64,000 nt of DNA, taken from NCBI RefSeq assembly GCF_009914755.1, contig NC_060945.1; one strand, 5' to 3'. The translations under genes and the position numbers were made by a program. The DNA is from the human T2T-CHM13v2.0 reference genome, Homo sapiens. Under the pieces are notes generated by a model that worked only from the letters and a program-made list of their open reading frames with translations, did no database searches and was not told where the DNA came from. Each line of letters begins with the position of its first letter. Within the stretch, counting starts at the first letter, position 1. Positions 1 through 64,000 of this stretch are shown piece by piece.

Positions 1-789
1 AACACAAGGCTCAATCCAAAACATGCACAGTAAGCCCGTGTGAAGTGTTCACATGCTGTTCTGAGGCTGGCTGGATCTGGAGTTTCTGGGAGTGCTCTCT
101 TGGGCTGGCACGTCTTGGGCTGTGGGGGCCCTGAAGCCCTCCTAGATGCTGGACATTGGTGTGTGTGCAACTTGGTGGTGGTGTTGGGGTTACTTTCCAG
201 AAGCTACTCAAGGCTTAGTCTCAGTTTCTATCTAAAGATATTTATATGGGAAGTATTCCAAATGTGGATTTATAAAGATAACACATGGATAGAAATAGTG
301 TAAAACTTGTGTGAACTGAACCAGCCAAGCTTCTAGTCTTCCCTTTCCAAAACTTTCCTTTTTCTCCCCCCGTGTTAAAGATTTAAAAATATATGTTTAA
401 AAAGGTCACTTTTAACTTGTAAAAATTATTCAACATATACAGAAATTTAAAAAGCAGCATTGCAGGTTATGTGAGATTATGTATGTCTGCTCTTTGGAAC
501 TAGGTTGAAATGATAGCTACAAGGTTCTTTGGAAGAATGGGGATGTGTGGGTGAGAGTGGAGTAGACAGGCTGGGCTTACTAACTAGGCTTGCACTGGCC
601 CCCGTCAGTCACTGTTCCCAAGTCAAATACTGCATTGCACTGAACACCAGAGCAGCAGTGCATTTCCTAGAGAACTCTGCAAGGCTACAGGTGGCAGACT
701 TAGGGAGCGCTTGCCATCCCTGCCCTTCCCAGCTCTACCCAGAACAAGGAGGCCTCGCACACTACCTGGTCATATTTTGACTTCATGCA

Positions 790-795
790 TTTAAT
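790..795 (-). terminator. Candidate polyadenylation signal ATTAAA for the - strand small ORF
   Basis: tttaat on + strand = ATTAAA on -. It is followed on - by GT-rich sequence (gtagtgtg...ttgttctgggt) resembling a downstream element. Confidence 0.45.
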
Positions 796-1009
796 GAACC
801 AAACTAAAGGTAAATATTTTCTTTTGATTCCCAAGGCAGACTTGTGGGTACCCAAGTTCCTCAGCCCATCTTTAACTCAGTAGGATGTGGCATCTCCATT
901 GAGGCTCTTCATGGAATCCCTGGAGGTGAAACCTCGGTGTCCGGTTGCTCCAAACCAGTGCTGGTGGGATTCAGTTTTCTGGACCCATTTCTGGGTGAAG
1001 TCAAGGAAT

Positions 1010-1745
1010 GGAGGCGGGCGGCTGTCAAGCGTCTCTGTTGCTCAATGGGGCAGGCCAGTCCCAGCGGCGACTTAGAGGTGGCTGGCTGGGCGTCCCTACA
1101 GGAGAATGGGCCACAGGGCCAGCGGGGCCAGCAGGATGAGCAGGCCTGGTTTGGGGTATGGGCCGCAGGCGTGGAGCTCGATGCTGGGCAGGGGCCTGCT
1201 CACTGACGAGTTGCCACCCGGGATTGGGGTAGGGGTGGGCGCGGTGGTCTCGGGCTCTGAGCGGCTCTGCACCGGCAGGAGCAGGACTGGCAGCAGCAGC
1301 AGCAGCGCCAGTGCGGATCGGGCCGCCATGGCCAAGCGCTCCGGCTCGTCCCGTAGCAGTGCCGCGGCGGCGGCCGCTGCCGGGAGTGTCTGTTCCGCGG
1401 TTACGCGGGGTCCTCTCCGGTCCTGTCCAGTGAGGTCCTGACAGCTGTACCCTGGCCCAACCCCTGCCCACGGCTGTTAACGATCAGCCTCGGGGAGCAG
1501 GTGTGCCGCCACGCGCGCCGTAGCGCTCCGGAGCTGGCTCTGCGCTCACGTGCTCGCTGTGCCCTGCGCGCGGGCGGGCCGTGTCCCCGCAGCCCCGCGC
1601 CTGGCGCTGCCAAGCTGCCCAGCGGGCTTTAGCAGGTGCTGAAATGCCCGCTGCCAGTCGCCGAGTGCTGGGTGCAGAGGATCTCTCCAGACACCTAGGC
1701 TCCCTTCTTTCGCGGCACGTGGGAAAAACTCCTGAAGTGCGTGCA
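1010..1745. promoter_or_regulatory. Intronic CpG island, probable promoter of the - strand small ORF
   Basis: Very GC/CpG-dense stretch (gccgcggcggcggccgc, cacgcgcgccg, tgcgcgcgggcggg) in otherwise CpG-depleted DNA. CACGTG E-boxes near 1547 and 1716. Confidence 0.8.
1096..1329 (-). CDS. Putative small GPI-anchored mucin-like (CD24/CD52-like) protein, 77 aa, single exon, antisense within ADARB1 intron
   Basis: ATG at 1329-1327 in a strong Kozak context (gccATGG); the ORF track starts 2 codons earlier at a TTG. Translation: MAARSALALLLLLPVLLLPVQSRSEPETTAPTPTPIPGGNSSVSRPLPSIELHACGPYPKPGLLILLAPLALWPILL*. It has an N-terminal signal peptide, a T/P/S-rich core with N-S-S sequon, small residues A-C-G, a spacer, and a hydrophobic C-terminus ending at the stop. 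It lies in a CpG island, with ATTAAA about 300 nt downstream. Confidence 0.65.
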   Translation of the reverse strand: MAARSALALLLLLPVLLLPVQSRSEPETTAPTPTPIPGGNSSVSRPLPSIELHACGPYPKPGLLILLAPLALWPILL

Positions 1746-2174
1746 CAGAGTTTTTGTTTTAGAGGCTTTGACGTTATGATTAAGTATACCTGTGATGTAA
1801 CGAAAACCTTTTTTAATGCTTCTCAAAAGATTTGCTAGCGTTTAACATTTACCTCCTGTACTGGAGTTTAAAGGAAGCGTTGCTTCTTAAGTAATCAGTG
1901 ATCCTTTTGCTTTTGGAAATTGTAATGAACTTCACCATCGTAGAGCTTTAATATTTCTTTCCTGAAGCAGAAAGCATGTGAAATTTTCTGGATAGTGTAT
2001 ACTTAATACGCAAGCTTTTGGAGTTTTTGAATGCTGGGTATGTTAGCACACCAGTCTTGCTGACTATTACGTGGGAGATGAGTGCTGCTTAAAATTGTGT
2101 AAGGGGTCAGTAGTTACAGTGGTGGACATACTTTTGCCAGACATGGTTTATTTTAAAGTGAACATATTTTGTGC

Positions 2175-2487
<313 letters not shown>

Positions 2488-2859
2488 TAATTCTAAATCA
2501 GAATTTCTATAATTATCTTCCTTACCTTGGTGTCTGTCTGTTATCAGCACAAGGGTTTAAAATAATTTTTGATTTCTTGGAAGTAATTACGCAGGCAGTT
2601 CAATGGGAGAAGGCACTTTCCTCAGCACATTTGGGGTGCTGTTGTCAGAAAGAAGGGGATGGATTCAAGTCAGCAAAACCAGCTGTAACCACAACTATAT
2701 TTTTTAAACATGTAGCTGCATGTTCCATAAAACAGCATATAAAAAATAGAGTGAGCATTCTTTATTGGAGAAATAGCTGATTCTAGGACTGGGCAGGAAA
2801 TAACACAAGTGCCAGGAATGCCAAGGAAATGGCAAGGAAATGCCGAGAAACAAACATAA

Positions 2860-4110
2860 CCACACCCACATCAATGGGTGGTGTCAAAGGGACCCAGGAG
2901 CCAACTGAAAGAGCTCCCAGTGGCCAAAGCTGGAACAGTTTCTACAACAAAACAAAGTAGTATTGGATTATAGCCCAGAGATAAATAAATATCCATGAGT
3001 CCAGACTGACATAAATAAATGACTGATAAATGAGGAGAAAAGACAAAGCTCCTTTTCCAGCACAATTCCAGATCATCTCTGCATCTGCTGTATCTGCTGT
3101 GTCTTCCAGGAGGTGGAGCACAACCCTTACCCCAAGGCAAGGGCTGTGCAGAGCAACTTCCTTCCAGAGAGGACAGCATGGAAGTGGGGCGGGGGGCTCA
3201 ACCCAGCAGGGGCCAGGTCAGCCTCACAGTGGTCAGTCACGGTGACAGGGTGTGCCTGATACAGTGGAGTGACAGTGGGCCTTCACCTCTGGGGGCTTCA
3301 TCCCCAAACTCAGTCCCTTCCTGTACCATGAGAAAAACATCAGACAGATCCCAGCTGAGGGACAGCTTCCTCAACAGTCAAAAACCAAGAAGAGTCTGAG
3401 AAACTCACAGCCAAGAGGGGCCTAGGGAGCCATGACATCTCAATGTCACGTGGGATCCTGGACGACTGAATCTGACGAAAGTGTGGATTTCAGTTAATAA
3501 CAATGTGTTAATTAATACTGGTCCGTTAAACCAGCAGTCCTCAACCTTTTTGGCACCAGGGACTGGTGACAATTTTTCCATGGGCCGAGGTGGGGGCTGG
3601 GAGAATGGTTTGGGGATGATTCCAGCGCATTACATTTATTGTGCATTTTCTTTCCATGATTACATTGTAATATATAATGAAATAATCATACAACTCAGCA
3701 TCATGTAGAATCAGTGGGAGCCCTGAGCTTGTTTTCCTGCAACTAGATGGTCCCATCGGGGGTAAGGGGAGACAGTGGCAGATCATCAGACATTGGATTC
3801 TTATAAGGAATGTGCAACCTAGACCCCTCACATGCGCAGTTCACAATAGGGTTCCAGTCCTGTGAGAATCTAATGCTGCCACTGATCTGACAGAATCAGT
3901 GCAAGAACTGATTCTCTGAAGCCCAGTTCCTAACAGGTCATGGACTGTTACTTGTCCATGGCCCAGGGGTTGGGACTCCTGTATTAAACCGTGCTCATGT
4001 AAGATCTTAATAATAGAAAATGGGTGTGGGGTCTGTGGGGCCTTTCTGTCACATCTGCTCAATTTTTCTTCAAATCTAAAATTGTTCTAAAAATAACGTT
4101 TACTTTAAAA
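2860..4110 (+). mobile_element. Old L1M (L1MC/ME-type) 3' region, interrupted by MER1A
   Basis: ggagccaactgaaagagctcccagtggccaaagctggaac and the terminal aaatctaaaattgttctaaaaataa resemble L1M 3'UTR sequence; subfamily uncertain. Confidence 0.55.
3532..3981 (-). mobile_element. MER1A hAT-Charlie DNA transposon
   Basis: Terminal inverted repeats cagcagtcctcaacc / ggttgggactcctg; interior matches MER1 (gaatcagtgggagccctgagcttgttttcctgcaactag); 8-bp TSD cgttaaac / tattaaac. Confidence 0.9.
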
Positions 4111-5247
4111 ATAAGTGTTTTTTCAAAAACACTTTTTTGTGTCCTTATCTTCTGCTCCAAATAAATAATTATCCTGACTTTTGTGTAAGTGGTTCCACTA
4201 GTTTTCTTTGATTTCTTAACTCTGTCTGTTACCCTTACACAGTATATCCTTTGGTTTTGAAAACCGAGTAGTCAGGGCACACTTATCGAACCAGGCCCCA
4301 GGGGTCAGTGACGGTTGATCTCCAAGGGGTTCACTTTTGGGGAGGGGGGTCCCTCCTGGAGCAGTGCGTTCAGCTAGCTCGTATACTTTTTCACAAGTGT
4401 GTTCTGTTCCCTTCAGCGGGGTAGGCCTGCTACCCTCTCCTTCCACTTGGGCTTCCCCTTTCTTGTCTGTCTCCTTGTGCCTGGCAGCCTTGGGTATCTG
4501 TGATATGGCTGTGGTTAGTTTTGGTGCAGTGGGATATATTTATGTGCTGCAGTCACTTCTGTGAAGAGTTAGGTGCTGTCCGGGTGCTGTCAGCTTGGAT
4601 TCCGGAGTTGTCCTGTGCAGTGGAGGCTGTAAAGGAGCATTGTCAGGGAAGAGAGGCTGTTGCTACTGTACCCATTTGACTGGGGACTCCTGGGATAGAG
4701 TGAGTTCCAAGAAAGAGCAGGGAAGAATTGGGTCAGTGGAGACACAGTGGGGGTCAGGGCATGGACAGGCCGTGCTGCAGCTTGGAGATACAAAGAATGA
4801 GGGACGAACCCAGAACTGGAGGTGTTTCTCAAGAACAGAATCTTCAAAGGTTGAGATGAAACTCCCATCATACTTACTAGCAATAACCTCTAGCAAAGTT
4901 GAGGTGGTCTGTTTTGGCTAAATAAAATGGACATAGCATTGCTGGGCCCCTGTGAAGGGCTGGAAGCAGGGAAATGTCAGCAGTGGCAAGCGTGCCCTCT
5001 GGGGAGTAGGGAATTTCCCTGGCGCTGGCAGGCAGCCCATGCTGCCGTAGATGTTTCCTGCTGTCCTGGGTGGCCTCACACAGAGCAGCTCCACACCTGC
5101 TCTTTGAAGTTTTCTTGGGGTGCCTGCTGGCTACAAGGGGTCTAGATGTTTATGACACTGATATAAAGTCTCTGTGCTTCCCTTGGGGAAATGCTCCCAA
5201 GTATGAAGCACCCAGGTTCTGAGAACAGAGTTGGATAAAAAGGTTGA

Positions 5248-5679
<432 letters not shown>

Positions 5680-7319
5680 TGCTTCTTTGTATTTTAATAT
5701 TTGTGTATTTTATGATTTTCTAGAGAAGCATTGGTTTCATTTTGGCCTAAGTATGATACAAGAGGTGGAAGGCTGGTTTCTCTGTTTCCTTCAGCTGCTC
5801 CTGACTGGTCCTCATCTGTTCCTTCTCAGATCACAATTAACTGAATATATTTTAAAAGAGAAAACTCGTAAGTGCCCTAAGGAAATAAGGAATTATTTTG
5901 AACACTAAAGCTAAAAGCATTCTAACATTGTGTTGCTTTTATGTTCTTTACTAAATTTGCTTCATGCACACACACACATATATGAGTGTATTTCTCAGTA
6001 TGCAGATGATTTCAAGGACTGGCTTCCTTCGTGAAAACGTATTGTTGGTTGCAAGAAGATAGGGGACTGGAAACATGATTCGTCTGTCTGTAGAGGTGAA
6101 GTTCCAAGAAGCTCACCACTGTCCAGTCTTTATGCTTATGAACTTGTTGAGTGAGTTCTTTTTTTATAGTGTACCCATGTCTAGGAATTTTGGCTGAAAT
6201 CAGCTTCTTTGCTTTTTTAGGCTTTTTGCTAGTGATAGTGTTGTCTTTGTTCTGTAAAACAACTGTAAAGGAATACCAACAATCTAGTGCAGAAATTCTT
6301 CTGTAAGAACAAGCTACCCTGATGTCATGTCGTGTTTTAGGACTGTTTGCTTCTCAACCTGATGAAGTTGTTCTTAGCTGTTTGCTTTGTTTTCTCATCC
6401 ACAGCAGTATTCCTTTCTTTGTATCTTGAGCAGGCTTGTTAAATCCCGTGGGAGGCTTTTTTTTTTTTTATAGGTCCTTTCTCTACTTGGCTATGTTGCC
6501 TGCTGAGTTTAAAGCCTTTTTATGATATTTAACAAAGCCCTCTGTGTTCAGCGTGGGTTGTGGTTGTGTTTAATGTTTCAACCTAGACTCGTGTATTAAG
6601 TACAGATATCATCTGTCACTTAACTTAGCCTTGCTCTCAGTGTGTTTATCATCATGTCTCTAAGGCCATCCTAAATACGTGACCTGGAGAGAGAGGGGGT
6701 GGCTAGGCCAAATGCTGGGATGCCTGCACTCCGTTTCTTAGCCGTGAGTCTGTGCTTGGAAACCCACGAGAACTCTGGGGAGCCACAGGCCTTGGGGCTT
6801 TTAGCTGTCCCCCTTTTCTCTTACTCTCCGGATGAGTGACTTGGGAACTTCCGAGCAACTTAAAATATTTAGCTCACTTTACTTTAATAAACCATTTTTA
6901 GTGCTATCTATGATAGGGTCCTTCCAGTGGGAGGTACACAAATTTAACTTAACTATAGTTAAACAAGAGCCAGAAAGGTAAAGAAGGTATTGTTGAGAAC
7001 AAATACGGCTGGATGCACTTTTGGGGTGCAAATTTGTCTCTTCTCTGTGTCAGTTGTATCTCCCCAAAGCAAGGAATAAGTGCTGGAGTTGAGTGCGTCA
7101 GAGCAGGGCTTGTGGCAAGGCAGGAAGAGGCTGCACAAAGCACAGATGTGCAGTTTCATTAGTCAATATGGAGGAATCCTGAGGTACCCACTGGCTATGT
7201 TGAGTAAAGGAAAGAAAAAACAAAGGCATACCATGTGGAAAAGAAGAAATAAAACTACCTCTTTTGGGAGTATCTGGAAAACCCTAGAGCAGTCCTGTCC
7301 AGTAGAAATACAAAATTAA

Positions 7320-8600
<1,281 letters not shown>

Positions 8601-9330
8601 ATAATGTTGCTATTTCTCATGTACGTGCTTAATTGGAAATGGTGTATTAAATAAAGGTGAAGAGGCAGTTGCCTTTTCAGCTTAAAAGAGCATTAAAGTT
8701 TATGATTGTTAACTTCTAAATTTATTCTCAGTGTGCTTTGAAATAGACTTTATAACAAAAGCAGCACTAACTCTCCCTAGATTTCCTAGGAAGCAGGTAC
8801 CAAATTCTTATGCACCTGCATGCACAGGCTGCCAGGATGCCCCCGCTCTACTGTGGATTATTCTAGGCTGTTTCTCCTTCCTTCCAACCACCACACCCAC
8901 ATCCCTAAACCTAGGGGTTTAAATTTAGGTAACACACCTAGGGCTTGTTAAATTTAGGTAGTTTCCACACTTCGACCTTTTTTCTTAGGATGGCTCTGTA
9001 TTCATTATGGATTTCATAAGTCACATGGCTGGAAGGTACCTGATACAGATTAAACACAGAATTTAGTTAGGATAGCATTCTGTCTTTGAAGGCTGTGTGA
9101 TTGCAGCCCAGGCCAAGCCAGGCAGAAGTTGGGTCACTTGAGCAGGGCCCTGCAAACACACCTGAAGGAGGTGGCATTGCTAGGACTCTACTTTTGGGGC
9201 TGAATCAGCAGAGGCAAAAGGACTGAGTAAGTCCTTGCTGAGGATGGCACAGCTCTCAGCTACAGAGCTAGGACCAGACCAGGCTCTGGGGTTCATGCGG
9301 GAATCACCAGTCTGCGCTGCTGCCTCCTCC

Positions 9331-9550
9331 TGTATGCGTGTGTGTGTGCGCGCGTGTGCGTATATGTGTGTGCGCGCGTGTGCGTATATGTGTGTGCACG
9401 TGTTTGCGCGCGTGTGTGCGCGCTTGTGTGTATATGTGTGTGCGCGCGTGTGCGTATGTGTGTGCACTGTGCGCGCGTGTGCGCGCTTGTGCGTATATGT
9501 GTGTGCACGTGTGTGCGCGCGTGTGCGTATATGTGTGTGCACGTGTGTGT
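9331..9550. repeat. Compound alternating purine-pyrimidine repeat (TG/CG/TA), about 24-bp unit tgtgtgcgcgcgtgtgcgtatatg
   Basis: Directly visible; nearly unbroken RY alternation over about 220 bp. Confidence 0.95.
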
Positions 9551-11496
9551 CCCCATGAGTCCTGTGGCACCACCGAGTTGTCATGAATGCTTTCGTTTAA
9601 CGAGTCAGGAGCAGTTTCCCATTTTGTAGGCTGTTTTTCTGTGACCTGGATTTTAATGGCTTGGTCAACAGGTGGAAAAGTATCCACCTTTCCTTATCAG
9701 TCTGGAGGCTGGTTGGTTTTTTCTGCGTCGCCTGCGTCACCACTTCCTGATGTCAGCGCACGGGGCTCTGCGCCCCCCCAGGACTGGAGGCTCCGTGTAG
9801 ATGGAGACTTTTGTTTTTGTCCCATCCTCCTGGCATGTAGAAGGCCCTCAAATACTTGTTGAAGAATAAATGGACGGGCTTTGGTATTTTATAACCTAGC
9901 AATGCACCTTTTGGTTGTTTCCAGGTTTACTATTAAAACCAACGTCTTGATGCCCCTCTTTCTGGATGCTTTTGGTGATAGAGAAGCCAAATCACGCTGG
10001 TTTTAAGCAAAAATCATGTATTTGCTCCTGAAATTTTCCTTTGAAAACTTTCTGTATGCGGTTGTACGTCAGTATGTGGTTTTCAGCCACACTGGGAGGC
10101 GCCTTTCTCTCTCTTTTTGTCGCTATAGACATTAGTGGAAAGCCACAAGTAGCGTGGGGGCTGCCTCTAGTCACGCTTCAGCTGCAAGTGCGGTGTGAGC
10201 ATCTATTTTTACCTCACAGTCCTCGCTCTGAAAAATTCTGACCACTTTTATTTTTAACATTCTGCTCTATTAGCTGGGTGCAGGGAGGAAGGAAGCTCAA
10301 ATTAGTCAGTTTACTTTGTATTTATTTTTACTTGACCTTTTCACTTCCACATTTTGAGAAGAAAATGTGAGACTCTTTCCTCTGCATAATTTTCTTCCTT
10401 GAGGAGAAACCATTTTCAGTCATGCTTGGAAAGAGGTGGAGATAACCTCAGGGTAGCATGTTTAGCGTTTTCCATTCACGAAACAAACCTTAAAATGTTC
10501 ATCTGTTTATTCTATGAAATAATTAGTTTCTTATTTCCCACGAATTTGAAAACCAGTACATTTCTGTGCCAAGTAATGGCTGTGTTTTCTTGACCATCCG
10601 GCAAGTCTCTACCTGGGTGTGGTGACTTGGGGACCGCGTTGTCAAAGAGCCAGTGAGGCGGGGGTGTGGAGAATTTGTTTGCCCTTTGTTTTTCACTTAC
10701 CTTTTTCTGCAGGAATTGAACTAAACAATTGCTACTGACAATGATGTATTTTAATTCCTAGGAGGTTAAACTCCTCACCTAGAACAGTTTGATTAATAAA
10801 CCTAATCTATTTAAGCATGTGTCAATCCTTTTGGAAATTGTAATATTCAAGGACTTGCTAGCATTTATGGCTCTTTAAATATTTCTAGTTATAGTTGCTG
10901 TCAGGATTCATTTATTTTGATTGGGTAATTAGTTTTTTACCATTATTTTAAAAACTAATAAACATTTTAATCAGATCTCATGGACAGAAAGCCAAGATTC
11001 TTGTGCTGCTTCCTAAATGCAGTGGGCGCATCTCTGTCAGTTTTTACCTGCTGGAAGGTACTCCTGAGTGCTGTGCTGAGCTCTGCCCATCTGTCCATCC
11101 TCTTGGGACACTCATCCCTTTCCCATTCTCTGCTCTGTGAGGGGATGGTGCTAGTGAGAGCTCAGGTCGAGAGGGCTGGGGTGCTCCTTCGTCTCTCAGC
11201 TCATCAGCAGTGACTTGGAAGACAATCAGGATCTACCTGTGTTGTTGAGAAGCGTTACGCAAGCAGGAAAGCGCACAAGAGGAAGGCGCAGCTGAGTGAA
11301 GCATTGCAGAGCCCGCCAGGCTGTGCCTTCCACCCAGGCCAGCACACGGAGCGCTGCAGTCCCTGAAGGCTTCCTCAGGCTCCTCCTGTTGGCGTGGGTG
11401 CCTGCCACTGACCTCTGTGGGTGACAGGTTTGTCACTGGAGCTTGTATCCTGCAACCTGTTTGTTTGGGCGTGCCTGTTTGTTTGTTTTTAACGTT

Positions 11497-12320
11497 TTAA
11501 TAAACTTTATTTTTTAGAGCAGTTTTATATTTACAGCAAAATTGAGGGACAGGTACAAAGATTTCCCGTATGCCCCCTGCCCCCACACAGGCACAGCCTC
11601 CCCCATTATCAACATCCGTATCCGGAGCCGTGTATTTGTTACAGTTGATGACCCCATGTTGACACCTCATTACCCAGAGTTCATGGTTTCCATGAGGGTG
11701 CACTCTTAGTGTTGGACGTTCTGTGGGTTTGTACACATTTATGACGATATGGATCCATCCTTACAGTATGCAGAATTGTTTCATTGCCCTTAAAGTCCTA
11801 TGCTTAGCCTATTTTTTAACTATATAAATGCAGTCAAAGGATGTGTTTTTGTGTGTTTTCTTTTGTTCAGTATTACATGTGTGATGAGACTTGCCTGTGT
11901 TGTTGCCTGTTCGTTTTTACTGCTGTACATAGTACTCTGCTGTTTGACCATATCATATATTCATTCTGCTGACGATGGATAGTTAGACGGTTTCCAGTTT
12001 GGGGCCATTATAAGCAAAACTGCTCTGACCATACTGATACATGTGTTTTGGTAAAGAAGCACAGGTGTTGCTGGGGTGGATGGGCTGGCTGTGAGCACAC
12101 GCACTTCAGCGTGAGTGGGTGATGCTGGCATGGTGCCTGGTTGGGCACTCAACTGCCTGCTTTCACCACACTCCCCATGTGGCATCAACTGCTTTGGAAG
12201 TTTCTGTCTTCTTAATTTTTACCATTCTGGGCAGGTGTGTGTGGTATTTTTCTGTAGTTTTGATTCTCATGGACCTGCTTACTAGTGAGATTGAGCTTTT
12301 GTTACATTTCATGGAATTCT
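11497..12320 (-). mobile_element. Old L1M 3' end, antisense
   Basis: taaactttattttttagagcagttttatatttacagcaaaattgag...catccttacagtatgcagaat; further on ttccagtttggggccattat and accattctgggcaggtgtgtgtggtat, typical of L1M reverse strand. Confidence 0.75.
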
Positions 12321-13340
12321 GGACTCTCTGAGATGCCTCCCAAAGTGCCCAGCTACAGCCTCTGTCATCAGGGAAGGAGCAGGTATGGGAATGGTGTCTC
12401 TGCACACCTCATGTCTTGCCTACATCCTTCTTCAAGAAAATACTGGTTTTCCCCCTGAAAATGATAGAAATTGACTCATCATTTTTGAGTCTAGCTCAGG
12501 TGTCTTTTCTGGAATTGCCTTTTTTATTCGGTGTAAAGAGGCACAGGGACTTCATATCTGCTATAGATGAGTGAAGGTTGCCTAGACATGCACACAAGGC
12601 CCTTGGTGGACTTCCCCTATCCCTGGGGCTCCTCATAACCCTTCCCTCTTCTCTTCCCTGGACTTTCTGGGCTGGGGCCAGGGCTTGGGGTCGGGGGTGA
12701 GCCTTCCTCTCGGTGTGTATCTCTGTGTAGAGTTGCATGGTGAGATTCGGCTTCTGTTCTAAATGCAGTTGGGTGGAAATAAAGCAGGGATGGTCCTGAG
12801 TCACCCACATTCCTCTTGGTCAGTCTGCCCTGGTGTGAGGAGCTGGCAGCCTCTGCAGACCTTTGGTCCCACTTCCCATTTGGGGGATGTAGGCTTGTGT
12901 TATAAAATAGGTGAACATGTGATTTACTGATTTACTGCTTGAACAGGGACACTTTTGAGAGTGAAAGGGCCTGCAATTATTAATGACCCCAAGATGACAT
13001 GTGATAACGAGGAAGTTCTGGGGAGATCAGGTCATGATCCCCAGAGTTATGATCTCAAAGATGGAGAGTGTCATAGGGAGGATGCCCCTCTGTGAGTTGT
13101 GAGGGGCCACGTGTGTCCTGTGTACACAGGCCCTAAGGGGTGCTGGGGCCATGTGGGTAGTCATAGGAAGATGGCTGGAGTTGGGAGGCAGAATGTTTAA
13201 GTATTTCACTCATTGACTAAACTTAGTTGAGTTTTATTTGTCTGTGAAAAGGGAAATCTACTTGCCTTGCTTGCACGCCTTTCCTAGGGATATTTTGGGG
13301 ACTAAAATGTGATAGTGAATTTTAAAATATTGGTTGAAAT

Positions 13341-13758
<418 letters not shown>

Positions 13759-15455
13759 TTACTCTGAACTCTCTCCTTGTCTGTTTTTTAAAGCATCCTG
13801 AAAGGGAGTGTCTGTACAGCGTCACCTGTTAACAGCCACTAGGAAGCTGCCCTGAGAGTTGGACCTGGCCGAGCTCTCTGATACTTGAGCAGCCCTGCCC
13901 AGAGGAGCCTGTGCAGCACATGAGGGTTCTTCAGTATTGGTCGGTGTTTCGGGAGCCCTTACAATGAATGAACACAGCTGCAGCCCAGTGACCCCTCTTG
14001 GACAAGTGCGGAGATCAGTTTTAGCTCAGCTGCTTTCTGAATGTTTCAGATATTTCAAACTGGAAGTCACAAGTAGCTTTTACTTTTGCAAGCAGTCTGC
14101 TGTTATGAATAGCACGTATAAGAAAATTTATAATTCAGTTAGTTAAAAATATGTTTGAGCACCTGTTAAAGCACCAGAATTCTTTTATAAATTGAGGAAA
14201 GCCATGCCATCTAACACATATGCGGCATTAAGTGTTCTTTTAATAAATATTATGCTTAGTAGACATACTCTACATACCAATCAGAGGTTGCCATCCTAAA
14301 CCAAAACTACATATCCAGCACATTCTGATATTAGGCGGTGGCTTACACCAGGGAAGGCTTGGAGGTTGTTTTGGCTCCTACCCTTTAAAAGGCTTACCAG
14401 CTTTTAGATGGAGTCATAGATAAGACATGGATAGTAACAGAAAGGAAGCATGGCTTATCAGCTGTGTCAAGTCCGGACACATGTATCCCCATTCACATTG
14501 CTGAACTCAGGAAGATATCCAAGCACCATTGTGACATACTTGTCCACAGAGACCGCAGATAACCCCAGCACCCTCTCAGAGTGGTGCCTTGGTGTTTTTG
14601 TTCATAAAGCCTTGATGCTCAGGCCCATCCGTCATCCCGGGCAGGTGCGTAGCCTGTGTGGTGGATGCCAGGGTCAGGGGAGGGCTTTGCTTTTGCAGAG
14701 TCTCGAGGCTTAGGCTGAATGTGTTTTTAAAGGTCCGACTATACTGAAACAAACATTAAAAAATATTCAACATCACTTAATTTTTATTGCTTAAGAGCTT
14801 ATCTGGCTCTCCCATTGGCTCAGTAATTTGGTTGCTATTAATAACGTTGTTGAGGTTGTCATCGTCACCTTAACATTGTCATCATCACCTCCAGTAATAG
14901 CTAACATTTATTGAGTTCTTCCTCCATGCAGGAACTGTGCTGAGTTCTTTTTCTGCATTATTTTATTCAGCCTTTGCTGCAGCCATCTGCAGCAGGCACT
15001 GTTACTAACCTTCTCCTGCCAGAGGGAACGCTTGAGATGCTGCAGGGTGACAGTAGCCTCAGAGCCAGGGGGCTGCATTGCTGGATCTTCAAGCAGGCAA
15101 ACTGCCAACTCTGTGTTCATAATCCTGGTCATGGGCTCGCACTGACCTGTAGAGAGCTGGATATGGGGAATGGATTGGAGAGCTTTTATTTGAAACAACA
15201 GCAAAGTGGCATGATCTTTTGGGAATACACTTTTTCAAGTCATGTATCCACTCACAGACAGGCTTTGTGAGCCTCTTGCTTTGTTAAGGGCCCAGGGAAG
15301 ATTTAAGGCGACCAAACTTCCAGTGACAAACAATATTTGAAATTAGTCTATTCCTTTACCCCAGAAATGCAGAAATACATGGTTTTGGATGTTTGACCTC
15401 ATTGGTTGGTGGGCATGAGGAGGTGGTCTGCTTTGGTGCCAATGACCGTCTGTGA

Positions 15456-15584
15456 GTCACAGAGTGAGTGAATGCTGAGCCGCTGTGATGGGAAAGCTCT
15501 CTGCTGAGTTGGTTCAGTCTGGGTCACAGAGTGAGTGAATGCTGGGCCGCTGTGATGGGAAAGCTGTCTGCTGAATTGGTTCAG
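15456..15584. repeat. Tandem duplication, 67-bp unit, about 2 copies
   Basis: gtcacagagtgagtgaatgctg(a/g)gccgctgtgatgggaaagct starts at 15456 and 15523. Confidence 0.9.
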
Positions 15585-16712
15585 CAGTGCACCTGCTTCC
15601 TCACGGGGCATTAGCCGGTCAGGGCGATGTCTCTGGATCACTCAACTTGTCCCTGACAGAGCAAGGAATAAGAAACCCAGTTAGATTGTCTGTATCATCA
15701 GATGCCATTTACATCCCAGTCAAATTAGCAGCCAGATCACTGATTTCTTATAGGTATACATCTTTTGACTTCAGCATAATCTCTTCCCCTTTTTCTGCAT
15801 CCTTGGGTTTTAAAGGATGTTTACTATGTAAATGTTTAACATGTTTACTATTTAAACTTAATAGTTGAGGTAGCTTTTAAAATTTGTGTCCATTAAACCC
15901 AAGGACTCTTGCAGAAGTCGTATGGTTTTTCTTCTTTCATCTATAATGCATGTAAGGAATTATTCACTTGCTCTAAAGTTCAAATGTGTGAGTTTCTGGT
16001 GCTGTTACATAACACGTGGTATTGTGGGTCAAGGGGAGTTAGTGTCTCACCTAAAATCTGGGGCCATGATGTCACCACATTAAATAGTAGGGATGTTTGC
16101 TCATCTTTTAAGGGTATTTCTTCCCCCTGCAAAGCAAAATGCTGAAGAGATACATATTTGTTAATTAACTGATTTCACCCTCGTCATCCATCCTCTTTCC
16201 ATAAGGAACTGTATGTTGCATTCTTGCTGAGTGCAGACTAAGTCCTTTGTGCAAGGTTGGGTCATCCTGGGGTGAAAAGGTAAGTGCTTTCGGGGATGCT
16301 GATTAAGGTGGTATCTGCTGTGCCTCTCTCAGTGTCCCCAGGGCGAAATTCCTCAGGTTACAGTGGCAGGAACAGCTGCTTGAGCTCATTTTTGTCTTCT
16401 GAACAGGATCAGTCTTGGAATTGGCCTTTTCTCCATCTTCAGCCCCAGGGTGGGGCTGGCCTGGGTAGGGCCTGCGCCTGTGCTTGCTGCGCAGCAGCAC
16501 CCCTGCGTGCCTTCCCTTGCCTCGGCTGCTAAGTCTTTGGAGAAAACTCTACATTGCCAAGCTTCTTCTGAAAGATTTAATTTTTTATTTAGAAACAGTA
16601 TGCTTATTACAGACTGTGCAGACTTTGCAGAAATGCAAAACTAGGAAGAGACATATTAGTCCCTTTGCATAGAAGCAACTTTTGTTATTATTTTGTATGT
16701 TTCCTTTGTATC

Positions 16713-17088
16713 TGTATTAGTGTGTTCTCATACTGCTAATAAAGACATACCAAAGACTGGGTGATTTATGAAGGAAAAAGGTTTAACAGACTCACAGTTC
16801 AGCATGACTGAGAAGGCCTCAGGAAACTTACAATCATGGTGGAAGGGGAAGCAAACACATCATTCTTCACATGGCAACAGCAAGGAGAAGTGTCCAGCAA
16901 AATGGGGAAAAGCCCCTTACAAAGCCGTCAGATCCCGTGAGAACTCACTCACTATCACGAAAACAGCATGAGGGTAACTGCCCCCATGATACAATTACCT
17001 CCCACTGGGTCCCTCCCACAGCACGTGGGGATTATGGGAACTACAATTGAAGATGAGATTTGAGTGGGGACATGGCCAAACAATATCT
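16713..17088 (-). mobile_element. THE1 (MaLR) solo LTR
   Basis: tgtattagtgtgttctcatactgctaataaagacatacc...gatgagatttgagtggggacatggccaaacaatatc; 5-bp TSD gtatc/gtgtc. Confidence 0.93.
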
Positions 17089-18504
17089 GTGTCTTTTTTC
17101 ATGTATATGTTTTTTTTTTCTTTTCTCAGCATAATTGATATACTGTGGTTACTCTACCTATTTGTGTAGGCCTCTCAGGTCATTGAAACAAGATGTTGTA
17201 CAAATTAGCAGATGACACTGGCGCATGGAGGAATGGTTTGTATTTTAATTTTCACTGTATAACATTTTAGTAAAGCTTTTACTGGAAATGTTTTCTACCC
17301 ATATCCTCAGGAAACCATGTGAAGTAGACAGCCTTGCATTTCCTGGATTGCTCCCTCGAAGGATGAAGGGAGCAGTTCTATCAGATGCTCTTCCCAGCCT
17401 CCTTCTCCAGGGAGACCTAGCCGCTGCTGTTTTGAGTTTCCTGGGAGGACATCCCCCAAGGACTCTCTGGCTTGTCCTTGTGAAGTTGGTTTGCTTTTTG
17501 TGCCAGCTTTTTAGGCTTACAAAATGTTGTGTGTGTGTACATAGGAAAAATATGGAAGGGTACGTACCCACTAGTTTGTGTCAGCACTGGATTCTGGCAT
17601 ATATAATAGATGAGGAGTTTCTGTTATGTATATGGGATTTCTGAGATACACAGGGGTTTTCTGTGCACATCTCTCTATAACGCAGCTGTCCCGTCACATC
17701 CTGCATGTCAGTACAGGTAGTGCCGTTCTCTTCGTAGGACTGTGACACTTTATCTTTGTTCTTTCACAGTTAAAAAAAAAAAAGCTTCTTTAAAATTCTG
17801 ACTTTATATAACTAACGCAATGCTCATGCTACTTCACTTGTTACAAGAACATATTATTCTGTCCTATAGATGTACTGCAGTTATTTAATGGATCAGCTAT
17901 TGATAAGGGGGCCCTTTTAATGTAACTATTTTAAAAAATGGAAGTAATACCAGCACATGGTAAAAAACACATTGCAGCTCATGAATGGGTATAAATTAAG
18001 TTGGAGATTTCCTCTTTCTCCCTCCCCACCCCATGCCCCGTTTCCAGAGGTAAACAATGTACAGTTTGTGTTTTCTTCTCTTAAGTTCTTCTTGTAGTCA
18101 CCATTATAGCTTTAACTTTTCTGTTTGTGAGTTCATGTGGAAGTCAACAGTGCCTTCACACTCTGAGTTTTGATGAGATTTATATTGACAAGGCTTAAAA
18201 CATTTGTAGTGTTTCCCATCTATCATTAGGCTCCCTGTGCTTTTCCTGCAAGTGTAGTCTAAACATTTTAATATAAGAAAAGTAACATTTATAGTATTAT
18301 GATAGTATATTTTGCCATAGAACCAAGTGGTATGAAATGTAATTCTGCCTCACCAAACCTTTGCCAATAAAAGGAGAATATTCAGATGGAACTCCCAGTT
18401 TCTCTTTAGGTGTCCGCTGTTTCTAGCTGCCTCAGTTGCCATGGTTTCTCCTATCCCATGGTGTTGGTTTCTTGGATTCTATTTTTGTTTTGCTGGAGCA
18501 CCTC

Positions 18505-18627
18505 CTTAATCCACTTCCTTATAGAATGGATGGCTGACAGACTTCTTAATTCACTTCCTTATAGAATGGATGGCTGACAGACTTCTTAATTCACTTCCTT
18601 ATAGAATGGATGGCTGACAGACTTCTT
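18505..18627. repeat. Minisatellite, 40-bp unit x3
   Basis: cttaattcacttccttatagaatggatggctgacagactt at 18505, 18545 and 18585. Confidence 0.95.
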
Positions 18628-19299
18628 GGGTTTTTGCACGTAATGTTCAAACATGCAATTACTTTGTTCTCATACTTATTGATAATTTGGTAGGGTCTAG
18701 AATTCTAGGATCGTATAATTTTCCTTTTGAAATCAGAAAATATTCTCTATTATTTTCCAGAGTCTAGTGTTGTTAATGAGAAGTTGGATATCCGTTTGAT
18801 CCTTGTTCTACTGCAGGTAAACATCTTCTACTCTCTCCTTCTCTCCCTCCCTGGGCTTCATGTCCTGACGGTTTGATTTTTCGTTACCCTAAACCCGGAT
18901 CTGCTTCTCTTCCAGCCCGCGTGCCCATATTGGGATCACCCCTTAGAAAACCTCAGGCTTTCTTTGGAGAGCGATTCTCAGGTTTCAGCCCAGGAATAAA
19001 AGCGTTCCCTATGGCTCCTGCTTCTTGGGAAGACCCCTCACCTCTGTTGTCTTGCTCTGCAGTTTCCTCTGCTCTCTCGCATCAACCTGCTTTCGTCTGC
19101 CTTATGCCCTAAAAGCCCTGGCAGGCTTTCTTGTGTTCTGCTAAATCCCTCTGTAAATTTTTAGCACCGTGCACTATTATGGTTCATTCACCACCAAAAA
19201 GTACCTTTTCTGACATTTTAACAGAGCTCTGGGAAGAATGGAGAGAAGATATGGTGTACTTTATCACCATTTTTAATTAAAAGCCCTTTTAATTAATTA

Positions 19300-19578
19300 A
19301 TTTAGAGGCAGGGTCTCGCTCTGTCACCCAGGGTGAAGTGCAGTAGTGTGATCGTGGCTCACTGCAGCCTCCACCTTCTGGGCTCAAGCAATACTCCTGT
19401 TATCAGCCTCTTGAGTAGCTTGGACCACAGTCACGTGCCACACTGACTGATTAATTTTTAAATTTTTTGTAGAGGTGGGGTCTTGCCGTGTTGCCCAGAC
19501 TGGTCTCGAACTCCTAGGCTCAAGCCATCCTCCCACCTTGGCCTCCCAAAGTGCTGAGCACACCACTGTGCCTAGCCT
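19300..19578 (-). mobile_element. Alu (AluJ-like), antisense
   Basis: agaggcagggtctcgctctgtcaccc...ccaccttggcctcccaaagtgctg. Confidence 0.93.
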
Positions 19579-22500
19579 AAAAGCCTTTTTAGATCACTCT
19601 CAGTGGCAAAATTAGTGCCTTGGTCACCTTTACCAGTAGCTGTTCTTGCTCTGCAGTGGAAATATCACTCAACATTATCAAAGAATCGGGATGAAATTAA
19701 ATGAACCAGTTTAGGTACTTTTGATACAGAAGTTCTTATGAGACGTGTTGTTCTTTACTATGTAAGAGTGTGGCCATAAACTTAAAAATAGCTGGGTAAC
19801 TTTGTTACACTTGCCTTGATGGTGTGTTGCAAGTTAGTTAAATTTCATATACTCTTAATCAGCACATCACCAACAAATAAAATGTTACTGCTGCATCAGA
19901 ATTTAGAGGAGGTTCTATACATCTGTTTCGAAATAAAGACGGAGATGACTTAGGGTACTTATAAGTTGTTGAAAAATCATGGCTCCTGAAACTATGAATT
20001 GTCATCGTGGTATATACCCAGACAGCCCACATTAAACTGCTGTGAACATGAGAAAACGGACATCGAAATGATAAAAGCAAGAGTGTTGGTAATTGAAATC
20101 CATTATAAATAAAGCTGTCATTGGTAACGCACGAAATGCTGTTTCTGAGGATGAGGACTTTGTGGCCCCCACGTGGGCGCATTACCAAGCTTTGCAGCTC
20201 TGCACAGGAGCCTCCCTTCTTGATACTGAACTAGACCTCTATAAAGCCTAGTAACACCTCAGGTTTAGGTTATAAATCTTAAATTTTAGTGCCCCGTAAT
20301 AATTCACTTCGTAGGTTACCATGGACTAGCCCTTAGTTGCACTGAGAAAAGAAAGGCTATGAAATTTTGTTGGTGAAGTGCCAAAGAAAGGATTGGGTTT
20401 TGGGTCATCTCACAGCCCATGGTGAGGGCTGTCTTTGGCCTCTACCGCACGGACAAGTTTGCATGTCAGATGTTGGCACACTTGTGGGGTATTGGGTTCT
20501 TTTGAATATCTGATTAAATCCATTTACATTTTCGTTAGAAAAATTCATCTGTGCATATGAACGCATCATTTCATATATGATTTCACACTTCTCATTGTCT
20601 TCCTGAAGCCCATTCGTGAACTGTCGATTGAATGCCTGCTCTGGAGAGGAGTGTGAAGCTGCACTTCTTCCGTCTCCTCCTGGCACTCGCTCAGGATCCT
20701 CACAGGTGTGGAAAACACTCTAAGGAAGCCTGCGAAGGCCAGATGTCTCCCTTTTGCCTTCTTTGGTTCTGTTCATGATGGCCTTATCACGGACACACTA
20801 GGACCCTCTGAGGACACCACCCCTGCCACCGCATTGCTCTGGGGGCAACTTCCGAGCTTATTGTCTTCCTCCAGCAAGGGCAGGAATGTGGAGAAGCTGT
20901 GTGTGCTGGGCCTTTACTTTCATTATTGGCGACAATGTTTGTTTTCATTTTATCAGCTTTCTTTATCCTCCATTTTTTTATCTTCCACAGGTAGTGTATA
21001 TTTTGAGAACAGCGTGAGGTTTATTCTACTAATGGAAATTTACAAAAATACCAGTTTGAATGATTGAGAAATCTAAGTTAAAGAACCCTTGAATAGAAAT
21101 GTCGCTGTTCAGTGCGTTGATCGATTCTCACATCTGAAGCCAGCTGTGTATTCTTGGTATGTGTGTATTCAACTCAGGTGTGACCTACTGTCTTTTATAT
21201 GTCCCTGGATTTAAATATGCTAATTTTGTTATGATTTTTGTGTCTACATTTGTAAAAGCCGCTGATAGTTCATGTCTGGCACATTCTTGACAGATTTTAC
21301 TACCGAGATTATACTGGGCTCGTAAAACGAGTGGGGGATGTTCCCTGTTTTTTTGTTCGCTGGAACGGTATGTGTAAGCTTTGTGCTTTTCCTTTATTCA
21401 GCCAGTGCTTTCACATGCTGCTTCCTTTTATAGCCACTCTTTTTTGCTACATATTCTTTCTCTACAAGAGCACAGTTCTTCTGGAATGTGTCCCTTAGGA
21501 TTAACTATCTCAGGTGTGATTTGTGTGAAAACATCTTTATTCTTATTGTGGAAAGACTGTTGTTAGGTGGGGAGTTTACTTTCCCGTCTGCACATTGAAG
21601 ATCTCATCCTGCTCCACTACTGGTCTCTTCCCTGGGCCCTGGGCATCCGCTCTCAGCCTGACTGTCCCCCTGTGCTCCCGCATCATTTCTCTGTGCTGTG
21701 TCTGGGTTCATGCTTATTTGTATTTATTCTGCTGCGGGTTAGTTGGCCGAATCTGTTTCTGTGAGAGCTCCCATGCTTTTGGTACTTTCTGTCTCTCGTG
21801 TGTCTCTGCACTGCTTTCTGGGTTATTGCTTCGGTTCTACTGCCCAGTTTGGCCATTTTCTCTTTAACTGTGTCTAATATGCTGCTAAAACCTGTCCACT
21901 GAGCTTTTAGCGTTAGTCATTATAGCTATTATTTCTGGAGGGTCTCTCTGCTTCCCTGTCCTGCCAAGTCCAATTGGTCATTCTTAGTTTACCTGTTTAC
22001 TAACTGTTTGTATCTCCTTTAGCCGTTGTTTTCTGTACGTATATGGTGTGTTTGACTTTTCCAGCATGTTCAAGGCTGTTTTCCCAGCTGTATCCCCTCC
22101 TCTCGGGCCATCAACTTTTTGTTCCCCATTGTTGCTACTAATTCTTAGGACTAATAAAGCACTTCAAATGGCAGCTACTGTCAAAAATTAGGAAGAAGGC
22201 TTCTTTGCCGTAGCAGCCTCCAGTTGATTACTTTCTCTTGACCTGTACTTTACTTGCCACGAGCATATCATGCCTCTGTACTTGCTGCAGTAATTACTGT
22301 CTCGAAACAGTGAAATCTCATCAGTTGCCCATATGTGTTTAACTGCACACGCGTGCATAGTCTTGGCTTTATGCGAGGTAGAAAATGAGAGTACTTAGTT
22401 TTTGGCAGAGCAGAGCCTCAATTTCCACAGTCTAATTAAATTATAATGATAAATATCACTTTAAAAGGAAACAGTTGCTTCGTTTAATCAATATGATTAT

Positions 22501-23471
22501 TACTGGCACAGCAAATCCATCAAGTGCTGTGAATGATAAATGTGTTTTAATACAACTTGCAGTGTACTTGCTGTTGGTACAAGGCATGTTAAATCCTCAG
22601 TGGTCCCTCTTTTCATAGCATTGCTGTGGCACTGGCATTTCCCTTTGTTAGGAGATAGTGGGGTATAAACCCATTGTGGAAACCCCTTCAGCTTGACAAA
22701 TTTGGAGTCATGCTATTTTCAGAAGAGGATTTCCTGCGACTAGGAGCAGTCACCCAGAGAAAGCTCTGGAAAGGTGGTGGTGCTGGGGTTGAAGATGAGC
22801 TGCTGGCCCCTGGCATGTCAGTGGGCGGAGGTGGGAGACGTGCAGAGCTGCCTATCCCACAGTACTTCCCTTTCCCCATCCACCCTTTCAGGTGGCTCAC
22901 TCCCCACCAGTTTCGCAGGATGGCTCAAGGCAAATGGAGAAAACGGCACAGATTGAAACTCTTGGCCGTAGCTTGCGAGCTTGCCTCTTAGCACCTCCAA
23001 CCACGATCTCCTTGAATGTAGTCTCCTCAGTCTCTCTTTTTTGTGTGAGGAATATAAAGTTTCTAGTTGCCTTTTCGCATAATCTCATAGCTCTTCTGCA
23101 CCTGTGGTTCCTTAGCTCTTATCTGAGACCGTGGCAGGCAGACAGCTGGTTGCAGTGGTTGGTTAGTTGTTTCATATGGTTGATCATACAGCAGCTACTT
23201 GGTCCCATTGTTATTGATAGTATTGTATAAAATCAGTTGTCATTGCTGGCATTTTTTTTTGTTCTGTTGCCTGATTATTTGTTTTCTAATACATTTTTAT
23301 TGTGAGATACCTTTCTTGAACATGGACACATATATAAGAGAATAATTTTAATTGCATGTCCATGTAACTCTCACCCAGGTTAAATAGACACTGTGTACCT
23401 CACAGTTTCCTTCATGCTCCTCCCTGATGATAACTCCCCCTCATCCATATGACACATCTAATATATACTAC

Positions 23472-24097
23472 GTGTGTGTGTGTGTGTGTGTGTATAATTA
23501 ATTATAATTATTATTATTTTGAGACAATGTTTTGCTCTGTGGCCCAGGCCAGAATGCAGTGGTGTGATCACAGTTCTCTGCAGTCTCAACTTCCTAGGCA
23601 TAGGTGATCCTCCCACTGCAGCTTCCAGAGCAGTTGGGATTACAGACATGAGCCACCACTCCGGGCTAATTTTGTTTACTTTTTATAGAGATGGTGTCTC
23701 CCTGTGTTGCCCAGGCTGTTCTTGAACTCTTGGGCTCAAGCGATCCTTCCGCCTCTGTCTCCCAAAGTGCTGGGCTTACAGGTGTGAGCCATCGTGCTGG
23801 CCTTTTTGTTTGTTTTTGAGACAGTGTCTCACTCTGTCACTCAGGCTGGAGTGCAGTGGCAGGATTATGGCTCACTGCAGCCTTGAACTCCCAGGTTCAA
23901 ACAGTCCTCCCGCCTTAGCCTGCTGAGCAGCTGACACCACAGGTGCACACCAGCATGCCTCGCTGAGTTTTTAATTTTTTGTAGAGATGGGGTTTCCATG
24001 TGTTGCCTAGGCTGATCTTGAACTCCTGGCCTCACGTGATCCTCCTGCCTTGGTCTCCCAGAGTGCTGGGCTTATAAGTGTGAGCCACTGTGTTTGG
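23472..24097 (-). mobile_element. (TG)n followed by two tandem antisense Alus (about 23515-23802 and 23803-24097)
   Basis: Two consecutive tttgagaca...tgagcca Alu bodies. Confidence 0.92.
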
Positions 24098-24574
24098 TAA
24101 TATCCTATATTTTGAAATAATACTGTCCTTTTCTTTTTAATTTTACCATGTAAGAATGCATCCCCAATCAATGTAGTTCAGTTTTGCCTGTGATGGAACT
24201 TTATCCAAGGGGAGTCATCAGTATATTCTTTTGTGTTTCTCTTGATTTATTAATGAAGTGGATTACATAAATCGATTTTCATACATTAAATCATGTTTGC
24301 ATTCCCATCATAAATTCATCTTAATCATGTTTGATCGCTTTAAAAAATATTATTGGATTGAGTGTGATCACATTTTGTATACGATGTTTACACTGTATTT
24401 GTAAGATTGACTTACTGCTTCCTTTTCATCTTCACAGAAGTGTCTTGTTGAATGTTGGATTCACTTTCTAGAGAAGCCATCTAGTCATGGAGTGTTCTTT
24501 CCAGGATGATTTTTGTTTACTGACTATAATCCATCCCTCCCTCCCTGCATTCCTTCCTTCCTTCCCTTTTCTTC

Positions 24575-24875
24575 TCTTTTCTTTTTCTTGAGACAAGGTC
24601 TCACTCTGTCTCCCAGGCTCTAGAGTGTGATGGTGCAATTTCGGCTCACTGCAGCCTCTGCCTCCTGGGCTCAGACGATCCTCCTGCCTCAGCCTTCTGA
24701 GTAGCTGTGACTACAGGTGCACGCCACCACACCTGGCTAATTTTCTTTATTTTTTTTGTAGAGACAAGGTCTCACTATGTTGCCAGGACTGATCTTGAAT
24801 TCCTGGGCTCAAGCAGTCTGCCTGCCTCGGCCTCCCAAAGTGCTGGGATTCCATGCATGAGCTACTGCATCTGGC
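24575..24875 (-). mobile_element. Alu (AluJ-like), antisense
   Basis: ttgagacaaggtctcactctg...ctcccaaagtgctgggatt. Confidence 0.93.
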
Positions 24876-24951
24876 TTCTAATTCTTTAATGTTTGTAGTT
24901 TTGTCAGATTTTCTGTTTCCTCCTGAGTTAGTGTTAATAAGTTGTATTTCT

Positions 24952-24968
24952 TTTCTTTTTAAATGGTG

Positions 24969-25016
<48 letters not shown>

Positions 25017-25294
25017 CAGGGTCTCACTCTGGTTGCCTAGGCCGGAGTGCAGTGGTGCAATCTCAGCTCACTGCAGCCTCGACCATTCAGGCTCAGGTGA
25101 TTTCTCACACCTCAGCCTCCGAAGTAGCTGGGATGACAGGCGTGTGTTACTACGCCTGGCTAATTTTTGTATTTTTAGTACAGATGGTTTTGCTATGTTG
25201 CTCAGGCTTGTCTTGAACTCCTGGGCTCAAGTGATCCACCTGCCTCAGCCTCCCAGAGTGCTGGGATGACAGACGTGAGCTACCGCACCCAGCC
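24952..25294 (-). mobile_element. Alu, antisense, with tail region containing a (TG)~22 microsatellite
   Basis: 17-bp TSD taataagttgtatttct at 24935-24951 and 25295-25311 encloses the TG run plus the Alu body. Confidence 0.93.
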
Positions 25295-25414
25295 TAATAA
25301 GTTGTATTTCTCTTGGAGTTTCTTCATTTAACCTAAGCTTACAAGCTTTTTGGAATAAAGTTTATAAAGCCTCTTACTATATTTTTAGTGTTGTCAGAGT
25401 TTAAGTGATAATTC

Positions 25415-25845
25415 CATTTTGGTTTCTCTTGCCGCCTGATGACCCATTCCCAACTTAGTGACATAAACAACAATCACTTTATTAATGCTCAGCCAGGTAG
25501 CCTGAGTGTCTGGAGCTCTGCTTCTGGCTGTCAGCTGTGGCTTTCTTGGTTCTTCTCAGTGTCCTGTATGAGAAGGCTTCTTCAGTGAGGTGGCTGGCTC
25601 CCGCCTGGGGCTGACTAGACATCCTTCTCTGCATGTAGCCCCTGTGATCTCTTCAGAGCATCTGAGTTGGCTCCCCAGAGACAGTGTTCCCAGAAATAGG
25701 AGGTGGAATCTGGCTTCCTCTTCAGGTGCTGGTCTGGACCTGGCAGTACCACGCCTGCTGCGTTCAATGGGCCAGAGCAGTCACCCGCCTGCTGGGACTC
25801 ATTGGGGGAAGTAAGATCTTCCCACACAAGGACAGGAGAGTCACA
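25415..25845. mobile_element. Probable MLT1 (MaLR) LTR
   Basis: cccaacttagtgacataaacaacaatcacttttatt and gggccagagcagtcac motifs resemble MLT1; degenerate. Confidence 0.5.
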
Positions 25846-25879
25846 TTGTGGCCATCAGGCCTTCCTGCCCTCCAATTCA

Positions 25880-26600
25880 ATTCCAAGGCTGGTTAATTTG
25901 GGCTTTTTCTCTTGTGTTCCCTTTCTGTGTTTCCATGAGTCTTGCCAGAGATCACTGGTTCACTGCATTGTCTTTTCAAAGAACCAATGTTTATCTTTGT
26001 GTACCTGCCGTTATATGTAATTAATACAGGTTGAATTTCTTACTAGTTCCCTTTTTCTGTTTTCTTTGAGCTTACTTTGTTCTTCTCTCCCTGACTTGTT
26101 CAGGTAGGCACTCTTTAATTTTTTTACTCCTATTCTAGCTTGAGCACCGAGCTATAAAGGTCCCTCTGATGTACTGCTTTATCTGTGTGCCACACAATTC
26201 TGTACATAATCTTTTCTAGTTTTAAGTTCTAAGTGTTTTCTGTTTTCTCCTGTGATTATTTTCTTTTGTCTATGGATTATTTAGAAGTGTATTGCTGAAC
26301 TCTCAGACATATGGGACTTTCTGGTTATACTTGGCTTGTTAATTTCTAGGCTCATGGTATTACGATCAGAGGGTGAGCTCTGTCTGATTTCAGCCACATG
26401 AAATATGTTGAGATTTTCTTTACGGCTGGGATATGGTCTATTTTTAGAAGTGGCTCATGTGTCCTTGAGGAGCTGATGTGTGATGCACTGTTAGGAGCAG
26501 CGTCTTGCATGTGACCGCCATGCAGCTTGTTAATTGTGTTGTGCAGATCTTCCATCTCTCCACTGTTTTGTTTTTTCAGCCGCTGTCTGCTGTCTCTGTC
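25880..26600 (-). mobile_element. Degenerate L1M fragment, antisense
   Basis: T-rich strand with tcttttcaaagaacca, tggattatttagaagtgtattg and aatatgttgagat motifs. Confidence 0.6.
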
Positions 26601-28599
26601 ACCTGCTCCTCTCCACTCCCTCCATGACAAAAAGACTCCGGTGTTTTTGACCATCTTTTATTGCGCCCCTACTGTGATCTTAGTCACGGGGCCAAGCACT
26701 CTACATCTGTTCCTCCATTTAATCCTCACGGCACCATCTGCGGCGGGTGTTCCTTGTGTCCTCGTCCTGTCCTCATAGGAGCAAGCCTGGAAGGGGCTGA
26801 GTCACTGTTCAAGTCACACGACTGCAAGGCTGAGGTCTAGGGTGGTGGCCTGGACCCCTCTTTCCTGGAAGCCATGCTTTTCCTGAAACCCCTTGCAATA
26901 CTCCTGGCAAGTATGGCAGTTTTACCTCAGTTGGTATGAGTGTACTCAAATGGGAGGCAACCATTCTCACACTTGATGTTTAGACTTTGCAGCTTCCAAA
27001 ACCCACTCTGCATATCACCTGCTCCCTCCTCAAAGTGGCTGGGCTTCCCATGCAGTTTCCCATCCTGCAGACGGCCCAGGGAGGTCAGATTTCTTGGCCA
27101 GGCTTGCAGAGTTGGTGGGACATGATGTGGGCACTAGAACCCAGTTCTGTAAATCTTGGTTTCATGTCCTTTCTGCTGTGTTTTTCTTTCTCTGTTTAGG
27201 CGGTGGACTTTTTGGTGTGTAAAGCTTCTAGAATGGATTTTACTTCTTTGTGGCTCTTTGGATTGAGGGAGGGGCTAGGTGCCATCTCCAGAGAAGCTTG
27301 TTCAGCTCATGCTCACTCGGGGCCCTTGCTCTCTGCCCACTGGGGAGGGGCTGTGGTGGAGCTGGATTCGGACTGAGTGGAGGCAACGCTGAAGGTCAGA
27401 GGCCAACGTCCTTGCACTTCTTGACACTCTCCACCCAGGCGTGGTGATTGGGACCGCTGGGGAGGGTGATTTGGGAGCTTGAATCTGGTGTGGGGATGAT
27501 GGGGGTCATTGATAGTGGGGACAGTTCTGGACATGTGGCCCTCATTCTCTGTGCTGGACAAGATGACTCTGTGACCTGTAATTCCAGGCTGATAGAGCAT
27601 TTTCAGTGACAGCCCATTTGACTTGATGGTGCTAGTGCAGGACACAGGTGAGCTTGTCTCTGTGTCTTAGGTCTGTCCCAGCAGATGAGCTGACGTGTGT
27701 TGTAGATGAATGTCAGCTGGTCACAGGTGGGAGGTTTGGAAGGTAGCCTCCAATCTCCTCTGAGGACTGCAGCAGCGACCGGGGCAGCAGGAACGCATTG
27801 TGATGGCCTGGCCAAGTCTGCATAGCGAGAGTCGAGCCACTTTCACGCGCACCTTATCCCACACTTCACCTCCTTCCTCCAGGTTCCCACTCAGAAACCC
27901 GCTCACCCCTGGACACACCTCCCAGAGACTTCTCTTTGGAACTCTGCAATGGAGAAACCCATTGCAGACTTCCCCTTCTTTTGGATATCAGTTTGCTTTT
28001 CAGGAAGAAAATTTTAATACTCCATATTGAGGTTTTATAATTATATTAGCATGTTGAAACATTTTCTCTAATGGCTTGCTGGTTGAAAACGCTTTCACAC
28101 AGAGCAGAAACTAGATGGAGATACTGTTTCACAACCTCTGCTTCAGAAGCAGAGGTGGCCTGTAGCTTCCAAACCCGGGCAGAGCACGTGCAGGGATGGT
28201 GCGTCTCTGTATCTGGACTCACATTCACATGTGTGCATGTGTAGGGGTGTGTGCATATTGAATTGTAAAAAAGATGAGTACGTGTGAGATTCTGCCTGAG
28301 ACTCCAGTCCTCAGTGTGTGGCCTGGTGCCGCTGATGCCGAGATGTTGGGCTGGCAGCGATCTGCCTCCGTCTGTCACAGGTGCCTCTACCTGCTGCAGG
28401 CAGACGGACGGAGACGTGATGGATTGCGCATATCCCCTTTACAGATTCGGAAGAGTACATTTAAAATAACTTAAATTTGTATTTAGAAGACTTTTCATGG
28501 AGAGTATTTATTGTTATAGAGTTCACTTCTGAAATGGTGACAAAGCTTTTGATACTGAATCAAACAAGTGTGAAGTTACCGAATCTCTCTGTTACACAG

Positions 28600-28771
28600 A
28601 GTGGAGCCTTTCAGGCTGGCATGGAGAGCTTAAGGGGCAACTGAAGGAGACACACTGGCCAAGCGCGGAGTTCTGCTTACTTCAGTCCTGCTGAGATACT
28701 CTCTCAGTCCGCTCGCACCGAAGGAAGCTGCCTTGGGATCAGAGCAGACATAAAGCTAGAAAAATTTCAAG
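28600..28771 (+). other. ADARB1: ADARB1 (ADAR2) non-coding 5'UTR exon, 172 nt
   Basis: Acceptor ctctctgttacacag| and donor aag|gtgagt. The sequence agtggagcctttcaggctggc...gctagaaaaatttcaag matches my recollection of the ADARB1 mRNA 5'UTR, corroborated by exon 0 downstream. Confidence 0.9.
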
Positions 28772-28985
28772 GTGAGTAAAAACCTGTAAAGATCTGATCA
28801 AATCTGACTGGTAGAAATGCCTTTTTCTTGATATAAACCGCTTAATTAAGCCTTTTGGCTTGCCTTTGAAAGATGCTTTATTGAATACTTCCCAGCACAG
28901 ATGATCTGTTACTGTTGGTTGATTTCTAATCTTACTGCAGCCTTAGCTCACCCATGAGTCCCTCCTGCTTGTTCTGGGGTGGTGC

Positions 28986-29053
28986 CTGCTGCCCTCCAGT
29001 GGCATGTGTGGCACCTGCTGCCCTCCAGTGGCATGTGTGGCACTTGCTGCCCT
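28986..29053. repeat. Short tandem duplication, about 29-bp unit
   Basis: ctgctgccctccagtggcatgtgtggcac repeated. Confidence 0.85.
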
Positions 29054-29167
29054 CTTTGGGGTCAGTTCACCATTTATTGAGTCAGTGCTTCATGCCGGGC
29101 ACTAGACTTGGTGAAAGCCTTTTACCATCAATTATTATTTTCTTAGGAGTAATTAAAAGAAAATTTT

Positions 29168-29470
<303 letters not shown>

Positions 29471-32400
29471 CTATCTCATGATTCAGCGTCTGCTTTTGAG
29501 AGAAGTTGTGACAAATACTAAAATCCCAGTAAAATTAGTATGGTGTCAGATTAATTTACTTATGAGCAGCTGAGTGACTAACTCAGGAAGTCCAGTTGTA
29601 CATTTCCAGGGAAGCTTTTTCATGGGTTCAGATGAGATGAGGGGAAAGAGAAGGTGTCAGAGGGCTGCTGCTGGCTGGAGGAACGCAGGTGTGCTCCTGT
29701 GTCCATTTGCTCTGTGGATACTGACGAGCGCCCACTGGGCCTCAGATGCCCTCTGGGCATGGCAGGGACCAGGCGCTCGCTTGGCAGCTCTCATGTGAGC
29801 CGCTCACTGGACACAGCCGTGCTCCCGCCTGGGAGTTCGGGATGGCATGCAGAGCTGTGGGGAGGGAGCGGTCACCAGGGCGTGAGTGTGGACAGATGGG
29901 AGTGGCTGGTGCAGAGCCATAGGTAGGGGGCGGTCACCAGGGCGTGAGCGTGGATGGATGAGAGTGGCTGGGAGCCTAGGGGGGACGCCGTCTTTGGGGA
30001 GTAGAGACACACCCATGTCTGACTACTGGGTTTTGAGTTTGTGCCAGCAAAGGTCCTGCTTGCCATTTCTGTCTGTAAATGTCAGGAATTTCAGGTAACT
30101 GGTTCCCTAGCGAGACCTTTAAAGGAGGCTTTATCTTCAACCGATGCTTTTTTTGGGGGGGTACACAGGCAGTCCAAGTATGGGAAGGTCAAAATCAGGT
30201 CACCTTTATCATGGCTTGTGCTGTGGGATGGGATTTTATTTTCAGCCACAGCGCTTCTTCTAGCTTAATTAGTGATAGGAAATCAGCTTCTCTGTAACCA
30301 GAGGTTATTGAAAGAATGAGGATCCCAGAGTTGGAATGAGTCTGAAAGAGACGTTGTGGTTTAATATTGCTAAGTTAAGTGTCGATTTGTGACTACCTAT
30401 TTTTAACATGCCACAGAAGTAAAACATTGCATTAATTATGCCATATATGTGAAATAGCAAGTATTTTTATATAATATAACTGTGCATTGGAGAAATGAAT
30501 TATTTATAATCCTTTGCACCAATAAATTGTTCTTAAAAGCATAGAAAAAATAATCAGGCCAGAAGGAGATATCTAAAGCATGTGCTGAGAAAGCAAAACT
30601 GAAGAGCTGGAAATTATAAAATATTACGACATGATGAGTCATATCTCCTCCTCCTGATTCTGTGTTACTAAATGCTAGCTGCGAATAGAAATCGTGTATT
30701 TCCTTTCTTTCATAAAATAAGAGCTAATTTCGGCAGCAAACAGTTTGGCGTGTTATTCTTTTCCCTTTTCAGGGTGGTTTAAATAAAAATAAATAAACAT
30801 GAAAGATTTTGGCTGGAACATCTTTGGAAGCACGGCCGTCCTCAGCCTCACTGCACTGTCTGGTTTCCCTCTGAGCCTCCCTCCCGGGTCCTGCCTTAGT
30901 GCTGTCTGTGCCGTGTAGCCACAGGTCGCACTGCAGGGCTGTGGGGAGTTATTTTTAGTTTCAGGCAGACTCACTGTTTTTGCCTTTCTTTTTGCTTGAA
31001 AAGACTGAAGTTATTTCTTGTGTTTTTATACATGAGATTATCTTCTGAGGCTGGAACATCTTGGGGGGATACAATAGATAGAATTCCTATAGTAATTCCC
31101 CTGCGCAAGAGGAATTGCTGAGGAGGGCTTCGGGAAACCTTGACTCTTGTTGAAGCCTGGAAAGCTTTCTCAGTCTTTCTCATTGCCACCCCACACCACA
31201 TCTTCTTTTTGTAACAAATATTTATTAACTCATCTTTTTATTTTAAAATGAAGTTCACAGAAGATATTACCTTATATAATTATAGCCATATAATGTTAAA
31301 AAGCAGTGTCATGCTGAAATGTAATATAAAGAGAAACTGAAGATACATAATAAAATAGTTTTCTATGCCACTGTATGGACATTTAGGCACTGCTGCTTTC
31401 ACTCGGATCACTGAGTGGTGTGGGCCTGTCAGTGCAGGCAGATGTGGGGTAGGTACTGAGCTGGTGACCTGAAAACCATAAGCAATAGAGCTGAGTGGCA
31501 TTACTTTCTGAAATGGTCAAACCTGAAGGAAGCAGTGTTCAGTCTTCCCTGTCTCTAGGTAGTCTCTGTATTTCTGGAACATTGAGTGTATGTTAAAAGT
31601 ATAGAAAAATGCATTGTGTCAATCCAAAACTCAGCTGGGCTGGGCTTAGAGAATTATGAGCAGCCTTTCCACCTGCATGGAAGTCCTTTTGTGCAGGACA
31701 GTTCTTTGTTTCCGGGGTGGCCCTGCTCCCTCCAGGAGGTTTAGGAGTGCCCATGTCACCATGATGCCTACGCCACTTCTCATGTTGCTACCTGTTGCTA
31801 CCACCGGGCATCGCTGCCGCCTCCTGCTCTGTGCACAGTGTGGTGTGGCCGCCTGACCGACTGGTCAGGAACTAAAGTTCTCTCGAAGCCTTGACTGAAA
31901 GGAGAAGTGAGGAGGGGCATGGAGCCCAGTGCCAAGAGGCAGCTGCGTCTTTAGGGGCTGGCACTTTTCAGAGGGGCTCTTGGGACCAGAAGGAAAGAGC
32001 CGTCATTCAAGGCTTACACAGCGTGGAGGTGCCCTCCCTGGGGTGTCCTGTGTGCTGACCTCTGTCCTGGTGCCTGGCGGTGTCCTGGCGCAGAGCTCCG
32101 CAAGCCTCTGCGGGGCTCTTCTCTGTGTGGAGGTTCTCGAGATGGGCAGTCCGGGTGGATGGTCAGGCCAATGAGGGCCTTCGAATGAAGCACATTATTG
32201 TAAGGATGCTAATTCTGGATCCTCAGATATTGTGACAAAAACTTGACATTTTTCTTCCTTCAAAGTAATTTATTGACTAAAATAACCAACTGAGCAAAGG
32301 TGATGTTTTAGTATCTAAATATTCCAAAAGATTACTGAAATTTTAAAGTAAAAATTTGGCCAAGAACGAGAAGTCTCTGAATGTGCTTTTCTGGCATGAC

Positions 32401-33329
32401 CCCTGTCACCAGGAAGCTGTCAGTGTGGTGTTGGGCCTGATTGATTCGCATCAGCTCAGGTGGCGTCCTATTGGAAGGTCGGCAGTGGGAGAGCAGCTGG
32501 CCAGGTCAGAGGATTCATTTCTGTCTGAAGCTTTGTGAGGAACTAAGATGGCTTTTCCAGTAGCCTCTGTCATTCCAGAGAGTTTTAAGATTGCTTTTAT
32601 TTGTTCTTCTACCCTGGAACTAGGAAGCCAGACCCAAGAAATGTATCCACACCAGGTTTTGCCCATAGTTTTTAAAAATGTTGAATTTCTTTAACTTGAG
32701 GCCCTCACAATTTTCTGGGCCCCCATAAGTTATAGAACAGGGACCAGGCCTGCTACCTTGTGGGGGCTGGGTGGGCACTGGCTCCCCAGGGCACAGATCC
32801 TTCCTGTGGGTGGGCTTAGGGGATGTGAGGGATTCACTTTCAGATGTGACACTCCAGATGTGGGGTTGGTGGCACATTTTTTTTGTCCGGTTACATCCAA
32901 GTAAAAAGGAGGACAAATTCTTACTGAACCTATGCAGTAAACTCCATTGTCAGGAAGAGTAAAGTGTCTTAGCATGAGTGTTCCTGAATTCTGAAAGTTC
33001 AGGAGAGTAAGATGTTACCTAGAGAGTGTTTTATTTCAGCTTTGAAAGCAGAGTCTACTGGATTTAGGGCTAGAGATAGACGAAGAAGAAAGAGAAGGGG
33101 CTTCTTTGAGCGCACATTAGAAAATACACCATAAAAGAAAATACCGACAATCTTCCAAAGCCACAGTCAGCGTTTCCCTGCCAGCTCCTCCAGTCTTCCT
33201 TCCTTCCTGTCTGCTGGGTGGCGGCTCATCTGTCAAGTTTTCACAGTCATGTGCTTCTGGGCGCAAAGCCCTGGTGAGCCCGGCTCGTTTCCCTGGTGGA
33301 ATCGGACAGTTGTCGAAGGGGTGTCAGCC

Positions 33330-33830
33330 TCTGTTCAGAAGCCTGAGCCCCTGATTCTGTTCCTTGAAGTGTCAGGAGTTAAGGTGCCTGTATTGAGCAG
33401 GGGCTGCCGTTGCTTCTGACTGAGGGTCCTCTTCAGGCCCACTGGCTCTTGGCAGAGCTCAGTTCCTTGTGACCATAGGCCTGTGGCGCTTGGCTCCTGG
33501 AGACTGCCCATAGCCCCTGCCCTGTGGCCCTCTTCCCAGCATGGCAGTTTGCCTCTCAAGGCGTATAGGCAGGGTCTCCCCTCTTCCTTTCCTCTCTGAC
33601 TTCTCTCATCCTTCAGGGGTTTACCTGATCAGGCCAGGCCCACCCAGGAAAATCTCCCTTTTGATGAACTCAGTCAGCTGATGAGATGCCTTAATTGCAT
33701 CTGTAAAATCCCTTCACCTTTGCCTTATGTAACACTATATCCCATCATGTTCACAGTTCCTCCCGCCTGCAAGGCAGGGGAGTGTACAAGGTGTGTACCC
33801 CAGGGGCAGGATGCTAACACTGCACTGACT
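33330..33830. mobile_element. Probable MLT1 (MaLR) LTR
   Basis: ggcccacccaggaaaatctcccttttgatgaactc...ttaattgcatctgtaaaatcccttcacctttgcc. Confidence 0.6.
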
Positions 33831-33859
33831 GAGAAAAGAATTTGTCTTACCTGTACCTG

Positions 33860-34845
33860 ACAGGTGTGTACCTGAAAGAGGTGTGTGCCCGACGGTGTGT
33901 GCGACCGATGGGTGTATGCTCGACAGTGGTGTGTGCGCCCACCGGGTGTGTGCCCGACGGTGTGTGCGCCCGATGGGTGTGTGTGCCCGACAGTGGTGTG
34001 TGCGCCCGATGGGTGTGTGTGCCCGACAGTGGTGTGTGCGCCCGCCGGGTGTGCGCCCGACGGGGGTGTGTGCCCGACAGTGGTGTGTGCGCCCGACGGG
34101 GGTGTGTGCCCGACAGTGGTGTGTGCGCCCGACGGGGGTGTGTGCCCGACAGTGGTGTGTGCGCCCGACGGGGGTGTGTGCCCGACTGGTGTGTGCGCCC
34201 GACGGGTGTGTGTGCCCGACAGTGGTGTGTGCGCCCGATGGGTGTGTGTGCCCGACAGTGGTGTGTGCGCCCGCCGGGTGTGTGCCCGACAGTGGTGTGT
34301 GCCCGACAGTGGTGTGTGCGCCCGACGGGGGTGTGTGCCCGACAGTGGTGTGTGCGCCCGCTGGGTGTGTGCCCAACAGTGGTGTGTGCGCCCGATGGGT
34401 GTGTGTGCCCGACAGTGGTGTGTGCGCCCGCCGGGTGTGTGCCCGACAGTGGTGTGTGCCCGACAGTGGTGTGTGCCCGACAGTGGTGTGTGCACCCGAC
34501 GGGGGTATGTGCCCGACAGTGGTGTGTGCGCCCGCCGGGTGTGTGCCCGACAGTGGTGTGTGCGCCCGACGGGGGTGTGTGCCCGACAGTGGTGTGTGCG
34601 CCCGACGGGGGTGTGTGCCCGACAGTGGTGTGTGCGCCCGATGGGTGTGTGTGCCCGACAGTGGTGTGTGCGCCCGACGGGTGTGTGCGCCTGACAGGAG
34701 TGTGTCTGACATGGGTGTGTGAGCGCCCGGCAGGGGTACGTACACTCGGGGTGTGTGTGCCTGACGTGTGTGTGTGTCTGACATGGGTGTGTGCACCTGG
34801 CAGAGGTGTGTGCGCCCAGCAGAGGCATATGCCTGACAGAGGCGT
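33860..34845. repeat. CpG-rich VNTR of about 36 bp built from 17-20 bp subunits (gtgtgtgcccgacagtg / gtgtgtgcgcccgacgggg)
   Basis: Directly visible homogeneous core at about 33930-34690 with degenerate edges. Confidence 0.97.
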
Positions 34846-35214
34846 GGCTTAGTGTTCAGGGTCCATAGTACATGAAGAATCCTACAGATCCCTATGGACA
34901 AGGCAGTACAGTAGAATTTGGGGCAAAAGACTTGCACAGATTTTTTTTTTTTTTTTTTTACACAAGATGAAATTGAAATGGCCAATGAGCACACCCTCAT
35001 TCATCCAGCGAGCATTGAGGACCCCCTAGAGGCCAGGCCCATGAGTGATGAAGATCCCGAGGATGAAGACGCCTTGCCAGCCAGGTCAGTGGGTGATGGC
35101 ATTTGTGGTCAGGGGCACCCAGCACCACACCCCTGGCTGCCGTTGACAGCTGGGTGAGTCCCCTGCTGCCTGGGCAGAGCCACCTCTGCAGATGCCCAGG
35201 TGGGTCTCCTGGGG

Positions 35215-35378
35215 CAGGGACTGGCAGGCTGTAGCCTGTGAGCAGATTCTGGGACCTGAAAGCTAAGGATGGTTTTTACATTTTTAAGGAGTTATAAAAC
35301 AAACAGAAAAGGAAGAATCTGCAACAGAGACCATAAGTGGTCTGCAAAGCCAAAGGTTTATAGAAATGGGCAGACCTG
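35215..35378 (+). mobile_element. MER58-like hAT-Charlie fragment
   Basis: agctaaggatggtttttacatttttaa...tgcaacagagacc...tgcaaagccaaag. Confidence 0.65.
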
Positions 35379-38300
35379 CTCTAAGGGGCCTGCTTGCTGA
35401 TGGGGCCTTGTCTGGATTGCCAGTTCTACTAATTCTGGAATTGGAAGTTCTCATGGAGGACTGTGTGCTGGGTAGGATTTCCAGATCCCAAGATGCTTTG
35501 GCTGCATTCAAACCCACAGGGCAGAGAGAGCCCTCCGCCCTGTTCCTTGGCAGAGGCCTCCACACTCCGTGTGCTGACCGGCCTGCCAGAATGACAACAA
35601 CTGTCAGCTGTCTGCATCCTCCTGGCACCCCTTAGTGTGGCTGCATACTGAGGGGAGTTAAAACCATAAACAGGTGGAGAATATCTCCTTCCAGGGAATC
35701 TCAGAGGACTCAGTGATTTAAGAGGAAAAGACCAAACTGCTGCTTTCAGCAGGACCACTGTGTGCTGCCTGCCTGTCAGTGCATACAGATACGGGGTCCT
35801 GAGTTGGTGACCTCAAAACCGTGAGCGGTAGATAGACAGAGTAGCCCCTAATGAAGCAGAAAGACTAGAAGAGACAGGACCTAATTTAGGTCGAAAAGCA
35901 AAGTGAGGCCTCAGAAGATGAAGGCAGAGTGCGAGAAAGGCTTTCTGGAACTGACAAGTCTGCCATCCACATTTCGAAATGTATTAGAAAAATTGGAAAA
36001 AAAACATACGAAGTGTAGAATGTCAGCAGAAAGGTGTGGCCACAGTCAAGAGGGCCCTCTGTGGGTCCTGTGGTCCTGGACTGCAGGTGGGCCCAGTGGA
36101 GACTGTGCTGCCCCTCACCCTCCCCGGTGGGTCCTCTGTGATGGGGGTGGGTGAAGCTGAGTGCTGTCCTGAAAATCTGACCATGCACAGCCCCTTTCCA
36201 AAGACCCTTCTAATTTTAGAGGCCGCCAGCAGCCACGGGACTAGGCAGCATCAGAGCAGGGACACAATGTGAGTCATATGCGCCTGTGTTCATCCTGTGG
36301 TGTCCCTGGGCCCATGGGGGTGGGAGGGATCAGAGGGATCGGAGGGAGGGGAGTAAAACCAGGGGAAGGAGTGGAGGACCACGAACTCCCTCCCCTTCTT
36401 GGTGGCCAGCTGCTGTGAGGACTCGCTCTCTTAGGACAGGTCCACTGTCTCTGAGCTCTGGTTCTGGCCTCCTGTCAGGTGCCCTCGTGCGGGAATGAGT
36501 GAGGGACAGCAGGGCAGGCTTTCCAGGCTTCCAGCAAGCTCTACATGATGGGTGGGGAGACCCTGCTCTTAAAAACATGTGGACCCTTAGCATTCTTCTT
36601 CCTCAGACCTGGGGCCTCAGCCTAAGCTGAGATGACAGGGAAGAACTACAGATACACCAGATTTAGGGAAAATAACGTCAAGTGGTGCAGACAAGTGGAA
36701 CTGCTGCTTGTGAAGTGGGCTGTGGAGTCGTGATGTTTGCTACGCCCGGCACCATGTTTCAGAACCTGTAGCAGCGCTCAAGAGAGAATCATTCCTTTAA
36801 CAACAAACATGTACTGAGCCCCTGTGGGGAGGCACTGACCGAGGCCTGGGGACAAATGTGGGGACAGACCAGTCCTGTGGTGACAGCTGGCGGGGGTAGA
36901 AAACAGTAGAGCTGCCCCACCAGCCAGCGGCTGCTGGGAGAGCAGGGGTGTTCCCGCACCCAGAGGAGGCACCCTGCCGCTCTCCCCCAGGTTGCTTGGT
37001 GTGTGCGCTGCAGGGAGAATCCCGCCCCCAGCTGGTGTCCACAGGGGCCAGGGACACTGGTAGGTAGGTGTGGAACAAGGGAGTTTGTGACTTGGGATTG
37101 TTTTCTACTTAAAAAATAATCTGAGTAAAGCTTGGTTTAAACAGCATCAAGTTAAAAAAATTCCTAAGAAGTGGTTGGATTCCCAGTTTATATGTGGCTT
37201 TAAGGTTCTGAAGAAGTACACAATTAACCACAGAAGTATGACTTGAATAGATAAGAATTTAACAAAATACACACTGTTGGGTGTAAAATCATAAATATCT
37301 GAAGTTCTTAGAAATTGGTAATTTTCTTTTAGCTTTGCTGTGCTCTGAGCATGACTAAACTAAAAGTAATGAATCCAGACCTTGAAGACTGGTGTGTGTG
37401 TAAAAGGCAAGAAGTGAGAAGATTCACGTGTAGATCCAGGACAATCTGAATTTACTTCTGTTCAGTAGTTCCCAAAGGCTTTTTCTACATGGAGGGACTC
37501 GGAGTGACACAGCAGCTCCCTCTTGTGGGCAGATTCCCCTGTGTAAGGTGCTGGAGGCTGAGGTTCCAGCCTGCAGCCGCTTGTGATCCTGATATGTGGA
37601 GAGTTCTGGAAGACTGATGACTGCTGACCCCCTTCTTAACCTACGCCATCGCCATGCTGGTGGTGGGGATGGGGCTCTTGGCCATTCCTGCCCCTTGGCT
37701 GCCCTTCCTTGGTCTGAGGGTACGTGGGTGGCCCTTCGGGTGTGCCAGGAGCTTTGTGCTTTAGTGACCAACAGTCCCCTGATGTGTGAAGGCCCATCAA
37801 TCCGATTTAAAATAAAACATTTGAAGTCTCTTCAGAGGACGGTGTGAGGATGTCTGCGTTCAGTGATGGAGCTTGGCCTCTGCCTTGCCCCTGATTGAGG
37901 CTCTGAGGGTTCAGATACAGTCTCTGCCCACTGCATGTGAACAGCCTGGTGGGTGTGGAGGGGAGGAAGCCTGTGATGATGGTGGCACTGTGAGGAAAGT
38001 GGGGATGGAAGGAGGTGTGCCCAGGAGGCAGGGCAGGAGAGTTCATGGATGTAGGGTTGCAGCAAGTCTGGAAAGCTGGGTTTGTTTTCCAGGGAGATGG
38101 CATGGGAGGTGGGCACCCCAGGCAGGAGGGGCTCTGGATATGACTCCAGAAGCCTGGTGGGCTGGAGGGGAGGGAGAGGCTGGGCCTGCTGGGGGCAGGA
38201 AAAGGGCAGACCTGTGCTTAATTTCAATTTCTATGGGAGTGATGCCCTCAAACTTAGAAGGGCTTTTGATGAGAAGCGATAGAGTATAGCTCTTGCCCTC

Positions 38301-39174
38301 CTCAGTGGCATCACTGATTTTTTAAAATGCATTTTAGATATTTGTATTTCTATATTAATTAGTATTAGGATTGGCTATAAGTGACAGAGATGCAACATAA
38401 TAGGAGCTTAACCAAGAGAAAGGGCTGCATCCTGCACTTGCTATTGTTTGATTTATGAACTTTAGACATTAACTGTGCACTGTTAGTTCACATGGAGGAG
38501 GATTTAGCTCCGTGACGTTTCTCCAACCTTCTTTTCCTGTATCATTTAGGATTGATTCTGGGTGAAGGTCACAGCATGACTCACAGTATCTTACACACCT
38601 TGGATGTATATACGCACTTCTTATGTCGTAAGTAATCCAGAGGGAGGAGTTTGCTAGAGCTAGTCCAGAGTTCAGCCATCTTAGGGCTCTGGGTGAGTAT
38701 CGCTGCAGTACAGCAGCAGCAGCTTTAGACACCACTTCTGTGTTTAAGGCAGGAACAACTGAGAAGGAGCAGGCCGTGGAGCTCTTGTCTATTCCTTTTG
38801 TCAGAGACATTGTGGAAGCCCTCAGCATATTTTCACCTGTCTTTCACCAGAACTGTGTCTTTCTCCTTGGCAAGAAGTGTGTTTTGTGGCCAGCTTTAGT
38901 CACAAAAGAGACAGAAAATGAGCCTTTCATTTTTGTGGCACCCTTGGTAGAGGGGTAGGGGAAAGGGCTTCAGGACGAGCACTGGATCAGCTTACCAAGC
39001 CTGAAACCACGCCCCCTGCTGGTCATCCTAGAGACTGAGTGGCCCATGTGCTCGTGGCCTGTGGGCCCTGGGCGGCCTCTCAGTTTCCTGCATGGAAGGC
39101 AGCAGAAGCACTTATCCGGCCCTCAGCTCCTCGGTGGTGTCAGTTTGTCTGACCTCTGTCAGTTTGTTGTCTTC

Positions 39175-39472
39175 TTTTTTTTTTTTTTTTAAGACAGAGT
39201 CTCGCTCTGTTGCCTAGGCTGGAGTGCAGTGGCACAATCTTGGCTCACTGCAAGCTCCGCCTCTCGGGTTCAAGCGATTCACCTGCCACAGCCTCCTGAG
39301 TAGCTGAGACTACAGGCGCATGCCACCATGCCTGGCTAATTTTTGTAGTTTTTGTAGAGACGGGGTTTTGCTGTGTTGCCCAGGCTGGTCTTGAACTCCT
39401 GGGCTCAGGTGATCCACCCATCTCAGCCTCCCACTGTGCTGGGATTACAGGCGTGAGTCACTGCTCCCAGCC
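39175..39472 (-). mobile_element. Alu (AluS-like), antisense
   Basis: polyT, agacagagtctcgctctgttgcc...gggattacaggcgtgag. Confidence 0.95.
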
Positions 39473-39630
39473 TTGTTTGTCTTCTGTGTTACCAAAGTAG
39501 AAAACTTCTTCTGTTCTGTAACCTTGGTTCAATCAAAGTTCCAAATTCATAAATGGCACTTATATTATTATGACGATTGCTGAAAGTCATGCCACAGTTT
39601 AATTTGCTTTATACTTGGATTTGGTATACT

Positions 39631-39740
39631 TGATTTTTTGGTTCTGTTTTCTCTTTTTCCTGATTTCCTTGATTTTTTTGGTTCCGTTTTCTCTTTCTCC
39701 TGGTTTCCTTGATTTTTTGGCTCCGTTTTCTCTTTTTCCC
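39631..39740. repeat. Pyrimidine-rich minisatellite, about 40-bp unit x2.7
   Basis: tgattttttggttc(t/c)gttttctctttttcc repeated three times. Confidence 0.85.
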
Positions 39741-40043
39741 ATATTCTTGCCTGGCATGGAGTGGTAGAGCAGAGTGGGGAATGGAGTTGAGTTTGGATCC
39801 AGCGGTCGAGCAAGTGTCTCAACTCCCATGCTCAGCTTCCTCCTCTGTCACGTGGGGCAGGGAAGGTGCCTGTCGGGCGCAGCGAGCGTGGTGAGTGGTA
39901 GTGTGGGGCCGCGTGCGCCCGTGGGCCCTGAGCATCAGCACTTCTGCCTCTCCGTGTTCTCTTGTTGAGAGGGACCACTGCCTTTCTTATGCTATCGCCA
40001 GCCTTTTCCAGCTTATTCATTCTGTTTCTTGGAACCCATTTAA

Positions 40044-40484
<441 letters not shown>

Positions 40485-41162
40485 TAATATATTCTGACAA
40501 ATGTATGCCAGTGCCACACCACCAAGCAGCTGAGGTAGAGAATATTCTTACCCCAAAAAGTTTCCTCTTACCCCGTGCAGATGTCCTACCCATCAGGGCC
40601 CAGGGCGACCTTGTCTGATGTTGATGTCCCATCAGATGGTTTGTATTCAGCAGAGCACCTAGACCAGGCTGTGAGGTACAGGTCCGCCCCTGGCAGCCCA
40701 TGCCTTGTAGCTTCTGGGTGGCTCCTGGCTTGGTTGCTGTGGTGTGGAGCGTTGAGTGACCTCTGCAGAACAGCAGATGGTGCTGTAGGGCCGCTTCTAA
40801 GACTCAGTGGAGGAGGCTCAGTGGCGTTCTGAGCGGTGGCCACCAGGACAAACCTCTTGTCTTTACACCATCTGTGTGTGTGTGCGTGAGTGTATGTGTG
40901 TGTGCATTCCAGTGTGCGTCCAGAAGCCAGTTTCCTTCAGAAAGCTTTCTGTTCCCTGGCTTCATTTTTACCATTTAGAGGACCTGTGAAGCAATGAGAT
41001 GGAATACTTATAGCTGGTTTAATTCAGTGAGTGATCTGAATTGTAAATAAAATTTTATCAAGTAATTTATAAATTTGATATAATAAATTAAGTCTGCGGA
41101 AGGGGCTGATTGTGTTATGGAATGAGAAGTTTTGTACATCTTTTGCAATTCTAAAAATTGTG

Positions 41163-41458
41163 GCCAGGTGTGGTGCTCAAGCCTATAATCCTAGAACTTT
41201 GGGAGGCTGAGACAGGAGGATTGCTTAAGCCCAGGAGTTTGAGACCAGTCTGGGTAACATGGTGAACCCCTGTCTGTACAAAAAATAAAAGTAAAAATAA
41301 ATTAGCCAGGCATGGTGGCACATGCCTGTAGTCCCAGCTACTCGAGAGGCTGAGGTGGGAGAATTGCTTGATCCCAGGAGACGGGTGGCAATGAGCCAAG
41401 ATTGTGCCAATGCACTCCAGCCTGGGCGACAGAGCGAGACCCTGTCTCAAAAAAAAAA
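41163..41458 (+). mobile_element. Alu (AluJ-like), sense
   Basis: ggccaggtgtggtgctcaagcctataatcc...cctgtctcaaaaaaaaaa. Confidence 0.95.
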
Positions 41459-41859
41459 GTTGTGACTTTGCTGTGTAGTCTTTGTGTAACATAATTTTAT
41501 GATTCTATTGTTTTAAGCTTAATATTCCAAATAGGTAATAATTATGTTAAAATGCAAAAAATTAGCCTATACTCTCATGATCTAAATATGTAGTAGTGGT
41601 TTTACAGAATATATTTCAAAGGATTGCCATTCTGTTTTATTTTTAGTAGCCAGTTATAGAAAGCATTATTTTTAAATAATGCCTAAGAATCTTTAAAGAA
41701 ATACCTGTCAATGTATGTTCCAGTTTAGTATCAAATTTATATTCAGAGCTCATAAGAATTTAAAAAGTTTCCCAGAGTCTGTAAATGGGATGGAGCTGTC
41801 CTTCAAGGGTGATAGTCCCCCTAGGTTTGAGTTGTCCTCTGCTGCTAGCATAGTACCAC

Positions 41860-42390
41860 CTGAGCTACCTGTGGGCCACCTTCACCACCCGTGGGTCCCT
41901 CCAGCCACCCCAGGGACACCTTAGCCTCCCTGGGTCGCCTTAGCCACCCCTGGGCCATGTTAGCCACCACAGGATCACCTTAGCATCCCTGGGTCACCTT
42001 AGCCACCCCAGGGTCACCTTAGCATCCCTGGGTCGCCTTAGCCACGCCTGGGCCATGTTAACTACCACAGGATCACCTTAGCATCCCTGGGTCGCCTTAG
42101 CCACCCCAGGGTCTCCTTAGCCATCCCAGGGCCACCTTAGCCACCTGTGGGTTACCTCAGCCACCAGTGAGTCACCTTAGCTACCCCAGGATCACCTTAG
42201 CCATTTGTGGGTCACCTTACCCACCCTTTCACCTTAGTCACTCATGGTCAGCTTAGCTGTTTGTGGGTCACTTAGCCACCCCTGGGCCACTGTAGCCACC
42301 TCTGGGTGTCCTTAGCCACCCCCGGGCCACCTTGGCCACTCTGGGTCACCTTGTCTACCCCTGGGTTACCTGAGCCACCCTTGGTCACTG
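41860..42390. repeat. Minisatellite, about 20-bp unit ggtcaccttagccacccctg
   Basis: Roughly 25 diverged copies visible. Confidence 0.92.
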
Positions 42391-43519
42391 TCTGTGGGTG
42401 CTTGCTTGCTTTAAGCCACATTATGCTACTGCAGCTAATTAAGGTCGCTCAATTCAAGTGTCTCCTTTTTTTGGGCTCCTGCCTTCTTTTTGTTTTTCAA
42501 ATCGAACACCCGCTATACTCATTTGAGAAGTGTAGACTTTGATTTTTAACCCTAAGTTGCATGGTAAAGTCACCTTTAAAGCCAATGGAAAAAGCTTAAT
42601 TGAATTCATTTGTTTGAAGAAGTAGAGGAATGTTGCAAGTAGACTGAAAGTTATACTTAGTCTGTTCTGTTTGAAACCATTCTCATTCAGAAAACAGAAA
42701 TGTGTTTATGTAAAGAAATATGTTACTTGACTTAATATTGTAAGGAATCTTAATTGAGAAAATAAGTAGTTGTGTTTTTTCTTTAACTGGGCAGCATTGT
42801 AGCGGGGTGGAGTGTGGGTCCCCAGGTTGGAGAGCTCTGGATTTGGAGTGGATCCTAGCACATGGCCACCATGTGACCTTGGGCAGTGACTCAGCCCAGC
42901 TGGCTGCCAGGCTGCTCCCCATGAGGTGGTGGGAGCCGTGTGGGATCTGCCTACTGGGTGTGCAGCTGCTGCGGCCTAAGCGGCGTCCTTGCTTGGTCCC
43001 CCCATGAACTCAGGGGTGTGGCCTGGCTCCGTCATGTGTTTTGCAGGGGGATCTGAGGGGCCCAGAAGGTAAGAAATTGCCTACGGCCCTTGGCTAATAG
43101 AAGAGGGAGCAGGGCTTTGACCAGGGGGACCAGCTAGTGACTCTGTGCTGGTTACTACTTTACCAACACCATGGCCATGCTGCACAGCTGTGCAGCCTCC
43201 ACCCACAAAGGCCAAAGCTCCAATGGCATCTGCGATGCTTGTAAAACAAGTAGCAGCCGTGTCCAGCCTGCTGCTCTGAAACCTCAGTCTCCTTTACTGA
43301 GATTTGATGATGTTTAAATGAGCAAATGCATGTGTAGTGATTGGCAGGTGGCCATCGCTCAGCCGACTTTTCCTGTGCCCTCTGCTTCGGCAGGTGCCCT
43401 TCCTGGCTCCCTGCTTCTTCCTCTCCTAACCTCCTGGCACTGTGCTCCTCACTCAGGAATTGCACCCAGCATCACCTCTGCAGGTGAGTCCCACACCTTC
43501 CCCCTGCTCTCCAAACTCA

Positions 43520-44333
43520 GACCCCAAGTCCAGCAGCATCTTCTCTCAGGCATCTATAGACCTCCACAACTTAAGACATCCAAATTCTCATTCCCTTGCC
43601 TTGCCATAATCTTCCCATCTCAGCAGCTCCTTCCTTCCAGGCTCTCAGGCTGAAGGTGGCCTATCCTTTCTTTTCTATCCCACATGGCAGCCAGGAGGCC
43701 TGTGGGCGGTGCCTTCAGGACATGCCTCTTGTGCCCCTGTCCCCTACTCTGGCCTGAGTGTTCCTTTTAAAACTAGGTCAGAACTAGATTAAAGCCCGTG
43801 TCCAAGATGCTGCCACAGTCTCTTGCCACCATATGACTGCCATGTCCTCACTGTGGCCCAGGAGGTCCCATGTGCAGAGCCGCTGGACCTCCGTCTCCTC
43901 TCACTCTCTGTTAACTGTGCTGCTGTCAGACTGGCTGCCTGGCTGTTCCTGGGCGGTTTCAGGTGCTGCGGCTACCTAGAACCTTCCATCTTCCTTTCTT
44001 CACTCTTCCCAGAAGAGAACACTCTTCCCAGCTGTCTTACGGCCAGCTTCCTCACCACCTCGCTGCAGTCTTTTCCGCAATGGCATCGCCACTACTGCCC
44101 TCCCACATCCAGCCATCATCCTAGAATAACAGCCACTGTTGTCCCCTGACACTTGATGGCAGTTCATCTTTTATGACCCCCATTGTCCCCATTGTCAGTT
44201 GTCTTTTTTTTTCCTTATTAGAACATAAGCTCCAGGAAAGCAGATGTTAACGTCTTTGTTCACTGATGTATCTCAGGCATTTAGGACAGTACTGGTACAT
44301 AGTAGATGCTCAGTAAATAGTTAGATGAATGAA
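43520..44333 (+). mobile_element. L2 LINE 3' portion
   Basis: Characteristic end: ataagctccaggaaagcag...ttcactgatgtatctcagg...ggtacatagtagatgctcagtaaatagttagatgaatgaat. Confidence 0.7.
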
Positions 44334-45414
44334 TATTTGCTACTTTTCTTATTGACAGACATTTCTGAGGTACTTTAATATTACGTTAAGTAATGTTACA
44401 ATTTCCCATGTGTTGATTTTATGTAAATAATGAGTAAATTACTCTCATAGAGATTTTAGAATTCTAATAAACTCATATTTCCCCTTCTTAAAAGAGTAGA
44501 AAAATGCTTTTAAGAGTTTTCCTAAATTAATATTCTGGGAACATTAAATTTTAGAACTTTACTCTGAGGGCATAGATAAAAATAAAATTAATTAGATACC
44601 AGGAATGTCAGATGCTAAATGGTGTATGGCTATTTGTGACATTCTCCTAGAATTAAACAGTTATTAACTTGCAAAGACATGGCAGCTGAAGTCAGAAATT
44701 GATGAACTTTTAAAGTTGGGAAAAAAAGAGCTTTAAGGTATCTTATTAAAATTGTAAACTGTCAGTTTAATCATCATAGAAACCATACCTGATACAGTAA
44801 ATCGTTGCTATTCTGCTTTGAATTTCTGGATTCTCATGAATCAGACATTCTATTTTTATGTTTCTCTTCAATAATCCTAAAGGTGGAAGAAAGAAATGGG
44901 AAGAAAAAGGAAGAGAACCATAGCTACGTTGTGAGGGCATTGCTTCAACTCTGGTAACTTCATGTGAAATGACTACAAAATGAATTAATATGCAGTAAGA
45001 GAGCCAGTGCCCCACCAGGGCACCTTTCCACTTGCTGGCACACAGATTTACCACAATTAGGATACTGCTTGTCCTGTCATGCCGGGAGAGTCTAAATTAC
45101 TCTGACTTTCAAGAAACCAAAAATATGCATTTTTGATGTTAGGAAGATTTACTGTGCATTGGGCTGTGTCATTTGATGAGGAAAAAACCAAATGATCTCT
45201 TTATGAAAATGAAGGTAAAATATATGTAAATGCCATTTTAATCTAACTTTTTATATGAATGTAGAACAAATATCAAACAGGATTATACAGTGTGATAGTC
45301 AGGAAAGTAGCATGCTTTTGTGTTTTATAGACTAGTCTAAAAGGAGCCCCAGTAGACTTGGTATTGTTAAACCAAGGAGATCTTGAGAACTGTTCTGTCT
45401 CCCTTGTGCCCATA

Positions 45415-45870
45415 GAATTGTAGCCTGTGGAGGTGACCAAGGAACCAGATCCCAAGAGGCCTCTGCCACTGAAAGGAGATTTTTATTACTTGCGTTTCCT
45501 AGACGGGGGGGCACTCGCGCCAAGCAGGCCCACAGGGCACACTGGTGTCAGTCAAGGGGCAGAAAGGAGCCACAGGAAAGCCCAGGACAGAGCCTGAGTG
45601 GGGTTTCTGTGGGAAAGGCAGGGCAGGGCACCCGTGTAGGAATGGCTAGTGTGAACAGTTCCAGTGGGCCCTGGGCTGTAGGAGAGATCACTAGCTGCCT
45701 GCTACCAGGCCCTGGGGTGATTTCGGGCAGGCGGGCAGTTAGATAAGGGAGGTGGGTAGAGCCGACCACCTGCCTGGAACCCTGTGCTGGCTATAAGCCC
45801 TGGGAGGGCCAGTCTCTCCCTGTGTCTGTAAGGCCCACAAATGCCAAAGCATTAGGAATAAGAAAATGGA
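45415..45870. mobile_element. Probable old ERVL-class LTR
   Basis: gggtttctgtgggaaaggcagggcaggg and accaggccctggggtgattt resemble ERVL LTRs; family not resolved. Confidence 0.4.
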
Positions 45871-46244
45871 CGTAATAGAATTGATCCTGTGAGGACTGGA
45901 TGCCTAACTGCCACATACAGAATGTGAGAAAGCACAGAACAACTGCCTTCATTGACAAGATGGTGCCCAGAGCTCAAGACAGGCACACAGCAGGAGGATG
46001 CCGGCAGGATCCCTCAACAAGCTTACCGTGGTATCTTTCACAATGTTAACTGTCATCCCAGATGAACTTTTAATGACAGTGTATCTCTGAAGATTGTGCT
46101 TTTAGCGTATTTTCACTTAAAGTCATATCTCATTTAGTAGACCTGCCAGATTCCTGAAAAGTTACACACAAGCCAGCTGACATGACCTTTGCCAGTCATG
46201 TTGACCACGTTCTCACCGAGCTGTGGACTCCTCACTAGGAGCCT

Positions 46245-46404
46245 TTACCTACGGCCAGATGGCTGTTGTCACTGCCTGTGGTGGGGTTACGGTTTCGGAC
46301 TCACCTGATCCGTTCTGCCGGGATTACCTACGGCCAGATGGCTGTTGTCACTGCCTGTGGTGGGGTTATGGTTTCGGACGCACCTGATCCGTTCTGCCGG
46401 GATT
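46245..46404. repeat. Near-perfect tandem duplication, 79-bp unit x2
   Basis: ttacctacggccagatggctgttgtcactgcc...gttctgccgggat at 46245 and 46324. Confidence 0.95.
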
Positions 46405-49400
46405 TTAAAGTATGGGAGTTTAGGCATACTTTGCAAGTTGTTTCTTGAATATACTTTTCTGAATTATGGCTTGCTATACAAGTTTTGGTCTTTTAAGGTA
46501 AGAGTTACAATGGAGATGGGGAAATTATACTTTTCTCATTTCAAGGAAAGCAACAGTCATGAGTTATGCATCAGTTGGGAAACGGGATGATAGGAAGTTG
46601 CAAGGCAACCTGGTTTCAGCCGGACCGGGACTCTCCCGGGGCTGCGTCCTGCTAGAGCTGGCAGGACACAGAATACCACTAGCAGCCTCCCTGGGAGTGG
46701 CTTGGCGTCTTGGCCACCTCTTTCCACGGATGTGGTGGATGTGGGGGTAAACTAGAGAGACTAAAGCCCACTATTGGGCTCAGCTTCCTGTAGAAATCAA
46801 ATCAGATGAAAACCCTGACCCAGAGGGAGAAGGCAGAGAGTTGGACTTTTGAAAACGTGAGTGTGTCCAGCAACCAGGCAGCAACAGTCCTTGTTTTTAT
46901 CGAACTTCTATAAGCACTTTATTTCTCCAGAATAATTTCATCATAAAGAATCCAGAGCTCAGACAGCTCTTTACCATCTGTCTTTTCCTTTTTTCTTACC
47001 CTGTGTTTGGCTTGATCTGGACTGCACTTAACCATGACAATGTTAAGTGCTTTCTTCTGGGTAAAAATTCTGGCTTCTTCTCCAGAAATTCTGGCTCCAC
47101 TTCTCAAATTGTTTCTGTCCCTGTTAGGAGACCCCTGGGGCCTCGGCTGGAGAGACAGTGCAGCTAGTCCCAGCAGCCACTGTGCTTGGGCCTGGCCAGC
47201 CCCTCCTCAGGGGTCACGGCACTGCTCACCTGGTGACTAGGTCTTCTCAGCCAGATCAGTTCATGTGCTCTGGTGTTTTTGAGCTTCTGGCTAGTCCTCA
47301 GTTTCTCAGACCTGGTTAATCACAGTGTGGAGTCATTTTTCATAACTGTGCACCTCACTTGTTTGATGCATGGCAAGGGAATAATTAAATTAATAAACCT
47401 ACAGATATTCCCCCTTACAGTTTTCAAATACAGTAAGTGAATTTCTACTATAAAATAGGTCCAAAGAGGTTTTATTGTTTCTTATTTGAAATAATTAAAG
47501 AACATTTATGTTTCCCTTTTGTGGTTTCTTGGTTCTAATCCTGTGGGTTGCTTTTGACGTCCTCTGTTGGGGATACACTGTGCATCCGTATTTAACAGGA
47601 GATCCCGAACTCCCAGCAGGGAGCTAAGCACAGATGTGTGCACAGATGCGTGCTTAGGTAAGGATTTTGTGCAAGGTGACTTGTAATATGAAACTGTAAA
47701 ACGTGCTACCTTAGACTGGAGAGAGAAGGGGGTGGTCTGATGTTTTCCACACGCCTCTTTTACCAAAATGGGTCATCTTATCTGTCTCAGGCCAGGCCCC
47801 CGGGGGTGCACAGGAACAGCACAGCTGCAGTGAAGGAGGGGCTCCTGCAGCCGGGCTGGCCCCAGAGCTGTGGGTCGTGCCCTGCGTGTTGCTCAGCGCG
47901 TTCTGCAGTTGCCCTGGCCTTAGTCCCCCATCTCGCTGTGATAGCCATGCAGGTCAGCAACTGTGAGCCTTCCTGGCTCCCACGCTGCCCCCGGCACCTC
48001 TCTCTGTTTCTGCTCCCAGCATCCTCTCAGCTTCTCTTCTGAGCCCCACGCAGCGGTTCCTGCTTTACCAGCACCACTTCTCCTCTGTCACCGAGAGAGA
48101 GCAAGAGGCTGCCGCGCCTGTGCCAACTGCCTGGTGAGGCTCCGTCGAGTGATGTGCAGGGCCTTGCGGTACAGCCCTCTCGAACTCACCCCACCAGAGG
48201 CCTGTCGGCATCACTGTCAGAAACAGGCGTTCTCCCCTCCCAGCCCCCGTCACAAGCTAAGCATCTGTGAGAACGGAGGCTCTGCTTCCCCGAGGATCCT
48301 GCCCCAGACGTGGGGGCAGCCTTTGCAGACAGCTTCTGTCCCACTCACCTCCTCCTTGGTTTTCACTCCTTTATGCCCTCACGGACCTGCCCACCAGTTC
48401 CCAAGCCCTCAGGGCCATGGCAGCCTCCGTGAGGGTGTGAGCTGGGTAAAAGGAATTAAGGTGGAGTCACAGCTACCAGTGGCTGATTGCCCGTGGGTGT
48501 CAGGCTGGCCCTAGGTGCCCCATTGCTAGTTCACTGTCCTGGGACGGCCCCAGTATTGTCAGCATTGAAGGAAAGAATCCGGACAGGCAGCAGAGGCTCC
48601 CACCTGATGACACTGAGGCTCCTGCCTTAGCACCAGGGCCTGGGCTCCCCTTTGCTGTAATGTCGTAAAGTATGTCAGGAAGGTTTGCCCATGACCTGGT
48701 GGAGAGAGAAGAGATGTGACAAGGCGACTCTGGCTTGTGTATCCCGCCCACAGGGGAAGCTTGGAGGAGTCGGTTTGTGAAAAATCAGGGCTCTGAGGGC
48801 ACTGGAGCTGGTGCTGAGTTCTGCAGCAGTCAAGAAGTAGAGCAGAGCTGAAATCCTGGCTGCTCATGGGCATCACAGATGCATTCGCCAGCAGCTGGGC
48901 TCGGCTTTGCTCTAACATCCGCCCCTCCTCTGGGAGCGTTGTTTCTCTACTCCTGGCTGCCCAGCCCAGCTCCCTGGCCTGGCGAGATCTCTGCATCATT
49001 TCTTCTCCCCAGCTTCTCTCTCCACCCATGCCGCCATGGGAGAGTTTAGGCTGTCTCGTCCCTGACTGGCCTGAGGTAGGGCTGTGACTGTCTCCTTTTC
49101 CCTCTCTCCTGTCTTCCTCACCTATGCCCACATAATCAGTCCACCTTCCTTACTGCTGGATGCAAACCTGCTGAGTCTCTATGGCTTTCAGGATGGAGTT
49201 CAAAGACATCACCTCAGCGTGAAAGGCCCTTTCAGGTCTGGCCCGGCACAACCCTGACACCCGCATGTTCCTGGGTGCAACAACATGGGGCCCCAGGGCA
49301 GCTTCCCATGATGCATCAGCCTCTGCTGGCTCCTGATGTGGCCTCTGTTCCTGTCTTAGGCCCCTATTCCTCTCGGCAGGCTCCACACTTGCCTTACTCT

Positions 49401-49984
49401 ATCTCAGAAGCTCATCCTGACACCAGCTCTGTCCTCTGTACTGGGAACATGGAGCAGAAATCCATCACGGCTGCTGATCCATGCATGCTGATGAGTTGCT
49501 GGCTGCCTCCTTGTGCACAGCATCTGGGGGCACTCAGGTGGCCCTGCTGTCTCTGGGCCTGTCCCTGACACTGGCAGGGGTTGGGGCACCAGAGTTCAAA
49601 TGGGGGCCGCATATCTTGTCTAAATCTTCCAGAGTTTTAAGTCAAGCCAGTGCACTATTGATACAATATGTTGTGTCTTCTTCTTTGACAACTACATCTT
49701 CAAAATGGAAAAAATATGTGGGGACCTATGGTTTTTATATGAATTAATGTTGGCAAAATATCAAAGACCACTGAATTTAACTGTTAATTTAACTGTTATC
49801 TAGGTGTTCTGTTCAGAGGCCACTCATGTTTGAATGAGTAACAGGATCAAGACATGATTTATCAATAAGTGCATATATCTCCCATAACATTGATTATTTT
49901 GTTTTTATTTCTGCAAATGACTAATCATGTTTTATATTAAGCATTTTCGGATAATGCTTGTTCTGTTGGTGCTCACGGCCTAAT

Positions 49985-50140
49985 GCGGGGCTAGCGCACA
50001 GCGGCCTACATCCTGTTTTTTGTGCAGTGTTTACAGTTTTTAAAGAGTTGTTAAAAAATAAAATAGTGCAACAGAGACATGGCCACGAAGTCTAAAGTAC
50101 TTACTCTTTGCCCCTTTACAGAAAATGTTTGCTACCACTT
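49985..50140 (+). mobile_element. MER58-like hAT-Charlie fragment
   Basis: tgcaacagagacatggccacgaagtctaaagtacttactctttgcccctttacagaaaatgtttgc. Confidence 0.65.
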
Positions 50141-50174
50141 GATCTAAAGGATTAAAAAATAAAACATGTCATTG

Positions 50175-50469
<295 letters not shown>

Positions 50470-52599
50470 TCATTGAATTTGAAGTATACAAAATTTGAAT
50501 ATCTTTCTATCAAAAATTTGAATTTTAAGGAAATAACAAAGCAAAAATTATAATTTTTTGTGTTTTCAAAAAATTATTTTTTCTAAATTATTAAGTTATA
50601 AGATATAAAGTAGTTAATGTGAAATGTTTAAATCAAAATTGTTTAAAGCTGAGTTTTAAATTTAATACTTTGAAAATTTAGTTAAATCATATTAATAATT
50701 TTATAAGAAATAAAACTATTGATAATTCTGATGTCTGACATCTGTCTGATTGCTGACATGGATCCTGAGTCTTACAGTGTTTTGAGGGCCTCCAGCTACA
50801 TTGGGGTTCCAGTGCCAGAGTGGCTGGCAGCCCCACCCTAACGAGAAGTGAAGGGGCTGGGCATGCTGTTTCCAGTGCTTTCATGAGATGCTGCTTTGCC
50901 TGGCGGTCGGGCCTGATGTCTCGTTGTTCCACCTGTGACCAAGGGGTCCCTCTGGAAATGTGTGTGTACTGACACATGCCCTGGTGGCTCTTGTCTGATC
51001 CATGTCCAGGTTATTCCTGCCTGACCGTCACTCGTGCCAGGAGCCCAACACAAATTCAGGCACAAATTCAGTACACCACACAATGGGGGAAACATGTTCA
51101 AAGATTTTTACTTACAGGTCCTGAGCAGGGAGGGTGCCATGAGTCAGGAGGGCCGTCCTCTGTCCCTGGGTCATGCAAGCAGGAACAAAGGGTCAGGCAG
51201 AGAGAGAGAGCACTGCAGCCAACCAGCAGAACAAATAAGGGAGTAGGGTGGGGTCACTTGAAGTGTGTGGGCAGGTGCCTGAGTGAAAGATGCCTCTAGG
51301 TTCTCATCTCTGGTACTGGCTTGAGCCACTGGGTGTGGTGTAGAACTACAAAGTGTCAGGGGTGGCTGAACTCTGCCGCTACTAGGAGAAAGTGCAGCTC
51401 ATATTCCAGATAGATGCTGAGGCAATAGAAAATGAAAAGAATTCACTATGCTTACGCAGAGTGTGTCTGGACACACACAAATTTAAGAGTAATAAGAATT
51501 GCTTAATATGGCATAATTTCCTTAGGTGCCATGTGCAGTTGTCACAAGCATTGCACTAATTGGAATAATGAATTAGAAAGTGGATGTTGGTCATTATTAG
51601 GAAAAGGTACTTTGTTACACGAGACAGTAATTGCATTGTGGCAAGAGAAAGAATCTGACTAATTAATTTGTCTTTTTTTTCTTTTGCCTATGAGTGCTTC
51701 TTCTGCTTGACTCCTCCCCATAATCGGACTCCTTCCAAGACAGCCTAATCTTCAGGGCATTTGGATGCAGCTGCCTTTTGTTCCAGAGACACAGGCCATC
51801 TCAGGGGAGGTATCTCCCTGGGGCCTGAACAGCGTTTTTCTAGACAAGAGGAGGCTGAGGGCTGTGGGTTCTGCTTTGCCAGCCCTGAATGCTGGATCCC
51901 GAGTGGCAGAGGCACCAAGTGCTGTATGATGTGTGTATGTGATGTGTGTGCATGTACATGTGTGTGATGTGTGTCCCTGCTCGCCCCAGGCTGGCCATGG
52001 TACTGTGCTAGTCACAGACTGGCTGTGCTGATCAAGCCAGGCACAGTGGAAAATGGGAAGATGTTGGCGTTTGCCCCTCCCTTGGCTGTGTGTCATTCAC
52101 CTGGGGCATGAGCTGTGCCCCTGCTCTGCAGTAATGAACAAGGCAGCTCAGCATTGGTCCGAGACACGTGAGTTAAGAGAGGAGGAAGAGCACTCTCTGG
52201 GGGCGGGGGGATCCATTTGTCAGTGGCCTGCAGTTTCCTGTCCCAGGGATTTCACTGGTGACATCCTGACCACTCACCTGCACTTTATATGGAGCTGTTT
52301 TCATCAGCTGGCGTCTGCTGAGCCTCTGCATTGTGTTGTGTGGTAGCCTGTTACTTTTTGCAGTTTTATTTTCTAAACTGTACTCTTTTATTGATAGATT
52401 TTTTGTATTAGGATTTCCATTTAAACAGGACTTTGGTACGTCTGCTGTGGGAGATTTGTTTCCCTAGAAGATTCACGGCTGTCGTTCTCTCCCCTCTGCT
52501 CGTGGTGTTTTACTGTGACTGCGCTGAACGGTTAGCTGTCACATGTCATTCTCTGGGTGGTGTGCTCTGAAGTCATTGTGGTGTGTGGGCCCCTTCAGC

Positions 52600-52781
52600 C
52601 TAGTTCTGCCTAACTGCGGCATGATGAATGGGCCCGAGGCAGAGGAGGAGGCTCCCTCGTCGGTAGGGGCTGCTGTTGTCGCAGCTGCCGGCACACGGAA
52701 GTGAGTCGGTGTGCTGCTGCCCCGAGTGACTGAGGGACAGAATGAGGCTGGGGCCGGCCGGACTGGCATTGGCGTGTCTGC
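52600..52781 (+). promoter_or_regulatory. CpG-enriched alternative promoter / 5'UTR of ADARB1 exon 0
   Basis: Local CpG enrichment and ETS motif cggaagtg at about 52696, directly upstream of the exon-0 ATG. Confidence 0.5.
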
Positions 52782-52881
52782 ATGGCGTCGTCCACCACTG
52801 GGCCTTTGCACATGGGGACCTTTTTCAGCGTCATGGGGCGTCGGTATAAAAGGAGGCGCAAGAAGCGCTCTGAGAGGAAAG
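52782..52881 (+). CDS. ADARB1: ADARB1 alternative coding exon 0 (R-domain N-terminal extension, ADAR2R)
   Basis: ATG 52782 with in-frame upstream TGA at 52743. Encodes MASSTTGPLHMGTFFSVMGRRYKRRRKKRSERK plus G, then donor AAG|GTAATT (phase 1). Joined to the remembered next exon (acagaaac...gccATG) it adds 16 aa, giving the known 49-aa extension. Not in the ORF track because it is spliced. Confidence 0.9.
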
Positions 52882-55649
52882 GTAATTCATTTAGTTTTTA
52901 TTCTTCAGTGTGAAGCATTTGTCTTTAATGCAATACAGAAGTGTTTTCTGGGATAGACGGCTTTGTGAATTAATCTTGCTGATGCCAGTTACTTCCTATT
53001 TTCCCTTTTTGAGTGCCTTTTTTGTTGTTGGCATTTTATAGAATTTTAGATAGGGGCACTTAAAAAGGAAGATTCAAAAACATGTCTGTAAACATGAATA
53101 GAAATCATTTAGCTTCAGAGTCTGGAGTATGTCTTTGGAAAGATATTTATAAAACTTTAAAGTTTGTAGCTTTGAGCTACAGAAAAGGTTTTTCTCCCAG
53201 AGACAGATGCTTATATGAGATTTCCTTTGCCGCACTCTTCATTAATGACTTTTCTACATTAAAACTGTTCTTCATGCTGCAGAAAGCAAGGCTGAGCAAC
53301 CATTGTGAAAATATTTCCCCTTTAAAAGAATGGAGAGCAAATTCCTTACATTCTGCACTCCAGGTTAATACCAGTTTTTAATTCAACTTAATGTTTTAAG
53401 TCATTAAAATCTAGATTTTTTTTCTCAAAACCAGATTCAAAAGTTGTCCATGACTATACACATCACAAGCTACTGGTTTTTGGACCTAAATTGCTGCTTT
53501 AAAAGCTGTTGATGTTTTTTTTTTTCTCTTTGTATAATATGAAATAATTAATAGAAAATGCCTTAGTGAAAAGATGTGTCTAGCCCGGAGAACAGCTGAA
53601 CACAGGCGTGATCAGTGCCTCTGCCTCTGTGTCTTCTGGGCGCCCCCTTAGTGTCCCCCACCCGACAGGACTGGAGTACAGCGCTTCACCACCACAGGGC
53701 CCTTGGGACATGCTGTGGCAGGAGATGGCTGTTTCTTCAGGAAGTAAAATTAACCTCGGTTTTTTGGTGTGGCTTCCTAAGAAGAAGAACAGATGAATCT
53801 CAAAGTCAGCAATCTTGTAATAGTACCTTGTAATATAACAAAGGTGACAGCACCTAATGGAAGTCTGTGTCTGGGAGTGGGGAACCCCTGACCCTGGGCC
53901 CTCTGTGCACCGTGCTGCCAGGTGCTTGTGTCCAGGGCTGGGGATGCCACACCCTCGATGCTTTCCTGGACTGACGGGCGGTCTCAGGACAGCCAATCTG
54001 TGCGGCCCCCTCTGCCCTCACCTCAAGAGGTCACAGCATTGGCCTGTTTTTGTTTCCTCAGTTAAGCTTTGGAAATTGAGATGTCACTAAGACAGGCAAT
54101 AGGGAGTAAAACAAAGGCACAGGCAAAAACTAAAGGACATTTTTACCAAATACCCTCAATTTAGAATTACCACCACTTTTCCCATGGACACTCATCACTA
54201 ATTATTTAAGTTGGGAAAAATATTGAGAAGTACAAGAATAATTCTGTCATCATTCTTTTGGAATTTACTGTGATTCAAGCTTAAAATGTCTTTTTCATGC
54301 ATTCCATAATCTCATTCTGCAGTGGGAAAACCACTCTCAAATATGTTGCATTTTCAGACCAAGGTTATAAGAAATTGAGAGGGTTATAAGATGTAACAAT
54401 GAGGCCCACATATTAAATGGCTTGTGTTCCTTGGTCATTCCTATGTGAGTAAGTTCATTGTGAGTGTTACTAAACAGTATCATGTTATGTGTTAGTTCTC
54501 GCTGTTGGTATTTTGTAATAAGCATTATCTTTGAAACTAATAAAAATACCTTTGAAATTATCGATATTATTAAGATTGGCCATCACATTTATACCAAACT
54601 GGCAAAGTTTTATAAGATGTAAAATAGTCTTTTATACTGTATATTTCTAAGGTACTGTAAATCATGTGTATTGCATGGTTTTTTCCCTAAGACTGATACA
54701 ATGTACGCCTTTTAAAATGTAATTCTTTGATGAAAACAATGTAGTAGCAAGTTACGGGTTTTAGTTGGCTTCAGTGGCAATATAATTTCAGTGATTTTTT
54801 TCATCACTCCTGAATTATACTTGCAGTTACTCCCTTCCACAGGGCAAATAATTGACTGTTGACTGTGTGTGAGCCTCAGATGGGTTAGCTTAATCATCAG
54901 GAAAATAGGGCTAAAGAATAATGTACCATTTAAATACTGGCCAGAGTCCCCATCAAGCAGACACTGCCACCCTGGCAGATGCTGCCAGCACGAGACCTGG
55001 GAGAGGTCTGGGAGCCACAGGGCAGGATTCTGAGTAGCAGTTAGTGCCCATATATGGAGCGCTTCCTGCACCCAGCCAGTGCTCAGTGGCTGCTGCTGTA
55101 GCCTCATTCACTCACAGCACTGCTGCTAAGTTCATGACCAGTGGGAGGGGAGAGAGATGGGAACAAAGAGGCAGTCCTTCAGTCCCCACCCTCCTGCTGT
55201 CTGAATAGCATCCTGTATTTCCAGATGTATTTCTCACTGAGTGTTTTGTTTGTCCCCTATGTGATAACATCCTTATCTGTGCTTAGTCGTGTATGCACAT
55301 GTGAAGACCACTGTCCTCTGGCAGCAGTTCTGAACTGTGTTTTAGTCTGAGGCTGGGCTCCCCCATGTTTCCAGGATAGAGGTGAACAGGGTGTGGGGAC
55401 CTCTGTGGAGCTGGAGGTCCAAACGTAGAGAGGCCTGCTCCCCCTGAGTACTTCTGGAGGAGAAGCCCTGGAACTCCTGACCTTCACCCTTCACAGAGTG
55501 AGCAGAGCCAGTTGGCCAAGGGGAGGAAGCAGGCGGCTGTCGTACCAGCCTCCTTCTCTGGTGCCAGCCATGACTCTCACCTTACAAAGAGAGCAACCCT
55601 TTGTGAGATGCAGAGCATGGTAGCACCTGGAGGTATAGGACGGGATGGC

Positions 55650-57640
55650 ATTTATCCACCCATCCATATACCAGTCCATCTACTCATTGTAGTCCATCCA
55701 TCTGTCCGTCAACCTATCATCCATCTGTTCACTCATTTACCCATCTACCCACCCATCCATCATCCATCCACTCACCCATCCATCCACCCATCTACCCATG
55801 CATCCATCATCCATCTCTCCATGCATCCATCATCCATCTCTCCATCTAGTCATCCATCTATCTGCGCATCTACCCATCACCCATCTATTCATCCATCCAC
55901 CCACCCACCCACCCATCATCACCTATCATCCATCATCCATTCATCCATCCATCCACCCACCCACCCATCATCACCCATTACCCATTATCCATCATCCATC
56001 CATCCATCCACCCACCCACCCATCATCCATTCATCCAACCATTCATCCACCCACCCACCCTCATCACCCATTACCCATCATCCATCATCCACCCACCCAC
56101 CCATCATCCCCCATCATCCATCATCCAGCCATCCACCCACCCACCCACCATCACCCATTACCCATCATCCATCATCCACTCACCCACCCACCATCACCCA
56201 TCATCCACCCACCCAACCACCCACCATCACCCATCATCCATTCATCCATCCATCTGCCCACCCACCCATCATCCATTCATCCATCCATCCATCCACCCAT
56301 CATCACCTATCATCCATCATCCATTCATCCACCCATCCATCCACCTACCCATCATCACCCATCATCTGTCATCCATCCATCCATCCACCCACCCACCCAC
56401 CCATCATCACCCATCACCCATCATCTATCTATCCATCCATCCACCCATCCATCATTACCCATCATCCATCTATCCATGCACCCACCCACCATCACCCATC
56501 ATCCACCCACCCAACCACCCACCATCACCCATCATCCATCATCCATTCATCCATCCATCTGCCCACCCACCCATCATCCATTCATCCATCCATCCACCCA
56601 CCCATCATCACCTATCATCCATCATCCATTCATCCATCCATCCATCCACCTACCCATCATCACCCATCATCTGTCATCCATCCATCCATCCACCCACCCA
56701 CCCATCATCACCCATCACCCATCATCTATCCAGCCATCCATCCACCCACCCATCATCACCCATCACCCATCATCCATCCATCCATCCACCCACCCATCAT
56801 CACCCATCACCCATCATCCATCTATCCATCCACCCACCCATCATCACCCATCACCCATCATCCATCCATCCATCCATCCACCCACCCATCATCACCCATC
56901 ACCCATCATCTATCTATCCATCCATCCACCCACCCATCATTACCCATCATCCATCTATCCATGCACCCACCCACCATCACCCATCATCCACCCACCCAAC
57001 CACCCACCATCACCCATCATCCATCATCCATTCATCCATCCATCTGCCCACCCACCCATCATCCATTCATCCATCCATCCACCCACCCATCATCACCTAT
57101 CATCCATCATCCATTCATCCATCCATCCATCCACCTACCCATCATCACCCATCATCTGTCATCCATCCATCCATCCACCCACCCACCCATCATCACCCAT
57201 CACCCATCATCTATCCAGCCATCCATCCACCCACCCATCATCACCCATCACCCATCATCCATCCATCCATCCACCCACCCATCATCACCCATCACCCATC
57301 ATCCATCTATCCATCCACCCACCCATCATCACCCATCACCCATCATCCATCCATCCATCCATCCACCCACCCATCATCACCCATCATCCATCATCCATTC
57401 GTCCATCCATCCACCCACCCATCATCACCCATCATCCATCATCCATTCATCCATCCACCCACGCACCCACCCACCCACCCATCATCACCCATCACCCATC
57501 ATCCATTCATCCATCCATCCACCCATGCACCCACTCATCATCATCCATCATCTGTCTTCCATCCATCCACCCACCCACTCACCCATCACCCATCAGCCAT
57601 CATCTGTCATCCATTCATCCATCCACCCCCCCACGCACCC
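55650..57640. repeat. About 2-kb (CCAT/CCAC/CAT)n low-complexity VNTR
   Basis: Directly visible; almost G-free + strand; internal duplication with period of about 485 bp. Confidence 0.97.
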
Positions 57641-60048
57641 ACTTCTCTACATTGTTCCGTTCATCCAACAAGTACTCATTACACCCTTCTCTGCATGCTG
57701 GCACCAGGGGTTTGAACATGCTTAGGGAAGATGGGGGTAATGGGATGGCAGTGGCAGGGGGCAGCCACAGCTTTCAGGCTTGAGGTTTGTTCTGGAATGG
57801 GCCACCTGAAATCCCACTAGGTGCATGAAGAGGATGGATTTATGTGATTTGTCACTGCTGCACTGTATGTGTAGTAGTGGGGAGGGATATTCTCCAGTAT
57901 CTGGTGAGAAAGGAAGACACCATTCTCTAGCAGTGTCTGCCAGGAGAGGGGCCCAAGTAAGGAAAGTTGAACCCCCAGTGGACAGCAGCGTTATGGATAG
58001 AAGGCCCAGATCTCCTAGAACCCGTTGTAATGGCTATGTGTGTACCTTTCACTGCATCTGTGCTGATGGGCCTCGCAGCACAAGAAAGACTCTGCTGCCT
58101 GGGCAGGAGCTCCTCTCAGCTACAGGGTGCATTTCAAGCACAGGTGCATACACTCTAGGTTAACAGTTGAAATTCTAAAGTAAGCATGTAGAAGTAGATT
58201 TGTGAAATTGCACTTGAAATACCATGGAAATTGGATCCAAAGCAGATTGAACAGTGCCAATTCTTAGTGCAGTTATAAGTGTTAATATTGAAAATAAAGT
58301 TTACATCGTTGTCTTTTTTTTCCCTTTGATTCCAGAAAATTAACTACAATTTTCAAATAAGCAGGAACTTACTTAGGTTGTGTTAAGTAGAGCAAAGTGG
58401 ACAGTCTTTCAAATGCATTGCTGCTGCGTTTGCACTGTGAAGGACGGAGCAACTTCACGAAGGCAGGGCCCTGTGAAGGTTTGTGCTCTCGTGTGCCGGC
58501 TCTGACCTGTGATTTTGTTGCTGGATGTCTCCTTCAGCAGTTCATGTGGCTTTCTAAAGCTTGCCATTGCTTAGGCATGCCTGACTGAGGCGGGAAACAA
58601 GCGTGTGGATCAGTGTGGCTCTGTATGTGTGAACATGTATGGACATATGTGCATAGGGTGGGGGTAACGAGGGAGAGGGACAAGAAGGGCCAGGGCTTGT
58701 GACCACATCAGAAGCAAGGGTGATGCTCTGTGGCACAGCTGGCCCTCGAAGTCACTCAGGGACCTAGGTTTCTTCCATCCTTAAGCTCTGTTCTCTAACA
58801 GAAGTCACCCTGGCAGTTGCTTCTAGTCCAGCAATAGAAAGGTGAGAAAGAATACAGAGAAGCACGCAGGAAGCTGTGTGAGTTGGCCCAGATGCAGTGG
58901 CACACACCACAAATTGCACAGCACCCCCACAGGAGGCGAGCCTGTGTCCTTGCCCATCACCTCTTTCCAGCTGGTGTCCAGACCTCGGGGTGATCACTGA
59001 TTGTTGTTTCGTTGGTCTGGCTGTGGCTCTTCTTGGGCCAGCAGCCTGGGAGCCACACAGGGACAGGGTAACTGCGATAAAATACAATTATGCAGGAGAG
59101 GAGGCGGAAGGGCCCAGCCTGGCCCTGTCTGGCCAGCTTCCTGCACCCTGCACAGCAGGGAGCATCCTCATTCTCCAGACCCTGATTCTTCTCGGGTTGG
59201 GGCGGGAGGGGGGAACTCCCTTGTCCATTGTTCTCTCAGCCACTGGCCTCATCCTTTGGGGGTTCTTTCTGATCATCGCCTCCAGAGTCCCATCTGAAGA
59301 GGGTATCAGTGTAGAACACAGTGAGGCAGAATGTGGAAGCAAACGGGACCATCTGGAAGTTTTGCTCTAGGCCTTATAAAACACATAATTTGTTAGGTGT
59401 AAAATATATAGTATGTTGTAGTAGTGATAATAGGATGGAATAAATGCCTTAGATTTGCAAAATTGGGTCAGAGAGTTTAGGGATCTTTGGTCCTGTACCA
59501 GTGACATCATTTTGTGGCTCTTGGGGATTTGGGGAGGGACCTCCCCGAGGCCACTGTGCAGCAGCCTCATGCCCAGGGCTCACAGGTCCCATATGTGTTT
59601 CCTCCACCAAAGCACCCTGAGCTGTCCTACCTTCCTCACATCCCCACACCCCGCGGGTGTCCCTCTGCTTAGCAGCTATTTATTCTGCCTGTATTTGGGC
59701 CAACTGCACAGGCTGTCTGAGACCTGACAGTATGCTAGAATGTACAGGGCATACAATATTTTGTGTAATATCATGGAAAAGTGTGCCGTTCTTTCGGTTG
59801 ACGGTGGTTGCAGATAAGACTGCAGAGACAGCTTGTGGTGGGTTGGAGTGTGACTCAGTCTCCCGTGGGTCTGCTCCCCTTCCAGACTGCATGTGGAATT
59901 CTGTATAGAGTAAGGCATATTCGTGTATGTGGGAGGGAGGCTTAGAATAAAATTTATTTTTTTTCTTATGGAAGCAGTACATGTTCATTGTAAGAATTAG
60001 GAAACATAGATACAAAATAAACTTTATGAAAAAGCAAAGGTGATCATC

Positions 60049-60405
60049 TGCATTAGTCTGTTTTCACACTGCTAATAAAGACTGAATAATTTATAAAGTA
60101 AGGTTTAATTGACTCACCGTTCCACATGACTGCAGAGGCCTCTCAATCATGACGGAAGATGAAGGAGGAACAAAGGGACGTCTTATATGGCAGCCAGCAA
60201 AGAGAGAAATGAGAACCAAGCGAAAGGGGAAACTCCTTTTAAAAAGTCAGATCTCATGAGACTTCTTCACTACCACGAGAACAGTATGGGGGAAACTGCA
60301 CCTGTGATTCAATTATCTCCCACTGGGTCCCTCCCACACTCGTGGGAATTATGGGAGCTACAATTCAAGACGAGATTTGGGTGGGGACACAGCCAAACTA
60401 TATCA
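60049..60405 (-). mobile_element. THE1 (MaLR) solo LTR
   Basis: tgcattagtctgttttcacactgctaataaagac...gggtggggacacagccaaactatatca; perfect 5-bp TSD tcatc. Confidence 0.95.
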
Positions 60406-62065
60406 TCATCCTTGAAGCTAAATCTTTGAATGGGAGCAAAACCATAATAATTTTCTTCCAATTCGTAGTACTAGAATTAGATTTAGAAGTGTTTAAGGCT
60501 TTATATTTTTGTCTTACTATGACCAGGGGCTCAGTAATGCCTTACTTCTGCCTTGGAGGATGATGTGAGCATACAAGAGGGGTGGCCGCATCCCTCCAGC
60601 TTCATTCCTGGTGTCCAATGGGAGGCGAATAGGCCCCTTTGCACCTCTTAACCACCATAGTCCTCTCCCATTGCCAGCCTCTTCTGACTTTTGGGATTGT
60701 TTTACCCTCTGGACAGCAGTGTGAACAAGGTATGTCAGGCCAAGGGGGCTGCTCCCCATGGGAGGCCTGGCCGTGTTGGCTTCCAAGAGGCCAGATGGGT
60801 GCTGCTCACCATAGAAAGTGACCCTTTTCCCTGTTCCTGAGCCAACCTGTCACTTCCATGCGCTGTGTGTCACTTTGAAAACTATCTTTGCTTTCTGCAA
60901 AATGAAAGGAAACTTTCAAAAGTCAACGTATTAAAGCCTGTTTGCATTTATTCTTTTATGAATTTTGCTCACATTTTTTAATTGGGTGTTTGTCTAAAGA
61001 CAATTATCGATCATAGTAGGCTGCTGGAAGGTTGACCACAGAAACCTGGTTCTCTTTCAGGGAGGTCACCATGTCTGCCTCCAGGCCCATCGGGTAGGGG
61101 CTGCCTTCTGTCAAGGCACATGCTCCAGGTCCCTTAGATGGAAGGAAAACACATGGTCTTTATCCAGTGGACTCAGGGTGCAGGTAACTGAAGGAATTAA
61201 CCTCCATCATTTTCACAGATCCTCGTAGAGCTGGACCGAAGGAGGTGGGAGATCCCTGCCGGGAGCCGCTGCAGTGGGAGGGCTTACAGACGTTCGCATA
61301 GTCTCTTTCTGTTTGGTTGTTTTAACTCCCATTAAAAGGAGTGGCTTTCAGCCTTCTTGCTTACTGTCTTGTGATGTATGTGTGTTCACATGTTCCATGC
61401 ACATTTGTAACGCTTACCATGCTCTCTGATTCAGCTTTGTTCCCTTAGAGTTGCCCCAGCACTGCTTTGCCATGATGATTGTGGTTTTTAAAATACTTCC
61501 AGTTGCTTACTTCTGTTTAGTTATCTCAGTGCTAAATATTGTTAATTAATTAAATATAAGCAGCATGTTCTAGATTTTATGTGTCTGGAATTCTTACTAA
61601 AAATCTTCCTGGATATGACTTCCAGTCATAACGTTATGGATTTTATTGTAAACAAGGTAGAATTTTATTTGCCTTTTAATCATTTCATTATGGTGAGTGT
61701 CCTCCTTACAGAGCGTGTACTGAATTTGGGTTTTACTCCTTTTTTGTTCATTTCCACAAGTTGAACTCTGTGTTATTATCCTATTTTCTGTTAGGGTCAT
61801 TGTGTTGTTAAGTAATCGACTTACATAGAAGGTGTGCACCTAGAAGGTTAACAGAAAACAAGTTGAAACATGACTGAAAATATATTTCTGTAAGAATTAC
61901 TGTAATTCTTCTGAGAGTATAAATAGCCAGGGTTTTAAAGATCTGCTTTATAGGATTTATACTGCAAATAACTTGGCAGGATTAATTGGCCTGCATTTGC
62001 TTGCTGTAGTCAGTACCATCTAGTGTTTTAGTCAATATCAGTTTTTGTAGTGTGGATGAGGCTGG

Positions 62066-63543
62066 TGATGGCAGCTGCAGCCTGTCTGGAGTTGCTGCTG
62101 CCGTGGTGTCAGCTGCAGCGGGGGAGGCTAGGGCTCTGTGCTCCGCAAGTTGGTGGGAACCGGGAACAGGTGGAAGCCCCACCCCCTTCCAAGTTGGAGG
62201 GGCAGGAGCCCCGCCATCCTGGGCACAGCTGCAGCCGTCCATTAGAAGCTGTGGACCCAGGCATCCCTGCACTCACCGGGGCCCAGGAAGCCCCCCTGCC
62301 CCGACAGGCTGAGAAGTGCCTGCTCCCACTGCTTGGTCTCTCCCCACTCCCAGCACCTGCTCCAGTTTCAGATCAAAGTTGTGGCCGAGCTGGGACACTG
62401 TCACAACCTGGCTGGGTGTGTGTTTGCTCAGGGCAGTGCTGACATGCCAGCACCCTGCTGCCTCGGCACCCCCAGACTTTGGGTGCTGACAAGCATGAGA
62501 GGGAGGCCAACGCGGGGCTGAGGGAAGCACAGCGCAGGCCTTGCAGCCGCCCCTCGGCAGGAACACTCTGGATGCCATGCACACTGTGGATGGCAGGATA
62601 ATGGTGGCCGGAGGCAGACAAGCTCCTGGGAAGAAAGGGGAGGGTCCCTGGTGAAACTCCACCTTCAGCTTACAGAGGGCTTAAGGCCTGGGGCCCAGGC
62701 TGTCAGTTCCACAGACCGGAGTGAGAACTTACGGTGCTTTTCCAGGGCTCACCCGTGACTGCCCATGCACCAATCAGCACACACTTTCCTCTGAAGCCCA
62801 TAAAAACCCCCGGACTCAGCCAGACTTGGGCAGAAGACAGGACGACCTGCTTATGGAGAATAGCTGCCCACTGTGGGTCTCTCTGAGCTGTTCTGTCACT
62901 CAATGAAGCACCTCTTCACATTGCTCACCTTCCACTTGTCCACGCACCTCATTCTTCCTGGACATGGGAGAAGAACTCAGGACCTGCTGAATGGCAGGTC
63001 TGAAAGAGCTGTAACACAAACAGGGCTGAAACACACCCATTGTTTGCCACATTGCAGGCAATGAGGAGAGGAGGAGAGAAGGAGAGAAGAGCTGCAGCCC
63101 TTCAAGGAGCCCAGACCTAGGAGCTCCCTGAGCCAGGGCAGTGATGCCCCCTTTGGGGCCCTGCGGTTCCTGGTGTTTCCAAGCTTCTGGGCACTACCGT
63201 ATTCCCTGGTTTCAGCCATGGAAGCTGTGTGTGGTATGCCTGGTTCAGCTGCAGCCTTGCAGGGAGCCAGTGTCCATGCCAGTGCCTAGGTCTGCCCGTC
63301 TCACCTGCCTGGCTGTACACAATGGCTGGACCCCACGCCCACTCACTCACACACCCCTTGCCACTCCACACCTGGCTCCCCCTTGGCAGGCATGGGATCC
63401 AGGCTGGAAGTGTGAGCCGAGCGCAGCCTGCCAGGCTGTGTGGGCAGAATGAGCCCAGCAGGCCCAAGCAAAACTCGGGTAAAGGCGCCACCAGTGATGG
63501 AGGTTTCTGGCCAGAAAAATGATACCCTGAGGATCCTATGACA
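62066..63543 (+). mobile_element. MER52 (ERV1) solo LTR, about 1.48 kb
   Basis: Begins tgatggcagctgcagcctgtctggag and ends ggatcctatgaca (TG...CA); 4-bp TSD ctgg; internal ccaatcagc and cataaaaaccc promoter motifs. Confidence 0.88.
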
Positions 63544-63754
63544 CTGGGTTCTGATTTACCAAAAAGAGCCACACCTGACTAGGGACATGGGGAAGCAGGG
63601 GCATGCAGGTCTGTCCATGAAAGCCCCACTCCTTGCTTTAGGGACAGTAGCTGATGCCCATGAGCGCTCCTTCATGCAGGTGCTGTGCTAGCACTGAATC
63701 ACCAGGGCTTGCTCCGCCTATAGAACCACAACCAAGAAGATGGGAGAGACTCTC

Positions 63755-63935
63755 AGCTCACAGCACCAGACACTTCAGACCCAGGTTGGAGAGCTCAAAG
63801 GCCTGAAACAGGCTCCAAGAAGATGTGAGTCTGAATTCACAGCACCAGACACTTCAGACCCAGATGTGAATCTTAACTCACAGCACCAGACACTTCAGAC
63901 CCAGGTCGGAGAGCTCGAGGGCCTGAAACAGGCTC
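63755..63935. repeat. Complex local repeat (tcacagcaccagacacttcagaccc x3)
   Basis: Copies near 63757, 63837 and 63877; ggagagctc...ggcctgaaacaggctc occurs twice. Confidence 0.85.
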
Positions 63936-64000
63936 AGTCCCAGACTCTCACCCAGTGCTCCCTTGCCCGCTCGGCCAACTGTCGTTTTGCAGACGGCAGG

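What the first reader, a model, noticed from the sequence alone, without database searches (positions are those of the whole stretch)
790..1745. Nested antisense gene for a CD24-like GPI-anchored microprotein inside the ADARB1 intron
Seen in sequence: a compact gene-like unit on the - strand, namely CpG island, GC-rich leader, gccATGG, 77-codon ORF, about 300-nt 3'UTR, then ATTAAA with GT-rich downstream sequence. The peptide has a signal peptide (about aa 1-22/24), about 30 residues of Thr/Pro/Ser-rich mature peptide with an N40-S-S sequon, a small-residue omega candidate (A54-C55-G56), a spacer (PYPKP) and a hydrophobic end with no cytosolic tail. Established knowledge: this is the architecture of CD24 and CD52, tiny heavily glycosylated GPI-anchored peptides that are Siglec-10 ligands. 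The N-terminus also resembles CD24 as I recall it ([26 protein letters not shown] vs MAARSALALLLLLPVLLLPVQSRSEPETT). Inference: a little-characterised third member of this structural class, or an old retro-derived CD24 relative. I cannot assign a gene symbol, and it may exist only as a predicted or lncRNA annotation.
Basis: partly seen in the sequence, partly recalled or inferred. Interest (0 to 1): 0.9.

Follow-up and report, generated by a model that had tools for sequence, protein, structure and literature searches.

The report
Ancient intact CD24 retrocopy in ADARB1
An unannotated, very old intronless copy of the immune "don't-eat-me" gene CD24 sits backwards inside an ADARB1 intron, and it still carries an open reading frame with CD24's full layout, so humans may have a hidden second CD24-type gene.

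Summary
ORF length alone is not beyond chance.

The locus is a full-length processed copy of CD24 mRNA.
- nhmmer with CD24 sequence hit only this locus in 528-536 kb: window 1012-743 (E 9e-7) and window 456 to -57 (E 1e-16). The second match ends at CD24's terminal AATAAA. Reversed queries gave 0 hits.
- The copy reads straight through CD24's intron site.
- It lacks the Alu in CD24's 3'UTR and is 69% identical to CD24 there. Annotated CD24 pseudogenes are 88-99% identical. RefSeq lists none on chr21.

Protein-level tests all fail or are weak: Pfam CD24 gave no hit, BLASTP gave E 23, and hhalign gave 25%.

The 3'UTR shrank by 22%, but the ORF kept its length, start, stop and hydropathy profile (r 0.85 to CD24). 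Neutral simulations reach this in only 0.007-0.5% of runs. Selection therefore probably maintained the frame.

Against present function: there is no annotation, human-tamarin divergence is at the neutral level, and the ancestral poly(A) signal is lost. Expression was not testable.

The parts
1151..1750 (.). CpG island. The stretch above about 1366-1420 lies outside the part that aligns to CD24 mRNA, so it is host-derived and a candidate promoter. It holds two CACGTG boxes (1547-1552, 1716-1721) and one GGGCGG (1572-1577).
   Evidence: GC 0.70, CpG o/e 0.81 over 600 bp. Motifs. nhmmer with the 5' sides of two processed CD24 copies matched only 1332-1266, at E 15. Promoter activity was not tested.
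1330..1366 (-). Remnant of the CD24 5'UTR just upstream of the start codon. CD24's first ATG (M1) is not kept, and the chr21 ATG corresponds to CD24's second Met (M5).
   Evidence: Lenient blastn aligned window 1366-1266 to the chr15 CD24 copy, L012 1403-1495: 66 of 101 identical, E 6e-4. This match is weak and the region is composition-biased.
1096..1329 (-). Intact 77-codon ORF plus TAG. It is homologous to the CD24 coding sequence from M5 to the stop.
   Evidence: DNA identity to the CD24-type CDS is 136 of 217 or 134 of 218. The stop codon and the bases after it align. Hydropathy-profile correlation with CD24 is 0.854.
1264..1329 (-). Codons 1-22, the predicted signal peptide, with cleavage predicted after VQS. 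Its core is a (CTG)5.7 repeat at 1290-1306. CD24's exon 1/exon 2 junction (after the Gln of ..PTQ) corresponds to 1267|1266 and is read straight through here.
   Evidence: Rule-based screen, tandem repeat, junction. SignalP was not available.
1168..1263 (-). Codons 23-54, the predicted 32-residue mature peptide. It has 10 Ser/Thr, 8 Pro and one N-x-S sequon (N40, 1204-1212). The candidate omega site is A54, in A-C-G.
   Evidence: The N-S-S sequon and the A-x-G motif are also in the tamarin protein. hhalign pairs the NSS with CD24's NSS. Glycosylation was not tested.
1099..1167 (-). Codons 55-77: a spacer (PYPKP) and a 16-residue uncharged hydrophobic end, the predicted GPI attachment signal. 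It is partly built on a 9-bp repeat with 3.2 copies (1108-1135).
   Evidence: The tamarin has one more repeat unit and an Arg in the tail, and it fails my GPI rule.
742..1095 (-). Proximal 3'UTR, homologous to the CD24 3'UTR from about 115 to 435 nt after the stop.
   Evidence: nhmmer hit window 1012-743 at E 8.7e-7, the only hit at E <= 100 in 528 kb. With the chr6 gene as query, E was 2.4e-6. Global alignment gave 225 of 343 identical, beaten by 0 of 1000 shuffles and 1 of 1416 natural decoys.
790..795 (-). ATTAAA, where CD24 has ATTAAT, inside a 13-nt exact match (TTTGGTTCATTAA). It may be a newly gained poly(A) signal, but its use is unknown.
1..457 (-). Distal 3'UTR, homologous to the last ~660 nt of the CD24 3'UTR. 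It continues 57 nt past the window start to the position of CD24's terminal AATAAA. There the chr21 copy reads AATTAT, and an Alu with a duplicated target site is inserted.
   Evidence: nhmmer hit L001 1257-744 (window 456 to -57) at E 1.7e-16 and 1.2e-16. The sequence was read. Distal identity is 365 of 497.

Best explanation
The locus is a full-length processed (intronless, reverse-transcribed) copy of CD24 mRNA. It was inserted, antisense, into intron 1 of ADARB1 long before the New World/Old World monkey split. From its divergence I infer an age on the order of 100 million years.

It landed beside a CpG island, or acquired one, that is not part of the copied mRNA. Its 3'UTR has decayed: 69% identity and 22% shorter. 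The coding frame has kept its start, its stop, its length and CD24's hydropathy layout.

I therefore read it as a CD24-derived retrogene whose frame was maintained by selection for most of its history.

If it is expressed, the inferred mechanism runs as follows.
- The 77-residue precursor enters the ER through a signal peptide cut after Ser22.
- The C-terminal 23 residues are exchanged for a GPI anchor at about Ala54.
- A peptide of about 32 residues, rich in Pro, Thr and Ser and carrying one N-glycan and several O-glycans, is displayed on the cell surface.
- There it acts mainly through its glycans, as CD24 does.

Shown: the homology, the lack of an intron, the extent of the copy, the intact frame and the statistical improbability of neutral retention.

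Inferred: selection, promoter use, processing, GPI anchoring and any ligand.
For: Identity as a CD24 retrocopy:
- nhmmer with a processed CD24 copy gave exactly one hit in 528 kb, window 1012-743 (-), E 8.7e-7.
- The CD24 gene and its 3' end gave window 457-165 (E 3.3e-12) and window 456 to -57 (E 1.7e-16), ending at CD24's AATAAA.
- Reversed queries gave 0 hits at E <= 100.
- The signal-peptide DNA is 66 of 101 identical to the chr15 CD24 copy.
- CD24's intron site after Q23 is read through.
- The Alu in CD24's 3'UTR is absent.
- The Atlas top hit is the CD24 cluster, at 0.93 with 170 of 256 features. hhalign gave P 7.9e-4 over 37 columns.

Selection on the frame:
- The UTR went from 1485 to 1154 nt, while the CDS went from 231 to 234 nt.
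- Neutral simulations started from a CD24-type copy. They kept an ORF plus the full architecture in 1 of 20000 runs (UTR matrix with indels), 59 of 20000 (no indels) and 7 of 40000 (CDS matrix).
- A hydropathy correlation of at least 0.854 together with an ORF was reached in 1, 70 and 11 of 15000 runs.
- Codon-like GC3 > GC1 > GC2 is seen in 1 of 339 non-coding ORFs, which is the target itself.
- The ORF is also intact in the tamarin, and both indels are in frame.

Promoter: the CpG island is directly upstream, with o/e 0.90.
Against: - RefSeq annotates no - strand gene or pseudogene here.
- Three protein searches in named sources found only one 'hypothetical, partial' tamarin protein.
- Human-tamarin identity is 56 of 76 (74%). 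That is at or below the mean of neutral simulations at d = 0.08-0.14, and an ORF survives 31-54% of those runs. No amino-acid constraint is visible within primates.
- The tamarin tail carries an Arg and fails my GPI rule.
- CDS identity to CD24 (61-63%) is lower than UTR identity (69%).
- The ancestral poly(A) signal is lost and an Alu sits there.
- ORFs of this length are common in this GC-rich DNA.
- Both hydrophobic ends rest on short tandem repeats, which could keep Leu-rich runs and in-frame indels without selection.
- The Pfam CD24 model does not match. BLASTP gave E 23. hhalign probability is only 24.8%.
- My architecture rules were written after seeing the target, and the simulations use a modern CD24-type copy as a stand-in ancestor.
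- No expression data were available.
Confidence: 0.6

Rival explanations
1. It is a dead processed pseudogene. The CD24 copy has drifted neutrally. Its frame is still open by luck, because stop codons are rare at 70% GC and slippage-prone CTG and 9-bp repeats keep the ends Leu-rich. The CpG island is an unrelated orphan island or enhancer of ADARB1.
For: ORFs of at least 77 aa occur in 70.5% of shuffles. Human-tamarin divergence is at the neutral level and the ORF survives 31-54% of neutral runs. The CDS is no better conserved than the UTR at nucleotide level. The poly(A) signal is lost and an Alu is inserted. There are tandem repeats under both hydrophobic segments. There is no annotation and no protein record except one hypothetical protein.
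Against: Given the divergence seen in the adjacent UTR, an ORF with CD24's layout survives in only 0.005-0.3% of simulations, or 0.007-0.5% by the threshold-free hydropathy measure. CDS length changed by 3 nt, while the UTR lost 331 of 1485 nt. The same start and the same stop are kept. Codon-like GC3 periodicity persists outside the repeats.
Confidence: 0.3
2. It is a transcribed but non-coding unit. The CpG island would drive an antisense RNA that matters as RNA. It might act through the conserved distal CD24-type 3'UTR blocks, as a decoy for factors that bind CD24 mRNA, or by interfering with ADARB1 transcription. The ORF would be incidental.
For: The distal 3'UTR is the best conserved part: 365 of 497 identical, including a block of about 45 nt that is nearly identical to CD24. 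It is antisense within ADARB1 and has a CpG island.
Against: This reading does not explain why the frame, start, stop and hydropathy layout are kept. Higher distal identity is expected anyway if that part of CD24 itself evolves slowly. No transcript is annotated.
Confidence: 0.07
3. It is a chance or de novo ORF in a CpG island that merely resembles CD24 by composition and is unrelated to it.
For: Protein-level tests are negative or weak. The similarity within the coding part is mostly in a Leu-rich signal peptide.
Against: There are collinear, same-strand matches to about 1.1 kb of CD24 3'UTR at E 9e-7 and 1e-16. There are no other hits in 528-536 kb and none with reversed queries.
Confidence: 0.03

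Closest known systems
CD24 (chr6), the parent gene: a small, heavily glycosylated GPI-anchored sialomucin
   Same: The chr21 locus is collinear with CD24's whole mRNA. It has the same layout and nearly the same sizes: 77 against 80 aa overall, with a predicted mature peptide of 32 against 33 residues by my rule. An N-S-S sequon sits at the aligned place. The hydropathy profile correlation is 0.85.
   Different: It has no intron and uses CD24's second Met as its start. The mature peptide is not recognisably similar: it is Pro-rich, with 10 rather than about 16 Ser/Thr and one sequon. MAFFT identity is 34%. It fails the Pfam CD24 model. It has a different promoter region and chromosome. Expression, GPI anchoring and Siglec binding are unknown.
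Annotated CD24 processed pseudogenes CD24P1-P5 (chr1, 15, 20, Y, 3)
   Same: These are also intronless copies of CD24 mRNA on other chromosomes (passages of PMC1847692 name chromosomes 1, 15 and Y).
   Different: Those I compared are 88-99% identical to CD24 (chr1 88.4%, chr15 96.1%, chrY 99.2%) and are found by the Pfam model. The chrY copy carries the Alu of CD24's 3'UTR. The chr21 copy is 69% identical, lacks that Alu, is invisible to the Pfam model and to BLAST-type genome searches, and is unannotated. I did not examine CD24P3 on chr20.
CD52, another tiny GPI-anchored glycopeptide
   Same: Only the general layout is shared: signal peptide, very short glycosylated peptide and GPI signal.
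   Different: No Pfam CD52 match appears at E <= 10, and nothing links the locus to CD52 by descent. The resemblance is analogy only.
Retrogenes that use a CpG-island promoter at the insertion site (a general class, recalled from the literature)
   Same: An intronless copy with an intact frame lies directly downstream of a CpG island that is not part of the copied mRNA.
   Different: Transcription from this island has not been shown.

Membership tests
CD24 family (Pfam PF14984) | Significant match of the protein to the family profile | tested here: not met
   hmmscan against Pfam at E <= 10 returned only Sex_peptide, at 13.7 bits against a cut-off of 25. PF14984 run on the whole genome gave 13 matches, 6 of them over the cut-off (chrY, chr6, chr1, chr15 twice, chr3). 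None was on chr21.
CD24 family (by descent) | Common ancestry with CD24, shown by collinear sequence homology | tested here: met
   nhmmer hits are unique to this locus and lie in the right order and strand: E 8.7e-7, 3.3e-12 and 1.7e-16. Reversed-query controls gave 0 hits. The global UTR alignment was beaten by 0 of 1000 shuffles and 1 of 1416 decoys.
CD24 family | N-terminal cleavable signal peptide | tested here: met
   The rule-based screen (h-region hydropathy plus the -3/-1 rule) passes for the human ORF, the tamarin protein and a CD24-type ORF. The DNA of this part aligns to CD24's. No trained predictor such as SignalP was available.
CD24 family | Very short Ser/Thr-rich mature peptide with N-glycosylation sequon(s) | tested here: met
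   32 predicted residues, 50% Ser/Thr/Pro, mean hydropathy -0.64, and one N-S-S sequon that is conserved in the tamarin. It is more Pro-rich and less Ser/Thr-rich than CD24.
CD24 family | C-terminal GPI attachment signal (small omega and omega+2 residues, a spacer, and an uncharged hydrophobic end) | tested here: inconclusive
   The human ORF passes (A54-C-G, PYPKP, 16 hydrophobic residues). The tamarin orthologue fails because of an Arg five residues from the end. NetGPI and PredGPI were not available.
CD24 family | GPI anchoring, sialylated glycans and Siglec-10 binding | not testable with these tools
   This needs expression, PI-PLC release and binding assays.
Processed retrocopy / retrogene | Lacks the parent's intron and is collinear with the mature mRNA up to the poly(A) signal | tested here: met
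   The gene and its processed copy part ways at ..ACGCAG|ATT (after Q23). The chr21 sequence aligns across that point. Homology ends at CD24's terminal AATAAA.
Processed retrocopy / retrogene | Poly(A) remnant and target-site duplications flanking the copy | tested here: not met
   No A-run follows the last homologous bases. An Alu with its own target-site duplication sits there. This is expected for a copy of this age, so it is not informative.
Processed retrocopy / retrogene | Intact frame retained beyond neutral expectation (which separates a retrogene from a pseudogene) | tested here: met
   Simulations gave 1 of 20000, 59 of 20000 and 7 of 40000, and 1, 70 and 11 of 15000. CDS length is kept while the UTR is 22% shorter. 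The caveat is that the primate-level comparison looks neutral.
Processed retrocopy / retrogene | Transcription and translation | not testable with these tools
CD52 family (recalled as Pfam PF15116) | Match to the family profile | tested here: not met
   No such hit appears in the Pfam scan at E <= 10.
CpG-island promoter | At least 300 bp, GC >= 0.55 and CpG o/e >= 0.65 | tested here: met
   1151-1750: 600 bp, GC 0.70, o/e 0.81. Promoter activity was not tested.

The most novel reading that the evidence does not exclude
Placental mammals, humans included, carry a second functional CD24-type gene. It would be a retrogene roughly 100 million years old, driven by its own CpG-island promoter inside ADARB1. 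Its product would be a GPI-anchored sialomucin with a different peptide core. Such a protein could present Siglec-binding glycans (a CD24-like 'don't-eat-me' or damage-dampening signal) while escaping CD24 antibodies, CD24 knock-outs and CD24 expression probes.
Probability: 0.25. Interest if true: 0.85.

Novelty: new member of a known kind. Interest (0 to 1): 0.65.

Why it matters
CD24 is studied intensively as a Siglec-10 ligand, a tumour immune checkpoint and a stem-cell marker, and it is treated as a single-copy gene with a few young pseudogenes.

A far older copy has kept the full precursor layout and sits next to a CpG island. If it is expressed, it would be a candidate paralogue that standard homology searches, antibodies and knock-out designs all miss.

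There is also a methodological lesson. For tiny, fast-evolving proteins, descent can be invisible at protein level (Pfam, BLASTP) yet plain in the untranslated regions.

If it is not expressed, it is still a rare example of a short frame outliving about 30% nucleotide divergence.

Tried and rejected
Things that led nowhere, or that I considered and rejected:

- Recent paralogue or retrocopy found by BLAST-type whole-genome search with the DNA or the protein. Only self and chance-level hits appeared.
- Pfam scan of the ORF. It returned only a sub-threshold Sex_peptide hit, which I take as a signal-peptide artefact.
- Three protein-database searches: the ORF, the human+tamarin alignment, and the 126-aa open frame with the region restricted. 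Together these cover candidate lengths 42-220 aa. Each returned only tamarin P0001. Candidates from unnamed sources (21, 3676 and 490) were left out by the tool.
- Rfam on 1-4000 gave only Alu-derived hits at 2187-2475. No long direct or inverted repeats were found.
- The first nhmmer run was swamped by an Alu in the query. I repeated it with the Alu cut off.
- 5' homology gave nothing significant. nhmmer with the 5' sides of two processed copies gave only E 15 at the signal-peptide DNA. The annotated 5' end of the CD24 gene (L038) is an upstream alternative-exon region containing an Alu. It matched only the window's Alu at 2172-2487, not the island. I did not fetch CD24's ATG exon.
- Frame tracking through the middle of the CDS by DNA alignment is ambiguous: 117 of 217 aligned pairs are in the same phase, with many small gaps. 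I therefore make no claim that there were no compensated frameshifts.
- Ten literature searches found no paper on this peptide, on an ADARB1 antisense gene, or on a chr21 CD24 copy. Several were dominated by noise such as 'CD24low' and 'ADARB1-associated'. I read passages of PMC1847692 and PMC5186806 only.
- Supplementary tables (Ribo-seq ORF catalogues, retrocopy databases) were closed. They may list this locus.
- Structure prediction and fold search were not run, because a disordered peptide of about 30 residues would give nothing usable.
- No non-human genome DNA was reachable, so dN/dS, PhyloCSF and the presence of the copy outside primates could not be tested.
Full report
**1. The observation**

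On the - strand there is an ATG in the context GCCATGG at 1329. A 77-codon frame follows, ending in TAG at 1098-1096.

- A CpG island covers 1151-1750: 600 bp, GC 0.70, CpG o/e 0.81. The part upstream of the ATG has o/e 0.90, against a window average of 0.29.
- ATTAAA lies at 795-790.
- RefSeq has no - strand feature here. The only overlapping models are ADARB1, including Gnomon models with a 27.5-kb first exon.
- The region is not masked as repeat between -25 and 2146.

**2. Is it more than chance?**

ORF length is not. 70.5% of 1000 dinucleotide shuffles of 1000-1760 hold an ATG-ORF of at least 77 aa. Three longer ORFs overlap the target in other frames. The ATG-free leader is only weakly unusual (P 0.21 and 0.036).

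Two things are unusual.

- Architecture. I wrote a rule-based screen for a signal peptide and a GPI signal, and it also passes a genuine CD24-type protein. Among 825 non-coding ATG-ORFs of 50-150 aa in 264 kb, 42 were signal-like, 19 were GPI-like and 3 were both. Only the target also has a hydrophilic Ser/Thr/Pro-rich middle.
- Codon periodicity. The frame shows GC3 0.84 > GC1 0.71 > GC2 0.55. Only 1 of 339 GC-rich non-coding ORFs shows this, and it is the target. The pattern persists outside the repeats.

As a caveat, both hydrophobic ends sit on short tandem repeats: (CTG)5.7 at 1290-1306 and a 9-bp unit with 3.2 copies at 1108-1135.

**3. Protein-level comparison with CD24**

This comparison is negative or weak.

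- Pfam gave no CD24 or CD52 hit at E <= 10.
- The Pfam CD24 model run over the whole genome found CD24 and five copies, but not chr21.
- BLASTP against a CD24-type ORF from the chrY copy gave E 23.
- An uncorrected Smith-Waterman score of 54 beat within-segment shuffles at P 0.008, but the match is mostly signal peptide.
- hhalign of human+tamarin against three human CD24-type ORFs gave probability 24.8% and P 7.9e-4 over 37 columns. Those columns include the N-S-S sequon.
- The protein-language-model Atlas holds the sequence letter for letter. It ranks the CD24 cluster first, at 0.93 with 170 of 256 shared features. By the tool's own calibration that is a lead and not proof.
- Three database searches found one relative, a 79-aa 'hypothetical protein, partial' of Saguinus oedipus. 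It shares 56 of 76 aligned residues and differs by two in-frame indels.

**4. The turn: DNA homology outside the coding part**

A lenient blastn against the CD24 copies gave two collinear hits. One covers the start codon and signal-peptide DNA (66 of 101). The other is about 300 nt after the stop and contains a 13-nt exact match around the ATTAAA.

The 366 nt after the chr21 stop align to the 470 nt after CD24's stop at 225 of 343 (65.6%). That score was beaten by 0 of 1000 shuffles and 1 of 1416 natural decoys.

nhmmer with a processed CD24 copy (Alu removed) was run against the window plus twenty 10-kb control stretches of chr21, 528 kb on both strands. It returned exactly one hit at E <= 100: window 1012-743 on the - strand, E 8.7e-7.

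With the chr6 gene and its 3' end as queries, a second and stronger block appeared: window 457-165 (E 3.3e-12). This extends to window 456 to -57 (E 1.7e-16). It ends at CD24's terminal AATAAA, 1807 nt after CD24's stop. Reversed queries gave no hit.

Three further points fix the nature of the copy.

- Intron. The gene and its processed copies part ways at ..ACGCAG|ATT, after Gln23. The chr21 sequence aligns straight across that junction, so the copy is intronless.
- CD24's own Alu. CD24's 3'UTR carries an Alu 823-1149 nt after its stop. The chrY copy shares it, but the chr21 copy lacks it.
- The old poly(A) site. At the position of the old poly(A) signal the chr21 copy reads AATTAT. An Alu with its own target-site duplication is inserted there.

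The unit is therefore a full-length processed CD24 retrocopy of about 1.42 kb, spanning window about 1366 to -57. That is larger than the finding's span.

**5. Age**

Without the Alu, the 3'UTRs are 1485 nt (CD24) and 1154 nt (chr21). Identity is 774 of 1115 (69.4%) and K80 is 0.39. The proximal part is 64.9% identical and the distal part 73.4%.

The annotated copies I compared are much closer to CD24: chrY 99.2%, chr15 96.1% and chr1 88.4%. RefSeq lists CD24P1-P5 on chr1, 15, 20, Y and 3, and none on chr21. Passages of PMC1847692 name chromosomes 1, 15 and Y.

The tamarin protein sets a minimum age at the split of New and Old World monkeys. Using mammalian neutral rates that I recall rather than computed, K of about 0.4 suggests roughly 100 million years or more. 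This figure is an inference with wide error. The substitution pattern is strongly AT-to-GC biased (47 against 13), so the local rate may be high.

**6. Dead or kept?**

The UTR lost 22% of its length. The coding part changed by one codon and kept the same start (CD24's second Met) and the same stop.

I let a CD24-type copy drift as the adjacent UTR did, using the same substitution matrix and the same indel density.

| Simulation | Runs | ORF of 60-100 aa from the old start | Full signal/mucin/GPI layout |
|---|---|---|---|
| UTR matrix with indels | 20000 | 2800 | 1 |
| UTR matrix, no indels | 20000 | 4853 | 59 |
| CDS matrix, randomly placed, no indels | 40000 | 3479 | 7 |

A threshold-free measure agrees. 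The hydropathy-profile correlation with CD24 is 0.854 for the human ORF and 0.716 for the tamarin. An ORF with a correlation that high arose in 1, 70 and 11 of 15000 runs.

I conclude that selection most likely held the frame and its layout for much of the copy's history.

**7. Evidence against present function**

- The human-tamarin identity of 74% is at or below the neutral expectation for d = 0.08-0.14. An ORF survives 31-54% of such runs.
- The tamarin tail has an Arg and fails my GPI rule.
- The coding DNA is no better conserved than the UTR.
- The old poly(A) signal is gone.
- There is no annotation, and no paper was found.
- My rules were written after seeing the target, and a modern CD24-type copy stands in for the ancestor in the simulations.
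- CD24 itself is known for a fast-changing peptide core. Weak sequence constraint is therefore compatible with function but does not show it.

**8. Mechanism, if expressed (inferred)**

- Transcription would start from the island, which lies outside the copied mRNA. It carries two CACGTG boxes and a GC box.
- The signal peptide would be cut after Ser22.
- A GPI anchor would be attached near Ala54.
- The product would be a glycopeptide of about 32 residues with one N-glycan and several O-glycans.
- The ATTAAA at 795-790 differs by one base from CD24's ATTAAT. It could serve as a new poly(A) site.

**9. Verdict**

Its 'old retro-derived CD24 relative' reading is right. The claim of a working GPI-anchored microprotein gene is plausible and is supported by the retention statistics, but it is unproven.

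Noticed in passing
L001 447-750 (window -354 to -51): An Alu is inserted exactly at the retrocopy's former poly(A) signal, flanked by a duplicated TGTAAAT(T) target site. With the Alu removed, the flanks line up with CD24's last bases (..TGTAAAT.. / ..GGCT..AGAGCAATC..).
   Followed up: partly
L010 sense 2488-2814 (823-1149 nt after the CD24 stop): CD24's own 3'UTR contains an Alu. The chrY processed copy shares it, but the chr21 copy does not. This gives a relative date for the copies. The Alu subfamily was not determined.
   Followed up: partly
window 9201-9600: A second unannotated CpG island in the same ADARB1 intron (GC 0.57, CpG o/e 1.14). It holds three CACGTG boxes at 9397, 9506 and 9540.
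   Followed up: no
whole window: CACGTG occurs 16 times, against 4.85 expected. None of 100 shuffles reached 16.
   Followed up: no
window 33801-34850 and 52601-52900: CpG islands lie next to annotated alternative 5' exons of ADARB1 (34967-35084 and 52703-52881). They fit alternative promoters.
   Followed up: no
window 1-21156 (chr21:43455619-43483156): Three Gnomon ADARB1 models have a single first exon of 27.5 kb covering the retrocopy on the + strand. This looks like intronic read coverage rather than a real exon.
   Followed up: no
window 2146-2481: An Alu lies just upstream (in - strand sense) of the CpG island. Rfam sees it as partial SRP and mir-1268-type matches below threshold.
   Followed up: yes
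L012 (chr15 CD24P2), about 1640-1860: The chr15 CD24 copy has its C-terminal codons replaced by a poly-T/Alu insertion, so the ORF ends in a run of Phe. It is a plainly dead copy, in contrast to chr21.
   Followed up: no
window 1100-1330 against 1330-1760: CpG o/e drops from 0.90 in the island upstream of the ATG to 0.56 inside the ORF. Several human/tamarin differences (W/R, C/R) have the form expected from CpG decay.
   Followed up: partly
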